Source of the DNA: Macrostomum lignano
Taxonomy: Eukaryota
Reading direction: 5' to 3'
Length of the DNA: 64,000 bases
Assembly (NCBI GenBank): GCA_002269645.1
Contig: NIVC01000105.1
Location: 535,992-599,991 of the forward strand
How positions within the stretch are numbered: position 1 is the stretch's first letter; every line of letters starts with the position of its first letter. The notes beneath the pieces are model-generated. The model was not told where the DNA came from, made no database searches, and worked only from the letters and a program-made list of their open reading frames with translations. The position numbers and the translations under genes are program-made. Below, in pieces: positions 1 through 64,000 of this stretch.

Positions 1-163
1 GCATTTTATATTGATGATTATATCCGTGCCTATAAGCTCAAATATTATAGTTATAGACGCGGCCACCATGCCTACAAGTATTCCACTTAAATAATAGCCG
101 GATAGGGTCTAGGCTAAACTCTCTAACAATAAAATATTTATAAAATAAATAATAACTTATAAT

Positions 164-344
164 CAGTGGCATATGGTAGGTAACGGGGCTAGGTCCCCCT
201 GAAATTAACTCTCCTTGAAAAATCTACCGAAAAGTTGCTTTTTTTCCGATAATTTTCTGGAGAAAAAACCCTTCCCTTGTATACCCCCTCCTTTGGGTGC
301 TAAATGCCCCCCCCCCCCTGAAAAAATTTCTGGCAGTGCCACTG
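164..344. mobile_element. hAT-type MITE
   Basis: TIR CAGTGGCA...TGCCACTG; exact 8-bp TSD CTTATAAT at 156-163 and 345-352. Confidence 0.85.
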
Positions 345-422
345 CTTATAATCTTAAACATATTCTAAATAATGAGTTCTTAAATTTAAAAAAATCATTC
401 TACTAATTTATATTACATAGAC

Positions 423-638
423 TAGGGGACACAAAATCCCGGAATCCCGGATTCGAAATCCCGGACAAAGTGGGCAACGGAGAATGGACATGTATGCATG
501 TATGTTCCTTATTTGAACTAACTGCCATTTTACGATAAAATACTTGCTATTATATCAGACATTATAAAAACATAGCCTTAACGTTCCGGGATTGAATCCC
601 GACCCTGTGAATCCCGGGATCCGGGATTGTGACCCCTA
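423..638. mobile_element. hAT-type MITE (TAGGG ends)
   Basis: Imperfect TIR TAGGGGACACAAAATCCCGGA / TCCGGGATTGTGACCCCTA; exact 8-bp TSD ACATAGAC at 415-422 and 639-646. Confidence 0.85.
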
Positions 639-1400
639 ACATAGACCATCTTTATATAAAATTATTGGCCTATTGCTAGCAGGTTGGACTAAGCAGAGCC
701 TAATATAATATTGCAAAAATAAAGCCAAATGAAAAAAAGGCCAAGCCTAGGGCCTATAACTTATTTATGAGTAGGCCTAGTGGCAGCATTCATTACACAG
801 TTAATAGGCTGATAGGGTTAAAAGAAGTTTAAAGACAGGTAGACCCTAATACTAAAGCAACATGAATAGATAGCATATTACAAATTTAGTAGGACTATAC
901 TATATTGCGATTGTAGGATTTTTAAAAGTATGAATGAAAAGTGGATCTTATGAAAAGTTAGATTTCATACAGTGTATGCCTATACAGTGCATTAAATTTA
1001 TAAATATAAGTATTAGACACTTATTCTAGCAATTTAGCGCTGCAGATAATTTTTTTTCAAGTAAGCTTTTTTACAAGAAACTCATCTTGCTCGACAATGA
1101 GCGTATAAAATTATTAGTTATAAAGTTGTAGCCCTGGCTTTGACAACACACAAAACTGGACGAGGCAGTCCTTTGCAACATTAATGCTGTGTTACAGAAA
1201 AATCTTTTTTAGAGATTTAACTTTCAGATTTTCAGTCTTTCTCTCAAACTAACTTTTAGTAATTTATAGTCTTATTTCTGACATTTTAGATGCCAAACGC
1301 TTTTTTTAGTGGCCATATTATGTCGTTTTGTTAAAAATAAAGAACGCAACAATTAATATGCATTTCTCAAAACAATGTTAGAGTAAATATTATAAGAAAA

Positions 1401-2300
1401 TTAAAGAGCCATCATGTCAAACATTAAAGAGCCATTATGTCAAATATTAAAGAGCCACCATTTCAAACATTAAAGAGCCATCATTACAGACATTAAGGTG
1501 CCACCAGGTCAAACATTAAAGAACCACCATGCCTAACATTAACGAGTCACCATGTCAAGCATATGCGTGACTCCATGTCAAACATTAAAGAGCCATCATG
1601 TCAAACATTAAAGAGCCACCATGTCGAACATAAAATAGCCACCATGTCTAACATTAAAGAGCCACCATGTCAAACAATGGTGGCCATGTCAAGCGTATAC
1701 ATGACTCCATTTCAGACATTAAAGTGCCACTATGTCAAACATTAAAGAGCCACCACGTCAAACATAGAAGAGCCACCATGTACAACATAAAAAGTCACCA
1801 TGTCAAACATTTAGGAGCCACCATGTCAAACGTCGAATAGCCACCATGGCAAACATAAGAGACACCATTTCAAACGTAAAAAGAAGTGTCATGCCAATCA
1901 TAAAGGAGCCACTATAAAGCTAAGTAAATTGTCTCACTAGCTACTTATTGTTTGGTGGATGCTTGCTATTTATGGATCGATACTTGCTATTAGGTGGATG
2001 CTTGCTATCTGGGGTTGCTTGCTATCTGGGGGTGCCTGCTATCTTTGGGTGCTTGCTTTTAGGTGGATGCTTGCTATCTGGGGGTGCTTGCTATCTGTGG
2101 GGGGATGCTTGCTATCTGGGGGTGCTTGCTATCTGGGGGGATGCTTGCATGCTGTCTTGTGATGTTTTCTTTTTGCATTGCTCTTCATTTGAGCAGTTTG
2201 TCTATTGTCTTTGTGAAGGCTTTTTTGGCTGTCTTTTTGATACGCGTAGAGAACAGCGATTCTATCCAGATGTCCCCCATCGGGGGGCGAAGATTGCTAG
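1401..2300 (+). mobile_element. 3' portion of a non-autonomous Helitron-like element
   Basis: 23-bp array (1401-1920, unit TTAAAGAGCCACCATGTCAAACA), then 17-18-bp array (about 1960-2150), then hairpin CCCCC-ATC-GGGGG and terminal CTAG followed by T at 2297-2301. Same architecture and sequence as 22,400-25,947. Confidence 0.7.
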
Positions 2301-3853
2301 TTAAAATTAAAAGTTAAAATTAAAAGTTAAATTTAAGTTGTATTTTCATATATCATCCATGGAATCAGCATGGACGAGGGGTCGCACTCCATGGATGAAA
2401 ATTCCATGGCCATCCATGATATCAACATGGATCATGGACCATCCATGATTTGGCCATGATCCTGGTTTAGGGTAGTGCTGCCACAAGCTTAGGTACTGTC
2501 ATATCCGTAATGAAGGGCTCTCTTTGGGTCCCACGCAAATAAATAACGCTAGAACAACTAGTCTCAGAGATATTTATGTCCAATTGACAGGACTCAATGG
2601 TAGCAAATGGCCTAAGCGGCGCAGTCCTAGCACTGACTGAAATTGTCCGCGCATGAGCGTGTCGGAGTGTAGCTCCCAGAGGATCCCCAACTCCTGATAA
2701 CCTTATGGCTAACTAGTCTCGCGCAGATGGGCGGCGATGGTAAGTCTATGCGCCTGAAGCATCAATAGACTCACAACTAACTAAGTCTAACCAGCTATTT
2801 CTTAGAATCGCACACGTGTACTGCGACTGCCTGTGTCGCGAATAAACTATCAGCAGAATGACTTTAGCCAACTGACTTCCTGCCAATAGGGAAGGCTGGA
2901 AACAGTGCTATAGCTCTAGCAATGCTCTACCAAGACCTGCTCAGGAGCGTGCTTTCTGCTTCTAGCGATGCTTTGCTCTACCAACCTGCTCAGGAGCTTT
3001 GGTTCGCTGTTAACCGGCGCTAGAGCGCTAGAACTTGGAGATGTTTTTCGACAAGTTCCTCAAGACGGTTCTGAGGAGAAAATCAGACAGATCGGTCTGC
3101 ATGCATTAATATAGAACGCGGAGGTGGAGCGTTTGGGCATTCCGTGGACTGACCATTGAACGGCAGCCAGAACCCTAGTCACCAGATACATTGCCACAAT
3201 GTTTCCACAAAGTTGTTATATCATGTTGCTGAATTGTTGCCATCAATGTTGCTACAACAGATTATTTGTCGTGACGTTGTCAACATTGCAACGTTGTTGT
3301 AACTGTAGCGACTTTCTTCATTTGTTCCACCTTCTCGCTTATGTTAGTATGTCTTAATTCTGATTGGCTGCCTCTCTGCGCTTAACTCTATCTCTGCCTT
3401 CTCTGCCTTCTGGTCGCGCCTTGTACCCACTCCCCATTGCACGCTTACTTGTTTTCGTTATCACCTTCTACCCCCCTCTCGCTCTCGTGCTCTAATTATT
3501 CACCCGTCTCTTATCGTGAATGCAACCCCACCCCCTAATTTAGGCAATGTCTTTTAAATATATGAATTTGGGCCCTGCGCCCTCTGGTCTGGTTTGTGTT
3601 CAATTCCAAATAAAGGCTTACCGATATTATTTACAGTAACAACATAGATACATCCTTATACTACTCTACTATGAGTAGTGCAGCGAGAGTTGTGAATAAA
3701 ATAAATTAAGGCATAAAATTGTTAAACCAGAATTAACTTTTTTAGCGCTGAAAATATCTACCATTTTAATTGCAAAAGGATGGATACATGTTTCCAGATA
3801 AGTTTGTGAGTTGCGTTCTGTGAGTATTTTCCTATCCTTCTATCTTCTAATAA

Positions 3854-6800
3854 TCTAAATATACTAAATCTCTAATATTTGTATGCTTGAATGAATGTCC
3901 ATAACGCTCTAGAGATTCTATTCTAATCTTCTAATCTAATCTTCTAAATATACTAAATCTCTAATATTTGTTTGTTTGTATGTTTGTCCATAACGCTCTA
4001 GAACTCGCATTTCTTGACCAATTTTGATCGCGTTTTCGCCAAAAGATTTGTAATCAGCCTGGGATTGTATGGTTAAAATTTCTTGTATCTGCTTCAATGC
4101 TAAAGGGATTAAATATTCGAAAAACATGCTTTTTTGCAAAGGTCAAGCAGCTCTTTCGACTTGAAATGCATTGTAAGAATGCTAGATAAAAAACTGACTG
4201 GCTGAATTCTGATCCTGATAAAGATTGCATCACAACAAGTTCAAAACACTGTGCAAGAAAAGCACAAGACAGAAATGCGTAACCATATTGCTATCTTAAA
4301 TTGAGACTGATACTGACTGCCAGAGTAATTGATTATGTCATAGCTGCTTCATGTGACTTTCACTCGAAGAGAATTTGTGTTAGTATTCGTGTAACGTTCT
4401 AGAGATCGAACCGATTGACCAATTTTTATCGCGTTTTCGCCAAAAGGTTTGTAATTATCTGGAAATGAGACAGTTAAAATTTCTTTAATTGGCTTTAATG
4501 CTAAAGGTATTAAATATTCGAAAAACGAGTTTTCCCAATGCTTTTAATGGGAGGGCAAACTAGGTTGAATTCTTGGCCGGCTGAATTCCAATTCCAATTA
4601 TGATTGCGCCATAACTTTTCTCTCTCTACTGTGTAAGCTTTAATACTGGTTGCAGTGTGCAAGGAGAAAAAATGCTTAGTGGCTGCGTGTGTACATTCTG
4701 ACCCTGGCTCTGACTGGCGGACTCCATAGAAAATTGTTATTTATAGATTTCACTCAATCAACTGTGCATTGGCTCCGCCTGCACGCCTACACACTGAGCA
4801 GCCTATCACTTCTTATCACTGCTATGTATTTTAACTGCAGTTCTGAAGCATATATGGCTGATTTTGTTGTCCTCCCATCAGTTGGCGGAGTAGCCGCACT
4901 GTAGGCACTAGGATTAGGTTTAGGCTAGGCGTAAGGTTCAAGGTTCGAGTCTGCCTCCCCGGCGGATAATTAAAATAAAAATAATTCAATAATTTATAGC
5001 TTGTGCCTTGACGAATTGGAACACTTTTTGATTAATTTCAGTTGAAACATTTTTTATTAACTAGCAATTCTTTTTTTGCTACTCGGCACAAGCCACTAAT
5101 CAAATTTTATTTGTAAAAACTGCTTCGAGTATAACTGATCCCATCAATGGGTATTGTCTTGCTCCATAAAAGTACGAAATTACTAAACTGCAGACAATGC
5201 TGCTAAATTGCTTAAAGGTATTGCTAAATGCAGAGCTTTTCAAGACTGCCGATATGTATCGAAAATTGTTTAGTGAGCCGTACAAATCTGAGCTGAGGTG
5301 CCGGCCAGAGAAGAACTGCAGACTGTGAATTAGTTCCTCCAGAATCTCTAAATCTAACTTTTAGATTTCACTTAACTGCGCATTGGCTCTGCCTGCATGC
5401 AACCAGTGCACTAAGCAGCCTATCACTGCTGTGTATTTGACTGCAGTGCCAAAGCATATATGACTGATTTTGTCGCCCTCCAATCAATAGGCGGAGTAGC
5501 CGCACTGTAGGCACTAGGACCAGGTTTAGGATAGGCGTAAGGTCCCAGGTGCGAGTCTGCCTCGCAGCGGACAATTAAAATTGAACTAATTATTTCATTT
5601 TAGCTTGTGCTTCCAGTAATTGAAACTTTTATGCTTAATTAACAAGGCGCACTTAATGAATTACATGTATTTTTGCTATTTGGCACAAGTCGCTAAGCAA
5701 ATTTGATTTGTAAAAACTGCTTCGAGTACATGTATTACGAGCGCACTGATCTCATCAATGGGTATATTGCCTAGCTCCATGAAAGTATGAAATTGCTAAA
5801 TTGCAGACGGTTCTGAAAAAGAAACTGCTGAAGGTATTGCTTATGAGCATATAGCTGCAGACTAATGAGAGGGAAAACTGCCGACTAATTGGAGGATAAT
5901 GGCAGACTTCTGAGGCTCATAACTAACTATTGAGTTTTGAGTGGATACGAGTATTAACTATGGAAGTTTAAGTACAAGTTGTTAAGGGGATTACCGCCAG
6001 CTGCTAAGTGAAATATTTTTGCTTCGGGGACAATTATATGCCGCTGAGGGTAAACATGCCTAATTTTAATAAAAGTTGTAGAATGCAAAGTAGATGATAA
6101 ATGTCGGCTGCTAAGAAATAACTGCAGTTTTTTTGCGGGATTAGATGCAGGGATAATTTCAGGTTGTTGTTGGGATAAATGCCGATTTATGGGGCTTAGG
6201 TTTAAATATGGAGATAAGTGTCCATCTGCGGAAAGTGCTGGTAAATTATTGCTAAACTGCTGGTGAACCATTGCTAAAGTGATGCTGAACCACTGTAATT
6301 TTTTTTAATAAAGTCTACTTTGAACAGAAGAAAACTCTACGCAAGAAAAAGCGAAAAAAGAATCACCATGTCAACCATAAAAGAAGCGGTCTGTCGAGCA
6401 TAAAAGACTCAATCTTAATTGCTAAGATGTCAGGGTTGGTATGGGAAATTGCTTTGATGTCAAGACTAATGGGAGAATTTCTAAGATCTCAAGGCTTAGG
6501 GGGGAATTGCTATAATGATGTAATTCTGGGGAGAATTGCTTTGATTCAAAGTTTCATTTGTGAAATTGTTGAGTTATAAAGGCTCATTGGAAAATTGCTT
6601 TGCTGTTAAAGCTCATGGGGATAATTACTGGAATGCTTTGGCTGTTGAGGAACTGCCGAGATTGTTAGGGTAAGGTAAGGGTTAGACCATTAATTAAATT
6701 GGCTTGTCAAACATTAAAGACTTCATTGGGGAATACCAAAGCTCATGGGGGATATCTGGATTATACTGTGGCTCAAGGCTCGGGGGGAATTGCTGTGATT

Positions 6801-7210
6801 GCAAGACTTCGGGATATTGTCTAAATTTTGTGGCTCAATTAGGAGTTTCTGAGATATTTCTGAGAGATCAATGCTCATTATGGAATCACTGAAATGTCAA
6901 TGCTCACGGGAGATCCCTGTAATGCTGTAGACTGTGGCTCTTTGGGTATTGCTGAGATACTAAGGTTCACATGAGACTGGCTGAGATGTCAAAGACTCAT
7001 AAGAGAATAGCTGAAATTCACGAAAGTTCAAGGGTAATTGTTGAAATACTATGGCTCATGGTGGGACTTGCTGAAACGCTGTGACTTGGCAGGGTTACGG
7101 TTAGTTTTCAACCATGACTCATGTGGAATTTCCAAGATAGGTTAGTCGCTAAATTTTAAGGCTCATTGGGGAAAGTTTTGGATTTCAAAAGCTCATGGTG
7201 GAATTGCTGA
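3854..7210 (+). mobile_element. Non-autonomous Helitron-like element, 3' end not found
   Basis: Starts TCTAAATATACTAAA (3854 and again 3943) followed by GTTT/GTAT simple repeats; shares blocks with 18,621-19,650 and 21,890-22,210; internal duplication of about 600 bp (4745-5340 vs 5365-5900); degenerate array at 6400-7210. Confidence 0.55.
6400..7210. repeat. Highly degenerate tandem array (about 30-35 bp, core AAGGCTCATTGGGGAATTGCTGAGAT)
   Basis: Recurring GGCTCA(T)GGGG...AATTGCT motif across about 800 bp. Confidence 0.6.
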
Positions 7211-8414
7211 AATCATTTGGGATTCGGCGCTTTGGTTTTTGTGTTGGCGGCGGGCCTGTTGCTGACGGCGTCGGCACCGGGGCAGCGTCCTCTACGGCAG
7301 ACTCAGTCTCGAGTGGCGGAGACTGCGCGACTGTGGCGGTTGCATAGTCGTATCGTTGCCCCCAGCTTCTGGCGACACAGGCGATGTTAGCTTCTGGCGA
7401 CACAAGCGATGTTGGCGGCTGACTTCTCGGCCGCGTTTCTTTCATCAGAACTAGGTGACATAGGCAGAAGCTGAGCTGCTGTCTTTATCACTTCTGCTGC
7501 TCTAAGCCGATAACAAACCGCCTCACTTCGCTGCTCATCAGCTGCATTCCGAGTCTCGAAGAAGGTGTCTGTATCAGACGCGGAGCCTATCGCAACATTC
7601 TGTGTGATGTAAATATAAAAATCCTGCATTCAGAGTTGATTAGCGGATGGAATCTAATTCCACTGAGATAATGCTATGCTAGATCTGCTTATTTCGAAGA
7701 AAAACCTAGACTTTGAATTGGATAGACAGTCGAGAAAAAAATGAACGAGTCTTTCATAATTTCTACATTGCTTGCGCGATACATAAGGAACTCACACGAC
7801 TTTGGTAACGACGACGGGCTTCCTTGGCTGCACCTTAGCCAAAACGTCACAAAGCCTAACCTTCTTGGCTACTAATTCCCAGATGAACCGGATACTATTA
7901 GTAGGCTGCAACTCCTTGGACGGAATTACCTATAAGAAAAAATACGCAACGAGACGATTTTCAGCCTGGGAAGTCTTCGATGCATGGTATTCACGGCAAT
8001 CAATGAATGAAATACATAACTTACTTGGAGAATGACAGCCTCGTAATATTCCCGTTCGTATTCCACCGAGCATCCTGTCCGACCAAATTTGAGTCCCCTC
8101 AACTCTGACAAGCGGACTAGGACAGTCCGCTACGTGCTTCGGAGCGGACTGGGAAAGGACTGCACAATTACTTTTATACTACTAGTAGTAAACGTCATAA
8201 CATTTTAAAAATTTGTTGAAGGACATTAAAATTAAGTAAAATTATTTGCGTTTTAGTCATGGTAAATTTTATTTTCTGTGAGAAGTAAGAATGTACATAA
8301 TTTATTTTTGTGAAACAATCAGCCGTCAACAGTTATTCACATTTTAATTATGGCACGCGACAGTAAGCTAATAGTTTGCATCGCTATACTATTTCCAAAT
8401 TGTATCACACATAG

Positions 8415-8900
8415 CTAAGTAAAACTCACAGCAGCAATTAATGGTAGAATAAGCACATTAGATGTAAAAATTACGATAAAGTATGGTAAACGAAATGACG
8501 CAGTAACCAGCAAAAAATTAACCATCTTCCTCATCAAATTCGTATTCGCTTTCAATCCGCCAACAACGCTTCGTGGCGCATTGGTCGACTGCTGCAGCAG
8601 TAGCAGCAGTTTTTCTTGTTCCACGAACATGAACACCTGGTTTACTACCAGTGGCAGATGCATCTAATGCTGGCGAACCAACTGCAGCTTGCGGTTCTTC
8701 CAGAGCTGATTTTGCTTCTAGTGTTCGACGCCTTTTTTGTCGCGCTGCTTCTCGCCCAGCCGCATGCCGGAGGATGTCAATGATTGCCAGCTTGACTGCT
8801 CTCTCCGTATACAGCCGCTTTCCATTAGCGTCCATCGGAAACAGTTCCTTGATCACTTCTGTCAAGGAGTGAATTTTAGAAACGGAATTTTTCAACTACA
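8415..8900 (-). pseudogene. Possible CACTA accessory-protein exon (DUF4806/BEN-like C-terminus)
   Basis: TERAVKLAIIDILRHAAGREAAR resembles the C-terminal helix of DUF4806-type transposon proteins; preceded by an acceptor-like TTGACAG; divergent from the transposase at 10.1 kb. Confidence 0.35.
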
Positions 8901-9636
8901 CTACATCATCACTACACTCTCCCCGTTCAAATGAAGAGGCGGAGCGAAAGCGAAGCGCGCTTTATTTAAGAAAATAGAAAGATGTTGATTTACTAAACAA
9001 AAATGGCGGCAAAAGGATGGCAAATGTCACGCCTTAATCGGCAATGGCTGGGCCAGGACCAGGATTGCAGCCCTAAATTGAATGCAAAAAGGGGGGCGCC
9101 AGCCCCTGAGAAAAGGCGCCTAAATAGGCGGGATGCTCTCAAACAGTAGCAGGGCCCGTCAATTCGTGAAAAATAGAAAAAGGTTTTACCAGGCAGTGTA
9201 AAATGGCCAGACAGGCCTCGTGTCAAGTGGCTGGGCGAAGGCCGGTGTGTTGCCCTAATGCATGCGGGGGCGCCGGCCCGCGAGACAAAAGGCGCCTAAA
9301 TAGGTTTACAAACTAAAATAGGGCCAATAGCACCAACCGGGACGGACCAACCTGAGGGCCCCAGAACAAAACTCGCACCTTGAAGAAATAGCAAAGGGGA
9401 GCGAATGAGAGATTAGGAGGGAACCTGAGATTGGGCCAAAATTGTCCCGGTTAATAGTCAGTTCAAAGTTCAGACTTTGGCCCACGTGAAACTCTTTGCA
9501 TTTAATTAAATTGGATTTCGACTATACTTGTATTTTCGAAAGTATTACGAGTACAATTAATGCAGCGACTTCGAAAACTACTCGTACATGCAACCCTAGT
9601 TAATTGATTAATAAAATGGTTTAAAGGGTTTGAGCT

Positions 9637-9640
<4 letters not shown>

Positions 9641-9700
<60 letters not shown>
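9641..9700. repeat. (AG)30 microsatellite
   Basis: Perfect dinucleotide run. Confidence 0.98.
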
Positions 9701-9702
<2 letters not shown>

Positions 9703-10157
9703 GCTATATAAACAAAGAGTCTGCTTTCTTCTTCTATTTTCCCTCGCTTTATATGCTTTATGACCCTACATGATTCATGCGTCTTCGATTGCATAATAGC
9801 GAGGACCTAGCGTATTATTTAAAAGTCATATTAAATTTTAATATGTTATTAAGATGTAAACAAAAGAAAAATAAATAGTCAACAACAGCTGTCACTGTAA
9901 AATAAAACTAAATTTACGAAATCAAACCACTCGAAAATTTGTGTCAAAGTTTGGACGAGGCTCCGCTCTGCTGATTCGTTGGCGCCAATCGTTCAACCAA
10001 TCCTAGTCCACCTCATCCCTCAGTCTAGAGCCTCCCGCCCTATCTACCCTCCGCTCCGTTCGCCAAACCAAACTTTATTGTTACCATCTAGTTTGTTAAA
10101 GAATTTAAATTTAAACTGGTGAAGAATAATTACTATGTTATCACTATATTCAGCTAA

Positions 10158-12359
10158 TATGCCTAAAAGAAGGAATCCAGAGAATGACACCAACCCAAGT
10201 AGGCAGTTGATAAACGTTCTGTCCGAAAGTCTTGCGTCAGTCAAGCAGAATGGAAATGGAAGTGGAATGAATGCCTTAACTGAAACCGAACCCGAAGCAG
10301 TCGTAAATGGTTTTTTAAGAAGTCATCAGTTCAGAAAGTGAAGACATTCTCGACATTCGATATCGTTAAGAGACCTTGGCTCTTCCTGCGGACGATTCTG
10401 AAGATGGCTTTGGCGAAGCGAGAGGAGTTCAGGACACAACCGATGGAGCAACACCCACCATTGAAAATCGTGACGACGAGCTTATTATCCTATACTTGAT
10501 GTACAACTTGTCACACAGAGTCATGCAATTCTTGCTAAACGCGCTATACAGCCGCAATCTGCCAGTATCTAAGACTCTCTATCTACTGACGTGTAAAAGA
10601 TGCAAAGCAAAGAATTAAGAAATATTCCATGGGATCTGGACAATTTGCGTATTTAGGAATCACTTTGTATATCGCATATATTTTGCTGAAATTAAGTCAT
10701 CCTACTCAACTTCCTGATGGTACAAACGACTACAAATTGGATGGAAAAGTCGGTATAGACGGAATGCCAGTTTACAATTCTTCCAATTACTCCGCCTGGC
10801 CAATCCTGGCATCCATTCTGGGATTTGATAGACCGGTACCCGTCGCATTGTATGCCGGATTAGGCAAACCACCCCTAGAGGGAGTACCTCGCCGATTTTT
10901 GCAAGGAGGCAGCCGAGATGATGTCCAATTTCGAGACAATTGAAGGAGTCAAAATCAAAATCAAAGCCATTCAATTTGTCTGTGACGCCCCAGCACGGTC
11001 CTTCATCACAAAAACACTGGGTCACAACTCTCACAACGGCTGCTTCTACTGTAGGGCGGTAGCAAAGACTTTCGACAGGCGAGTTGTGTATCCGACAGCA
11101 GTCGGAGAACCTCGTACAGCAGAAGATTATAGCACCGGAGGGTAAGAAACACAGTTCTTTCCTCTCTTCAGTTTCCTGAAATCTCCTCTTAATTCTTCCA
11201 TCCCTTCACTACCCAGTATGCCCAGTATGGCTTCATCTCCCGCTATCTATTGTAGCCCAATATAACTCCATTTAACCCCCTCTTTATAGCTCTATCTATG
11301 CTATGTGTTGCTTTTCATCTGATTTTAAATTATTGTGTCCTTCTCTAAACTGTCTGTCCCAACCCAATAATCTTCCCATTTTTGCAGAGAGTTAAATCAA
11401 CGAGCGGGACTTGGCCCTCTAATGCTTTTGAAGGAACTGGAATTTCCTAAGTGCATACCGCCGGACCATATGCACCTAGTGTGCCTTGGAACAGTGCGCA
11501 AGCTATTCCATTTTCTGTTCGCCACCGGTAATTGCCGCAACTGCAAAATCCGACCCTCCGAAATAACAGCATTATCGGATGAAATCGAGAAGTGTGCTCC
11601 TTTTACTCCATCTAATTTTCAAAGGCGCCCCCGGCGTATTGATCAGGAGCTGTCCCACTTTAAGGCTTCAGAGCTGAAGAACTTCCTGCTGTATTTTGGC
11701 TCCTTTCTATTTCGCCGGTATCTGCCAGAAAAAAACTGTATAAGAAATTTACTCTTCTCCACTTCGCGATCTATGTTCTTATGTCATCCGACTTATGTGC
11801 TAATCATGAAATTTTCCGCTATGCAGAAGCCTGTCTGAAGACTTCGTTGCGGACGCCCACGCAATCTAAGGATTGCGTTATGAGCCACAACACCCACGTC
11901 TTACTTCATCTCCCTCAATTTGTTCAGCTTTTTGGATCTCTCAGTAATTTCTCCGCATTTCCTTTTGAAAACTATTTGTCGCATTTAAAAAGGCGAATTA
12001 GGGTGACCTGGTTCACTGCAGCGCATTTGCTAAATCAAATGCTGAACATTCGCTACTTGTTGACTACAAGCCCTAATTCACCTCTTCGATACTATTCAAA
12101 AGCGCCCGACAACTGCTGCTTAATTGGTAAAAATGTTGTGCGAATCACCAGCGTCTGCGGTGAAGAGGTGACCGGTGTTGTTCTGTCGCTGCTGGACAAC
12201 CTATATGAATATCCCTATCCTTCAGCCCTCTCGGGATCGGCATCTACTCTAAGTCGCGTCGAACCATTACTTGAGTGCCTACGAAGAAGTGTATTCTTCT
12301 GCCTCAACAAAACTGCTTCGTTGTCATACCACAAACAAGTTCGGACTCAACTTAGATAA
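10158..12359 (+). pseudogene. CACTA/EnSpm (CMC superfamily) transposase, frameshifted, with intron
   Basis: Motifs in expected order: GIDGMPVYNSSNYSAWPIL; FVCDAPARSFITKTLGHNSHNGCFYC; PDHMHLVCLG; PSNFQRRPR...FKASELKNFLLY; HNTHVLLHLP...SAFPFENYL. GTAAG...TTTGCAG intron at about 11,143-11,387. Confidence 0.9.
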
Positions 12360-12861
12360 GTATGGCACGTCGAGTGCGCCGCCGGACCTAAACTAAAACA
12401 GTTGAAAAAAACGTCTAAGCGCAGTGGCAGTGTATAAAAAAAAACTTTGCTGACTTTCCATTTCACAGTAAGCACTATCCCCTACTATTTTAGTAGTGGG
12501 GATTTTCCGTGCGCTTTACGTGTTAAATAGGCGCAGTTTTAAGTATATAATGCCATTTCAATTTCAAGTATGCTTCGTATGTTGTGTATACTTGTGCTAG
12601 CTATTATACGAGTAGACAAATTACTGCTCTCGAACGCAACACATAACGCGAATATATGTATATTAATTGCCATGCCATTGTAACACAGCACTTACAAAAA
12701 TTATTTATTTTCATATAATATATTCTCTATTCTCATTTCGTACATTGTTTCTGTATTTTAAAGCTCGACAGCAAGTAAAGTTAAAGGGATCTTGTGGACC
12801 CTTTTATCCCTATCCCTCCAGCCATCCTTAAACCGTTGTCCATCTGTAAATAGCAATCTGT

Positions 12862-13200
12862 AAACGAAGAACATTTTGCAACTTTGGCATCCCGGAAGTA
12901 CTGGTTACTGACAATGGACCACAGTTCGTTGCAAGTGAAACAGAAGCCTGGTTGAAGCGAATTGGAGTGCTACACCTCAAGTCACCCAGATACCATCCCG
13001 CTTCGAATGGAGTAGCCGAGGTAGCAGTGAAATGGCTGAAGACAAAGCTAAAACAGCTAAACGATCCAGACCCGGAAGTTCGAATGCAACAGGCTTTGTA
13101 CGCCATTCGAGTCTGCTCAAGAGCCAACGGGGTCGCTCCGTGTCGAGAAATGTTTGGGCGCCAGTTTAATACTAGACTGTCACTGCTACATTGTCGGTCG
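12862..13200 (+). pseudogene. Ty3/Gypsy integrase core fragment
   Basis: FGIPEVLVTDNGPQF...YHPASNGVAEVAVK...MFGRQFNTRL is the second-D/E region of an LTR retrotransposon integrase. Confidence 0.85.
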
Positions 13201-14479
13201 TTCCAGGTCGTTCCCTTGCAAGATGAGGCCTGTATTTCTAGCCAATAGCTTCAGGGCCTATAGCAGTTTTGCATTGAAGCTGAACAAAAAACAACATTAA
13301 CTGGGAACAATATAGTTTTTGATATCGCAAACAATTTAAAGCTTTTTAATAAAAATTTATTTCTGGAAGTTTCCCTTCACTAACTTCATAAACGAATATA
13401 GTGTAACGGTTTGGAAATTGTGTAATTCAAATCTAGTTTATTTACATGGTGTATCTTAACTTTATTCAAATCCTTAGCTATTTAGATTACGTGCGTAATT
13501 TATTCTAGGGTTTTAATATTACGTATTTTGTTAATTTGGTTTCCGTTTCCAAGAAATGCGACTCATAATTTTAACATGTAAGTTCTAGTCTTTTTTCTGT
13601 AAGCGTGTGTCAGCCTGGGACGTAGATCAACCTAGCATGTACGTGAGATACAATAATTATAATCAGAGCCGATCACCAGTGTACGCATTCATACTAAGAC
13701 AGTAAGATTTCTTATGCTCCGAGTATAGTAAATCGTCCAGGACTGACAGACGTATCTGCTGAACCATATACGTTGCTAATACTCTCTTCGCTAGTAATAT
13801 TAAATATACCGGACTCGTTACAATAGTAATTATTAATTCAATGTATTGAAACGCATTCATAATTGTATTGAAGGAAACACAAACGATCTTCAACTGAGAA
13901 TTTCTAATTATTACTAAATATCTGTTCTTAAAGGCCATATGCATGTAGTAAATTATTACGATTACATGTACGTACAAAAATATAACACATTAAATACTCG
14001 TACGAGTATTCAGAAGATACTAAAAGGAAATCTCTATGGGTACGATTTGACTACAGACCAAATGATAGCGATAGTAATTTTAGACCATATTTTTCCGTAT
14101 TGTGGCCAGATCGGTGCACGGCTGAGAGCGGACCCCGCCAATACACAGGCCCCTGTACGTCTGGCTGCTGGGGAGTTTTGCCCAGCTAGCCAGTTCGATC
14201 TCACACCTCCCTATACTTGTTAAGTATAAATTAAACAAATATACGCAAGATCTTTTTGCTCGCTTGCTACTTTTCAACTAGCTACCACTCGCAAGCCGCT
14301 TTAGTATGTCAGTTGAAAACTGACAAGGAACAAAAAGGCTTCGAGAAGTTATGTTTTTTTTAAGCTAAGAGAAACCAAAGAGGAACAAAGACCAATAGAC
14401 TCCCCAACTTCTATTTTGAAGCATGAATAGGTTTTGTGTTTGCTTCACAGTTGCAAATATGGACTGTTACTAAATGCAC

Positions 14480-15812
14480 AAGAATAGTTTGGTTGGGCTC
14501 ATTCACAATAGGATTAGCTACTCACTCATCTCTATTGGGGACATCAGATCTGGAGACTCAGCAGGCGTTCGACTCCAGTTGATTTTTTTCTCCTCAATGA
14601 ATTTCCGAGCAAGCTGGCTGGTATGCTTGGGATCATTGTCCTTATTAAGGCGAAAAGCAAGTCAAATCAATAATAATATTTCATGGCAATCAGTTTTAGA
14701 ATAAAAAATTTACACAGCTAGGACCTGGAACTACGAGACTAGTACACATGTACGCTCGTACACGCATCTAGCGGATACTTACTGCAAACAGTCGGTGGCC
14801 ATTCGGAAGCATGTTCTGAATTGCTGGCAACAGAGCTCTGGTGAGAATTTTGTTGACAAGAACTCGGCTTTTATGATCCCTTTGAAGATTACAATTTGAG
14901 TGGCACCTCTGCGGCCAATTTCAGCCCACACATGAACCTAAAGTATGCATGTTATGTATATTAGCGAAAAAAATTACGATTCCAAGCATTGCCTCGTCTC
15001 TTAAGCCTTGTCTATAATATTGCCTATAGAGTTTTCACCTTTAATGAATGTTTAGGCATCTGCATTTTAGGACGAGTAGCATGCATTATCCGAAAAACAG
15101 TGCGGTGCGTTCGGCGAGGCATGGCAACTGTGCATTCGTCAGTAAATATCACATTCTCAAATGAGTCGTTAAGTGCTAATTTCGTCAAGCTTCAGAGGCA
15201 CCGAACAGGCAGATTTTTTCTTTTAATCACTTGGCATTGCCAGTATTGAGTTGTTGTTCTAATCCACCCTAACTTTCGTCTTATTCTCTTAACGGTGCTA
15301 GAGCTAATTTTGAGACCGAATTCTGACTTTGCTTTTAGACAGATGTCACCAACTGAGATTCGTCCCTCAGATTTCTTAATAAGGGTGTCAATTTAAATCG
15401 AATGTTTCCCACTTGGTTTCGTTTTCCCTTCGAGTTATGGTACTTCTTTTAGAAATAAGATAGAGTCGAAAAGCAGACTGTGAAACCTCAATAGTCCTAC
15501 TAACGTCATTTACAGTTTTATGCTCTAACAAAAACATTCTCCTAATGTCGATTTTTTGAGAGGATGATAAACGGTAACCCTGCTCATTACAAAGATAATT
15601 CGTATGCTCGTCAGACAAATGATAGGGCAAATACTGCAGTATATGCTTGGGACACAGAACGTATAAGAAGTTTAATATGTTCATTAAATGCAGCCAGCCC
15701 CCAGCCCCAACCAAGCAATCATGAAAAATTATAGAAACACTATGAAAACTATAAAAGAACTCAGTTTAGTTTTGTGTGCAGGGGACAGGAAATTCAGTCA
15801 GACCACGGACTG
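14480..15812 (-). pseudogene. Tc1-family DDE transposase pseudogene with introns and one TIR
   Basis: Minus-strand pieces: N-terminal HTH-like region, SSSTVKRIRRKLGW, FENVIFTDE (15,133-15,147), KHSLKV, GRRGATQIVIFKGI, DNDPKHTS (14,621-14,640), PAESPDL..PIE. Tc1-like end TA|CAGTCCGTGGTC at 15,812; partner TIR not found. Confidence 0.85.
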
Positions 15813-16559
15813 TATAAAAACAGGTTGAGTATCTTGGGACAAAGAGGCAACAGAAAAAGTCCGAGCATCTACAATTCAACATCATTTCTCTCTTTTCAAA
15901 AGGTCTGTAAGCTCTACACGTAGACAGTTAACACAGCAAAAAACGAATGAAATAAATCTTGTACAAATGGCAATTACATTTCAACGATAACTGGCTATAT
16001 AAACATTTTCAACTGATTCACTGGAAATTCGCATTGCAATCTGCTTCAAGAAAGTCAACGATGTAAAAACAACTAGTTTCTGAACAAGACACCGACTAGC
16101 TCTATCTAAAAATGTGTTGAAATTCAGGTTTCAGGCTACTGATACAGCTTGGCAATTCCTGGTTGATTTTCCCGGATTGGCCTATTTAAATGCATTAGAA
16201 TTTTCGGTAATCGCCGCCTTCGAATATCTGGAAAGCGGATTAATCTAGAGACACGATTTTTTCTGCGGGTGATACCGACTGGCACACTCTAATGATGTGT
16301 AGAATCCCATAGCTGAGGCTACTGATACAGCTTGGCAATATGCATGTACAAGCCTTTTCACTGTCAACTGTCACCGCACCGTGTCATTCTCTCTCTGTTG
16401 CGGTTTGGTGGGGGAAGCTGTATGTGCTCTCCCAATTGAACGCGCTTCAACCAATAGGAACAAATCCCATTCTATAGAATTCCAGAACGATTCCATGGAA
16501 AAATCGTGTCTTTCCGTGAACCCAACTGTATACAATTCATGTATACTATATCTCAGGGA

Positions 16560-16660
16560 CAGGGGATCTCCAAACTCCAACCCGCGGGCCACATGCGGCC
16601 CGCCAAGCCTCTATCCGGCCCCGGGTCCTCTAAAACTTCACAAATGCAATCCGGCCTGCT
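16560..16660 (+). mobile_element. hAT (Charlie-like) terminal fragment
   Basis: CAGGGGATCTCCAAACT...CCCGCGGGCCACATGCGGCCC matches the common Charlie-type end. Confidence 0.55.
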
Positions 16661-19600
16661 TAGGGTTTGTGCCTCTTCTCAGCTGTCTTCTCTCTAATCT
16701 CCTATATCTTTTCTTCACTCTCTTCTCTTCTCCCCTTTTCCCTTTCACTTCTCTCTCCCTTCTCTCCTTCCACTTTTCTTCTCCCCTTATTTCATCTTCC
16801 TTCTCTATTCTCCCTTCTCTCCTTCCGCTTTTCTTCTCCCCTTATCTTACCTCCCTTCCTCACCTCTCTCTTCTATCCCTTCTCTGTTGACTTTAAAAAC
16901 TTTGACTTTATTCGGGCCTATCCTTCCGCTATATCACACTTGCAGTTGGATCTAGCTTAGGCCTTTCTTCTTTCTCCCTTTAGCCTATACAAAAAGAGGG
17001 CAAGAAAGAAACCATGGGATAAAGCGAATCTTTTCTACATAAACGTATTTCATGCATATCTACAGTTTCTGATCTGTAAGCTAATGTAAAAAATTAAAAT
17101 TCCAGTGCAGATTAAGTACGCACCATTAAAGGAACAAAACTATTTTAATCAAGTTTTATCTCTTTAAAGCGTTCATGCTTTTTGGCTACTATAAGCAGCT
17201 AGCTAAAAGCTTAAAAAATAACTGTCTTAGCACTCCATCTCTTGTATAGCTGTGCAAATACAGCGGTCTGCCCTTTTCAGCTTTTCATCAAAAGTATTAA
17301 GGGCAAACAACTATTTTGGAAAAAACTAATCTAAAAAACTATATGCTAGCAAATGCGAGCGCCCTTGGGCAACAGGGCGCAGAGTAGGGCGTACTGTGTT
17401 TTTTTTGAAAAAATATGGATTGAATTAAACGGTAATTCTAGGGCAAACTTTTATGTTCTTTGTGTGTTTACCCTAGTTGACAATGACTTACTAAATCTTA
17501 CAGTATCTGTCTTACCTATCTTTTAAGATCATTTAAGATCGTATAAGTATTGATTTAGAGTTTCTTGCCAGATTTTGTCAGATCTTGTAAGATAGCAACA
17601 GATCTTGTAAGACGGCTAGCAGATCTTGTACGATATAGCTACCAGATCTTATATGAATTCGTAAGACCTCTACATGTATTTTTTAATGGTTAGTATCTAA
17701 TCCAGTTCAATAAATTCATACGGTTCGGTTCGCAAAAGAGCACAAGATCTGATCTGATGTGCCTAGATGCAAGATGCAAACTTAAGCTATCTATGACTAA
17801 AAGGCTCATCAATTCAACTCTGTTGCCAATAAAATAAACAGTGAAAGAAAATACCGCAAATGTCTTGTTTTTTTTTAAACTAAATTGTAATTTAAATGAT
17901 TATTGGGTTAAATGTAGAATATATAGTTAAGATTGAAAAGTCAAAGTCAAAAAGGCTTCATAATATTCGCAGCTTATGTTATCAGCAAAGCACAATTAAT
18001 TTTCCATAATTCAAAACAAACCAAAAAAACTTAACATTTACTTCATTAATATGTATACAAAGAAAGGATGAAATCGCAGTCCAGTATTGCATTATAATTT
18101 CTGGTTTAAATTTAGCAGTTAAGCAGTTTAAGCAACTGTTTCTACTGGCAGTAAAATAAAAATAATAAAGTTAATATAAAATAAATAGGTAACTTACTGT
18201 TACAGACGCAAATGAGCAGTAAAACAGGAAAAAATATGCTCAGTATTACAGAAAGCCTTTCAGTAGGAAAATTGCTGTGAAAAAACAAGATGTACACTGT
18301 ACAGTAATGGCAGTACAAATTAAACTTCATTCATGAAGTTACCATGATAGCGCTTAAAATTATACATATAAGTAGCACATTGCACTTTTGTAGCAAAAAA
18401 CTACAGGTACACAAGTTAAAATGTCTAGATAAAATGGCACGCTTTAGGAGCAGGTGCATCTGCAAGATAAAAAGAATTGTATTTTATTTTATATGATAAA
18501 AAGTATAACTGTGCTTTTGAAAAAAATCTATAAATTATAAAACAATTGATCTATAAATTCTACTTCCAATATACTAAAAATCAAAACTATGTACCTACCT
18601 TCCTTCTTCTTCTTTCTTCTTCTAATATACTAAAAGTCCTACCTTTGTTTGTCTGTTTGTCTGTCTGTTTGTGAATGACGCATTTAATACTGAATGCCTC
18701 AACCAAATTTGATCGCGTTTTTTTCTAAACCTGCAAAATTTTTCAAGGATTGTACCTAAAAAATTTCAAATATTTGCTTCCGTGCTAAGTGGATTAAATA
18801 TTCGAAAAACGAGTTTTCCCTATGCTTTTAATGGGAGGCTAGAAAAGGTCAAAATCTCGACTGACTGAATTGAAACTCCAATTGAGATTGCGCCATAACT
18901 TTTTTCTCCAAGTTTCAATACTGGCTACAGTGTGCAAGGGAGAGAAAAAATGCTCAGTGGCTGTGTGTACATTCCTCTGACCCTAGCTGAATGGCGGACT
19001 GCATAGACAATTGCTATTTATAGATTTCACTCAACTGTGCATTGGCTCTGCCTGCGCACTGAGCAGCCTATCACTGCTATGTATTTGACTGCAGTGTCGA
19101 AGCTTATATGGCTGATTTTCTCGCCTTTCCATCAATAGGCGGAGTAGCCGCATGTAGGCACTAGGTTTAGGCTAGGCGTAAGGTCCCAGGTTCGAATCCA
19201 CCTCGCTGCGAACAATTAAATTTGAATTAATTTATATTTATTTGTAACTTATGCATGGACTAATTAGAACATCTTTCAATTGATATTGATTAATAGCGAT
19301 GGAAATTTTTTTATTAAGTAAAGCAATAAATTATTTTTGCTAATCGGCACAAGCCACTAAGCAAATTTGATTTGTAAAACTGCTTCAAGTCTGGCTGATC
19401 TCATCAATGGGTGTTGCCTAGCTCCATTTAAAGTATGAAAGTGCTAAAATGCAGACAATGCTGCTAAACTGCTGAAGGCATAGGCACAGCTAAATCCTGA
19501 GTTGTGCAAAAGTCCGCCGATATGTATCGAACACTGATTAATGAGTCGTACTAAATGCTGAGAAATGTTTTAAATTGTTGAAAGGATCATTGCAAGTTTG

Positions 19601-19792
19601 CTGAGACTGAGGAGCCAGCCGAGAGAACTGCAGAATGCTTGGGGATGAATGAAAATTCTTGAGGGAATAGTATAGGCTTCTCTTCGAAAATAGCCGCGTT
19701 GTAGAGGCAAAGCAGATGGTCGGCAATTGGAGTCTGCATTGAAGCTGAAAAGTATACCTATAACTTTGAAATTTTGAAATTTTCATTGAATG

Positions 19793-20561
19793 ATATAGCT
19801 TTTTGCAGCCCATTTGGGCTTACGTGCATTTAATTTAATCCAAATTGATTTGCCTAAGTAAATGAGCTTATTGTCTATGGTAGAAAGGCTGCCACAGCGG
19901 CACTTAATTTAGTCCAACAAGCATCAATTTGGTCCATAGCTTCATTTGCAACTGTTGCGGAGGAGCAAGATCAGCTCCATAATTGTGAACCATGCTAGGT
20001 CGTCGAACGAATGCCACTGGCTTGTGGTCAAAGCAATCAACAGAGGTGAACACCCAAAGGACATTGCAAGGTTGCTGAATATATTGTAGAAGAAAGATGG
20101 TTTACAGCATCCATCAGCGTGTTGAAACCACTTCTGGCATAGGTCGCCTGTGAAAGGTGGCAATCGCCAAGGCAAGTTGCTAGAGACTCAGTTCCAACTG
20201 CTACTTAATGCAATTGAGACGAACCCTTTGTTGACGGAGCAGAAAATGCAGCAGAAGTTGAAGGAAAAGTTCCAGTTGGTTATCAGATTTGGACTATCAG
20301 CAGAGCTCTGGAAAAGCGACTGAAAATTGCTGGTACAGACGCTGACATTCCAGCGGTGCGCAACAAACCTTAGGCGGTTGCGAGAAGGCAAGAGTTTGGC
20401 ATTGGCTCACAAGCATTTGGACCAAATTGATGCTTGTTGGACTAAATTAAATGCCACTGTGGCAGCCTTTCTACCATAGACAATAAGCTCATTTACTTAG
20501 GCAAATCAATTTGGATTAAATTAAATGCGCGTAAGCCCAAATAAACTGCAAAAAGCTATAT
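19793..20561 (+). mobile_element. Foldback element with 144-bp inverted repeats around a Tc1/IS630-like HTH fragment
   Basis: Inverted repeats 19,793-19,936 and 20,418-20,561. The interior translates with frameshifts to VKAINRGEHPKDIARLLNI...GKLLETQFQLLLNAIETNPLLT...WTISRAL...PAVRN. Confidence 0.7.
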
Positions 20562-20629
20562 TATTCTGGGACTGCATTAATCTTTTAGATCAGTGCCAAT
20601 CTATTGTATGTGCTAATTTGCAGAGAGCA

Positions 20630-21660
20630 TTACTAATCTGGAAGAGTGGTGCTAATCTGGAGGAGTAGTGCTAATCTTGGCAAATTGTTGCTAATCTGAG
20701 CGGAGTGCTAATTATTAGGGGTAGTGGTGCTAATCTGGGGGGGAAGTCTGGGGGCTCAGTAATGCTAATCTGAGGAGCGGTGCTAATCTGGGGGAGCGGT
20801 GTTAATTTTGTATAAAATTGTGCTAATTTTTGGGAAGTTCTGCTAACTTTTGGGGAGTGGTGCTAATCTGGAGGAGTAGTGCTAATCTTGGCAAAGTGTA
20901 GCTAATCTGGAGGAGTAGTGCTAATCTTGGCAAATTGTTGCTAATCTGAGCGGAGTGCTAATTATTAGGGGTAGTGGTGCTAATCTGGGGGGAAGTCTGG
21001 GGGCTCAGTAATGCTAATCTGAGGAGCGGTGCTAATCTGGGGGAGCGGTGCTAATTTTGCAAAAAACTGTGCTAATTTTTGGGAAGTTCTGCTAATTTTT
21101 GGGGAGTGGTGCTAATCTGGGGGTGGTGCTGATCTGGGGGAGTGGTACTAATCTGGGGAGCGGTGCTAATCCGGGGAAGTGGTGGTAATTTTTGGGGAGT
21201 GGTGCTAATAGTGCTAATCTGGGGGAGAGGTGCTAATAGTGCTAATCTGGGGGAGTGGTGCTAATCTGGGGGAAGAAGCACAGAACTTTCAGTGATGTAA
21301 GTTCTGTGGGAAGAAGTGCTAATCTGGAGGAAGTAGTGCTAATCTGGGGGAAGTAGTGCTAATCTAAGGAAGTGGTGCTACTTTTGGGGGAATGATGCTA
21401 ATCTGAGGAGCGTTGCTAATCTGAGGAGCGTTGCTAATCTGAGGAGCGTTGCTAATCTGGGGGGAAGTAGTGCTAATCTGAGGAGCGGTGCTAATCTGGG
21501 GGGAATAGTGCTAATCTGAGGAGCGTTGCTAATCTGAGGAGCGGTGCTAATCTGGGGGGAAGTAGTGCTAATCTGAGGAGCAGTGCTAATCTGGGGGGGT
21601 AAATAGTGCTAATCTGAGGAGCGTTGCTAATCTGAGCAGCGGTGCTAATCTTGGAAAAGT
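20630..21660. repeat. Minisatellite (about 18-21 bp, core GTGCTAATCTGGGGG / GTGCTAATCTGAGGAGCG)
   Basis: Dozens of copies; an approximately 240-bp block is duplicated (about 20,630-20,870 vs 20,880-21,110). Confidence 0.9.
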
Positions 21661-22402
21661 GTTGTTAAGGTGAGTGGTGCTGAGTTTGTTTTTGCAAAAA
21701 TGAGAAAAAGTAATTTTTGATTAATGGAAATGGTAATTATGGTTACCATTGGACCAAAATAAAAACCAATTGGTGTCATTTCTAAGGCCCCCCAGCGGGG
21801 GGGCTAATGGCTAGTCCTATATACTAAAAATGAAATGTGTGTCTCTGTGAGATAGATTTCAGAAAAAACGGCTTAACCGATTTTCTTCAAACTTGCACCA
21901 TTCGATCAGAAATTTTTCTGGGACGGTACATGCATCTTGGCTAAGAAATTGCTCAATGTTAAAGGGATTAAATATTCGAAAAACATGCTTTTATGCAAAG
22001 GTCAAGCCAAATTTTCGACTTGAAATGCGTTGTAAGAATGCTAGAGAAAAAACTGACTGGCTGAATTCCGATTGTGATAAAGATTGCATCACAAAAAGTT
22101 GAAAACAGTGTCAAAGAAATGCACACACGACTTGATAGAAATTGCGTAACCAATATTGCTAACTTAAATTGGGACTGATACTGGCTGACTGAGAAATTGA
22201 TTATGTCATAACTTTTTACTCCAATTGACTTGCTGTAAGAATTGAATTATAAGGGCCACAATTCATGTTCTCAAATTAAAAAGAGATAGCCTAGATGCGA
22301 GCAGACTGGACAGCTAATGTAGTGACCTGGGTTCCAATCTTAGTAGAGCAAAATAATGTTAATGTTAAATGTTACATATGTTAAAACACCTTCAAAACAC
22401 AA

Positions 22403-25400
22403 CATGCTAAACATAAAAGGGCCACCATGCCAAGCATATACGTGACTCCATGTCGAACATTAAAGAGCAAACATGTCAAACATTAGAGCCACCATGTCGA
22501 ACATTAAAGAGCCACCATGTCAAACATTAAAGAGCTACCATGTCAAACAAAAAAGAGCCACCATGTCAAAAATTAGAGCCACCATGTCGAACATTAAAGA
22601 GCCACCATGTCAAACATTAAAGAGCTACCATGTCAAACAAAAAAGAGCCACCATGTCAAAAATTAGAGCCACCATGTCGAACATTAAAGAGCCACCATGT
22701 CAAACATTAAAGAGCCACCATGTCGAGCATATACGTGACTCCATGTCGAACATTAAAGAGCCACTATATCAAACAAAAAAGAGCCACCATGTCGAACATT
22801 AAAGGGCCACAATGTCAAAAATTAAAGAGCCACCATGTAAACATAATAGAGCCACCATGTCCAACATTAAAGAGCCACCATGTCAAAGATTAAAGAGCCA
22901 CTATATCAAACATTAAAGAGCTACCATTTCAAACATAAAAGAGCCACCATGTTGAACATTAAAGAGCCACTGTAAAACAAAAAAAAACATTTCGAACACT
23001 AAAGAGCCACCATGTCGAACATTAAAGAGCTACCATGTCAAACATTAAAGAGCTCCCATGTCAAACATTAAAGAGCCACCATGTCAAACATTAAAGTGCC
23101 ATCGTGTCGAACATTAAAGAGCCACCATGTCGAACATAAAGGAGCCACCATGTCGAACATTAAAGAGCCACCATGTCAAACATATACGTGACTTCATGTC
23201 GAACATTAAAGAGCCACCATGTCAAACATAAAAGAGCCACTATGTAAAACATATATGTGACTCTATATCAAACATATACGTGACTTCATGTCGAACATTA
23301 AAGAGCCACCATTTCAAACATAAAAGAGCCACTATGTAAAACATATATGTGACTCTATATCAAACATATACGTGACTTCATGTCGAACATTAAAGAGCCA
23401 CCATATCAAACATATACGAGTAAGAGACTTTATTTCAAACATAAAAGAGCCACCATGTTGAGCATTAAAAAGCCACAATGTAAAACATAAAAACGACCAT
23501 TTCGAACATTAAAGAGCCACCATGTCGAACATTAAAGATCCACCATGTCAAACATTAAAGTGCCATCGTGTCGAACATAGAAGAGCCACTATGTTGAACA
23601 TTAAAGAGACACCATGTCAAACATTAAAGAGCCACCATTTTGAACATTAAAGAGCCACCATGTCGAACATAAAGGAGCCACCATGTCGAACATAAAAGAA
23701 CCATCATGTAGAACATAAAAGAGCCACTTTGTTGAATATTAAAGAGCCACTATTTCAAACATTAAAGAGCCACCATGTCAAACATTAAAGAGCCACCATG
23801 TCGAACATAAAGGAGCCACCATGTCGAACATAAAAGAGCCACCATGTCGAACATTCAAGAGCCACCATGTCGAACATAAAAAAGCCAGCATGTAAAACAA
23901 CTGAGCCACCATGTCAAACAAAAAAGAGACACTATGACAAACATAAACGTGACTCCATGTCAAACATTAAAGAGACACCATGTCAAACATAACAGAGCCA
24001 CCATGGCGAACATTAAAGAGCCACCATGTCAAACATTAAAGAGCCACCATGTCGAATATAAAAGAGCCACCATGTCAAACATTAAAGAGCCTCCATGTCG
24101 AACATTAAAGAGCCACCATTTCAAACATAAAAGAGCCACTATGTAAAACATATATGTGACTCTATATCAAACATATACGTGACTTCATGTCGAACATTAA
24201 AGAGCCACCATGTCAAACATAAACGAGCCACTATGTAAAACATATATGTGACTCTATATCAAACATATACGTGACTTCATGTCGAACATTAAAGAGCCAC
24301 CATGTCAAACATATACGTGACTTCATGTCGAACATTAAAGAGCCTCCATGTCAAACATAAAAGAGCCACTATGTAAAACATATATGTGACTCTATATCAA
24401 ACATATACGTGACTTCATGTCGAACATTAAAGAGCCACCATTTCAAACATAAAAGAGCCACTATGTAAAACATATATGTGACTCTATATCAAACATATAC
24501 GTGACTTCATGTCGAACATTAAAGAGCCACCATTTCAAACATAAAAGAGCCACTATGTAAAACATATATGTGACTCTATATCAAAAATATACGTGACTTC
24601 ATGTCGAACATTAAAGAGCCACCATGTCAAACATATACGTGACTTCATGTCGAACATTAAAGAGCCACCATGTCAAACATAAAAGAGCCACTATGTAAAA
24701 CATATATGTGACTCTATATCAAACATATACGTGACTTCATGTCGAACATTAAAGAGCCACCATTTCAAACATAAAAGAGCCACTATGTAAAACATATATG
24801 TGACTCTATATCAAACATATACGTGACTTCATGTCGAACATTAAAGAGCCACCATATCAAACATATACGAGTAAGAGACTTTATTTCAAACATAAAAGAG
24901 CCACCATGTTGAGCATTAAAAAGCCACAATGTAAAACATAAAAACGACCATTTCGAACATTAAAGAGCCACCATGTCGAACATTAAAGATCCACCATGTC
25001 AAACATTAAAGTGCCATCGTGTCGAACATAGAAGAGCCACTATGTTGAACATTAAAGAGCCACCATGTCAAACATTAAAGAGCCACCATTTTGAACATTA
25101 AAGAGCCACCATGTCGAACATAAAGGAGCCACCATGTCGAACATAAAAGAACCATCATGTAGAACATAAAAGAGCCACCATGTCTAATATAAAAGAGCCA
25201 CCATTTCGAACATAAAAGAGCCACTTTGTTGAATATTAAAGAGCCACTATTTCAAACAATAAAGAGCCACCATGTCAAACAATAAAGAGCCACCATGTCG
25301 AACATAAAGGAGCCACCATGTCGAACATAAAAGAACCATCATGTAGAACATAAAAGAGCCACCATGTCTAATATAAAAGAGCCACCATTTCGAACATAAA

Positions 25401-25560
25401 GGAGCCACTATGTCGAACATAAAAGAGCCACCATGTTGAAAATTAAAGAGCCAACCTGTAAAACATTTAAAAGATTTACCATGTCAAACATATAAGTGAC
25501 TTCATTTCAAACATAAAAGAGCCACCATGTCAAACTTAAAAGATACACAATTTCAAACGT
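22403..25560. repeat. 23-bp minisatellite array of about 3.15 kb with higher-order repeats
   Basis: Unit TTAAAGAGCCACCATGTC(A/G)AACA, roughly 135 copies by length; 4-mer (about 92-bp) higher-order units at 24,130-24,850. Confidence 0.95.
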
Positions 25561-25637
25561 AAAAGTGAGCGAATTTTAAAGTAGCCACTATAATGCTAAG
25601 GAAATTGTCGCACTAGCTACTTATTGTCTGGTGGATA

Positions 25638-25812
25638 GGGATGCTTGCTATCTGGGGATGCTTGCTATCTGGGGGATGCTTGCTATCTGGGGGATGCTTG
25701 CTATCTGGGGGATGCTTGCAATTTGGGTGATGCTTGCTATCTGGGGATGCTTGCTATCCGGGGGATGCTTGCAATCTGGGGGATGCTTGCTATCTGGGGG
25801 ATGCTTGCTGTC
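25638..25812. repeat. 17-18-bp tandem array GGATGCTTGCTATCTGGG
   Basis: About 10 copies; homologous to 1960-2150. Confidence 0.9.
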
Positions 25813-27290
25813 TTGGGATGATTTCTTTTTGCATTGCACTTCATTTGAGTAGTTTGTCTTTTTTCTTTGTGAAAGCTTTATTTGGCTATCTTGTAGACAA
25901 CAGAGATTCTATACAGATGTCCCCCAACGGGGGGCGAAGATTGCTAGTTTTTACTAAAAGTTCAACTACTTCATAAAGCATAAGCTATTGAAATATTGAT
26001 TCCCATAAATATAAAATATAGAATTTAAGCTATTTATAATTCTAATGCCTAGCTAGTAGCTACCAGCCTAGGCCCTACAGCTATTATGAACTTGATAAAT
26101 AAAATAATTTTTCGTCAGACCACTCTGACCTGAACATGAATAGACAATTTTGAGGTTGAATGCAAGGGTCATTAGGCATTTATTACCAAGCTAAACATTT
26201 AAAAAAGATCGGCCCACTCTAACATAGTAATTAAGCTCTTTTATCACATACACTTAGGACAAAGTCAATATTCAATTATTAGTGGATATTGAGATTTGCA
26301 AATCCGTTTTTCTCTAAACAACATGAAGTACTAATCCTTCTCGGGTTCTTTAAGATGTTCCTGGAAATTGAACCCGCTGCTCCATAAGTAGCTAGATAGC
26401 ACCGTTGTACTAACTATTGATTTGCCTGAAAATGGACTTAATCATCGGTGAACCGTAGTTCTGCTGATGACCTTCTAGCTTAATGGCGACGAGGCAGGAA
26501 CATTGAGGCGGCAAAGTGCATTTTTCAGCGACGTACACTCGGCAGGCCTTCAGTTGACGTTGACGTCGATTCGGTGACGTTCTCCTTCTTGCTTGCCGAA
26601 TTTCGTATCTCAAATCTCGAATCTCGTATGTCGTATCCCGAATCTCGAATCTCACCGCTGTGCCACCAGTGAAGTACTACTTCTCGGGTTCTTTAAGATG
26701 TTCCTGGAAATTGAACCCGCTGCTCCTGAAGTAGCTAGATAGCACCGTTGTACTACCTATCGATTTGCGTGAAAATGGACCTAAAACGTTAGCCTTGACT
26801 TTGTAGGGTTGCTGCCACCTTGGTGCGCGGACTCGACGCGTCGGCAGAGTTGTCTATCCGTCACCTGAAATAAAATAACGAAGTCGCTCGGAGCAAAGGC
26901 AAATCTGAAAATGTCTTGACAGTCGATCGTCTTAGTAGAATGCTGCTCGAACCTGAAAACCTGTAAAACCTGAAATGAGAGAGGAGAGCTCGGAGGCAGA
27001 GGCAGCTCCAGTCGAGCCCAGGCAGGACGACGCGAACTGGAGAAAATGGCTCGCAGATGCTCCGTATTTATAGCTGAGCGGACCCCCAAAAGTCACGTGA
27101 GTTTCATGCGGCGAGCGCGTGAAACTTCGCAAGAATAAAAAGAATAAAAAATCTGGCACTAACTGCTCATTATTTTGATGTTGCACTGGAAAAATCCAAA
27201 CCTTTCCATCGTTGGCTCGTCAACCTGGCTGCACGCACTTTGGACAGGCAAATCGACCATTAAATTGCTTGATGTTGAGAACTGAAGCCA

Positions 27291-28024
27291 TCACTGGTAG
27301 GTCGGCAACAAGGAAAACAAAGTGCCGATTAATGACGCATCGTCGAAATGACGCAATGTCTTAGGCAAACCACTGATGATTGCTGCAGTTCCGGCTTCGA
27401 GTGCAGGTTTGCCTTTGCTGTAGATAAGACCGAGGATAAGGATGTTAAGCGTTTTTTGACGTAGTATTGGCGGCAGATTTAGACAGACTGCTTGCAGAGG
27501 CCATATACTCAAATCTGAGGTCTTTACAAAAGCAGCACCATCGCAGGACATAATGAAATATAAATCCATGCACGAATCGTCGCATAACCAAGATATGTTT
27601 AAAAAAAATCAGAGTTTAAAATATCAGTCCTTCTTTGCCGCTTTAACAGCTCCGCATATCTGCAAATTTCGGATGTATACCTCGTGAGCGTCAGTTCGAG
27701 TTGGTTTTCGATGTTTAATTGAAGAATAGAAAAAGACTCAAAGGCTTCAACAATGGCAGCTGACGCCAGATCTGGTGCAATAGACATGCAGGTCGTCTGT
27801 AAAGACTTGGCGCTTTTTGGTATTTTATGACCATGCTTTCCTAATGCAGATTCCATTCGTAACAGCTGATTTAACTTTTTGTCGGATGTTCCAGACCGTA
27901 ACAGCAAAGAGCAAAGAGCGGCAACATCTCGCTTAGGAGTCAAGTATGTAATAAAATCTTCACTCCAGTCTGCGTTCTGAGATGAGTGCCTTTGAACAGC
28001 GATGCATGTGGCATCGTTTGGCAA
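27291..28024 (-). pseudogene. CACTA/EnSpm-type transposase N-terminal fragment
   Basis: SCDGAAFVKTSDLSIWPLQAVCLNLPPILRQKTLNILILGLIYSKGKP matches the first catalytic-Asp block; upstream LLR...KIPKSAKSL helix. Confidence 0.75.
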
Positions 28025-28498
28025 CCGTACAGTAGTAGTATACGTTTTTTTTTACTTCCGTGTGCACGCAGTCTAAAATTCTTTGTGCACGCTAAATATC
28101 TTTTACGCAACGTGATTATTTAGACGAATTGCATATCCACCTGTCCAAAATACAAGTAACCAATTCTAGCAATGGTGACACAAACACATTTCAAAGGATT
28201 CCATTCAAGCCAAATTTACTCCAAAACTATTCACACATTTCAAGTGTTATTGAAATATTGAAAACTTGCGAATATTATCACCCTTTGGAAGAAAGATAGT
28301 GAATGATCTATTCTTGAGTACCTATAGCATTTTCGCACCAACTTGAGTAGATGGTTTACAGATACTATGTTAACAACCACGTCAACATGCTTCTTCTTTA
28401 CTATATATATATACGAACACAGACACAGAAAATATTCAATAACTCAAACCAAGTCTACATTATACTACTTGTTCAACTATATGTACATCTGAAGAGAA

Positions 28499-29328
28499 AT
28501 GAAGCGATCACGTCAGCAGGAATTTGCCGAGCGCTATGTTAAACAAGGTAAGATAATCACCTACTCTAGTTCAGTTTTCTTTTTAGATTGACAGTTCGCT
28601 AGTTTAGTTTCTAGATTGATTGTTAGTTCATTTTCTGTTTAGACCTATCCTCTTTTAGCTCAGTTTACATTGATTCTCTGCTAGTTCAGTCTCTAGATTG
28701 ATTGTCTGCTAGTTCGGTTTCTGTTTAGACTGATTCTCTGCTAGCTCAGTTTCTATATACATTATATACATGCACCTATACCAAATTTCCCCTCATCTTA
28801 TCCATTATTACAGCATTCAAGAATGGTGTCTTCACGCGGCCACCTCCAGATCAGTGCAAACGCATTTGCCACGACACCACCACATCCAATTCTGCTGCAA
28901 GAGCATCACACTACTCTACATCTCTCGCCAAAGTAACCTCGATTCATGTCGAGAGACAGACAACTGAGCTAGATCGCAGTTACACAAGAACTGATGTTAT
29001 TCAGTCAGTTAGGCAACAATCGAAACCACGACCAACTGACCAACTGCAGTATGCACCACCACCATCACCAACCAGCTACAATGATCCAACAGAGCAAGCT
29101 TGCAGTAGGCCTACAAGTACTAAACCAACGAAAGCAACTGAAACACCGTCATTTTCAATTGCTACGAGTATTTCTAGCCAAGTTCAACAGCTGCTAAACT
29201 CGCCAGTTATTGTACAGAAGGACATCAAGTCTGTAAAAGTCTCTCAAACAAGCCCAGGCTTCTACCAAGTAGAATTAACAAAAACTTGTAATACAACTCA
29301 AGTATTTGAGTATTGGGACCTATCTTAA
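28499..29328 (+). CDS. Predicted two-exon ORF, 187 aa, unknown function (exons 28,499-28,547 and 28,814-29,328)
   Basis: CAAG|GTAAGA donor and TTATTACAG|C acceptor join in frame (G+CA = Ala). Exon 2 is stop-free until TAA at 29,326-29,328. Absent from the ORF track because exon 2 has no start codon. Confidence 0.6.
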
Positions 29329-30284
29329 AAAGACATTTTTTCTAACTCTTCATCAAATTTTGCCAGCAATGTGTCCAAGTAATTGCTCTTTTAGTATATA
29401 TCAAACAATTATGTAATCAATAATATAATCTCTATAAATTCATTATTCTAAAAAGTTCTTTCAATTTTATTCACCATTCATTGAAATTATTTAATTCAAT
29501 ATAAAGTCAATATCCTGTACAGTTATCATTAAACAAAAAATATTAATCCCTGCAAATAAACTCTTTCAATATACTTAAACTTGTATTAAATGCTTCTTTA
29601 ATTAATTTCTTACAAAATAAAAATTTAATAATGCTATATATTTAACAACAAAAAATTATATACAGTATTTAACTACTGTTACACTAATCAATAAAAAATG
29701 ATACAGTAATACAAAAATACTAAAACACAACACAAATGCAAGTGAATATATAATCATAAAATGCTAGTTTACTTTTGCAAGAAAAATATTAATACAACAA
29801 CACTCCACTCAGGAAAACATACAAAAATATTAAAGCAAACAATTGTAATAAAAGATAAAAAAACACACACACATACACACATGAAATATTTACAAAATTG
29901 TAATCAAATCCATATAAGGCAAGAATTAGTAAATTAAAAACTAAATATTTTCAAATATTAAATGTAGTAATTAAGTTTTTGTTTAAAAAAATATACTATT
30001 TGCTTTATTATACACTATATATTTTTCTCCATCTATTGGGTTTAATATTTCTAGTGATCAAAGCTTTTTAAACATTCATTTTCTAGGTTTTATAAAAAAA
30101 TATAAAAAAGTTATATGTCTAAATGCTTCTTATAATTTTTATATAATGAATGAAAACTATGAAAACTATTTTTATTACAGTTAATCAATAGAAAATAAAG
30201 GAGATAGGCAACTTTTGAAAAAGTAAATAAAAAGTAAAAGTAATTTTAGTTCGAAAAAAACGTCAAAAAAAACAATCAAAGTAA

Positions 30285-30530
30285 TCAATTAGCAACTAGA
30301 GTTGCGTCCGAATCTATGGTTGATTCCTGTAGCCTATTCAAGCCATGCTGAGTGCTTGCAACTTCTGCTTGATTTAATCCATATGGCGTTGATGTAACTA
30401 TTTTAGCTAATCGACGAGGAGACTGCCAGTCGTCATTGTCAATTGTGCCCGAGGAAGAACCACAATTGGTAATAGGTGCTTTAATAGGAGTTACAGCTGA
30501 CACACTTGTCAATGCCGTCTCTTCCATCAT
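30285..30530 (-). CDS. Small Ser/Thr-rich hypothetical protein
   Basis: 81-aa ORF amid very AT-rich DNA; no recognisable motif. Confidence 0.3.
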   Translation of the reverse strand: MMEETALTSVSAVTPIKAPITNCGSSSGTIDNDDWQSPRRLAKIVTSTPYGLNQAEVASTQHGLNRLQESTIDSDATLVAN

Positions 30531-30639
30531 TTTAGTACCACCAGTAGCAGGTGAACTAAAAGTAATTGAAGGACACAGTTAACTTTTAATTAATAATATT
30601 CTTTTTACAGTGTATCAAATCCAAGACCAGAAAAATAGC

Positions 30640-30840
30640 TTACATGCTCTTCTTCCAATATCGCAATCGAAATGCGACAGCAACAACGCACATGACAGCA
30701 ATGACAGCTACAATAAGAACCTGAACCAGGACAATTCTTTCAGTTTGGCTCACTAATTTGTCGATATTACTCACTAGCTTACTAATGGATTCCGCATTTC
30801 CTTGAACTAAAATTACAACTTTATTAGTTTGGGGTACCAT
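30640..30840 (-). CDS. Small single-pass membrane protein, 66 aa
   Basis: ATG start in AAAATG context; hydrophobic IVLVQVLIVAVIAVMCVVAVAF followed by basic RLRYWKK. Confidence 0.45.
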   Translation of the reverse strand: MVPQTNKVVILVQGNAESISKLVSNIDKLVSQTERIVLVQVLIVAVIAVMCVVAVAFRLRYWKKSM

Positions 30841-31159
30841 TTTCTTCTAAACTGAATAAAAATATGCAAGACAAACAAAAGAAATTCTCTAAAATAAAAG
30901 GCACGCCTATAATAATAATCCAACTCTAGACTCTAAACTATGAATCAACGTAAAGAAAATCTCCGTTTCAAAAATTTTTTTTATTATATAAAAAAATATA
31001 ACAAAAATTCGTAAACGAATACTTTGTAACTAATTAGAAATATTAAGTTTGCCAACTGTTAAACTTAAATACTTGAGCAAGATATAGGTATGGATGTAGG
31101 TACGATTAGATACATCAATTTGTAAAAATTATCTTTCTTTAGTATGCGGAAAATACGTT

Positions 31160-31900
31160 TCTTTAGCCATGGTCTGGCTTTTGCCTCATGATTTAGCCGT
31201 ATGCTCCGACTTTTGCCTCAACAGTATGATTTAGTCGTATGGTCCGACTTTTATCCCAACAGTATGATTTAGCTGTGGTCCAGCTTTTGCCTCAACAGTT
31301 TTTAGCCGTGGTCCGGCTTTTTTGCAAAAGTATTATTTAGCTGTGGTCTAGCTTAAAACTGCATCAACAGTGATTTAGTTATAGTCCAGGCTTAACTACC
31401 TCAACGATGATTTATCTGTAGTCCAGGCTTAACTGTCTGAACAGTAATTTTAGCTGTAGTCCAGACTTAACTGCCTCAACAGTGATTTTAGCTGTGGTCC
31501 AGGCAACTGTCTCAACAGGGATTTAGCTGTAGTCCGATTAGCTTAACTGTCCAGTTATTTAGCTGTGAGCCAAGCAGCAGCACCCGTCTCAACAGTGAGA
31601 ATTAGCTATGGTCAGCTTTACCTCAACTGTGATTTGCCTGCTGTGGTCTAAGCATAACTGACTCAACAGTAATTTTAGCTGTAGTCGTCCAGCTTAACCA
31701 CCCGTCCAGTTTAATAACCATGGTCCAGCTTAACCACCGTCTCAACGTACTGCGATTTAGTCGTGGTCCAGCTTAACCGTCTCAACGTACAGTGATTTAG
31801 CCATGGGTCTAGTAGCAATTAACCGTATCAATAGTGATTTAGCCGTGGTCTAGCTTAACTGTCTCAACACAGTAATTTAGCTTAGTCCAAACAGCATTTG
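31160..31900. repeat. Degenerate tandem array of about 35-37 bp (TGATTTAGCCGTGGTCCAGCTTAACTGTCTCAACAG)
   Basis: About 20 diverged copies. Confidence 0.85.
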
Positions 31901-32751
31901 TGTGTCAACTGCACTGACTGCATGTGGTTATAGCAGTAGCAGTCATTATAGTCCCAACAAGCTGCGCGTCGCAGCATGCTAGTGTAACTCTATATAGCTT
32001 CTGCTCAATATAGGACTGCAAAAGCTGAGTTACAACTATACCTTTTTCTGTTTGAAAAGTAACACTCTATATATAGGTTACTCAAGCAATCTCTTGTCAC
32101 CGTGCGAGCTAAAAAATTCCAACATGCAAGCAAAACTTTCAATAAATTAATTTCATAGCACCGCGTGCAGCTTATTTTTACTCTAAAATCCAAGATTGCT
32201 AATTTTTCAAGTCGCAAAATATTGTAATTACATTCTACTTGAGAACAAAACCAATCTAATGAAGCAACAACCAGCAGTCTTCTTATTAAACGCTTGCCAT
32301 CGTGTTACTCTTGCAAATTTATAACTAGTGTGCCTAAGATTCATTAATTTTATTGTATAAAATATCAACCTGTATTTGCGTAAAATTAGACCTAATCATG
32401 CAACCCACCCTAGAAACTTATGCCACCTTTGGCACGCAACATGTCTTAATCAGCACGCAACAATTAAATTTGTTTACTAGTTCACAAGCAGCATGCAATG
32501 CTTGCTATAAATACAAGACCCGAAATGGTCAATTTTTCATGAGCTCAATACAGCAAAAGAAATACTATATTCAATTGCTTGTAAGACATGGCAGCTTGCA
32601 TCAAGACGGAGTCAATTGTACGCTCCGACTCGAGTCCGATTTTCTACGTTGGAGAGCAGTCTACAACCACGACTGGTTCGTCCTGCCAGTTTCGATCTAT
32701 TGCGTGGAAACCATCAATCGAGTGTACAAAATGGATATATATGTTGTAAAA

Positions 32752-33171
32752 ATGTCTCCAGCGAAAGATAAAGGTTTTAAAAAGAAAAAGAAGAGCAGTC
32801 GTATAAAGAAGAAATCTATTAGAAATATTAATAAAAAGCAACAAGGTTTTGGTGTCGTAAATTGGTTAATTAATCATTTACCATTTGAAGCGCACTTACC
32901 CGGCGGATATCAGTTTTGTGGTCCAGGTACGCAACTGCAAGCTAGGCTAGCAAAAGGACAACGAGGAATTAATCGACTTGATAATTTTTGCATGCTTCAC
33001 GACGTGGCCAATGATAAAAATTCGAACGTGCAAGAGAGATTAAAAGCTGATAAGCTATTAGAATCTGGTGCACGAGAAATTGCCCACGATCCGTCTACTG
33101 GTTGGAAAGAAAAACTAGCTGCGAAGTTGGTTACCAAGGTTATGCAAGTTAAGCAACGCTTTGGTGCTTGA
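32752..33171 (+). CDS. Maverick phospholipase A2-like protein (parvovirus VP1u-type)
   Basis: HLPGGYQFCGPGT calcium loop and GINRLDNFCMLHDVAN catalytic HD helix (usual HDxxY is HDVAN here); basic N-terminus. ATG at 32,731 or 32,752 within ORF 32,353-33,171. Confidence 0.85.
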   Translation: MSPAKDKGFKKKKKSSRIKKKSIRNINKKQQGFGVVNWLINHLPFEAHLPGGYQFCGPGTQLQARLAKGQRGINRLDNFCMLHDVANDKNSNVQERLKADKLLESGAREIAHDPSTGWKEKLAAKLVTKVMQVKQRFGA

Positions 33172-33835
33172 AAATGCAGCAGCCATACAATATGCAACTA
33201 GCTCACGATTCTACATTTATTATTGCTGGACCTTCAAACTCGGGTAGAACTGAATGGACGTTGCGTTTGTTGACTGAACGAAAAGAATTATTTGATGAAA
33301 AACCGCGTCGTCTTGTTTGGTGTCATGGATCAAGTTTGAAACCAGACGATCAACAACGAATTAGAACATGCTGGCAAAAGAGCGGTCTTGACCCTATTGT
33401 TTTTGTACCCGAATTCACACCACAGATGATTAATCGTTTTTTACCACACGATTAAGTTGTTGTTGACGACTTGCAAAGCGAGATTGCTAAGTTGCCAGAA
33501 TTTACTAGTATGTTTACAAAGCATGCGCATCATATCCCTTTGACTTGTCTGTATCTTTGTCAAGGTCTTTTTAACAAGTCTGATCCAGAAGCACGCATGC
33601 GAAGTTTATCAGCTAGTTATATTTGTCTAACTCGTAGTGTGCGCGATCGAACCGCAGTTGAGCATCTCGGTCGACAAATGTATCGACCGCAGACGCAACA
33701 AATAACAAACCTTTTTCATATTTATTCATTGACCTGCGGCAAGTGACACCAGATTTTTTACGACTGAGAACAGGAATCTTTCCTTGCGATGAGCAAGTTG
33801 TCTATACTCGTGAATGTGATGCAAAGTTTGTGTAA
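33168..33835 (+). pseudogene. A32/FtsK-like DNA packaging ATPase
   Basis: Walker A GPSNSGRT (K to R); Walker B VVVDDL directly after an in-frame TAA (33,453-33,455); LCQGLF and RSLSASY; after a frameshift PFSYLFIDLRQVTPDFLRLRTGIFP ending TAA at 33,833-33,835. Confidence 0.92.
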
Positions 33836-33892
33836 TATTATTATAAGCAAATTATTAACTGTTGTCAATATTAGTTTGTATTTTATTTCAAA

Positions 33893-34678
33893 ATGAGTTT
33901 TTACGTTTTTTTGCCGTCAAACGATATCAGTTACGAAACCAACTCGCCTAATGAATTTCGAGTACGACTAACTGAACCAATAAATTTATTGAACGGATTC
34001 TTCGAGGTTGCACTAGTTGAATTACTGTGCCATGGAGCAATTACGACGCCAAATGCTCATCGTGAGCGTCGATTTTAAGTTCCATATTTTGCGGACATTG
34101 ACTCAATAATCCGATTAAAGAAAAACTATTGGGGTCGCGTTTGGGCAGAGGCAGACTTGGATGCTTACGTTTCCTGGCAACCGTCTGGTACAGATGAAAA
34201 ATTTGCCTGGCTTTTACGAAATTCTGGCGTAAAAACTATTGGATTAGAATTACCGGTTACATTTATGGACGCTTTCAAATTTGACTCTTGGAAGAAACTT
34301 TCTGGACTAGTCTCGGAAAAATTATCAAAACCTACCGCTGGTAGTGTACAACCACCGGATGGATCATACTTGGATGTGGTAAAAAGTCTCGACAATACTC
34401 TAGCGCTAGTACCTGAGAACTATTATGTTTTTTATTGTGTTCTATCGCCTGGTGAAGCTATACGACTTGTTTCGCATGGAGACTATCTTCAAAAAACGGA
34501 AGAAGAAGTGTACATCAAATTACACCAATATTGGTTGAGAAATCGTATTTGGCGCATTAACAAAACCTACTTGGATGCTGTGCTACCTTCTCCGATTCCT
34601 AGTAAAACGGTTTACATGTACTGTTACACAGACATAATCGAGTATCAAGCAGTGGGAAGTACATCAGTACCGTTGCTA
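33893..34678 (+). pseudogene. Outer Maverick penton (minor capsid protein), 5' part
   Basis: MSFYVFLPSN...NEFRVRLTEPINL...FEVALVEL N-terminal signature; in-frame TAA at 34,076-34,078; ends YCYTDIIEYQAVGSTSVPLL at the insertion site. Confidence 0.88.
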
Positions 34679-35166
34679 ATCAGTACCATCAGTAGAAGGC
34701 ATGAGGGGGCTTCTGGGACAAAATTTTTCACGTCCTCCAGAATCCACCTAAATCCATCCATATTATCCCCGACAGAATCAGAAAAAAAGGGGGGTCGCAC
34801 TCGCTCACAAAACGTCCTCCATAATCCCATTAAATCCATCCATATTATCCCCGACAGAATCATGAAAAAGTGGAGGGGTCGCACTTGCTCCGAAAACTTC
34901 AAACATAATCGTATTAAATCCATCCAATATTTTTCTTCGCTTCTGTGTATCCAGGTTTGTGAAATTCGGTGGCTGCTTGGACGAATTCATTGTAAGATTG
35001 CTGCTCCCTATTTATTAGCCCGGTAACTCGTTTCTCTGCTTGTGCTAGCTTCTCCAATTCAGATATCTGCTGTGTACTTTTTCGCTTCATTTCTTATTTT
35101 ATTTTATTTTAGTTAAAAAAGAACGACCCACTGACACCAGTTTTCTACAAAATTAACAAGCCTATT

Positions 35167-36105
35167 TTGAGTGATGATAGCACAATCAAAGCGACTCAGG
35201 TAAGAGTTCCCAGTCAGGAAAATCAGAATGAAACTAATCTTGGTCCTGGTCAAACACTGACATTTACATACAATGGATGTTCGTCTTTGGTTAGTGTGCA
35301 CAGTCTTAAGAGCGGATTCCATATGACATTTCAATTCAAGACAAAGGGTGGTGCGGATGCGGCTCGTGCTAACGTTGACAAGCATGATGCGGATGTGGCT
35401 CTGACCAGTAACTTTTGGGCGTACATGTTCAAGGAGTTTAGTGTATCGAATGGGAGCACTGAGTTGGAGCGAATCGCCAACTTTGGAATTGTCTATGACG
35501 CTCATTGTTTGATCGAGAATCCTGATTTTATTCAGTTGGGAAGTGGTGCGGGTTTTATTGCAGATGAAAAAGAAGGAGATATCAATGACAGTGGCTATAA
35601 AAAGAGGAAGAAGAGATACAACTATGCATTGCAAGGTGCTGATGATGCTGCTAAGAACCCGCTGTATCGGTCTGTTGATGTATTTGTACCATTGAGATGC
35701 ATGAGTGGATTCATTATTAATATGAGAAACCCAAATAGCATTATACGCTACATGCATGGAGACGTTTGGTCCATTCAGCATGAAATCAGTGATAATCTTT
35801 ACCCTGCACTGCCACAAAATGGAGATTTCAGTCAAAACAAGATTAGCAAATTTTACAGCGAGTTGGTCGACTTGGCTGTGAAAGAGAACAATGGAATTGC
35901 TATCACTGCTCTTCAATATGGAACTCTATATCCGATGTTTGGCGCTGATGTGTCTGCCAGACAAATGCCTACTGATAACAGCCCTGTGAATATCGTGACT
36001 AACATTGAAAGGACTGCCGCAACACCCGTGGACCTGTACATTGTCTATGCATTTGAGAGGAAAGTGAAGCTTAACATGATCAACAATTCATCCAGTAAAG
36101 TTTAA
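35167..36105 (+). CDS. Second-lineage Maverick double-jelly-roll MCP with in-frame internal deletion, 312 aa
   Basis: VALTSNFWAYMF..ELERIANFG, VFVPLRCMSGF, then a jump to NLYP..DFSQNKISKFY, QYGTLYPMFGADVS and LYIVYAFERKV. Much shorter than the 440-aa outer MCP. Confidence 0.8.
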   Translation: MSDDSTIKATQVRVPSQENQNETNLGPGQTLTFTYNGCSSLVSVHSLKSGFHMTFQFKTKGGADAARANVDKHDADVALTSNFWAYMFKEFSVSNGSTELERIANFGIVYDAHCLIENPDFIQLGSGAGFIADEKEGDINDSGYKKRKKRYNYALQGADDAAKNPLYRSVDVFVPLRCMSGFIINMRNPNSIIRYMHGDVWSIQHEISDNLYPALPQNGDFSQNKISKFYSELVDLAVKENNGIAITALQYGTLYPMFGADVSARQMPTDNSPVNIVTNIERTAATPVDLYIVYAFERKVKLNMINNSSSKV

Positions 36106-36128
36106 ATATTTTTTTGTGGGTGAAAAAA

Positions 36129-36992
36129 ATGGAAGCCATAGCCGAAAGACTAAACAACATTGTTTCACACTCTAAAGAGAGCATTCCTATTACAATAACC
36201 GGGCGAATTAATGACTCAAACGGGATGTTTGTTGAAAAATTAGAGCAGGCGATTCGCCTGGATCCAGGCGCTAATTACCATGTCTATCTTAACGACTTCA
36301 CTGGTTGGTCAAACGTTCCCAATGTGATGGCAGCAAATAATAAGTTTTATTACAAATGGAAAGGTGCAGCAGCAGACCCTGTGGTATTCCATGTGAGCAC
36401 GCAGAGTGTGGATACCTACAATAACTTTCTAGAAAATGTCTTTACTAAGAGAGGTCATTTTGAGACACCTGATGCGAGTAAGCCAGAGAAGAAACTGTTC
36501 CCTGTCAAACTATCCTATGATCTCACTGTAATGAGAGTGGTCATGCAAGTTCACAAAGATGCGGAGGTTGAGTTTAAAGATGACACTTGGTATAGGGAAT
36601 TGGGATTCGAGAAGAAAGTTTATAAGGCAGAATCCGCGCCGCGGACCGCCACTCAAGCGACGGGGGCTGTTATCATGGCCCGGGAAAGTGTACGCGGTTT
36701 GTTCTTAGCACCCAATATTGCAGACATTGTAAAGGGTTTGAATATTCTAATCAGAAGTAATCTCAGTCTTGATTGGGTATTTAAAGGAAAGCGAACGAAT
36801 ATTTTGTACAACATCTCCAACTCTGTTGCTGGAGGACAGATGGTGGTAGAGAAACCAAATCCAGTGAAAAGAGTTGTATTGAGTAATAAGGAGATTCACG
36901 AGATTGTGCTACAGTTTGAGACTGAAGATGGGATGGGCGTTGATTTTAATGGGGAAGAGTTTGTATTGACGTTGATCATTGAGAGAATGTGA
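36129..36992 (+). CDS. Second-lineage Maverick penton (minor capsid protein), apparently intact, 287 aa
   Basis: AIRLDPGANYHVYL..PNV..NNKFYY; LGFEKKVY; NILIRSNL..ILYNI..G.MVVEKPN; IHEI..EDGMGVDFNGEEFVLTLII. No stops or frameshifts. Confidence 0.85.
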   Translation: MEAIAERLNNIVSHSKESIPITITGRINDSNGMFVEKLEQAIRLDPGANYHVYLNDFTGWSNVPNVMAANNKFYYKWKGAAADPVVFHVSTQSVDTYNNFLENVFTKRGHFETPDASKPEKKLFPVKLSYDLTVMRVVMQVHKDAEVEFKDDTWYRELGFEKKVYKAESAPRTATQATGAVIMARESVRGLFLAPNIADIVKGLNILIRSNLSLDWVFKGKRTNILYNISNSVAGGQMVVEKPNPVKRVVLSNKEIHEIVLQFETEDGMGVDFNGEEFVLTLIIERM

Positions 36993-37408
36993 TGTTAAAA
37001 TAACTAAATATTTTATTTCAGTTCTATTTCGAATTTTTAGTATATTTTTTTCTAGTCATATTACTTATTAGTAGGCAACCTCACGCTTTTTGGACTGACC
37101 AAGCATTATTTTTTTTCTAACCAGTATTTAATGAAAGGATTGAAAACACAAAAGAAATCGGACACAAAAAGATAGTCTGTGCTCAGTCTATTGTTTTATT
37201 ATGTCAAAAGTTGGTTAACTTCGCAAGTATTCGCACATAACAAACACAAGTCTGTCATTAGTCTTTCTCAGAAAAAAAGCTTTTTTGCACAGTTTAATTC
37301 GTGCGAATTCCTGTTAAGACAGGAAATGGCGCGAATCAAACTGCGCACTAGTCTTTCTCAGAAAAATGCTTTTTTGCACAGTTGAATTCGTGCGAATTCC
37401 TGTTATGC

Positions 37409-37502
37409 ACATGATTTTTACGAACGTTCGTAAAAATCATGTAACCACTGAGAGCCGCTTTATGCTGCACATGATTTTTACGAAAGTTCGTAAAAATCAT
37501 GT
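37409..37502. repeat. Two 34-bp palindromes (one perfect, one with a single mismatch)
   Basis: ACATGATTTTTACGAAC|GTTCGTAAAAATCATGT at 37,409-37,442 and a copy at 37,469-37,502. Confidence 0.95.
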
Positions 37503-38526
37503 TATCAGTGGGAATCGAACCATGCGGGGCAGACTGAGACCGGTTTCGGGCTTGTTTGCCCTCGTCAGTCAGTCATAGCCACACGAGGTCGGCTCCACCT
37601 CTAGCCAGCTGAGTGGAACTGCTATTTATACGCTCTTGCACCAAGTCCTTGCCTTGCACATGGCGACATTTTCTAGTCCACCATGTGAGGAATTCGCGCC
37701 ATGTTCAAATAGCTTTACTATCAGTAAGCTATCGCTTACAAATACGAGCCGCTTTATGCTGCACATGATTTTGTCAGTATTTTTAGATCTTGCGTCTGCA
37801 CTCTACAGGGTACAACCTTGTAGTGTAGTTGGCTACTACAACTGCCTTATAACTTCAGCAAAGTTATAATAGCTGTCAAAATTGTTAATGACTACTCCGT
37901 GTTTTTCAAACCAGTAAGATTTAAGTGCTTGATTAATATTAGGGACATTGATATCAACGTCGGGCCAATATTTTCTCATGTATTCGCTGCATTCCTTCTT
38001 GCATCGGTACTTGGATTTGTACAATGGATTAGGCTGAGTATAATAAGAACCTGGAGAGACAACTGGAAACATTTTTATTGAGAATTTAGATTTTTTTCAA
38101 AGGGTAAGGACCCTGTGTTAGGGGATTTAAAGTCTTTGGGATCTGGTTTCAACGCTTCGGATTGAATGTGGGGAGAAGAATGCAGATTATTTTCTGATTG
38201 TTTCGAAGATGCTATGGGTGGATGTTGGTGTCAATGAACATAACAGGTGTTAGTGGACATCTGTTATGCACTGATTCTGTCAGGGATAATATGGATGGAT
38301 TTAATACGATTATGTTTGAAGTTTTCGGAGCAAGTGCGACCCCTCCACTTTTTCATGATTCTGTCGGGGATAATATGGATAGATTTAATGGGATTATGGA
38401 GGACGTTTTGTGAGCGAGTGCGACCCCCCTTTTTTCTGATTCTGTCGGGGATAATATGGATGTATTTAGGTGGATTCTGGAGGACGTGAAAAATTTTGTC
38501 CCAGAAGCCCCCTCATGCCTTCTACT

Positions 38527-38736
38527 TTGCTTCGAGTTGTGGAACTCCAACAAAAGAAAAACGGAGAACTTGTACGCGATAGCAGTGCATTACAAACACC
38601 CTACTACTTGAAAACAAATCGACAACAAATTCACGAGATTTCGATTCAACTATTGGACCAGCGCGGAAAACCATTTAATTTTCATCCGGGAGCACACGTT
38701 GTTGTCGTACTGCATTTTAGACACAGGTCGGACTAA
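38527..38736 (+). pseudogene. Outer Maverick penton, 3' part
   Basis: LLRVVELQQKK...PYYLKTNRQQIHEISIQLLDQRGKPFNFHPGAHVVVVLHFR is the penton C-terminus and joins in frame to VGSTSVP. Confidence 0.9.
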
Positions 38737-38792
38737 TTTATAAGCAAAGATTAATTGTGTAAAAGAAAATTTTGTGAATTTGTTTTGTAAGA

Positions 38793-39221
38793 ATGAATGA
38801 ACTAACAGAAAAAGGAAAACGAAATGCTCGCTCATTGTGTCAGTGTGCTTTTTTACTACAAATTGTTCATCAGCTAAAGCATCCAAAGCAGAGAAAAAGT
38901 TTTTTACAAACACTTTCAGAGTCGGAGATACGATTTCTAGTAGACTTTCTGTTGAATATTATTAGTGGACGTATTAAAATTAGTAACTGTAACAAAAGAC
39001 GACTTGAGAAGCATCGCAGATATATACGTCAGCTTTTGGAACAGAAGACTCCAATTACTGCAAAAAGGAAAATACTTGTCCAACACGGAGGATTTTTACC
39101 TTTTTTGGCTCCAATTATTGCCGCTCTACCTGCTATTAGCACTGCGCTTGGGATAACGTCTGGAGTAGTTGGTACCGCCGCGGGAGCAGCAAATTTAATA
39201 CGATCAATTCAACGAAAGTAG
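38793..39221 (+). CDS. Conserved small Maverick protein with QxGGFL motif
   Basis: LLNIISGRIKIS..KRRLEKHRRYIRQL..KRKILVQHGGFLPFLAPII followed by a hydrophobic/amphipathic tail. Confidence 0.75.
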   Translation: MNELTEKGKRNARSLCQCAFLLQIVHQLKHPKQRKSFLQTLSESEIRFLVDFLLNIISGRIKISNCNKRRLEKHRRYIRQLLEQKTPITAKRKILVQHGGFLPFLAPIIAALPAISTALGITSGVVGTAAGAANLIRSIQRK

Positions 39222-39229
39222 TAGGAATA

Positions 39230-39918
39230 ATGCGAGCCAAGGAGAGTAGTAGTTTTCAACGAATGTATCTAGTACCTGAATCTGTGTATCAATCTACATG
39301 TCAAGGAGCAGAACAAGGCTCGTCACCAGCTGCTGAGGTACCTCGAAAAACTGAAGTTTTAGACGCACCGCAAGATGGTCTGGCAAAAAATATGGTGGAA
39401 ATGAGAGAACAAATGGATAACTTGGACAAGGAAATGGAGAAGGAGCCAAATTACACAGCTCAATTGAAGCGAAGCAGATTGGAAGACAAACTTTTAAAAT
39501 TACGCAAAGTCTATCGCACTGGAGACGAGGACAATCTGCCACTTGTTCGCAAAGTGACTAATGTAAGAAGTTCATATGCCAGAGAATCAAGGGAAATTCC
39601 TAAAGTTTTTTACCACGTTTCGAAGCTCTCGCTCAAAACCTATTTTCGGACATGGACAAGAATGCAGAACCAATGCTGGCTAATTTGGCTGATGGCGAGA
39701 TACAAGATCTCATGGAATATGTTGTTCGAGACAGACCGCTTAAGCGACACTAGACTCAACCACCTAGTGGACTAAAAACATTTTTAGACTTTCTTCGAAA
39801 ACGTGGAATCGCAGCAAACCAAATCGGGCGTCATGTACGAAACGAGCTAATGCATGCTCCAAAAACTGTTGCAAAGGAGGATCTTAGTCTGTTTGAAAAT
39901 TATCAAACACTGGCTTAA
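39230..39918 (+). pseudogene. Conserved Maverick ORF of unknown function
   Basis: RMYLVPESVY N-terminus; after a frameshift IQDLMEYVVR..*TQPPSGLKTFLDFLRKRG. Confidence 0.6.
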
Positions 39919-40238
39919 TTTGTTTTGAATGTTTTAACAAAATTGATTCGAGCACTATAAGCTTTTTAAAAAGGTTAATTTTGTTTATGAAAATAAATAT
40001 ATATATAAAATAATATAGAATTATTTTAATATATAAAATATAGAAAATAATATATATATAAGACAAACCATGTCATCTATCTGCCAGAAACTTTTGATTC
40101 GTCTCTGTGAGTTTTTTTGCTTAAAATCCGAATGTGTGCCGTTTCTGGGAGAGGAGCACAACGAGGATACTGACGGAAATTCGATCGAGGCTTCGTTCTT
40201 TTGTTGCAACTGGCATACGAATAGCATCAATCTAACTC

Positions 40239-41397
40239 ATGATGAAGCGAGTGCGTAAGGAAATTGAAGAATTTTTGACGGATGCTTTTTTTAACTTGAA
40301 CAAACCTACTTCATTTAGTGGTAACAAGACTATACTTGTTCGTGAAGTACGTAAAAAGTTTCCACAGATTACGAACAAAGTTGCGAAGCGCGAAGTTGAT
40401 AATTGGGTGCGATCAACAAATGAGCATCATTTATTTCGAAAAACACGACGAAACTTTCCAACTCCAAAAATTAGTGTACCACCAGTTGCAAAGTTTCAGT
40501 TTCAAATCGATTTGGCAGATTTACCTCGATACAAGACGGAAAATCGAGGTTATCGTTACATACTTGTTCTTATCGACTGTTTTACTAGAGTTGTACGACT
40601 AAAACCATTGCGTACAAAGAAGCCTTCAGAAGTTAGTCAAGTAATACTAGAGATTTTTCGAAGTGGTTTTAAGCCTGTTTATTTACAAGGTGATGCTGGT
40701 ATGGAGTTTCTCGGAAGAGCTACACGTCAAATGCTGAAACAGGAAGGAGTTCGATTTTTTGTTAGCCAAAGCAATTACAAGGCAAGCATGGCTGAACGAT
40801 TTATCCGCTCGCTAAAGGAGCGTCTATTACGATACTTTCGAGCAAAAAATTTACCTCGACGGTTTGATATTTTGCCACAATTGGAAGATAATTTCAACTC
40901 TAGTCCTCATCGATCCTTGAGTGGAGAAACACCAAAACGTGTAGAGACAGACCCACATTTACAAGGAATTTTGTGGGACAAAATGTTTGCAAAGTCGTAC
41001 ACTAAAAAGAATGAGAATAAATTTAAAGTTGGTGATTGGGTTAGAATTACACGAGTCGAGGAACATTTGAAAAAGGATACACTACGACTTGGAGTAATTC
41101 AAAATATCGCATTCACCGTGTACACTTGACAGAACCGCCAATGTACGAATTAGCGGACCCTGAAGATGGATTTGAAGTGATTAAAGGAAGTTTAACCAAG
41201 CGGAACTAATGTTGGTAAACGAGACAGATAAAACACCTAATGAAATTGAAAAAGTTATTGAAACTGATCGAGCGAAAAATGGAAGTCGTCTGTATCTAGT
41301 AAAATGGAAAGGTATGCAAATCTCAAGAAGTCAGTGGTTAAATGAAAATGATCTTGACGCAAAGACTGCTAAACTATTTTCTAAAGTGTATAAGTAA
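40239..41397 (+). pseudogene. Maverick rve integrase with C-terminal chromodomain (two frameshifts)
   Basis: PTSFSG, FQIDLADL, YILVLIDCFTR, LQGDAGMEF, KASMAERFIRSLK; frameshifted GTFEKGYTTTWS..YELAD; chromodomain IEKVI..YLVKWKG..SQWLNENDL. Confidence 0.95.
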
Positions 41398-41438
41398 CAC
41401 ATGAATTGGGATTGCATGACGATAAAAAGACTGTTGAA

Positions 41439-41898
41439 ATGGATCCTATTTTTGCTTTTTATTCTGGTCTGAATAGATCTGCTGAAGGTGGAGGTGGATC
41501 TGGCATTCCTGTTTACGAAGGTTACGGTTTTTTTGTCAAATTTGGTGGACAGATTGGTGTATCGTGTACTACGCAACGCAAAGAAAGATTTCTTGGATCG
41601 TGGTCTGGAGTATTTGAAAAGTGCGACAGCAAAAATTGGTATGGGTCGGAAGCGTCACTTGGACACAGAATCGAGCGAAGAGATGTTTAATACACCTGCA
41701 GTCTCGAGACCAAAGCGAAGGAAAAGAACCAGTGGATTGGCTATAAGCTTAGGAAAGAAGAAACGACAAAAGAAACGACGAACAAGACAGTGTGGAAAAG
41801 GACGCGTGAACAAACGAAAACGCAAGAGGGTAGGTGGTAAAAGAAAACGTCGAACTGCTACTGCAAGCAAGAAACTTTTTAGTCTGTTTGAAAAGTAG
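41439..41898 (+). pseudogene. Basic core/DNA-binding-like Maverick protein (frameshifted)
   Basis: FYSG..GGGSGIPVYEG N-terminus then a Lys/Arg-rich tail ending KKLFSLFEK immediately before the MCP. Confidence 0.65.
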
Positions 41899-41899
41899 C

Positions 41900-43222
41900 A
41901 TGAATCATTTGCTTGGACCTGATATTGCTGCTCTTAAAAGTGAATTGTCGCTATTTGATCAAAGTCCTGTTCAGTTTAGTGTTTTGGATAATCGGTATAC
42001 TAACATTCAACCGCAACATGGTATTACAAAAGGATCACCTATCGAATTTGAGGTTGTGCCTGCAGGCGATTTGTATTTGGATCTACAAGAAACTGTGCTC
42101 ACGGTATGCTTCAGCGTTAGTGATAGTGAAGGTGAACCTATAGATGCAACAAAAAATTTTGTTTGTTTGAATAATTTGGCTATTGGAACATTGTTTGAAG
42201 ACGTTCAATTTACTATTGGCGATACTGTAGTTGAAGGTGGTAGTTTTATGTATCCATACAAAGCTATGCTTCTTACATTACTGGAATACGGACATACAGC
42301 TCAGAAGGCTGGTTTACTACCGTGGGGATTTTACAAGGATACAGCTGGTAAAATGAATGCAACAAATGAAAACGATGGACGAACAAAGAGGCAGGCGCTT
42401 ATTGCTAACAATAGGCGGTGCACTGTATCTGGACCGTTATTCTTGGATTTGTTTCGTCAGCCTCGGTATCTACTATCAAAGACACCACTGCGGATCAAGC
42501 TCATACCGGCAAAAAGTAAATTTGTCCCGATTGGGTCAACATTAGAAGCTGGTGCGGTATTTAAAGACAATGAGATCAAATTTTTGCGTGCAGAACTACG
42601 ATTGCGGTTTGTTCAACCCTCGCCGAGTGTTATCAGTGCACATGCTCATGGACTTAAAAGTCACAATGCATTATATCCGAACCGAAGTCTAAGCCTTGGT
42701 ACGTTTACTATACCCCGACGATCGTCTAGCCATACGCATGAAAATGTGTTTCCTAGTGGAGTACCACGGCTTTTATTGATGGCAATCGTAAGCAACAAGG
42801 CATTCAATGGAAGCATGGACACTAATCCGTTCAACTTTGAGCATGCAAATGTGAGCGGTATTGGTGTGTTTGTGAATGGAGACTCGGTACCATCGCGTCC
42901 GCTGCAGACAAACTTTGGAGATGATTGTGTGACAGAGTATAATTTTTTGCTACAACAGCTTGGAATCTATCTACAGGGACGAGATATTGGATTTAATATG
43001 CTGGATTACGCCAATGGTTACTCAATTTTTGCATTCAGTCTTGGAAGTGAACCTGGTGTTGGACGGGGAGTGCAACTGTATAAGGAAGGAAATGTAAAAC
43101 TAGAGTTACGCTTCAATGCTGCAACTAGTACCGTGTACAACGTTATATTTGGAGGTATATTTGACAAGCAACTGCAACTGACTGAACTTCGCGACATTGT
43201 TCCTGGCACAGTATGGAAGTAA
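41900..43222 (+). CDS. Outer Maverick major capsid protein (double jelly roll), intact 440-aa frame
   Basis: KSELSLFDQSPVQ..PIEFEV..DLYLDL; YPYKAML; GPLFLDLFRQPRYL; PRLLLMAIVSN.AFNG...NPFNF; GYSIFAF; GNVKLELRF. ATG at 41,900 rather than the GTG start in the ORF track. Confidence 0.95.
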   Translation: MNHLLGPDIAALKSELSLFDQSPVQFSVLDNRYTNIQPQHGITKGSPIEFEVVPAGDLYLDLQETVLTVCFSVSDSEGEPIDATKNFVCLNNLAIGTLFEDVQFTIGDTVVEGGSFMYPYKAMLLTLLEYGHTAQKAGLLPWGFYKDTAGKMNATNENDGRTKRQALIANNRRCTVSGPLFLDLFRQPRYLLSKTPLRIKLIPAKSKFVPIGSTLEAGAVFKDNEIKFLRAELRLRFVQPSPSVISAHAHGLKSHNALYPNRSLSLGTFTIPRRSSSHTHENVFPSGVPRLLLMAIVSNKAFNGSMDTNPFNFEHANVSGIGVFVNGDSVPSRPLQTNFGDDCVTEYNFLLQQLGIYLQGRDIGFNMLDYANGYSIFAFSLGSEPGVGRGVQLYKEGNVKLELRFNAATSTVYNVIFGGIFDKQLQLTELRDIVPGTVWK

Positions 43223-43419
43223 TTGATTCTATCCTAGATCGTGGTGTAACAGATCGCTTCCTTCGCAATGTTGTATCGAAATTGTGCGCACATTTTTTAA
43301 ATGTTGTATTTCTTGGTGTTTTTCCTCAAAACTTTGTTGGTGGACTTAGACGCTTACCTTAAGACGGTAAAGACTATTTTTTTATCGTTAATACTGACGT
43401 CTCTAACCTGCCCGGAAAA
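43213..43419 (+). pseudogene. Adenain-like cysteine protease, N-terminal fragment
   Basis: FLGVFPQ...*..FFIVNTDVSNLPGK; cut just before the expected catalytic HW. Not in the ORF track. Confidence 0.8.
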
Positions 43420-44130
43420 TCTGATGGTGTTAACTTCCCAATATCTTTAAGCCACTCATTGATCTGCAGCTTATTTTTTGGACTAATGCGGAACTTAGCA
43501 GGTCCAGAGTTAAGATTTCCAAGCAACCTTTGTGCAACACCTTTGTAGAGAACATGCATTGAATCACTAGGAAAACTCCTAACCATGTCCACAGCAATCT
43601 GTTCAAAAGTTGATGATGTTGCCTTATGATGCTCAGTTTGTAAACGCAAACGAAATGAATCTTTAGTCCGCCGAATTGCATTTGTTTCAGGAAAAACAAC
43701 CATTCGAGCTTGTTCATCAAACACACCTTTGGTTGGACAATGATCACATGAATAATAGCCTGTATGACCAGCTGTATTCTTTACAAATTTTCTTGCAGGA
43801 AGGTCACATACAATCCACTGAAGTGTAACTGGCACTTTTTGCCTATATGGTACAAGCTGTAATCCTTGGTTCTCAGCTAGTTCTTTCATTTCCAAGACAA
43901 ATTCTAGCAAAAATTCATTAGAAGAATCTGGCTTTCCTGGTCCATAGTAGGCACCAATAAGAAAAACACTACCAGGAAGCTTTTCCAAAGTGCCAAGAAT
44001 TGTCCAAAAGCCAAACTGACTATTATAAATAGGCGCACCATTAATATTAACCAGAATCTTGATATTATCAGTATTAACTAGTTGTTCACAAATCTCAGGA
44101 ACATGAGAAGCCAAAAATACTAGACCTTTC
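43420..44130 (-). pseudogene. CACTA/EnSpm-type transposase, central fragment
   Basis: VNINGAPIYNSQFGFWTILG; IVCDLPARKFVKNTAGHTGYYSCDHC; SDSMHVLYKGV; ends TPSDF at the Maverick junction. Confidence 0.88.
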
Positions 44131-44754
44131 TTTATACCATTCTCTCCCATTGTCTCTCATGTCTGCTCTCACATATTTCTCTTCTCTCTCCACTCGTCTC
44201 TATAATCTCTTCCCTCTCCTCTCCCTCTCTCCTCTGTTCTAGCTCTACTGTCTCATTTCTCGTCTCTTCTTTCTCATCTCTCCTTTCTCCTCTTTCTTCT
44301 CTTCTATCTGATCTCTTCTCTCTTCTGTTTGTATCAGACTTGTATCTGTACATGTATTTAGAGGTTTTAGAGATTTAGAAGCCTTGCGTTTCTTGGATAT
44401 CAGTACTTGCTGAAAAATACATGCATCTCATATCTATGCAAATTTGCCTCAGTGCATAAAGAGTACAAATGATATTTACATAAATAAATCTGAGGCTTCA
44501 TGCTAAGTTCTGCATGCAAATCACTATATTGAGTTATTTATTTACGAACCAAATTGTTATCATGGTTACCAACCATAGCAGTTAGCTAAAAATGTTAAAA
44601 CTGAAAAAAAGATTGCAACGAAAAATAACGATATGGCTGATTTGAGGTGAGCTGTTTTATATAGATAGATTTCTATCTCCACGCAAGCCAGTCAGTTATT
44701 TAGACTGTATTTATATGACTTCCAATCGTATCGTATCAGTATAGGCCAAGTTTG

Positions 44755-45081
44755 AAAAAAAGTTGCTCTAGGGTTGGCTTGAGTGTAACGATCGGTGAGG
44801 CATCACCACCACTAGGGGAGCAGTGTGAGGACTGTTTGACCATAAATTAACTCTTTGCTCATTCAAGCTTGAATTGACAGCAACCCCGCCTACCTTTTGT
44901 ATTCAACTTAAACAACAGAAAAAAAGTTGCTCTAGGGTTGGCTTGAGTGTAACTATCCGTGAGGTACCACCACCACTAGGGGAGCAGTGTGAGGACTGTT
45001 TGACCATAAATTAACTCTTTGCTCATTCAAGCTTGAATTGAAAGCAACCCGCCTACCTTTTGTATTCAACTTAAACAACAG
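44755..45081. repeat. Tandem duplication of about 164 bp
   Basis: AAAAAAGTTGCTCTAGGGTTGG...CAACTTAAACAACAG occurs twice head to tail with few differences. Confidence 0.9.
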
Positions 45082-45299
45082 AATACGGCTCGTATGTGAA
45101 CTGAATAGAAGTGGAACTAAAAAACTAAAAAGCTGCATCAATTGCCACCCATTCACGATATAATATAATATCATGCATAATGATGGGGATGGTGGGGTGA
45201 TGATGAAATACGGAGGCAGAAGTGCACTAAGTCACACATACATGCAGTGACTAGCCCAAGTAAAGGCTGCTTGCTCTGTAAGTGCGACGCAATGAACCC

Positions 45300-46329
45300 C
45301 CCATCCCAAATTTGAGCGTCATTCCGTCGCACTTCAAGATTCGTCGGGTTGATAATAGTTCTCGCTGAGTTGTCGTCATGAAGAAGAAGTGTCGCCCGTT
45401 TGTCTCAGGAACTGTCACATTCTGCAAATGAAACTGGGCAGGTACATGTCTAGGATCAACTTGGAAATGTACGTCAACAGGTTCCATAGGGCGATCTTTT
45501 TGCGTCTGTAATTAGCATTGCGACTTAATGACTCAATACTAAGCACCTCCTGCACTTCAGGTGAAAATTCTCTTACCTTCTCCTCCGCGATAATTCTAGC
45601 AGAGGTAAACAACATGCGCTTTGCTCCCTCCTTTACCTCCTTTGCTGCCTTTCTCTTCTGAGCTGGCCGATCAACTGGATCGCACGTGTGCGGAGCAAGG
45701 GATTCTATGGTTCCATCAGCACGGCGGACTGCGGAGCCATGACAGTGCAGTGATAAACGCTTAGTGCAGCGATAGTACGTGTTGCCATTTCGCTGCGTTT
45801 TTTCATCCATTAGATGGCCAAGGTCTCGTTGGACATACTACACTAGAAGGTCTTTTCCGTGACTGCATCCTGCACCTGTAAGAATCTCAAAGGGCTGGGG
45901 AGGTGGGCTGCGGGGCGGTGCAAGCTCTGCTGGAGGAATTTGAATGGATTCTTCCAGAGCTGGATCAGGGTCATTGAAATCTGGATACTGGTAAAGAAAA
46001 GTTTCTGCTTGTGCCGGAATCAAATGCACTGGTTCTGGATTTTCAGCAGGCAGAGGAACAGCCGCTGGTCCAGAATTCGGGGCTTGTACATGTACCTCTG
46101 CAGCATCTGCAGCTTGAGACACTGCTAAGTTACCTGCAGGAGCCCGTCTATTGCATTGATTGCAAAGCCAAAAAAACTCACCGACATTTCTCATTGCAGA
46201 ATACTCATCGATTGTGACGCGACTATCGCATGCACGGTGCTGCCAATTCAAGCATTGAGAACACTCAATTGCTTCTTGTCCTTCGCAAACTGGCTGCAGA
46301 CAGACTACGCATGGATATGCGCCTGCCAT
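45300..46329 (-). pseudogene. Mutator (MULE) transposase 5' part with N-terminal PHD finger and FLYWCH-type zinc finger
   Basis: CVVC..IECSQCLNWQHRAC..FWLCNQC (PHD); YYRCTKRLSLHC..HTC (FLYWCH-like); RHFFFMTTTQRELL..CDG (start of MULE DDE). Disrupted by a stop and a frameshift. Confidence 0.8.
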
Positions 46330-48279
46330 TTTGTATCTAAGTGCTTAGACTGCTGTCAGTGAATGAGACAGATAAATTTTGAACAGGGCATGAAATTTAC
46401 CCACTTTTTATCCCTTTAAACAAGTTAATTAGTCTCGACCAATAAGAGAAATGGAAAAAGCTACACCAGATTTTATATGAAGAAGAGATTTGTTTAATAC
46501 GAAATATGTTTACACCTCTTAGGGGCCTACTATAAGTAGGAAATTAAGACTCGTAACCATTTTTGTCTTTAGCCCTGCAATATACTAATAAAATTTTGAC
46601 TGCCTGTCTAAACCCCCCCATTGCAACCCCACATTTCCCCACCCGAAGCTATCCAATAGTAAACCAGCTGTCATTTTCCGTGACCCCCACCCCAGCTGTG
46701 GCCATCTTGGTGTGTGGCCATCTTGGTCTTACACCCCTAGCTACCCTTTTTGTACACTGGAAAATCCTGCTGTACATTTCGCCTTCCAAACTATGGCACA
46801 TAGGCCAACTGTATTAGTGGTATCACAACAATCATTATATATTAGCCTAAAATTAGAAAGGTCAAAGCAAAGGATTTGCACGGCAAGCAAGCAAAGCCCA
46901 TTTCCTTGAATTAGCCATGGCTATAACTAATAGCTTAATGAAAATATTAGCCCCATAGGCTATTATATATTAAGTTTTCTCACTGAAACCATTATAATGG
47001 CTGAATGATTTTTTAATCCATTTAGGCCCTACCTATGCTATATTAGTATTAAAGTAAATCTGAATTAAACTACAAAATCATAGGCATACGCACAGATAGG
47101 CATAAACAATTTTGATTGAAAATTATGGTTAGAGAATTTTCCAGTTGCAGAAAAGACTAGAAGGCATGAAATCTGGACTTTTTAGGCTATAAAGCCTAAG
47201 GTAATATGTTTATACTGCACAAGAGAAGATGCAGAATGCAATTAGAATATTCGGATAATTGTGTTGAGATAAACAAAAATTAATACTAGTTTCGTCAAAA
47301 AAAATTATAAAACAGTAATAAAATCACAAAATATAGTTTGTTTTTTTATACTTCATAGTTTAAGTATTTATTTACTTCATTTTAAGTATAATTTGCTTCA
47401 CAGTTTTTCTAATATAGTATTTCAAGTCATAAATTGGGTTTATAACATGATTCTTAAAAAAGAAAGTCATACTTCAGTAAATAACGCTACGTCCTTTTTG
47501 TTTTCTTATGTTCATAATATTACATGTAAGTTTCATTTCAGTCTGATCAAACAACTCAATGAATAAATACGTAAGTGGCATTAAATAACAGTTCCCATGC
47601 AGATTACATAAATTGTAATTGCAGTGTGCAGCAGAAGTGCAAGATTTGTTATTTAAAAATTCTATTCACTCTACTCAAACAAGTAGTATCTTAAAAATTA
47701 AGAATTACAAGAATTGCAATCTTTGTATAAAACGAAATTGTAATTTTATGAAATTGCCTTACGAAAATTGCATTTTATGTACGAAAGCGTAATAAAATTA
47801 TAAGATTAATAATTTCTTCGCAATTTCGGGGGTCATGTGGCCCGCGGGTCGCTGTGTATTGGGGGAGGGGGAGTGCGCGTGTTCTGCGTTCAACGCAAAT
47901 AAAACCCTCGCGTGTTTGGGGAGCAGTTAAATTTAATGATTCCCTCGGAGAAGGGGGTTGGGCTTAGGCTGAGTGTACATAACAGTTGTACAATGTAAGC
48001 AGATAGCTAGGACTGTGCCGAGATTCAATTGGTTTTATTATCGGCGCCTTTAGTCAGCCCATGCATTGGCTGGGCGGACAGACTGGTCGGGGCTAAAGGC
48101 TTTTTTTATTGATTTTTACAGACGAAAAATCTTGTACGCTGGGTCCTTCTTAAGGAGGCAAATTTTCAATGCAGGTTTATTTCTCTCCAAATCATAATCG
48201 ATTGTGATCTCCAATCTGATCTGCCGATTTTGCAATTTTCTTCTGTTTGCTCATTTTATATATATACTATTTGCTTAAA

Positions 48280-49164
48280 ATGCCACCGAAACGCGGAAAT
48301 ATTTCCCGTTCTACACGCGCTGCATCGGCAGCCAAGAAGCGCAGGGCGTCGGAGACACCCGACGAGCGCCAGCATCGTCTTGAGGCAAATCGACTGCGCA
48401 CAGCTGAATGACGTGAAGCCGAGGACGAGGCGGTCCATCTGCATCGCCTGGAGGCGCAGCGGCAGCGCCAGAGTCAGCATCGCGCGGCTCTGGGTCTGCT
48501 GACGACCGCGAAGGCCGTCTACACGCACAGGTAGATTGGCGCCGAGATAGCTAAAAGGGGTTCTTATATTTTATTCTGCTATTCAAACAGACATTTCGTC
48601 ATTTCGTCAAATGGTAGATAAAACAGAGCCCATTTCTATTTTAAATTTAAGTTAAAATATTTTTCTCATTAAGTAATATAATGTCCTGCTAAGTTAGGAT
48701 AAATATATTTAAGATGGACTTTACAACTTTTTGCTTAAGCGATGGGTTTCTAAGAAAAGAAGAATGGGTTTGCTTTGAAAGAAGTTTTTAAAAATTAAAA
48801 TGTTTTTCTTAGAAACACTTCACTTTAAAAAACCATTATACCTACCTTCCATGCACACATCTCTATTCTCTTTACCACACTTTTTGACAAAATGACAAAA
48901 ATGGCTATTTAAAAGGCTATTTGACGAAATGTTCGGTCACCTTATGTGCGGCTGCTCATTCTTGGAGACTATTAAACTTTCTGCATGTAGATCTGGATTT
49001 TCAAGGATAAGTCCTGATAAAAATGCTCTTTTTTTCATTGCCACAGGCTGCTGGATCTGGCACACCAGCCACATGTGCTCGGTCGCATGGACCGCCAATG
49101 TCCGCACTGCAGCGCGCTACGCTGGAAGGACGAGCCAGCTAGCATTTGCTGCCGTGCTGGAAAG
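48280..49164 (+). pseudogene. Helitron Rep-helicase 5' exons (48,280-48,530 and 49,047-49,164)
   Basis: MPPKR..ETPDERQHRLEANRLR charged helical region with an in-frame TGA; exon LGRMDRQCPHCSALRWKDEPASICCRAGK is the typical Helitron zinc motif; GT-AG boundaries. Confidence 0.8.
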
Positions 49165-50379
49165 GTGAGTTGACATGCTTTATTTAGTATACTTTAATTT
49201 CGTGCTCACTGCTGTTTTTTGATTCTATAATTGAGACTAAAAGTAAAAATATATTGTCACTTGCTTTTATCTAAAATTAAATTATGCAAACAAATGAAAG
49301 AAATGCAGATGATCAATGGACAATGAGCAACCTTTATTTAAAATCTGTTGAACACAAGCCTTATTTCTGTAAGTAGTGTAACAATTCAAAAAGAAGTGAG
49401 AAACATGTAACACGCATGTTAACAAATCATTTTTGTTGGAATTTTAGCTTTAAGAAAAAACAGAGAATCTAGGAAATTAATTATTTCTTATCTCTCATAC
49501 CTACACTATTTTTTGTGTCGAGAAAAAGAATTTTTTCTGACGTCACCTGTTGTTATGATAAACTATCTTTTCAATCAATTTATTATTTAACCTTATTTGA
49601 AGCTACGTGAGGTGGGGCGGAGAAAGTTTTCTTGGAAATAGGTTGATTGAAGTTGTTGCTGACACCAATGAAGTGGCGCGAATTCCACGTTTGAATTGCC
49701 GCCGGCGTTGGAGTCACACGAATAATCCGGAAATCGCGCAGATGAATCACAACGAAATTCTTTCTCCTGTTTTACTCCAAATGCCGGGTTCTCTAGTCCG
49801 GGGGAGGGTAGTCGTAATCGTAGCGGAGCGGTCGTGTAGCGGCGCGGTCGTTCAAATGATGAGACACCGTAAATTAATGTGTCGTTTTGCTGAGCTTGTT
49901 ACCCGTAACGCAAAATTTCGTATCGATACGTATCGGAGACGTCCCCCTGAGGTCCTAAAGTCTCGTCCCAGGGATAGTACTTTTGATAGTTGTAGATACG
50001 TATCCGATATGTAATTTTGAGACGTCCCAGGGACGGTCCCAGGTGACTTCTATGAGACCTTAATAATGACGATCCACCACAGGCATATTGCTCTTACTTT
50101 TTGCACTTTTGAGTTTTGTAATCACGTGACCTGGCAGCTTGACTGAAAGGTCGGACTTTTTTTGACAGTTTTGGGGAACTGATACGTTGACAAATAACAA
50201 AGGCGAAAGTGAAAAATTAGCAACTGAGAATTTTCACTGAGCAATGCAATTTCTTTCCTCTTTAAAGAGACGTAGCAAAAATATTTTATTGTCCGACCAA
50301 GTCGGACTACATCGGCGAAAAAAACGTCAAGCCTGACGGGCAAGCCGGGGGAGTTATTAGTCGCTCTCTACGTCTGCGT

Positions 50380-50560
50380 CGTCGTCGATCTCTTCCTCGA
50401 TCTTTTCGTCGATCTCTTCGTCGATCCTTTCGTCGATCTCTTCGTCGATCTCTTCGTCCATCTCTTCGTCGATCTCTTCGTCCATCTCTTCGTCGATCTC
50501 TTCGTCGATCTCTTCGTCGATCCTTTCGTCATTTTCTTCGTCGATCTCCTCGTTGATCAG
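50380..50560. repeat. 12-bp tandem repeat TCGTCGATCTCT (reads EEID on the minus strand)
   Basis: About 14 copies within ORF 50,357-50,695. Confidence 0.9.
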
Positions 50561-51084
50561 CTCGACTGTATCGGCAGTGACTTCGCGTCTGTCACATTTC
50601 GATTTCCGCATCATTCGTTTTAGAATCCTAACTGACGTCGCAGTGATTTTGAATCCAGCACGATTCCTGAAAAGTTGGATTGGAGATTTTGCCACAACTA
50701 CACGTCTTTATTTAAAAAAAATAACGCAAATTAAGAGACTCACCGATTACACAGTCGGCCACTGGCGCAGGTAGTTTTTGCTTCCCCCTCTTTGACCTTC
50801 AATATTGTATTGGCACAAAACGGAAGGTTTTGCTCCATATCAGCATGGATGACACTGCGTCAGATAGTTTGACAGCATTTTCTGCCCGACTAGCACAATA
50901 CTTCCTCTACAAGAAGGGTTACGGCAAACAATTAGTGATTGGTAACAACAGCAAAGCTCTAATTGAGTAACTCACATAATTATTGTCATTTGGGAATTCA
51001 GAAGAAAGATATCAGGAAGTGCAAAAATGTTTTTCACAAAACTTAAAGCATTTTATTGAACTATAAAGTTCAAGATTGTTTGTT

Positions 51085-53460
51085 TGTTAAACGAAAGGGT
51101 CCTAAGGGGGACCCGCGGATCAGCCACATGGAAGGGCTCTGCCGCGAGAGGCACTGCCAGGGGCACAGCATTAGCTGTTTTTAGAGCCCGAGATACCCCG
51201 ATTGGGATGGAGATTGGGCCCGGCATAAAGCACGGGAGGCGAAGTGGACCCAAACCTACAGTGGAATCAGGGACGGTGCTAAGACCGAGTCCACCCAGGC
51301 CACCCCCCCCCCCAGCAGACAGGTTCTCGGGAGTGCGCGAAAAAACAGAATTGGATATACTACTTAAAGTCGTCCAAGAGCGGGGAAACCCAGAAGTCTT
51401 GGAAAGGGCTAACTATTGGAGCGAGTCTGGAAGGCTTGTATTCGAGGGCGAGTCTCCTATCAAGAGGTAAACCAGAAAACCCTCCTATAGGGCTGCAAGC
51501 CACAAGGGCATCGCCTATCCAGCTCATTATTGGGGGGCAGGCCAAGGGGTCGAGAAGAGGCACCAGGGGCAAGAGGACACCGGACTCAGCCGGTTGTCCC
51601 CGGTACGGGACGAACATCCTTCCCAGGACACCAATCCACTGTCAGGATGAGAGCCAGAGACACGCAAGCAGGGACCGTCAGCAGGAGCCAGTAGATGGAC
51701 CCAAGGACAGAGCAGGGTGGACCGGGCAGTGGGCAGAGCTCATTACTCCGAGAGATTGGACGGCTACATAGGCCAGGATTTGATAAAACCAATACTTTAA
51801 TGGGACTAAAACATAACTGGAGGAGCACCTGAACCCACACAGGCCCCCTCAACCTGTTACCTGGGGCTCAGCCTCAGGGCTGGCAGTCTACTGGGTCTAC
51901 CGTGCACCTTTGTGAATTGGTCATTTTCTTTCCTGCAGGGTGGGTACGACCGGGGGGCTCAGTCCCGTCCTAGCCACACTCAGTCCAGAGTACCTACTCA
52001 CTCCGGGCACCCTCCCCTAAACCAAAGCCGAGGGCCGAAATTCTATTGGTTAGAAAAAATAGGGTATATTTTTGAACAGGCACAGCCCCTCCGGGGCGGA
52101 CCCTTAGTTATTAGGCTAGCCGAAGCCAGGCCAATCGGATTGCGCACAACCCTTAGACAAGCTACCAGAGAGGCAACCAGGGTAAAAACAGTCAGAGACA
52201 GTCTTTGTTGTTAAACGAGGGTGGGAAGCTTTGCTACCCGCGGATCAGCCCGGGGTGGGCTCTACCGCTGAGGGGCACTACCAGGGGCCAAGGCATTAAC
52301 TGTCCAGGGCCCGAGATACCCCGTGGATGCATTGGGATTGGACCCGGCTCAAAGCGCGGGTGGGCGAGTTGACCCAAACCTACGGTACAAGACACCGCCA
52401 ACCCAAACAGTGGAATCAGGGACGGTGCTAGGACCGAGTCCACCCAGGCCACCCCCCAGCTAGCGAGTCTTTGGGAGTGCGCAGAAAAGTTGGAGAGCGA
52501 AATGCTTGGGATACTACTAAGAAAGCGGTCCGAGTGATGAGTTACTCCTAAACCTACGGAAATGGCTTAAACTATTGGAGCGAGTCTGGGCAGCTAATTA
52601 CCAAGAGCGATCCTATACAGCACTAGCCTACTGTAGGTCTCGAGCCTCAAGGCTTTTCACTACCCAGCTCTATTTTGGAGTGAGTCTGGAAGGCTTGTAT
52701 CCGAGGGGGAGACTCCAGGCGGACCTTCAACGCCTCTATTGCTACCAACCCAAGGGCATCGCCTAACCAGCTCAATATGGGGGGCCAGGCCAAGGGGTCA
52801 GGAGAGAGGCACCCAGGGCAAGAGGACTCCGGACTCAGCCGGTTGTCCCCGGTTCGGGACGAACATCCTTCCCAGGACACCAATCCACTGTCAGGATGAG
52901 AGCCAGAGACACGCAAGCAGGGACCTTCAGCAGGAGCCAGGAGATGGACCCGAGGACAGGGCAAGATGGACCGGGCGAGGGCAGAGCTCATAACTCCGTA
53001 GGTTGGAAGGCTTCTAATGGCCAGATAAAAGAATAAAAAGCCACAAAGGCACAAAGCTAGGGATAAAACAGCGCTGGGATGCCAGCCCAGAAAAAAAAGA
53101 TTGGCAGAAGGAGGAGCACCATAGCCCTAAAGCAGGCAGCTTGCCGACCTGCAGCCCGGGTGCTCAGCCTCAGGGCTGGCAGTCTACTGGGTCTACCGTA
53201 CACCTTTGTGAATTGGTCATTCTTTCCTGCAGGGCGGGTACGACCGGGGGGGCTTAGTCCCGACCTAGCCACACTGCAGTCCAGAGAACCTACTCACTCC
53301 GGGCACCGCCCCCCCCCCTAAACCAAGGCCGAGGGCCAAATAATTGGAATGTACACCAAAGAAATGGGGTTTATTTTTAGATGGGCACAGCCCCTCCGAG
53401 GCGGACCCTTAGAAATTGGCATAGCCAATCGGATTGCGCACAACCCTCAGAGACCGTCTT
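51085..53460. repeat. Two diverged GC-rich tandem units of about 1.1-1.2 kb
   Basis: Unit 1 starts TGTTAAACG at 51,085 and unit 2 at 52,208; shared blocks such as AACTATTGGAGCGAGTCTGG, GGACTCAGCCGGTTGTCCCCGG and CAGCCCCTCCG.GGCGGACCCTTAG. Confidence 0.85.
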
Positions 53461-54176
53461 TACGAAGTTCAAGATTACCGTAAAATGTATTGTGCATAAA
53501 TTATAAAATGATAAGGGCTACAGGCCTAGTCTGTCTTTATAAACTTGCTTAACTAACTATTACTATTATTAGCTCATTCACAAATATGACTTAACATTTG
53601 TGACTAAAGAATGTACGCTGAAGATACTAAACTAAAGTCTTATATTATACTGGATAGAATAATCCGCATAGCTGTGGCTTCTAATTGATATTGATATAAA
53701 TATGAATCATACATACATACCGACCCACACGACGTTACATGTTCACTTAGCGAGTTCTAGTAGTGCGCGCTCGCAGAGAATTTTGGCAATTTAAAACTGT
53801 CACTATTTAAAACAATTTAAGATTAATTTTGCTGCATTACGCTTATCAAACTGCATATAAAATAAAAAACAACACAAAAATTAGGAGTGATAGTATTTAT
53901 TAAAAATTATGCACATTGTAAATAAAGCTCTTTGCTCCGTCATCTCGTCCCAAAAATACGAAACGATACGTATCTATTACGTATAACAATAATCACAATA
54001 TCTTATTTCTGGTGTTTTACAGCAAAAGCAAGGTAAAATCTGTCATTTTTCGAGCGAATTTTTATAAAGACGCTCGTCTCTGGTTTTTTTCCTACTTTAT
54101 TAATTGCTAAATATTATTCGTCCCAAAAGAGACGTATTTGCATCCTCACGGGGACGTCTAATTGTGTTACGGGTTA

Positions 54177-54990
54177 CTTTCAGTAGGGTAGTTGCTGCCA
54201 CCACCGTAATTTACGAACGAATGAGTCTCTGAGCTTTCTTTGAGCTGAGAAAACTTTCTTTGGAAGCTGAGAAAGCTTGAGAAAGCTGAGAAAACTTTCT
54301 TTGGTTATTTTACGCCCGCGGGCAAATGACTCAAGATAGGCTATGGCTTAGCGTCAACGAAAAAAATAGAAGATAGTTTAGTGTTTATTAAGTATTAGAT
54401 TATTAATTATTTGCTAGGCAGGAAAATTATTCGGTTATCGATCCAACGAGTGAAATCGCAGCGGCACCTGGGTGCTAAATAAAGGTTGAATTAACTAGTA
54501 AAAGAGAGAACTTAACAAACTTGACTAATCAACAAGCAAATTACTAAGAAGGGGGATAACGGAGCGGTAAGTAGGAGCGGACAAGGGGTGTAATAGGGAG
54601 GAAAAGAAAAGTAAGGGGTTAGGGAACAGGTTAGGAAAACAGGGCACGGATCAACGGTTTAAATACAACTGAAAAAGCAGACAAACGATGGAGACAAACG
54701 TTGGGCAGGCCAGTGGACAGCAAAAATCACGGGTTGGGCCGGGCTCAATTACATTATGACAGCACGCAGACTAACAAGAATTCAAACGATAGACGGCAAA
54801 AATCAGAGAAGGGACGAATTCAGTCAATGGACGGGAAGAGGAATAGAACAAGCGATGGACGAGAGAAATAAAAAAATCAGCGAATGGGGAACTTTTTAAA
54901 AAATTATTTTCGCATTAGTTATTGTTATAAAGTTCAGATTTCAACCGTGGCATCCCGCCTACCACCACTACGTACCTTTTACTTCAACTT
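54177..54990. repeat. Interspersed repeat family (with 49,600-49,901, 60,200-60,900 and 61,600-62,700)
   Basis: Shared blocks, e.g. GTCGTAATCGTAGCGGAGCGGTCGTGTAGCGG, CAGTAGGGTAGTTGCTGCCACCACCGTAATTTACG and GGGCAAATGACTCAAGA. Confidence 0.75.
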
Positions 54991-56139
54991 GATAAGTTAC
55001 TGTGACGTTAACAAAAAAACGTAGCTTTTAAATACTAAAAAATGTCTGTTTTAAAGTATTAAAATGACTGAATTTGTTTGGCACCATAATAAAAAGTAAT
55101 TTTAAGTACCTTTTATACACGAAAAACATATCTGTTCGTTCGTTTTTATTGAAACGTATTTGAGACCTATCTGATGCGTCCGATTGTTATTCGGGTTCAA
55201 AGCGAGGGACAGAAACCATGTATAGTTTGATCATAAGTTTGATTATTTGTATGGGTCTGGGGGCGCAACGAGAGGCAGACGAGAGCTCGCTTTTGATCAT
55301 CAAAGGCTTGGGCGCCATTACTGGTGTTTCAGTGTGCGCATTGTCTCCTTCTCATATTAAATGTGCATGTGCAGTGTCCTTCTTCGTTTTATGCGAAATT
55401 TTTTCACACATTTACCTACATTATTTTTGTTTGTCTCTGTTTCCTGCATGCTCATTTGCATTTTTACATCTCACACAACCTCATTTTTCTCAATGTGAGA
55501 AAATATTTCGCATAAAACGAATTTAACTATTTTAAGCCAGTAGATTTTTAGTAATAATTAGAGATTTAGTATATTGTGTGATGCCTGCGCTTCCTACTAT
55601 TTGATGACTACTGCTGCTGCCTACTAGCACAATCTGTCTGTCCTCAACAACTAGCACGGCAGGTAGCTGGCCTGAGTGGTCTAGCACTATGGTCCGAGAA
55701 CCCTCGCTTAGTCTCTATTAAGTTACAATCAGATATTAAACAGAGTTGGTAGTTGGGTTGCTGCCACCTTGTAGGTCTACGGGTAATTGTTCTGTTGTTG
55801 AATTAACGAACGCAGAAACAAGATAGATAATTATCCGGGCGCTCAGTGGCACCAAAAGAGGGCTTGGCCAATAGAAGGGCGGCTCGTATATTTATGCACG
55901 CGGGGAAGGAAAGTTCTAGAAAGACCGGGGAAGGAAACTTCTGGAACTATGCGTAAACAAGTCCGCGGTAGAAGTTTCTAGAAACGCTGTCCCCGAACTA
56001 CGAACTACCCCTACGCATCGCATGCCTTTGCAATACACAACATTCTTCCCCTCCTTCAAGGAGTCCAACAGTCCCCAAGCTTCACTTTAATCAGTCCCAG
56101 CGGCAGTTCATGAAGCGTATCGGCGGGTGCCTGGCTCGC

Positions 56140-56815
56140 TCAGATCGGCGGGGCGCTGCTGTTCTTGCCGGAGGCTCCGCCGCCGGTGCCGCCGGTGCCG
56201 CCTCCGGTCGTTGGCGCCGAGTCCACCAGTGGGTCGAACCGCTCTCTCGGCTGCGCCGGGTGCGGTGTTCGGATCAGCCGCTGCTGGTTCCATCTGGTGC
56301 CGTCGCTGAGCTCGACCGCGTGGTGTCCCGCCTGATGGAGCACTTGTAGTGGCCGTGAGAGGCGGGTACCCAGCTTGCCCTTCTTGGTGGGCCGTCGGAT
56401 TCTCACCCACTCGCTGGGGTGGAACGTCTCGGGGCGGGCCCTTCGTCTGGCATCGGTGTAGGCCTTGATCCGCTGCTGCCGCGCCTCGATTTGCTGCCGC
56501 AGTGCCTGAGGCGTCGCCTCGGTCGTTGTCATTCCCCCTCCGGGAGACAGCATGGTGATCGCGGTGCGCCACTTCCGACCCAGCATGAGCTCGGCCGGTG
56601 ACTTGCCCGTCAGGCTGTGCTTGGAGCTCCGGTAGGCAGACAAGAAGTTGGTCACGGCGTCTTGAAACGGCCTGTTCTCCGCCATGGCCGCTCTGATGCT
56701 GGCGAGTAGCGACCGATTAAGACGCTCCGTCTGGCCGTTGGTCTGCGGATGGTAGAGGCTGGTCTTGACGTGCCGGATGCCCTGCTCGGCCAAGAAGTCC
56801 GAGAACTCGCTCGAT
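56140..56815 (-). pseudogene. Gypsy integrase C-terminal half
   Basis: SEFSDFL..YHPQTNGQTERLNR..YRSSKHSLTGKSPAELMLGR. Confidence 0.9.
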
Positions 56816-58193
56816 GATGCCGTCCTTCTCCATCTTGTCGAGTTCGGCACCGACCTGCTCCTGTCGCATGAGGGGCAGGCGGCGGAGTGGCTGCTGGACG
56901 GGTCGCACTGCTGGGTCGACCTTGGGCTGGTGTACAGCGCCGGCGCAGCATCCTATCGCACCGCTGAAGGTCGTTGGGTACCGCGCCTGCAAGTCCGCCG
57001 TCGAGTCGCTGACCTCCGCGATTCCGGGCGGCTGCCCGCTAAGGTCGACTCGGAAGCCCAGCTTCTCCATCAGGTCTCTACCGACGATGTTGTCGCCGCC
57101 TGGCGCAACGAAGAACCGGTGCTGCATCGCCTTGTCGCCGTAGCGCACCTCCAGCTCGGTGACACCACTTAGCTGGATTGGCAGTCCGCCGTAGGCACGC
57201 AGCTTCGTCGTAGTGGGAGAGGTGACTGCACCTGAGATCCGATCGGCGGTCTGTCGGGACAGCAGCGACACCCTTGCGCCGCAGTCCACCATCAGGCTGA
57301 CAGCGGTCCTGTCCGGTCCGAGTTCCAGCGTCGCCCGGACCTCCCTGTCGCCACCCGGCACTGCGTAGACTGTGATCACCTCGTCCGCGGCATTGACAGC
57401 AGCCTGCTGGCTGCGACAGCAACTCCGGAAGTGGTTCTTCTTGCCACAGGCGTCGCATGTCTTGCCCTTGGCCGGACAGGGGGTCGTCGGTCCGTGGTCT
57501 CGCCCACAGCGCGTGCAGGCGCCGCCGGGTTTGGCTGTCCTGCCAGCTGGTGCTGGGCGGTGCCTCCCTTTTGCAGCGACCTTCTGGCCCCTCGGCTGTC
57601 GGATCGATTGGACGGCTGCCGTGCTCGAGGTTGATGGCGCCATCGCCTTGGCTTCTTTGGAGGCTTCCTCGATGGAGACCGCGATGCTGAGTGCTTTCGC
57701 CAGGTTGAGGTCCTCCACCTTCTCCGTCAGCAGCCTCTCTCGGATTCTGGGGTTACTGGTCTTCTCAGCCAGCTGGTCTCTGATGAGATCGTCCTGTATT
57801 GCGCCGTAGTTGCACAGCTCCGTCAGCTCCCTCAGGGCTGCCACGAAGGTCTTGACGTCCTCGCCGGGTAGCTGCTGGCGCTGGCGGAAGCGATATCTGG
57901 CTACCATCACGTTGGGCTTCTCGCCGAAGATCTTCTCGAGCTCCGCCTTAGTTGCTGCGAACGTGTCGTTCTCCTTGATTGCTTGGCGTGCTCGAGCAAC
58001 CCGCTGACCTTCGAATCCAAGCAGATGGAGCAGAAGGCTCTTCTTCAGCGGTTTCGCCTCTTCCTTCCCTTCGGGCTCCTTGAATTGGGCCGCCTCAATA
58101 AAATTCAAAGGCCTCAATCCATCGGCTCCATGGTACTGTCGGTGATCCGCAGTTCGCCAGGAAGGGCGTGGGTGCAGGGATGCTAGCCGCCAT
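56810..58193 (-). pseudogene. Gypsy gag-protease and first residues of RT
   Basis: ATG at 58,193 gives MAASIPAPTPFL..VPWSRWIEAFE with a frameshift near 58,100; zinc knuckles CTRCGRDH..C..CDACGKKNHF..C; protease LMVDCGA; RT start VRPVQQPLRRLP..DGIIE. Confidence 0.9.
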
Positions 58194-61100
58194 CCTCGTC
58201 GCAAACTTCTGGAACTATGCGTAAACAAGTCCGCGGTGGAAGTTTCTAGAAACGCTGTCCCCGAACTACGAACTACCCCTACGCATCGCATGCCTTTGCA
58301 ATACACAACAGTAATATCCTTGACAGGCTGTCCCTAGGTAGGCCTACTGTTAAGTAGAAAATGAATAAGACAAGACAAAGTCGACAAAGTCAGTTAACGT
58401 TTATTAATGTGAATAACGGTTACAGGCCGATCTTAAAATATCGTTTAATTGCTCAACTGGTGTCGCAGTAACAATCCGTAAGCCTATGAGGTGTCGCTGA
58501 TGTTGCCCAACAGCGTAGGATGTAGGCCACGAGACCAGGTACAGACGGTGTTGAAGGTCTGGCGAGCTGAAGACACAAAAGGCCTGCGGCAGTCTTAACG
58601 AGCAATGGCAGCTGCAACAAATGTTTGCTTGCTGGTTATCCCTAGGAAAAGCGTCTAGCGAATTTGCCTAAGCTAGTTCGTCTAGGAAAAGCATATAGGA
58701 ATACTAGCTCTTACTCGAAGCCAAGCAGGCAGTCTCCGAACGAGGATCGGAAGACGAGGATCCGAAGATCGAGAGCGAGATGGTCTCTTTTGGGCCTTCA
58801 CCTACTCTGTATTTATACTAAAATCTGGGGGTCTCAGGGCCAATTGGAAGCTCAGAGGCAGTTCCGTGGCAGATTCCATGGCAGTTCCGTGGACTACCCG
58901 GAGCCAGGAACGATCTTGGAGATGTCCATAAGACATCTGCCTCATCACGAGGCCTCTGCATGGCCTACTGGTACACTGCTTGCATGTTGCAGCATGCAAG
59001 GAGTGCAACCAAGACCCCACGAGAGCCTACCCCGGGCGGAGAGCTATGCTCTCGTTCCCGCTGACTAACTAAGACTGTACTAGGGAGAAATATCCCACTG
59101 ACTAATGTTTCTCTCCCTGTCCCGCGACAGCTGCACACCTGAGCCTGCACAAGGGAAGAGGAGGAAGGGACGGGAGCGCTGCAAGCGCACAGGCCCTATG
59201 CCCAGCTCCCACTGCTACAGCCCAAGCACTAAATGACTGTGGCTAAGAGGGGATTCCAGGAGCAGCCTATGCCAGCAATGCTGGATCACCACAATTGTAC
59301 GGTCATATTCAATTTTGTCTAATTTTTCCAAAAAATCCAATTTATTGAATTAATTAAAATCATTTTCTATTCCTTCAATTTAATTTGATTAAAATTTATA
59401 ATAAGTAACTATAATTTTCAATTTTAAGTACGTGTAGCTTTATTATAAGTATTAACGTAATAAGTACGAGCTAAACTAATTAAAATAAAATCAAGAAAGT
59501 TATAGTTTTCAGAAGTTACTGCAAATCAAATATTTATTTTACTAGTGTCCAAATTCCTCTATAAAAGAGTAGTTAGTCGATATGAAATCTATATTGTGCA
59601 TTTTTGTTGTTTAAGGATAGTTCTTGATTTATTTTATTACTATTTACATTTTATTCAATCGTATTCAATGTAAAAATGAAGAATTCTATAATAAACGTAA
59701 AAATTAACATTATTTATTGGTCGAATCACTTTGACTTTCAAAAGATATGTACTGTAAACTGTATTTCTAAATTCAACCTTTTAAGACAGACGTAAGACTT
59801 CTAAATTCACTGATTAAGTTAAACAGATCGAAATCCTTTCGAGTGCATGCTAAATAATTTCGCACTGATTTCTTGCACACGATAAATTTTAATGTTTGGG
59901 ATTTAGAGCAGAGAAACAAAATATTGTGCTCAAAAACATTTCTTTTGTCGATTTCTTGTTCTTTTATTTTTGCGAAAGAAATGAAACTGCGTTTTTGAAG
60001 AAAAAAATTTAGTAAAAATCCATTTTTTCTAAAATATTTTGTCGTTATCATCCGTAACAAAGATTAACAAATAGATTGATTTCTTCTCATACTTAAGTTT
60101 TCTTGTGGTTTTAGTAGCAGATTCTTATAGAAATTGTCAAAATGAATTTTTTTGTACGATCATTGGTCCATGTACAAACTTTTTTTCAATGACAAAAAGT
60201 TGTGAGGTGGGGGTGGAGAAGAAATTTGTTGGGCGGCGTTTGAATTCGGCGTTTTGAATTGTTGGTCGACACCAGTGAGGTGGGCGGATTCTACGTTTGA
60301 ATTTCCGCCGGTGTTGTCTCGGCACTCGTAAAGCCGGAAAATTTCACGAATTATGCATGGACTGATCCATGACTGAGACTGAGGCTTCGATTAAGAACAA
60401 CTGAATAAGCAATTATTATTATTGGGAACTTATTATTATCGTTATTATTTAAGTAATAGATAAATTGTTATTACTTTTGTCGTTAAATATTAAAAAAAAA
60501 CTCGGGAGATGGATTCGGCCGTGCCGAGGGCGAGCTAATAAATTGCAAGCGCTTAGTCGAGAAGGCTTTTCTAGTTAAACGCAAATTAAATATTAACAGC
60601 AAACTCGTGAAGTCACAAGAGAGAACAAAAGTAAAGTAAAGAGCAAAGCGAGCAAAGCGAGCAAAGCGCATGAGCAAAAGGTTCCAACAACAACGTTATA
60701 AATATTTATTTGGCATGGATAGCCCAGGGGTTGGGACAAGGGAAAGGACAACGAAGGAAAAGGGGAAAAAAACCCGGCCACTGGAAACACTAAAACAACA
60801 GAGGCCACGGGAGGGAACAGTGAAAGAAGCAGACGAAGGAGCAAGGGCGGGGACAACCGGGGGAACAAACATGGGAACAAACATTGAAAGCATGACGTCA
60901 ACCGTCATCCGATGGAGTCTAGCTGGTCGTCCCGCCGTTGTCCGCGCTGGAGGCCTGCCGTCGTTCACCCCAGTGGTAGACCGGCCTAGCACATGTGACC
61001 TAGCTTTGAGAACGACCCTACGTCGAATCGTCTAATATTCTATTTCGAAAATTTCTCCAAATACATTGCCCTATAATATATTGGCCTAACAGGCTAATTG

Positions 61101-63116
61101 CCTGAGCCAAATTCTTACTACTACAGGCAGTGGGAAGGAAGTTTACATTAAGAGTAAAAATTTCGATGACGTCAGGATGGCGCAAATGCAAATACCGAGT
61201 GAGCAATTCCGCACCTAGTGACATACATCGGATGGGGCGGAGTCCGGCGGACAAGTAGCGGCCTCGCCTGCCACACTCTCCTGGGGTCTCCCTAAAACAC
61301 GCCCCGCACCGCCCCGAACCGCTACACATTATAAAATTTTTTGTCAATGTAGCATTTAATTGCAGAGAAAACTATTTGTTATAAGAGTAATGGAATAAAT
61401 AACTTTAATTATTATTATTAATAATATTATTATTTTTAATATTCTTCTTTTTTATTATTAAGTAATTTTTTCATATTTTTTCATATTATTTTTAATATCA
61501 CCTATTATTCACCGAATTTTATATTTAAAAGTGAGAAAACTAAATTTAATCAAAACTTGAAGCCTAACAGAAAACAAACTTTGAAAATGCCTTAGTTAAA
61601 GTCCAAATTGTTATAATGTGTAGCGGTTCGGGGCGGTGCAGGGCGTGTTTTAGGGAGATGAAGTGGGGGCGGAGACAGAAAATAAAAATTTGAAATGGGG
61701 TTGTTCGGGTTTTCTTCGAAACCGGTTAGCGTTGCGTTCGCACGAATCAAGTCGGAAATCGCACAGACGAATCGCAACGAAATTCTTCTCCTGTTTTACT
61801 CCGACAGCCGGGGTCCTCAAGTTCCGGGGGGAGGGTTAGTCGTAATCGTAGCGGAGCGGTCGTGTAGCGGCGAGGTCGTTCAAATCGATGAAACACCGTA
61901 GTCGGAGATTCCTGACTCCGTAAAATAATGCGTCGAATAGCTGAGTTTGTTACTTTCAGTAGGGTAGTTGCTGCCACCACCGTAATTTACGTATTACGGA
62001 ACGGATAAGTCTCAGAGCTATCTTTGAGATGAGAACTTGGTTATTTTACGCCCCACGGGCAAATGACTCAAGAAATACTACGGCTGAACGTTAACGAATG
62101 AAATTAATGGCTAATTTAATAATGCCGGTTATTATTGAGCTCGGTTTAAAATAAAAAGCAGGCGAGCACGGAATAAAGATAATATTATTACTAATGCACG
62201 AGAGATGGATTCGCTTGCTGCGGCGCCGGTGCGCTAGGTCGAACTTAATAAACGGAACGGTTAATTAATGAAAACAACTATTAAATTGAAGGAGACGAAA
62301 ATAACAGGAAGTGGTCGTAGTGGTGGAGGAAGGGCGGAGAAAGAAGTTGAGGAAAAACAGGGCACAAAAAGCGGCATAAATAATCAAAAGGGGACGCTGA
62401 CAAACACTGGAAACAGACGTTGGGCAACAAAATTCACGGGATGGAATAGGCTCAAATACGTTGGGACACCGCGCGGATAAACAAAATTCAACATAGGGAA
62501 CGACGAAAAACAGTGAAGGGACGCGACCGGGCCACGGAAAGGAAGGGGAGCTGGGCAAACGATGGACAAAAATTGGGGTGAAAAGACAGCGGATGGGACG
62601 GTATATTATAGTTTTGAATGTGCTTCATATTATTAAAAATTAGGTTCATAGTTACTTACTAACTACTGAATTCACGCCTCAGATTTCACGCCCAAAAATG
62701 ATGAAACTGAAACAGTGAAAATAAATAAATAAACGATTGCGCAAGTTATATAACCTTTGCGCACACAATCACAGGCCTAGACGTGCTAAAATAAGGGAGA
62801 AAAAAAAGGTATCTAAAAAGGGTATCTAGATTGAATGGATTAATTGGTGTGATAAGAGGTACTTTAGAAGGAATATACGAATGGTACGCTCCTGCATCGC
62901 TTCTCTGATTATAGTATTTACGATGGACATATGGCCCATCTAGGGGTTCTTTTTTCTCCTGGGTTAATGAGAGTACCTAAAGGAGGAACTACGAGTAATG
63001 TCGAGTATTCATATACTTGGCTCAGTCTATAAGAGGAGATCTCACGTTCCGTTCGTAATCACGTGACAATTACAAATAATCAAGCTTCTGATTATCTAAC
63101 TCTCGCTGCTTGGAGT

Positions 63117-63476
63117 CTATCTTATAGAACTCTGGTCTGAGAGGTTACCTGGTTTTACCACTGCTCGAACGATGGGCGCTGCTGCTCGCACGACGGGCGC
63201 TGCTGCTGCTGCTCGCACGATGGGCGCTGCTGTTCGCACGGCGGGCGCTGCTGCTGCTACTCGCACGATGGGCGCTGCTGCTCGCACGACGGGCGCTGCT
63301 GCTCGCACGACGGGCGCTGCTGCTGCTGCTCGCACGATGGGCGCTGCTTCTCCAATCAGCAGCTGCTGCTGCGGGTCCAATGACTGGGCAGATTGGCCGA
63401 CTGGCGCTGTCGCAAATGAAGTGGTGAAGACCGTGGCTGCTGCAGACCTCGAGGGTGCCGCCATTGACGATCCCAC
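63117..63476 (-). other. Ala-rich ORF built from AAAP(I/V)VR tandem repeats
   Basis: 21-27-bp nucleotide repeats at about 63,170-63,350; coding status unproven. Confidence 0.3.
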
Positions 63477-64000
63477 GGCATGCTTTTAATTAGGCTGAAT
63501 GGTGAGCGCTGACTTAGGTGAAGCAGCCAGGCGTTGAATTCCTGCGTTTAACCAGTAGATAGTTTCGCAAGGGTTCTGCAGTCCATCACATTAAGTACAT
63601 GTAAGTATCAGTAGAGGCAGCAGCATTTTTGGTCTTACTGTCGGCTGACATTCTAATAAAATATTTTCCAACAGTAGCGCCGATGGGTGGTGGATGACCA
63701 ATTCGCTTGTTAACGATGACGCTCCGCGACGATACTGCTGCTGTATCGTTCAGGCTGTTGCGCACGGGCGTGTGAACATTTGCCACTCAGCTGCCGGCTC
63801 AGCAATTGGACTGGCACTTCGAACTGAACCGAAACCCTGCAGAAATGAAGTGGCGTAAACTGAGCAATGCGAAGGTAACGCACCAAGTAAGTAAGGTAAG
63901 ACTGTAGAATAAAAAAAGGCTTACAGTGCCTTCATCCATAGCGTCCAAGTCAATATCGATTTCGATTCCAATACTCTTAAGCCGATAAACAAGACGTCCT

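Follow-up and report, generated by a model that had tools for sequence, protein, structure and literature searches.

A nested deletion remnant of a long Maverick inside the penton gene of another Maverick in Macrostomum lignano

Introduction

Is a 3.8-kb insert that lies inside a Maverick penton gene, and that carries two capsid-type frames between inverted repeats, a small element that spreads as such or what is left of a large one? The window that raises this question is a 64,000-nt stretch of the Macrostomum lignano genome (GCA_002269645.1, contig NIVC01000105.1, 535,992-599,991, forward strand). A sequence-only reading of it had proposed a satellite-like, capsid-only Maverick derivative that had inactivated a virion gene of its host. 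The insert is a piece of a second-lineage Maverick nested in another Maverick's penton; we here examine its ends, its genes, its relatives and its host element.

Results

The inner element (34691..38526; 3,836 bp) is an internally deleted copy of a Maverick family of ~14-17 kb. Its termini read AGTAG...CTACT, and its 236-bp arms differ at two substitutions and one gap. The size, ends and near-identical arms given in the sequence-only reading were thus correct, but 236 bp is not the length of the TIR. The left TIR (34691..34926, + strand) is cut at nt 236, inside a repeat that in five long copies measures 455-1,124 bp. The right end (37838..38526, - strand, ~690 bp) matches the full TIR of the long copies.

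The empty outer-penton site contains a single TTGCTT, uninterrupted in 14/14 other outer copies fetched, and the same TTGCTT follows the insert on its right (38527..38532, + strand). On the left (34673..34690, + strand), TTGCT, five of the six target bases, is followed by a 13-nt filler, so that the window copy lacks a clean 6-bp TSD. The filler contains a 9-nt copy of flank situated 16 nt upstream; among 200,000 simulated random 13-mers, 150 had a 9-nt match to the flank. The outer penton is therefore interrupted as had been claimed, but not split exactly.

The host is a Maverick of a different family (28034..43419, + strand; right end cut at 43419). BLASTP detected no similarity between inner and outer MCP (E 0.49) or between inner and outer penton (E 2.6), in agreement with the earlier view that the inner capsid genes belong to another lineage and are not a self-duplication. 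The outer element lacks 7.2 kb, comprising polB and a dUTPase-like gene, at 32734/32735, 2 kb from the insert. Its ATPase and integrase carry stops or frameshifts and its protease is cut; the MCP frame is open. The outer penton gene (33893..38736, + strand), split by the insert, is found in 34 copies at ≥97% identity, the window's included. It also bears a premature stop at 34076-34078 that is missing from 14/14 other copies. Because the penton has a stop of its own and the element is without polB, the role of the insertion as inactivator of the outer element is questionable, and the claim that it inactivated the outer virion gene is not sustained. Identity to the nearest relatives found is 98.2-99.0% for the inner genes; for the outer penton and the post-insert stretch it is 98.5-98.6%. 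The insert is later than its host by nesting order, but divergence, similar in both, does not show it to be much younger.

The outer family also includes an amplified polB-deleted subfamily. Of 40 scored hits, 30 span its 3.16-kb deletion, 28 of them at 100%; 13 termini of such copies, in 17 stretches, all have different flanks, and a 6-bp TSD surrounds the only copy for which both ends were found.

Two internal deletion junctions were identified in the inner element. At junction 1 (34926..34927), the left TIR is joined to the interior of a gene, so that the breakpoint interrupts both. What is missing here amounts to 11.0-12.8 kb relative to four long copies and 18.3 kb relative to a fifth, with an overlap of 1-2 bases depending on the comparator. 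The interrupted gene is a divergent parent gene of ~410 aa, the first ~55 codons of which remain (34927..35090, - strand). At junction 2 (35711..35712), 300 bp have been lost in frame within the MCP, with a 2-base overlap; this loss holds against all five long copies compared. In all, three lesions crowd into 1.05 kb of sequence at the insert's left end.

The double-jelly-roll MCP remnant (35113..36105, + strand) is a 330-codon open frame missing 100 codons and an initiator ATG, its first in-frame ATG being codon 71. Among 47 distinct MCP copies, some of which may be haplotype duplicates, 46 have the initiator, the window copy being the exception, and in 32 the frame comprises 424-431 codons. 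The 100-residue block is kept in 10/10 other aligned rows. It covers predicted strands 210-217, 234-249, 267-280 and 284-292 and the start of 297-303, and on this model would run from the last part of the first barrel into the first part of the second. The window frame has no match in Pfam. The 428-aa natural MCP of another copy reaches DJR-like_dom at E 3.1e-05, just below the Pfam cut-off, and a 44%-identical relative passes it. A low-confidence model of the 428-aa protein (pLDDT 52) matches the Sputnik and PBCV-1 MCPs at E 2e-09, with low TM-scores. The initiator and 100 residues being absent, a working capsid protein from the window MCP is unlikely.

The penton (minor capsid) gene (36129..36992, + strand; 287 aa) is an open frame. 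Its model (mean pLDDT 78) finds its best match in the mavirus penton (E 9.7e-10), followed by the Sputnik and adenovirus pentons. The proposed structural check on the inner capsid genes thus gave folds matching DJR MCPs and the mavirus penton. No polB, integrase, ATPase or protease is encoded among the frames of the 3,836-bp insert, as the sequence-only reading had stated. Its further statement that the insert encodes only MCP-like and penton-like proteins holds for the two long frames but overlooks the stump of the 410-aa gene. Likewise, both capsid frames are free of stops as described, but the MCP frame has lost 300 bp and its start.

The autonomous parent that had been sought is an abundant family of long Mavericks with the same TIR. 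With the insert as query, 267 matches were obtained, the best 40 of 845 candidates being scored; in the other copies listed, the match starts past the left arm and shows a 300-bp gap in the MCP. The first 29 terminus bases have 188 exact matches in 764 Mb, against 0 for the control. Among the 100 of these 188 termini listed, 30 inward-facing pairs were present; 29 span 12,467-31,902 bp, and the only short pair is the window's, at 3,836 bp. For 37 unpaired termini, no opposite end was present in the stretch obtained, which reached <3.9 kb inward in three cases; these 37 were drawn from 40, and the remaining three lay within stretches already obtained. Five long copies, read over their full length, measure 14.3-22.5 kb, and the TIRs of all five start AG/AGT. 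The 6-bp TSD of the long pairs is perfect in 21/27, has one mismatch in 2/27 and is absent in 4/27. One long copy matches DNA_pol_B_2 (E 1.1e-15), rve (E 5.3e-10), Pox_A32 (7.5e-07) and Peptidase_C5 (3.6e-04, just below cut-off) in Pfam and contains a protein-X-like frame. Similar polB and integrase frames are present in other long copies, and the long copies also carry the insert's capsid genes.

Neither deletion junction recurs. DNA searches found no other locus with junction 1 (best 40 of 590 candidates scored) or junction 2 (best 40 of 422 candidates scored). In the 764-Mb genome, the junction 1 pattern occurs exactly once, and that of junction 2 once with one mismatch allowed, each time in the window. 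Three genome hits with two mismatches to junction 1 were considered as siblings and rejected, as they show no similarity to the inner family. As a positive control, the junction search recovered the amplified outer-family deletion in 30 of 40 scored hits.

The idea that copies are enriched inside other Mavericks was not borne out: none of 91 flanks of other inner copies (64 loci or ends) has outer-family sequence at the junction, the flank probes being derived from the inner and outer families only. One flank has an outer-like polB ~1 kb from the end of a 16-kb inner copy; nesting of that copy is unsupported because its TSD is clean and there is no match on the other side. The other flank matches are a weak ATPase-like one 1.4 kb away, a dUTPase-like one and a piece of the inner family itself.

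Two repeats lie between the penton gene and the right end. A palindromic 60-bp tandem repeat (37406..37513) differs in copy number among family members; Rfam miRNA matches at 37392-37515 correspond to this palindrome, score far under gathering and were discarded. It is followed by a retrozyme-like 234-bp piece (37507..37740, - strand) of a ~390-bp tandem repeat found elsewhere in the genome, to which it is 90-91% identical. The ~390-bp period was recovered by TRF in two of three arrays and as equal spacing by BLAST in the third. The hammerhead core (37514-37586) is identical letter for letter to most array units; its Rfam HH9 score is 32.7 bits, under the gathering threshold of 52, and the fold z of the piece is -2.6. 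The putative ribozyme is antisense to the capsid genes. No RNA runs containing the piece were found among the public records searched. Five of 29 testable inner copies contain it, and further copies with it came up in another search, defining an inner subfamily; being common to that subfamily, it predates the deletions of the window copy. From its sequence, the piece fits a fragment of a non-LTR retrozyme. It shares ~390-bp tandem units, within the 170-400 nt given in the portion of PMC7229834 drawn on here, and a type-I-like hammerhead core, but the Maverick carries no more than 234 bp. Among the papers listed in a literature search, none was by its title on retrozyme cargo in polintons.

Discussion

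We favour, with a probability of roughly 0.7, the reading that the insert is the single-copy remnant of a long Maverick that integrated here and was then deleted in place. A long copy would have been integrated by the family integrase with a 6-bp stagger, leaving the clean right junction. Breakage near the left end, at one or more places, would then have been repaired by polymerase-theta-like end joining, which may have excised 11-13 kb between the interior of the left TIR and the gene preceding the MCP. The same repair could have taken 300 bp of the MCP and left the filler. That the capsid genes survive is explained by their position, no more than 3.6 kb from the parent's right end, and not demonstrably by selection. 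No working MCP is expected from the remnant, nor has it spread, both junctions occurring once in 764 Mb. Deletion in place is supported by the target site, abnormal in the window copy and perfect in 21/27 long pairs, and by the neighbouring outer element, which carries a 7.2-kb deletion of its own. Several observations weigh on the other side. No undeleted allele was seen at the locus, so the order of events could be reversed; the junction overlaps of 1-2 nt are near chance; and the penton frame is undamaged, while the MCP loss is in frame, a 1-in-3 outcome for a random deletion. In C. elegans, theta-mediated joining yields templated inserts and mostly small deletions in the part of PMC4490562 considered here, and would therefore fit the filler better than the loss of 11-13 kb.

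A different order of events would make the insert a defective product of protein-primed replication, arising by deletion or copy-back and integrated once in trans, with the MCP lesions concurrent or later. Its intact, 99% alike termini and integrase-like right junction are compatible with this, and the outer family shows that a deleted Maverick can be mobilised in trans in this genome. There is, however, no sibling at another site, and the left junction is abnormal, unlike those of 21/27 long copies. The likeness of the two TIRs gives no pointer to copy-back, since long copies show the same degree of likeness (median 3 substitutions). We consider a defective product unlikely, if still worth weighing. 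A misassembly in which repeat copies were collapsed or mis-joined is much less probable. Both families are multi-copy, and among the contig pieces listed from four public runs none bridges the window-specific junctions. These contigs show the empty outer site in 3/4 runs, likely in other copies, and the loose ends continue as the long form. Against an error of this kind, the junctions contain new templated bases and two separate deletions, the outer sequence is in register on both sides, the TIRs differ at three places, and private substitutions are spread throughout both elements.

The insert as a member of an amplified, selected capsid-only satellite family that targets other Mavericks is the reading to which we give least credence. 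A capsid lineage distinct from the host's, the retention of both termini and the open penton frame speak for it. These features are outweighed by the existence of a single copy (one short pair among 30), by a long parent with the same ends, by a broken MCP that lacks its initiator and 100 aa and has lost the Pfam DJR match, and by the stump of a third gene at junction 1. Nor do the flanks argue for targeting, with 0/91 showing outer-family sequence at the junction and two having other-Maverick-like matches 1-1.4 kb away. Amplification is the defining trait of MITE-like non-autonomous and satellite families; the window copy resembles them in keeping both termini and losing its enzymes, but has not amplified. 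The sequence-only reading had itself named the contrary outcome, a single copy that is simply a deleted full-length element: one copy is what was found, and deletion in place is favoured.

The insert is thus a real, nested deletion remnant of an already known kind of element. By the definition in the sections of PMC4028283 and PMC8097293 relied on here, the long parent is a typical Maverick/Polinton, with AGT TIRs, 6-bp TSDs, pPolB, RVE, ATPase, adenovirus-like protease, DJR MCP and penton, whereas the window copy retains termini and damaged capsid genes alone. Among vertebrate Mavericks, 96% of 3,511 loci are eroded and non-coding according to the same part of PMC8097293, and the window copy is such a locus, differing in that it was eroded by large deletions that spared both termini, and in that it is nested inside another family. 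Polintons that lack polB and still spread, and others with TE cargo, are described in the available portion of bioRxiv 10.1101/2025.02.07.637071; the outer polB-deleted subfamily and the retroelement piece of the inner subfamily resemble these, but such elements spread after their loss, whereas the 3.8-kb insert did not. Searches by title and abstract, with subscription journals, Repbase reports and supplements, where non-autonomous Polintons may be described, outside their scope, listed neither a capsid-only Maverick family nor a Maverick inserted into another Maverick.

As one more eroded Maverick copy, the insert is of small importance alone. It does warn that a frame without stops, flanked by inverted repeats, may conceal a large in-frame loss together with a missing start. 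Were it a defective genome after all, it would have captured helper-dependent replication of a Maverick in the germ line of an animal. The genome is of greater use: of its two young Maverick lineages, one comprises at least 30 polB-deleted insertions that are nearly identical, and this makes complementation in trans testable.

The outer element carries a 7.2-kb deletion of its own (window 32734/32735), and ~1.6 kb of its sequence (29560–31152) is without a match in two other copies of the outer family. A further element truncates its right end at 43419. On the minus strand, a frame of 260 codons (43377–44156) has no Pfam match and is putatively akin to a piece of CACTA-type transposase. Tandem-repeat arrays with units of 23 bp and 18–20 bp lie outside the Mavericks (1298–1800, 22388–24500 and 20630–21680).

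Phospholipase-A2-like and adenovirus protein-X-like frames are common to the outer family (window 32338–33168, plus strand) and the long copies of the inner family; the outer phospholipase-A2-like frame scores a Pfam E of 4e-06. The outer family additionally bears what is, judging by motifs, presumably a dUTPase-like frame. One subfamily of the inner Maverick carries a retrozyme-like fragment (37507–37740, minus strand) whose hammerhead core looks intact. The fragment runs antisense to the penton and MCP genes and adjoins a palindromic tandem repeat with a 60-bp unit, the copy number of which varies.

TIR length ranged from 455 to 1,124 bp among long inner copies (the stretch L033–L034 versus the others), and the two TIRs within one copy could differ by as many as 25 substitutions over 236 bp. 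Together, this spread and the within-copy differences suggest ends recombinant between subfamilies. At some termini (in the stretches L102 and L111), the ~82-bp internal TIR repeat is expanded, forming arrays that reach 1.5 kb.

A 3.16-kb deletion inside polB was seen in outer-family copies such as those in L136–L137 and L194–L195 (junction at L137:2817). These polB-deleted copies are a genuinely amplified, non-autonomous subfamily. The junction was present in 30 of 40 scored matches, 28 of them identical, and all 13 termini had different flanks (13/13), with a 6-bp TSD seen in one copy. Integrase, ATPase and capsid frames are retained, and a polB-bearing relative likely replicates the subfamily in trans.
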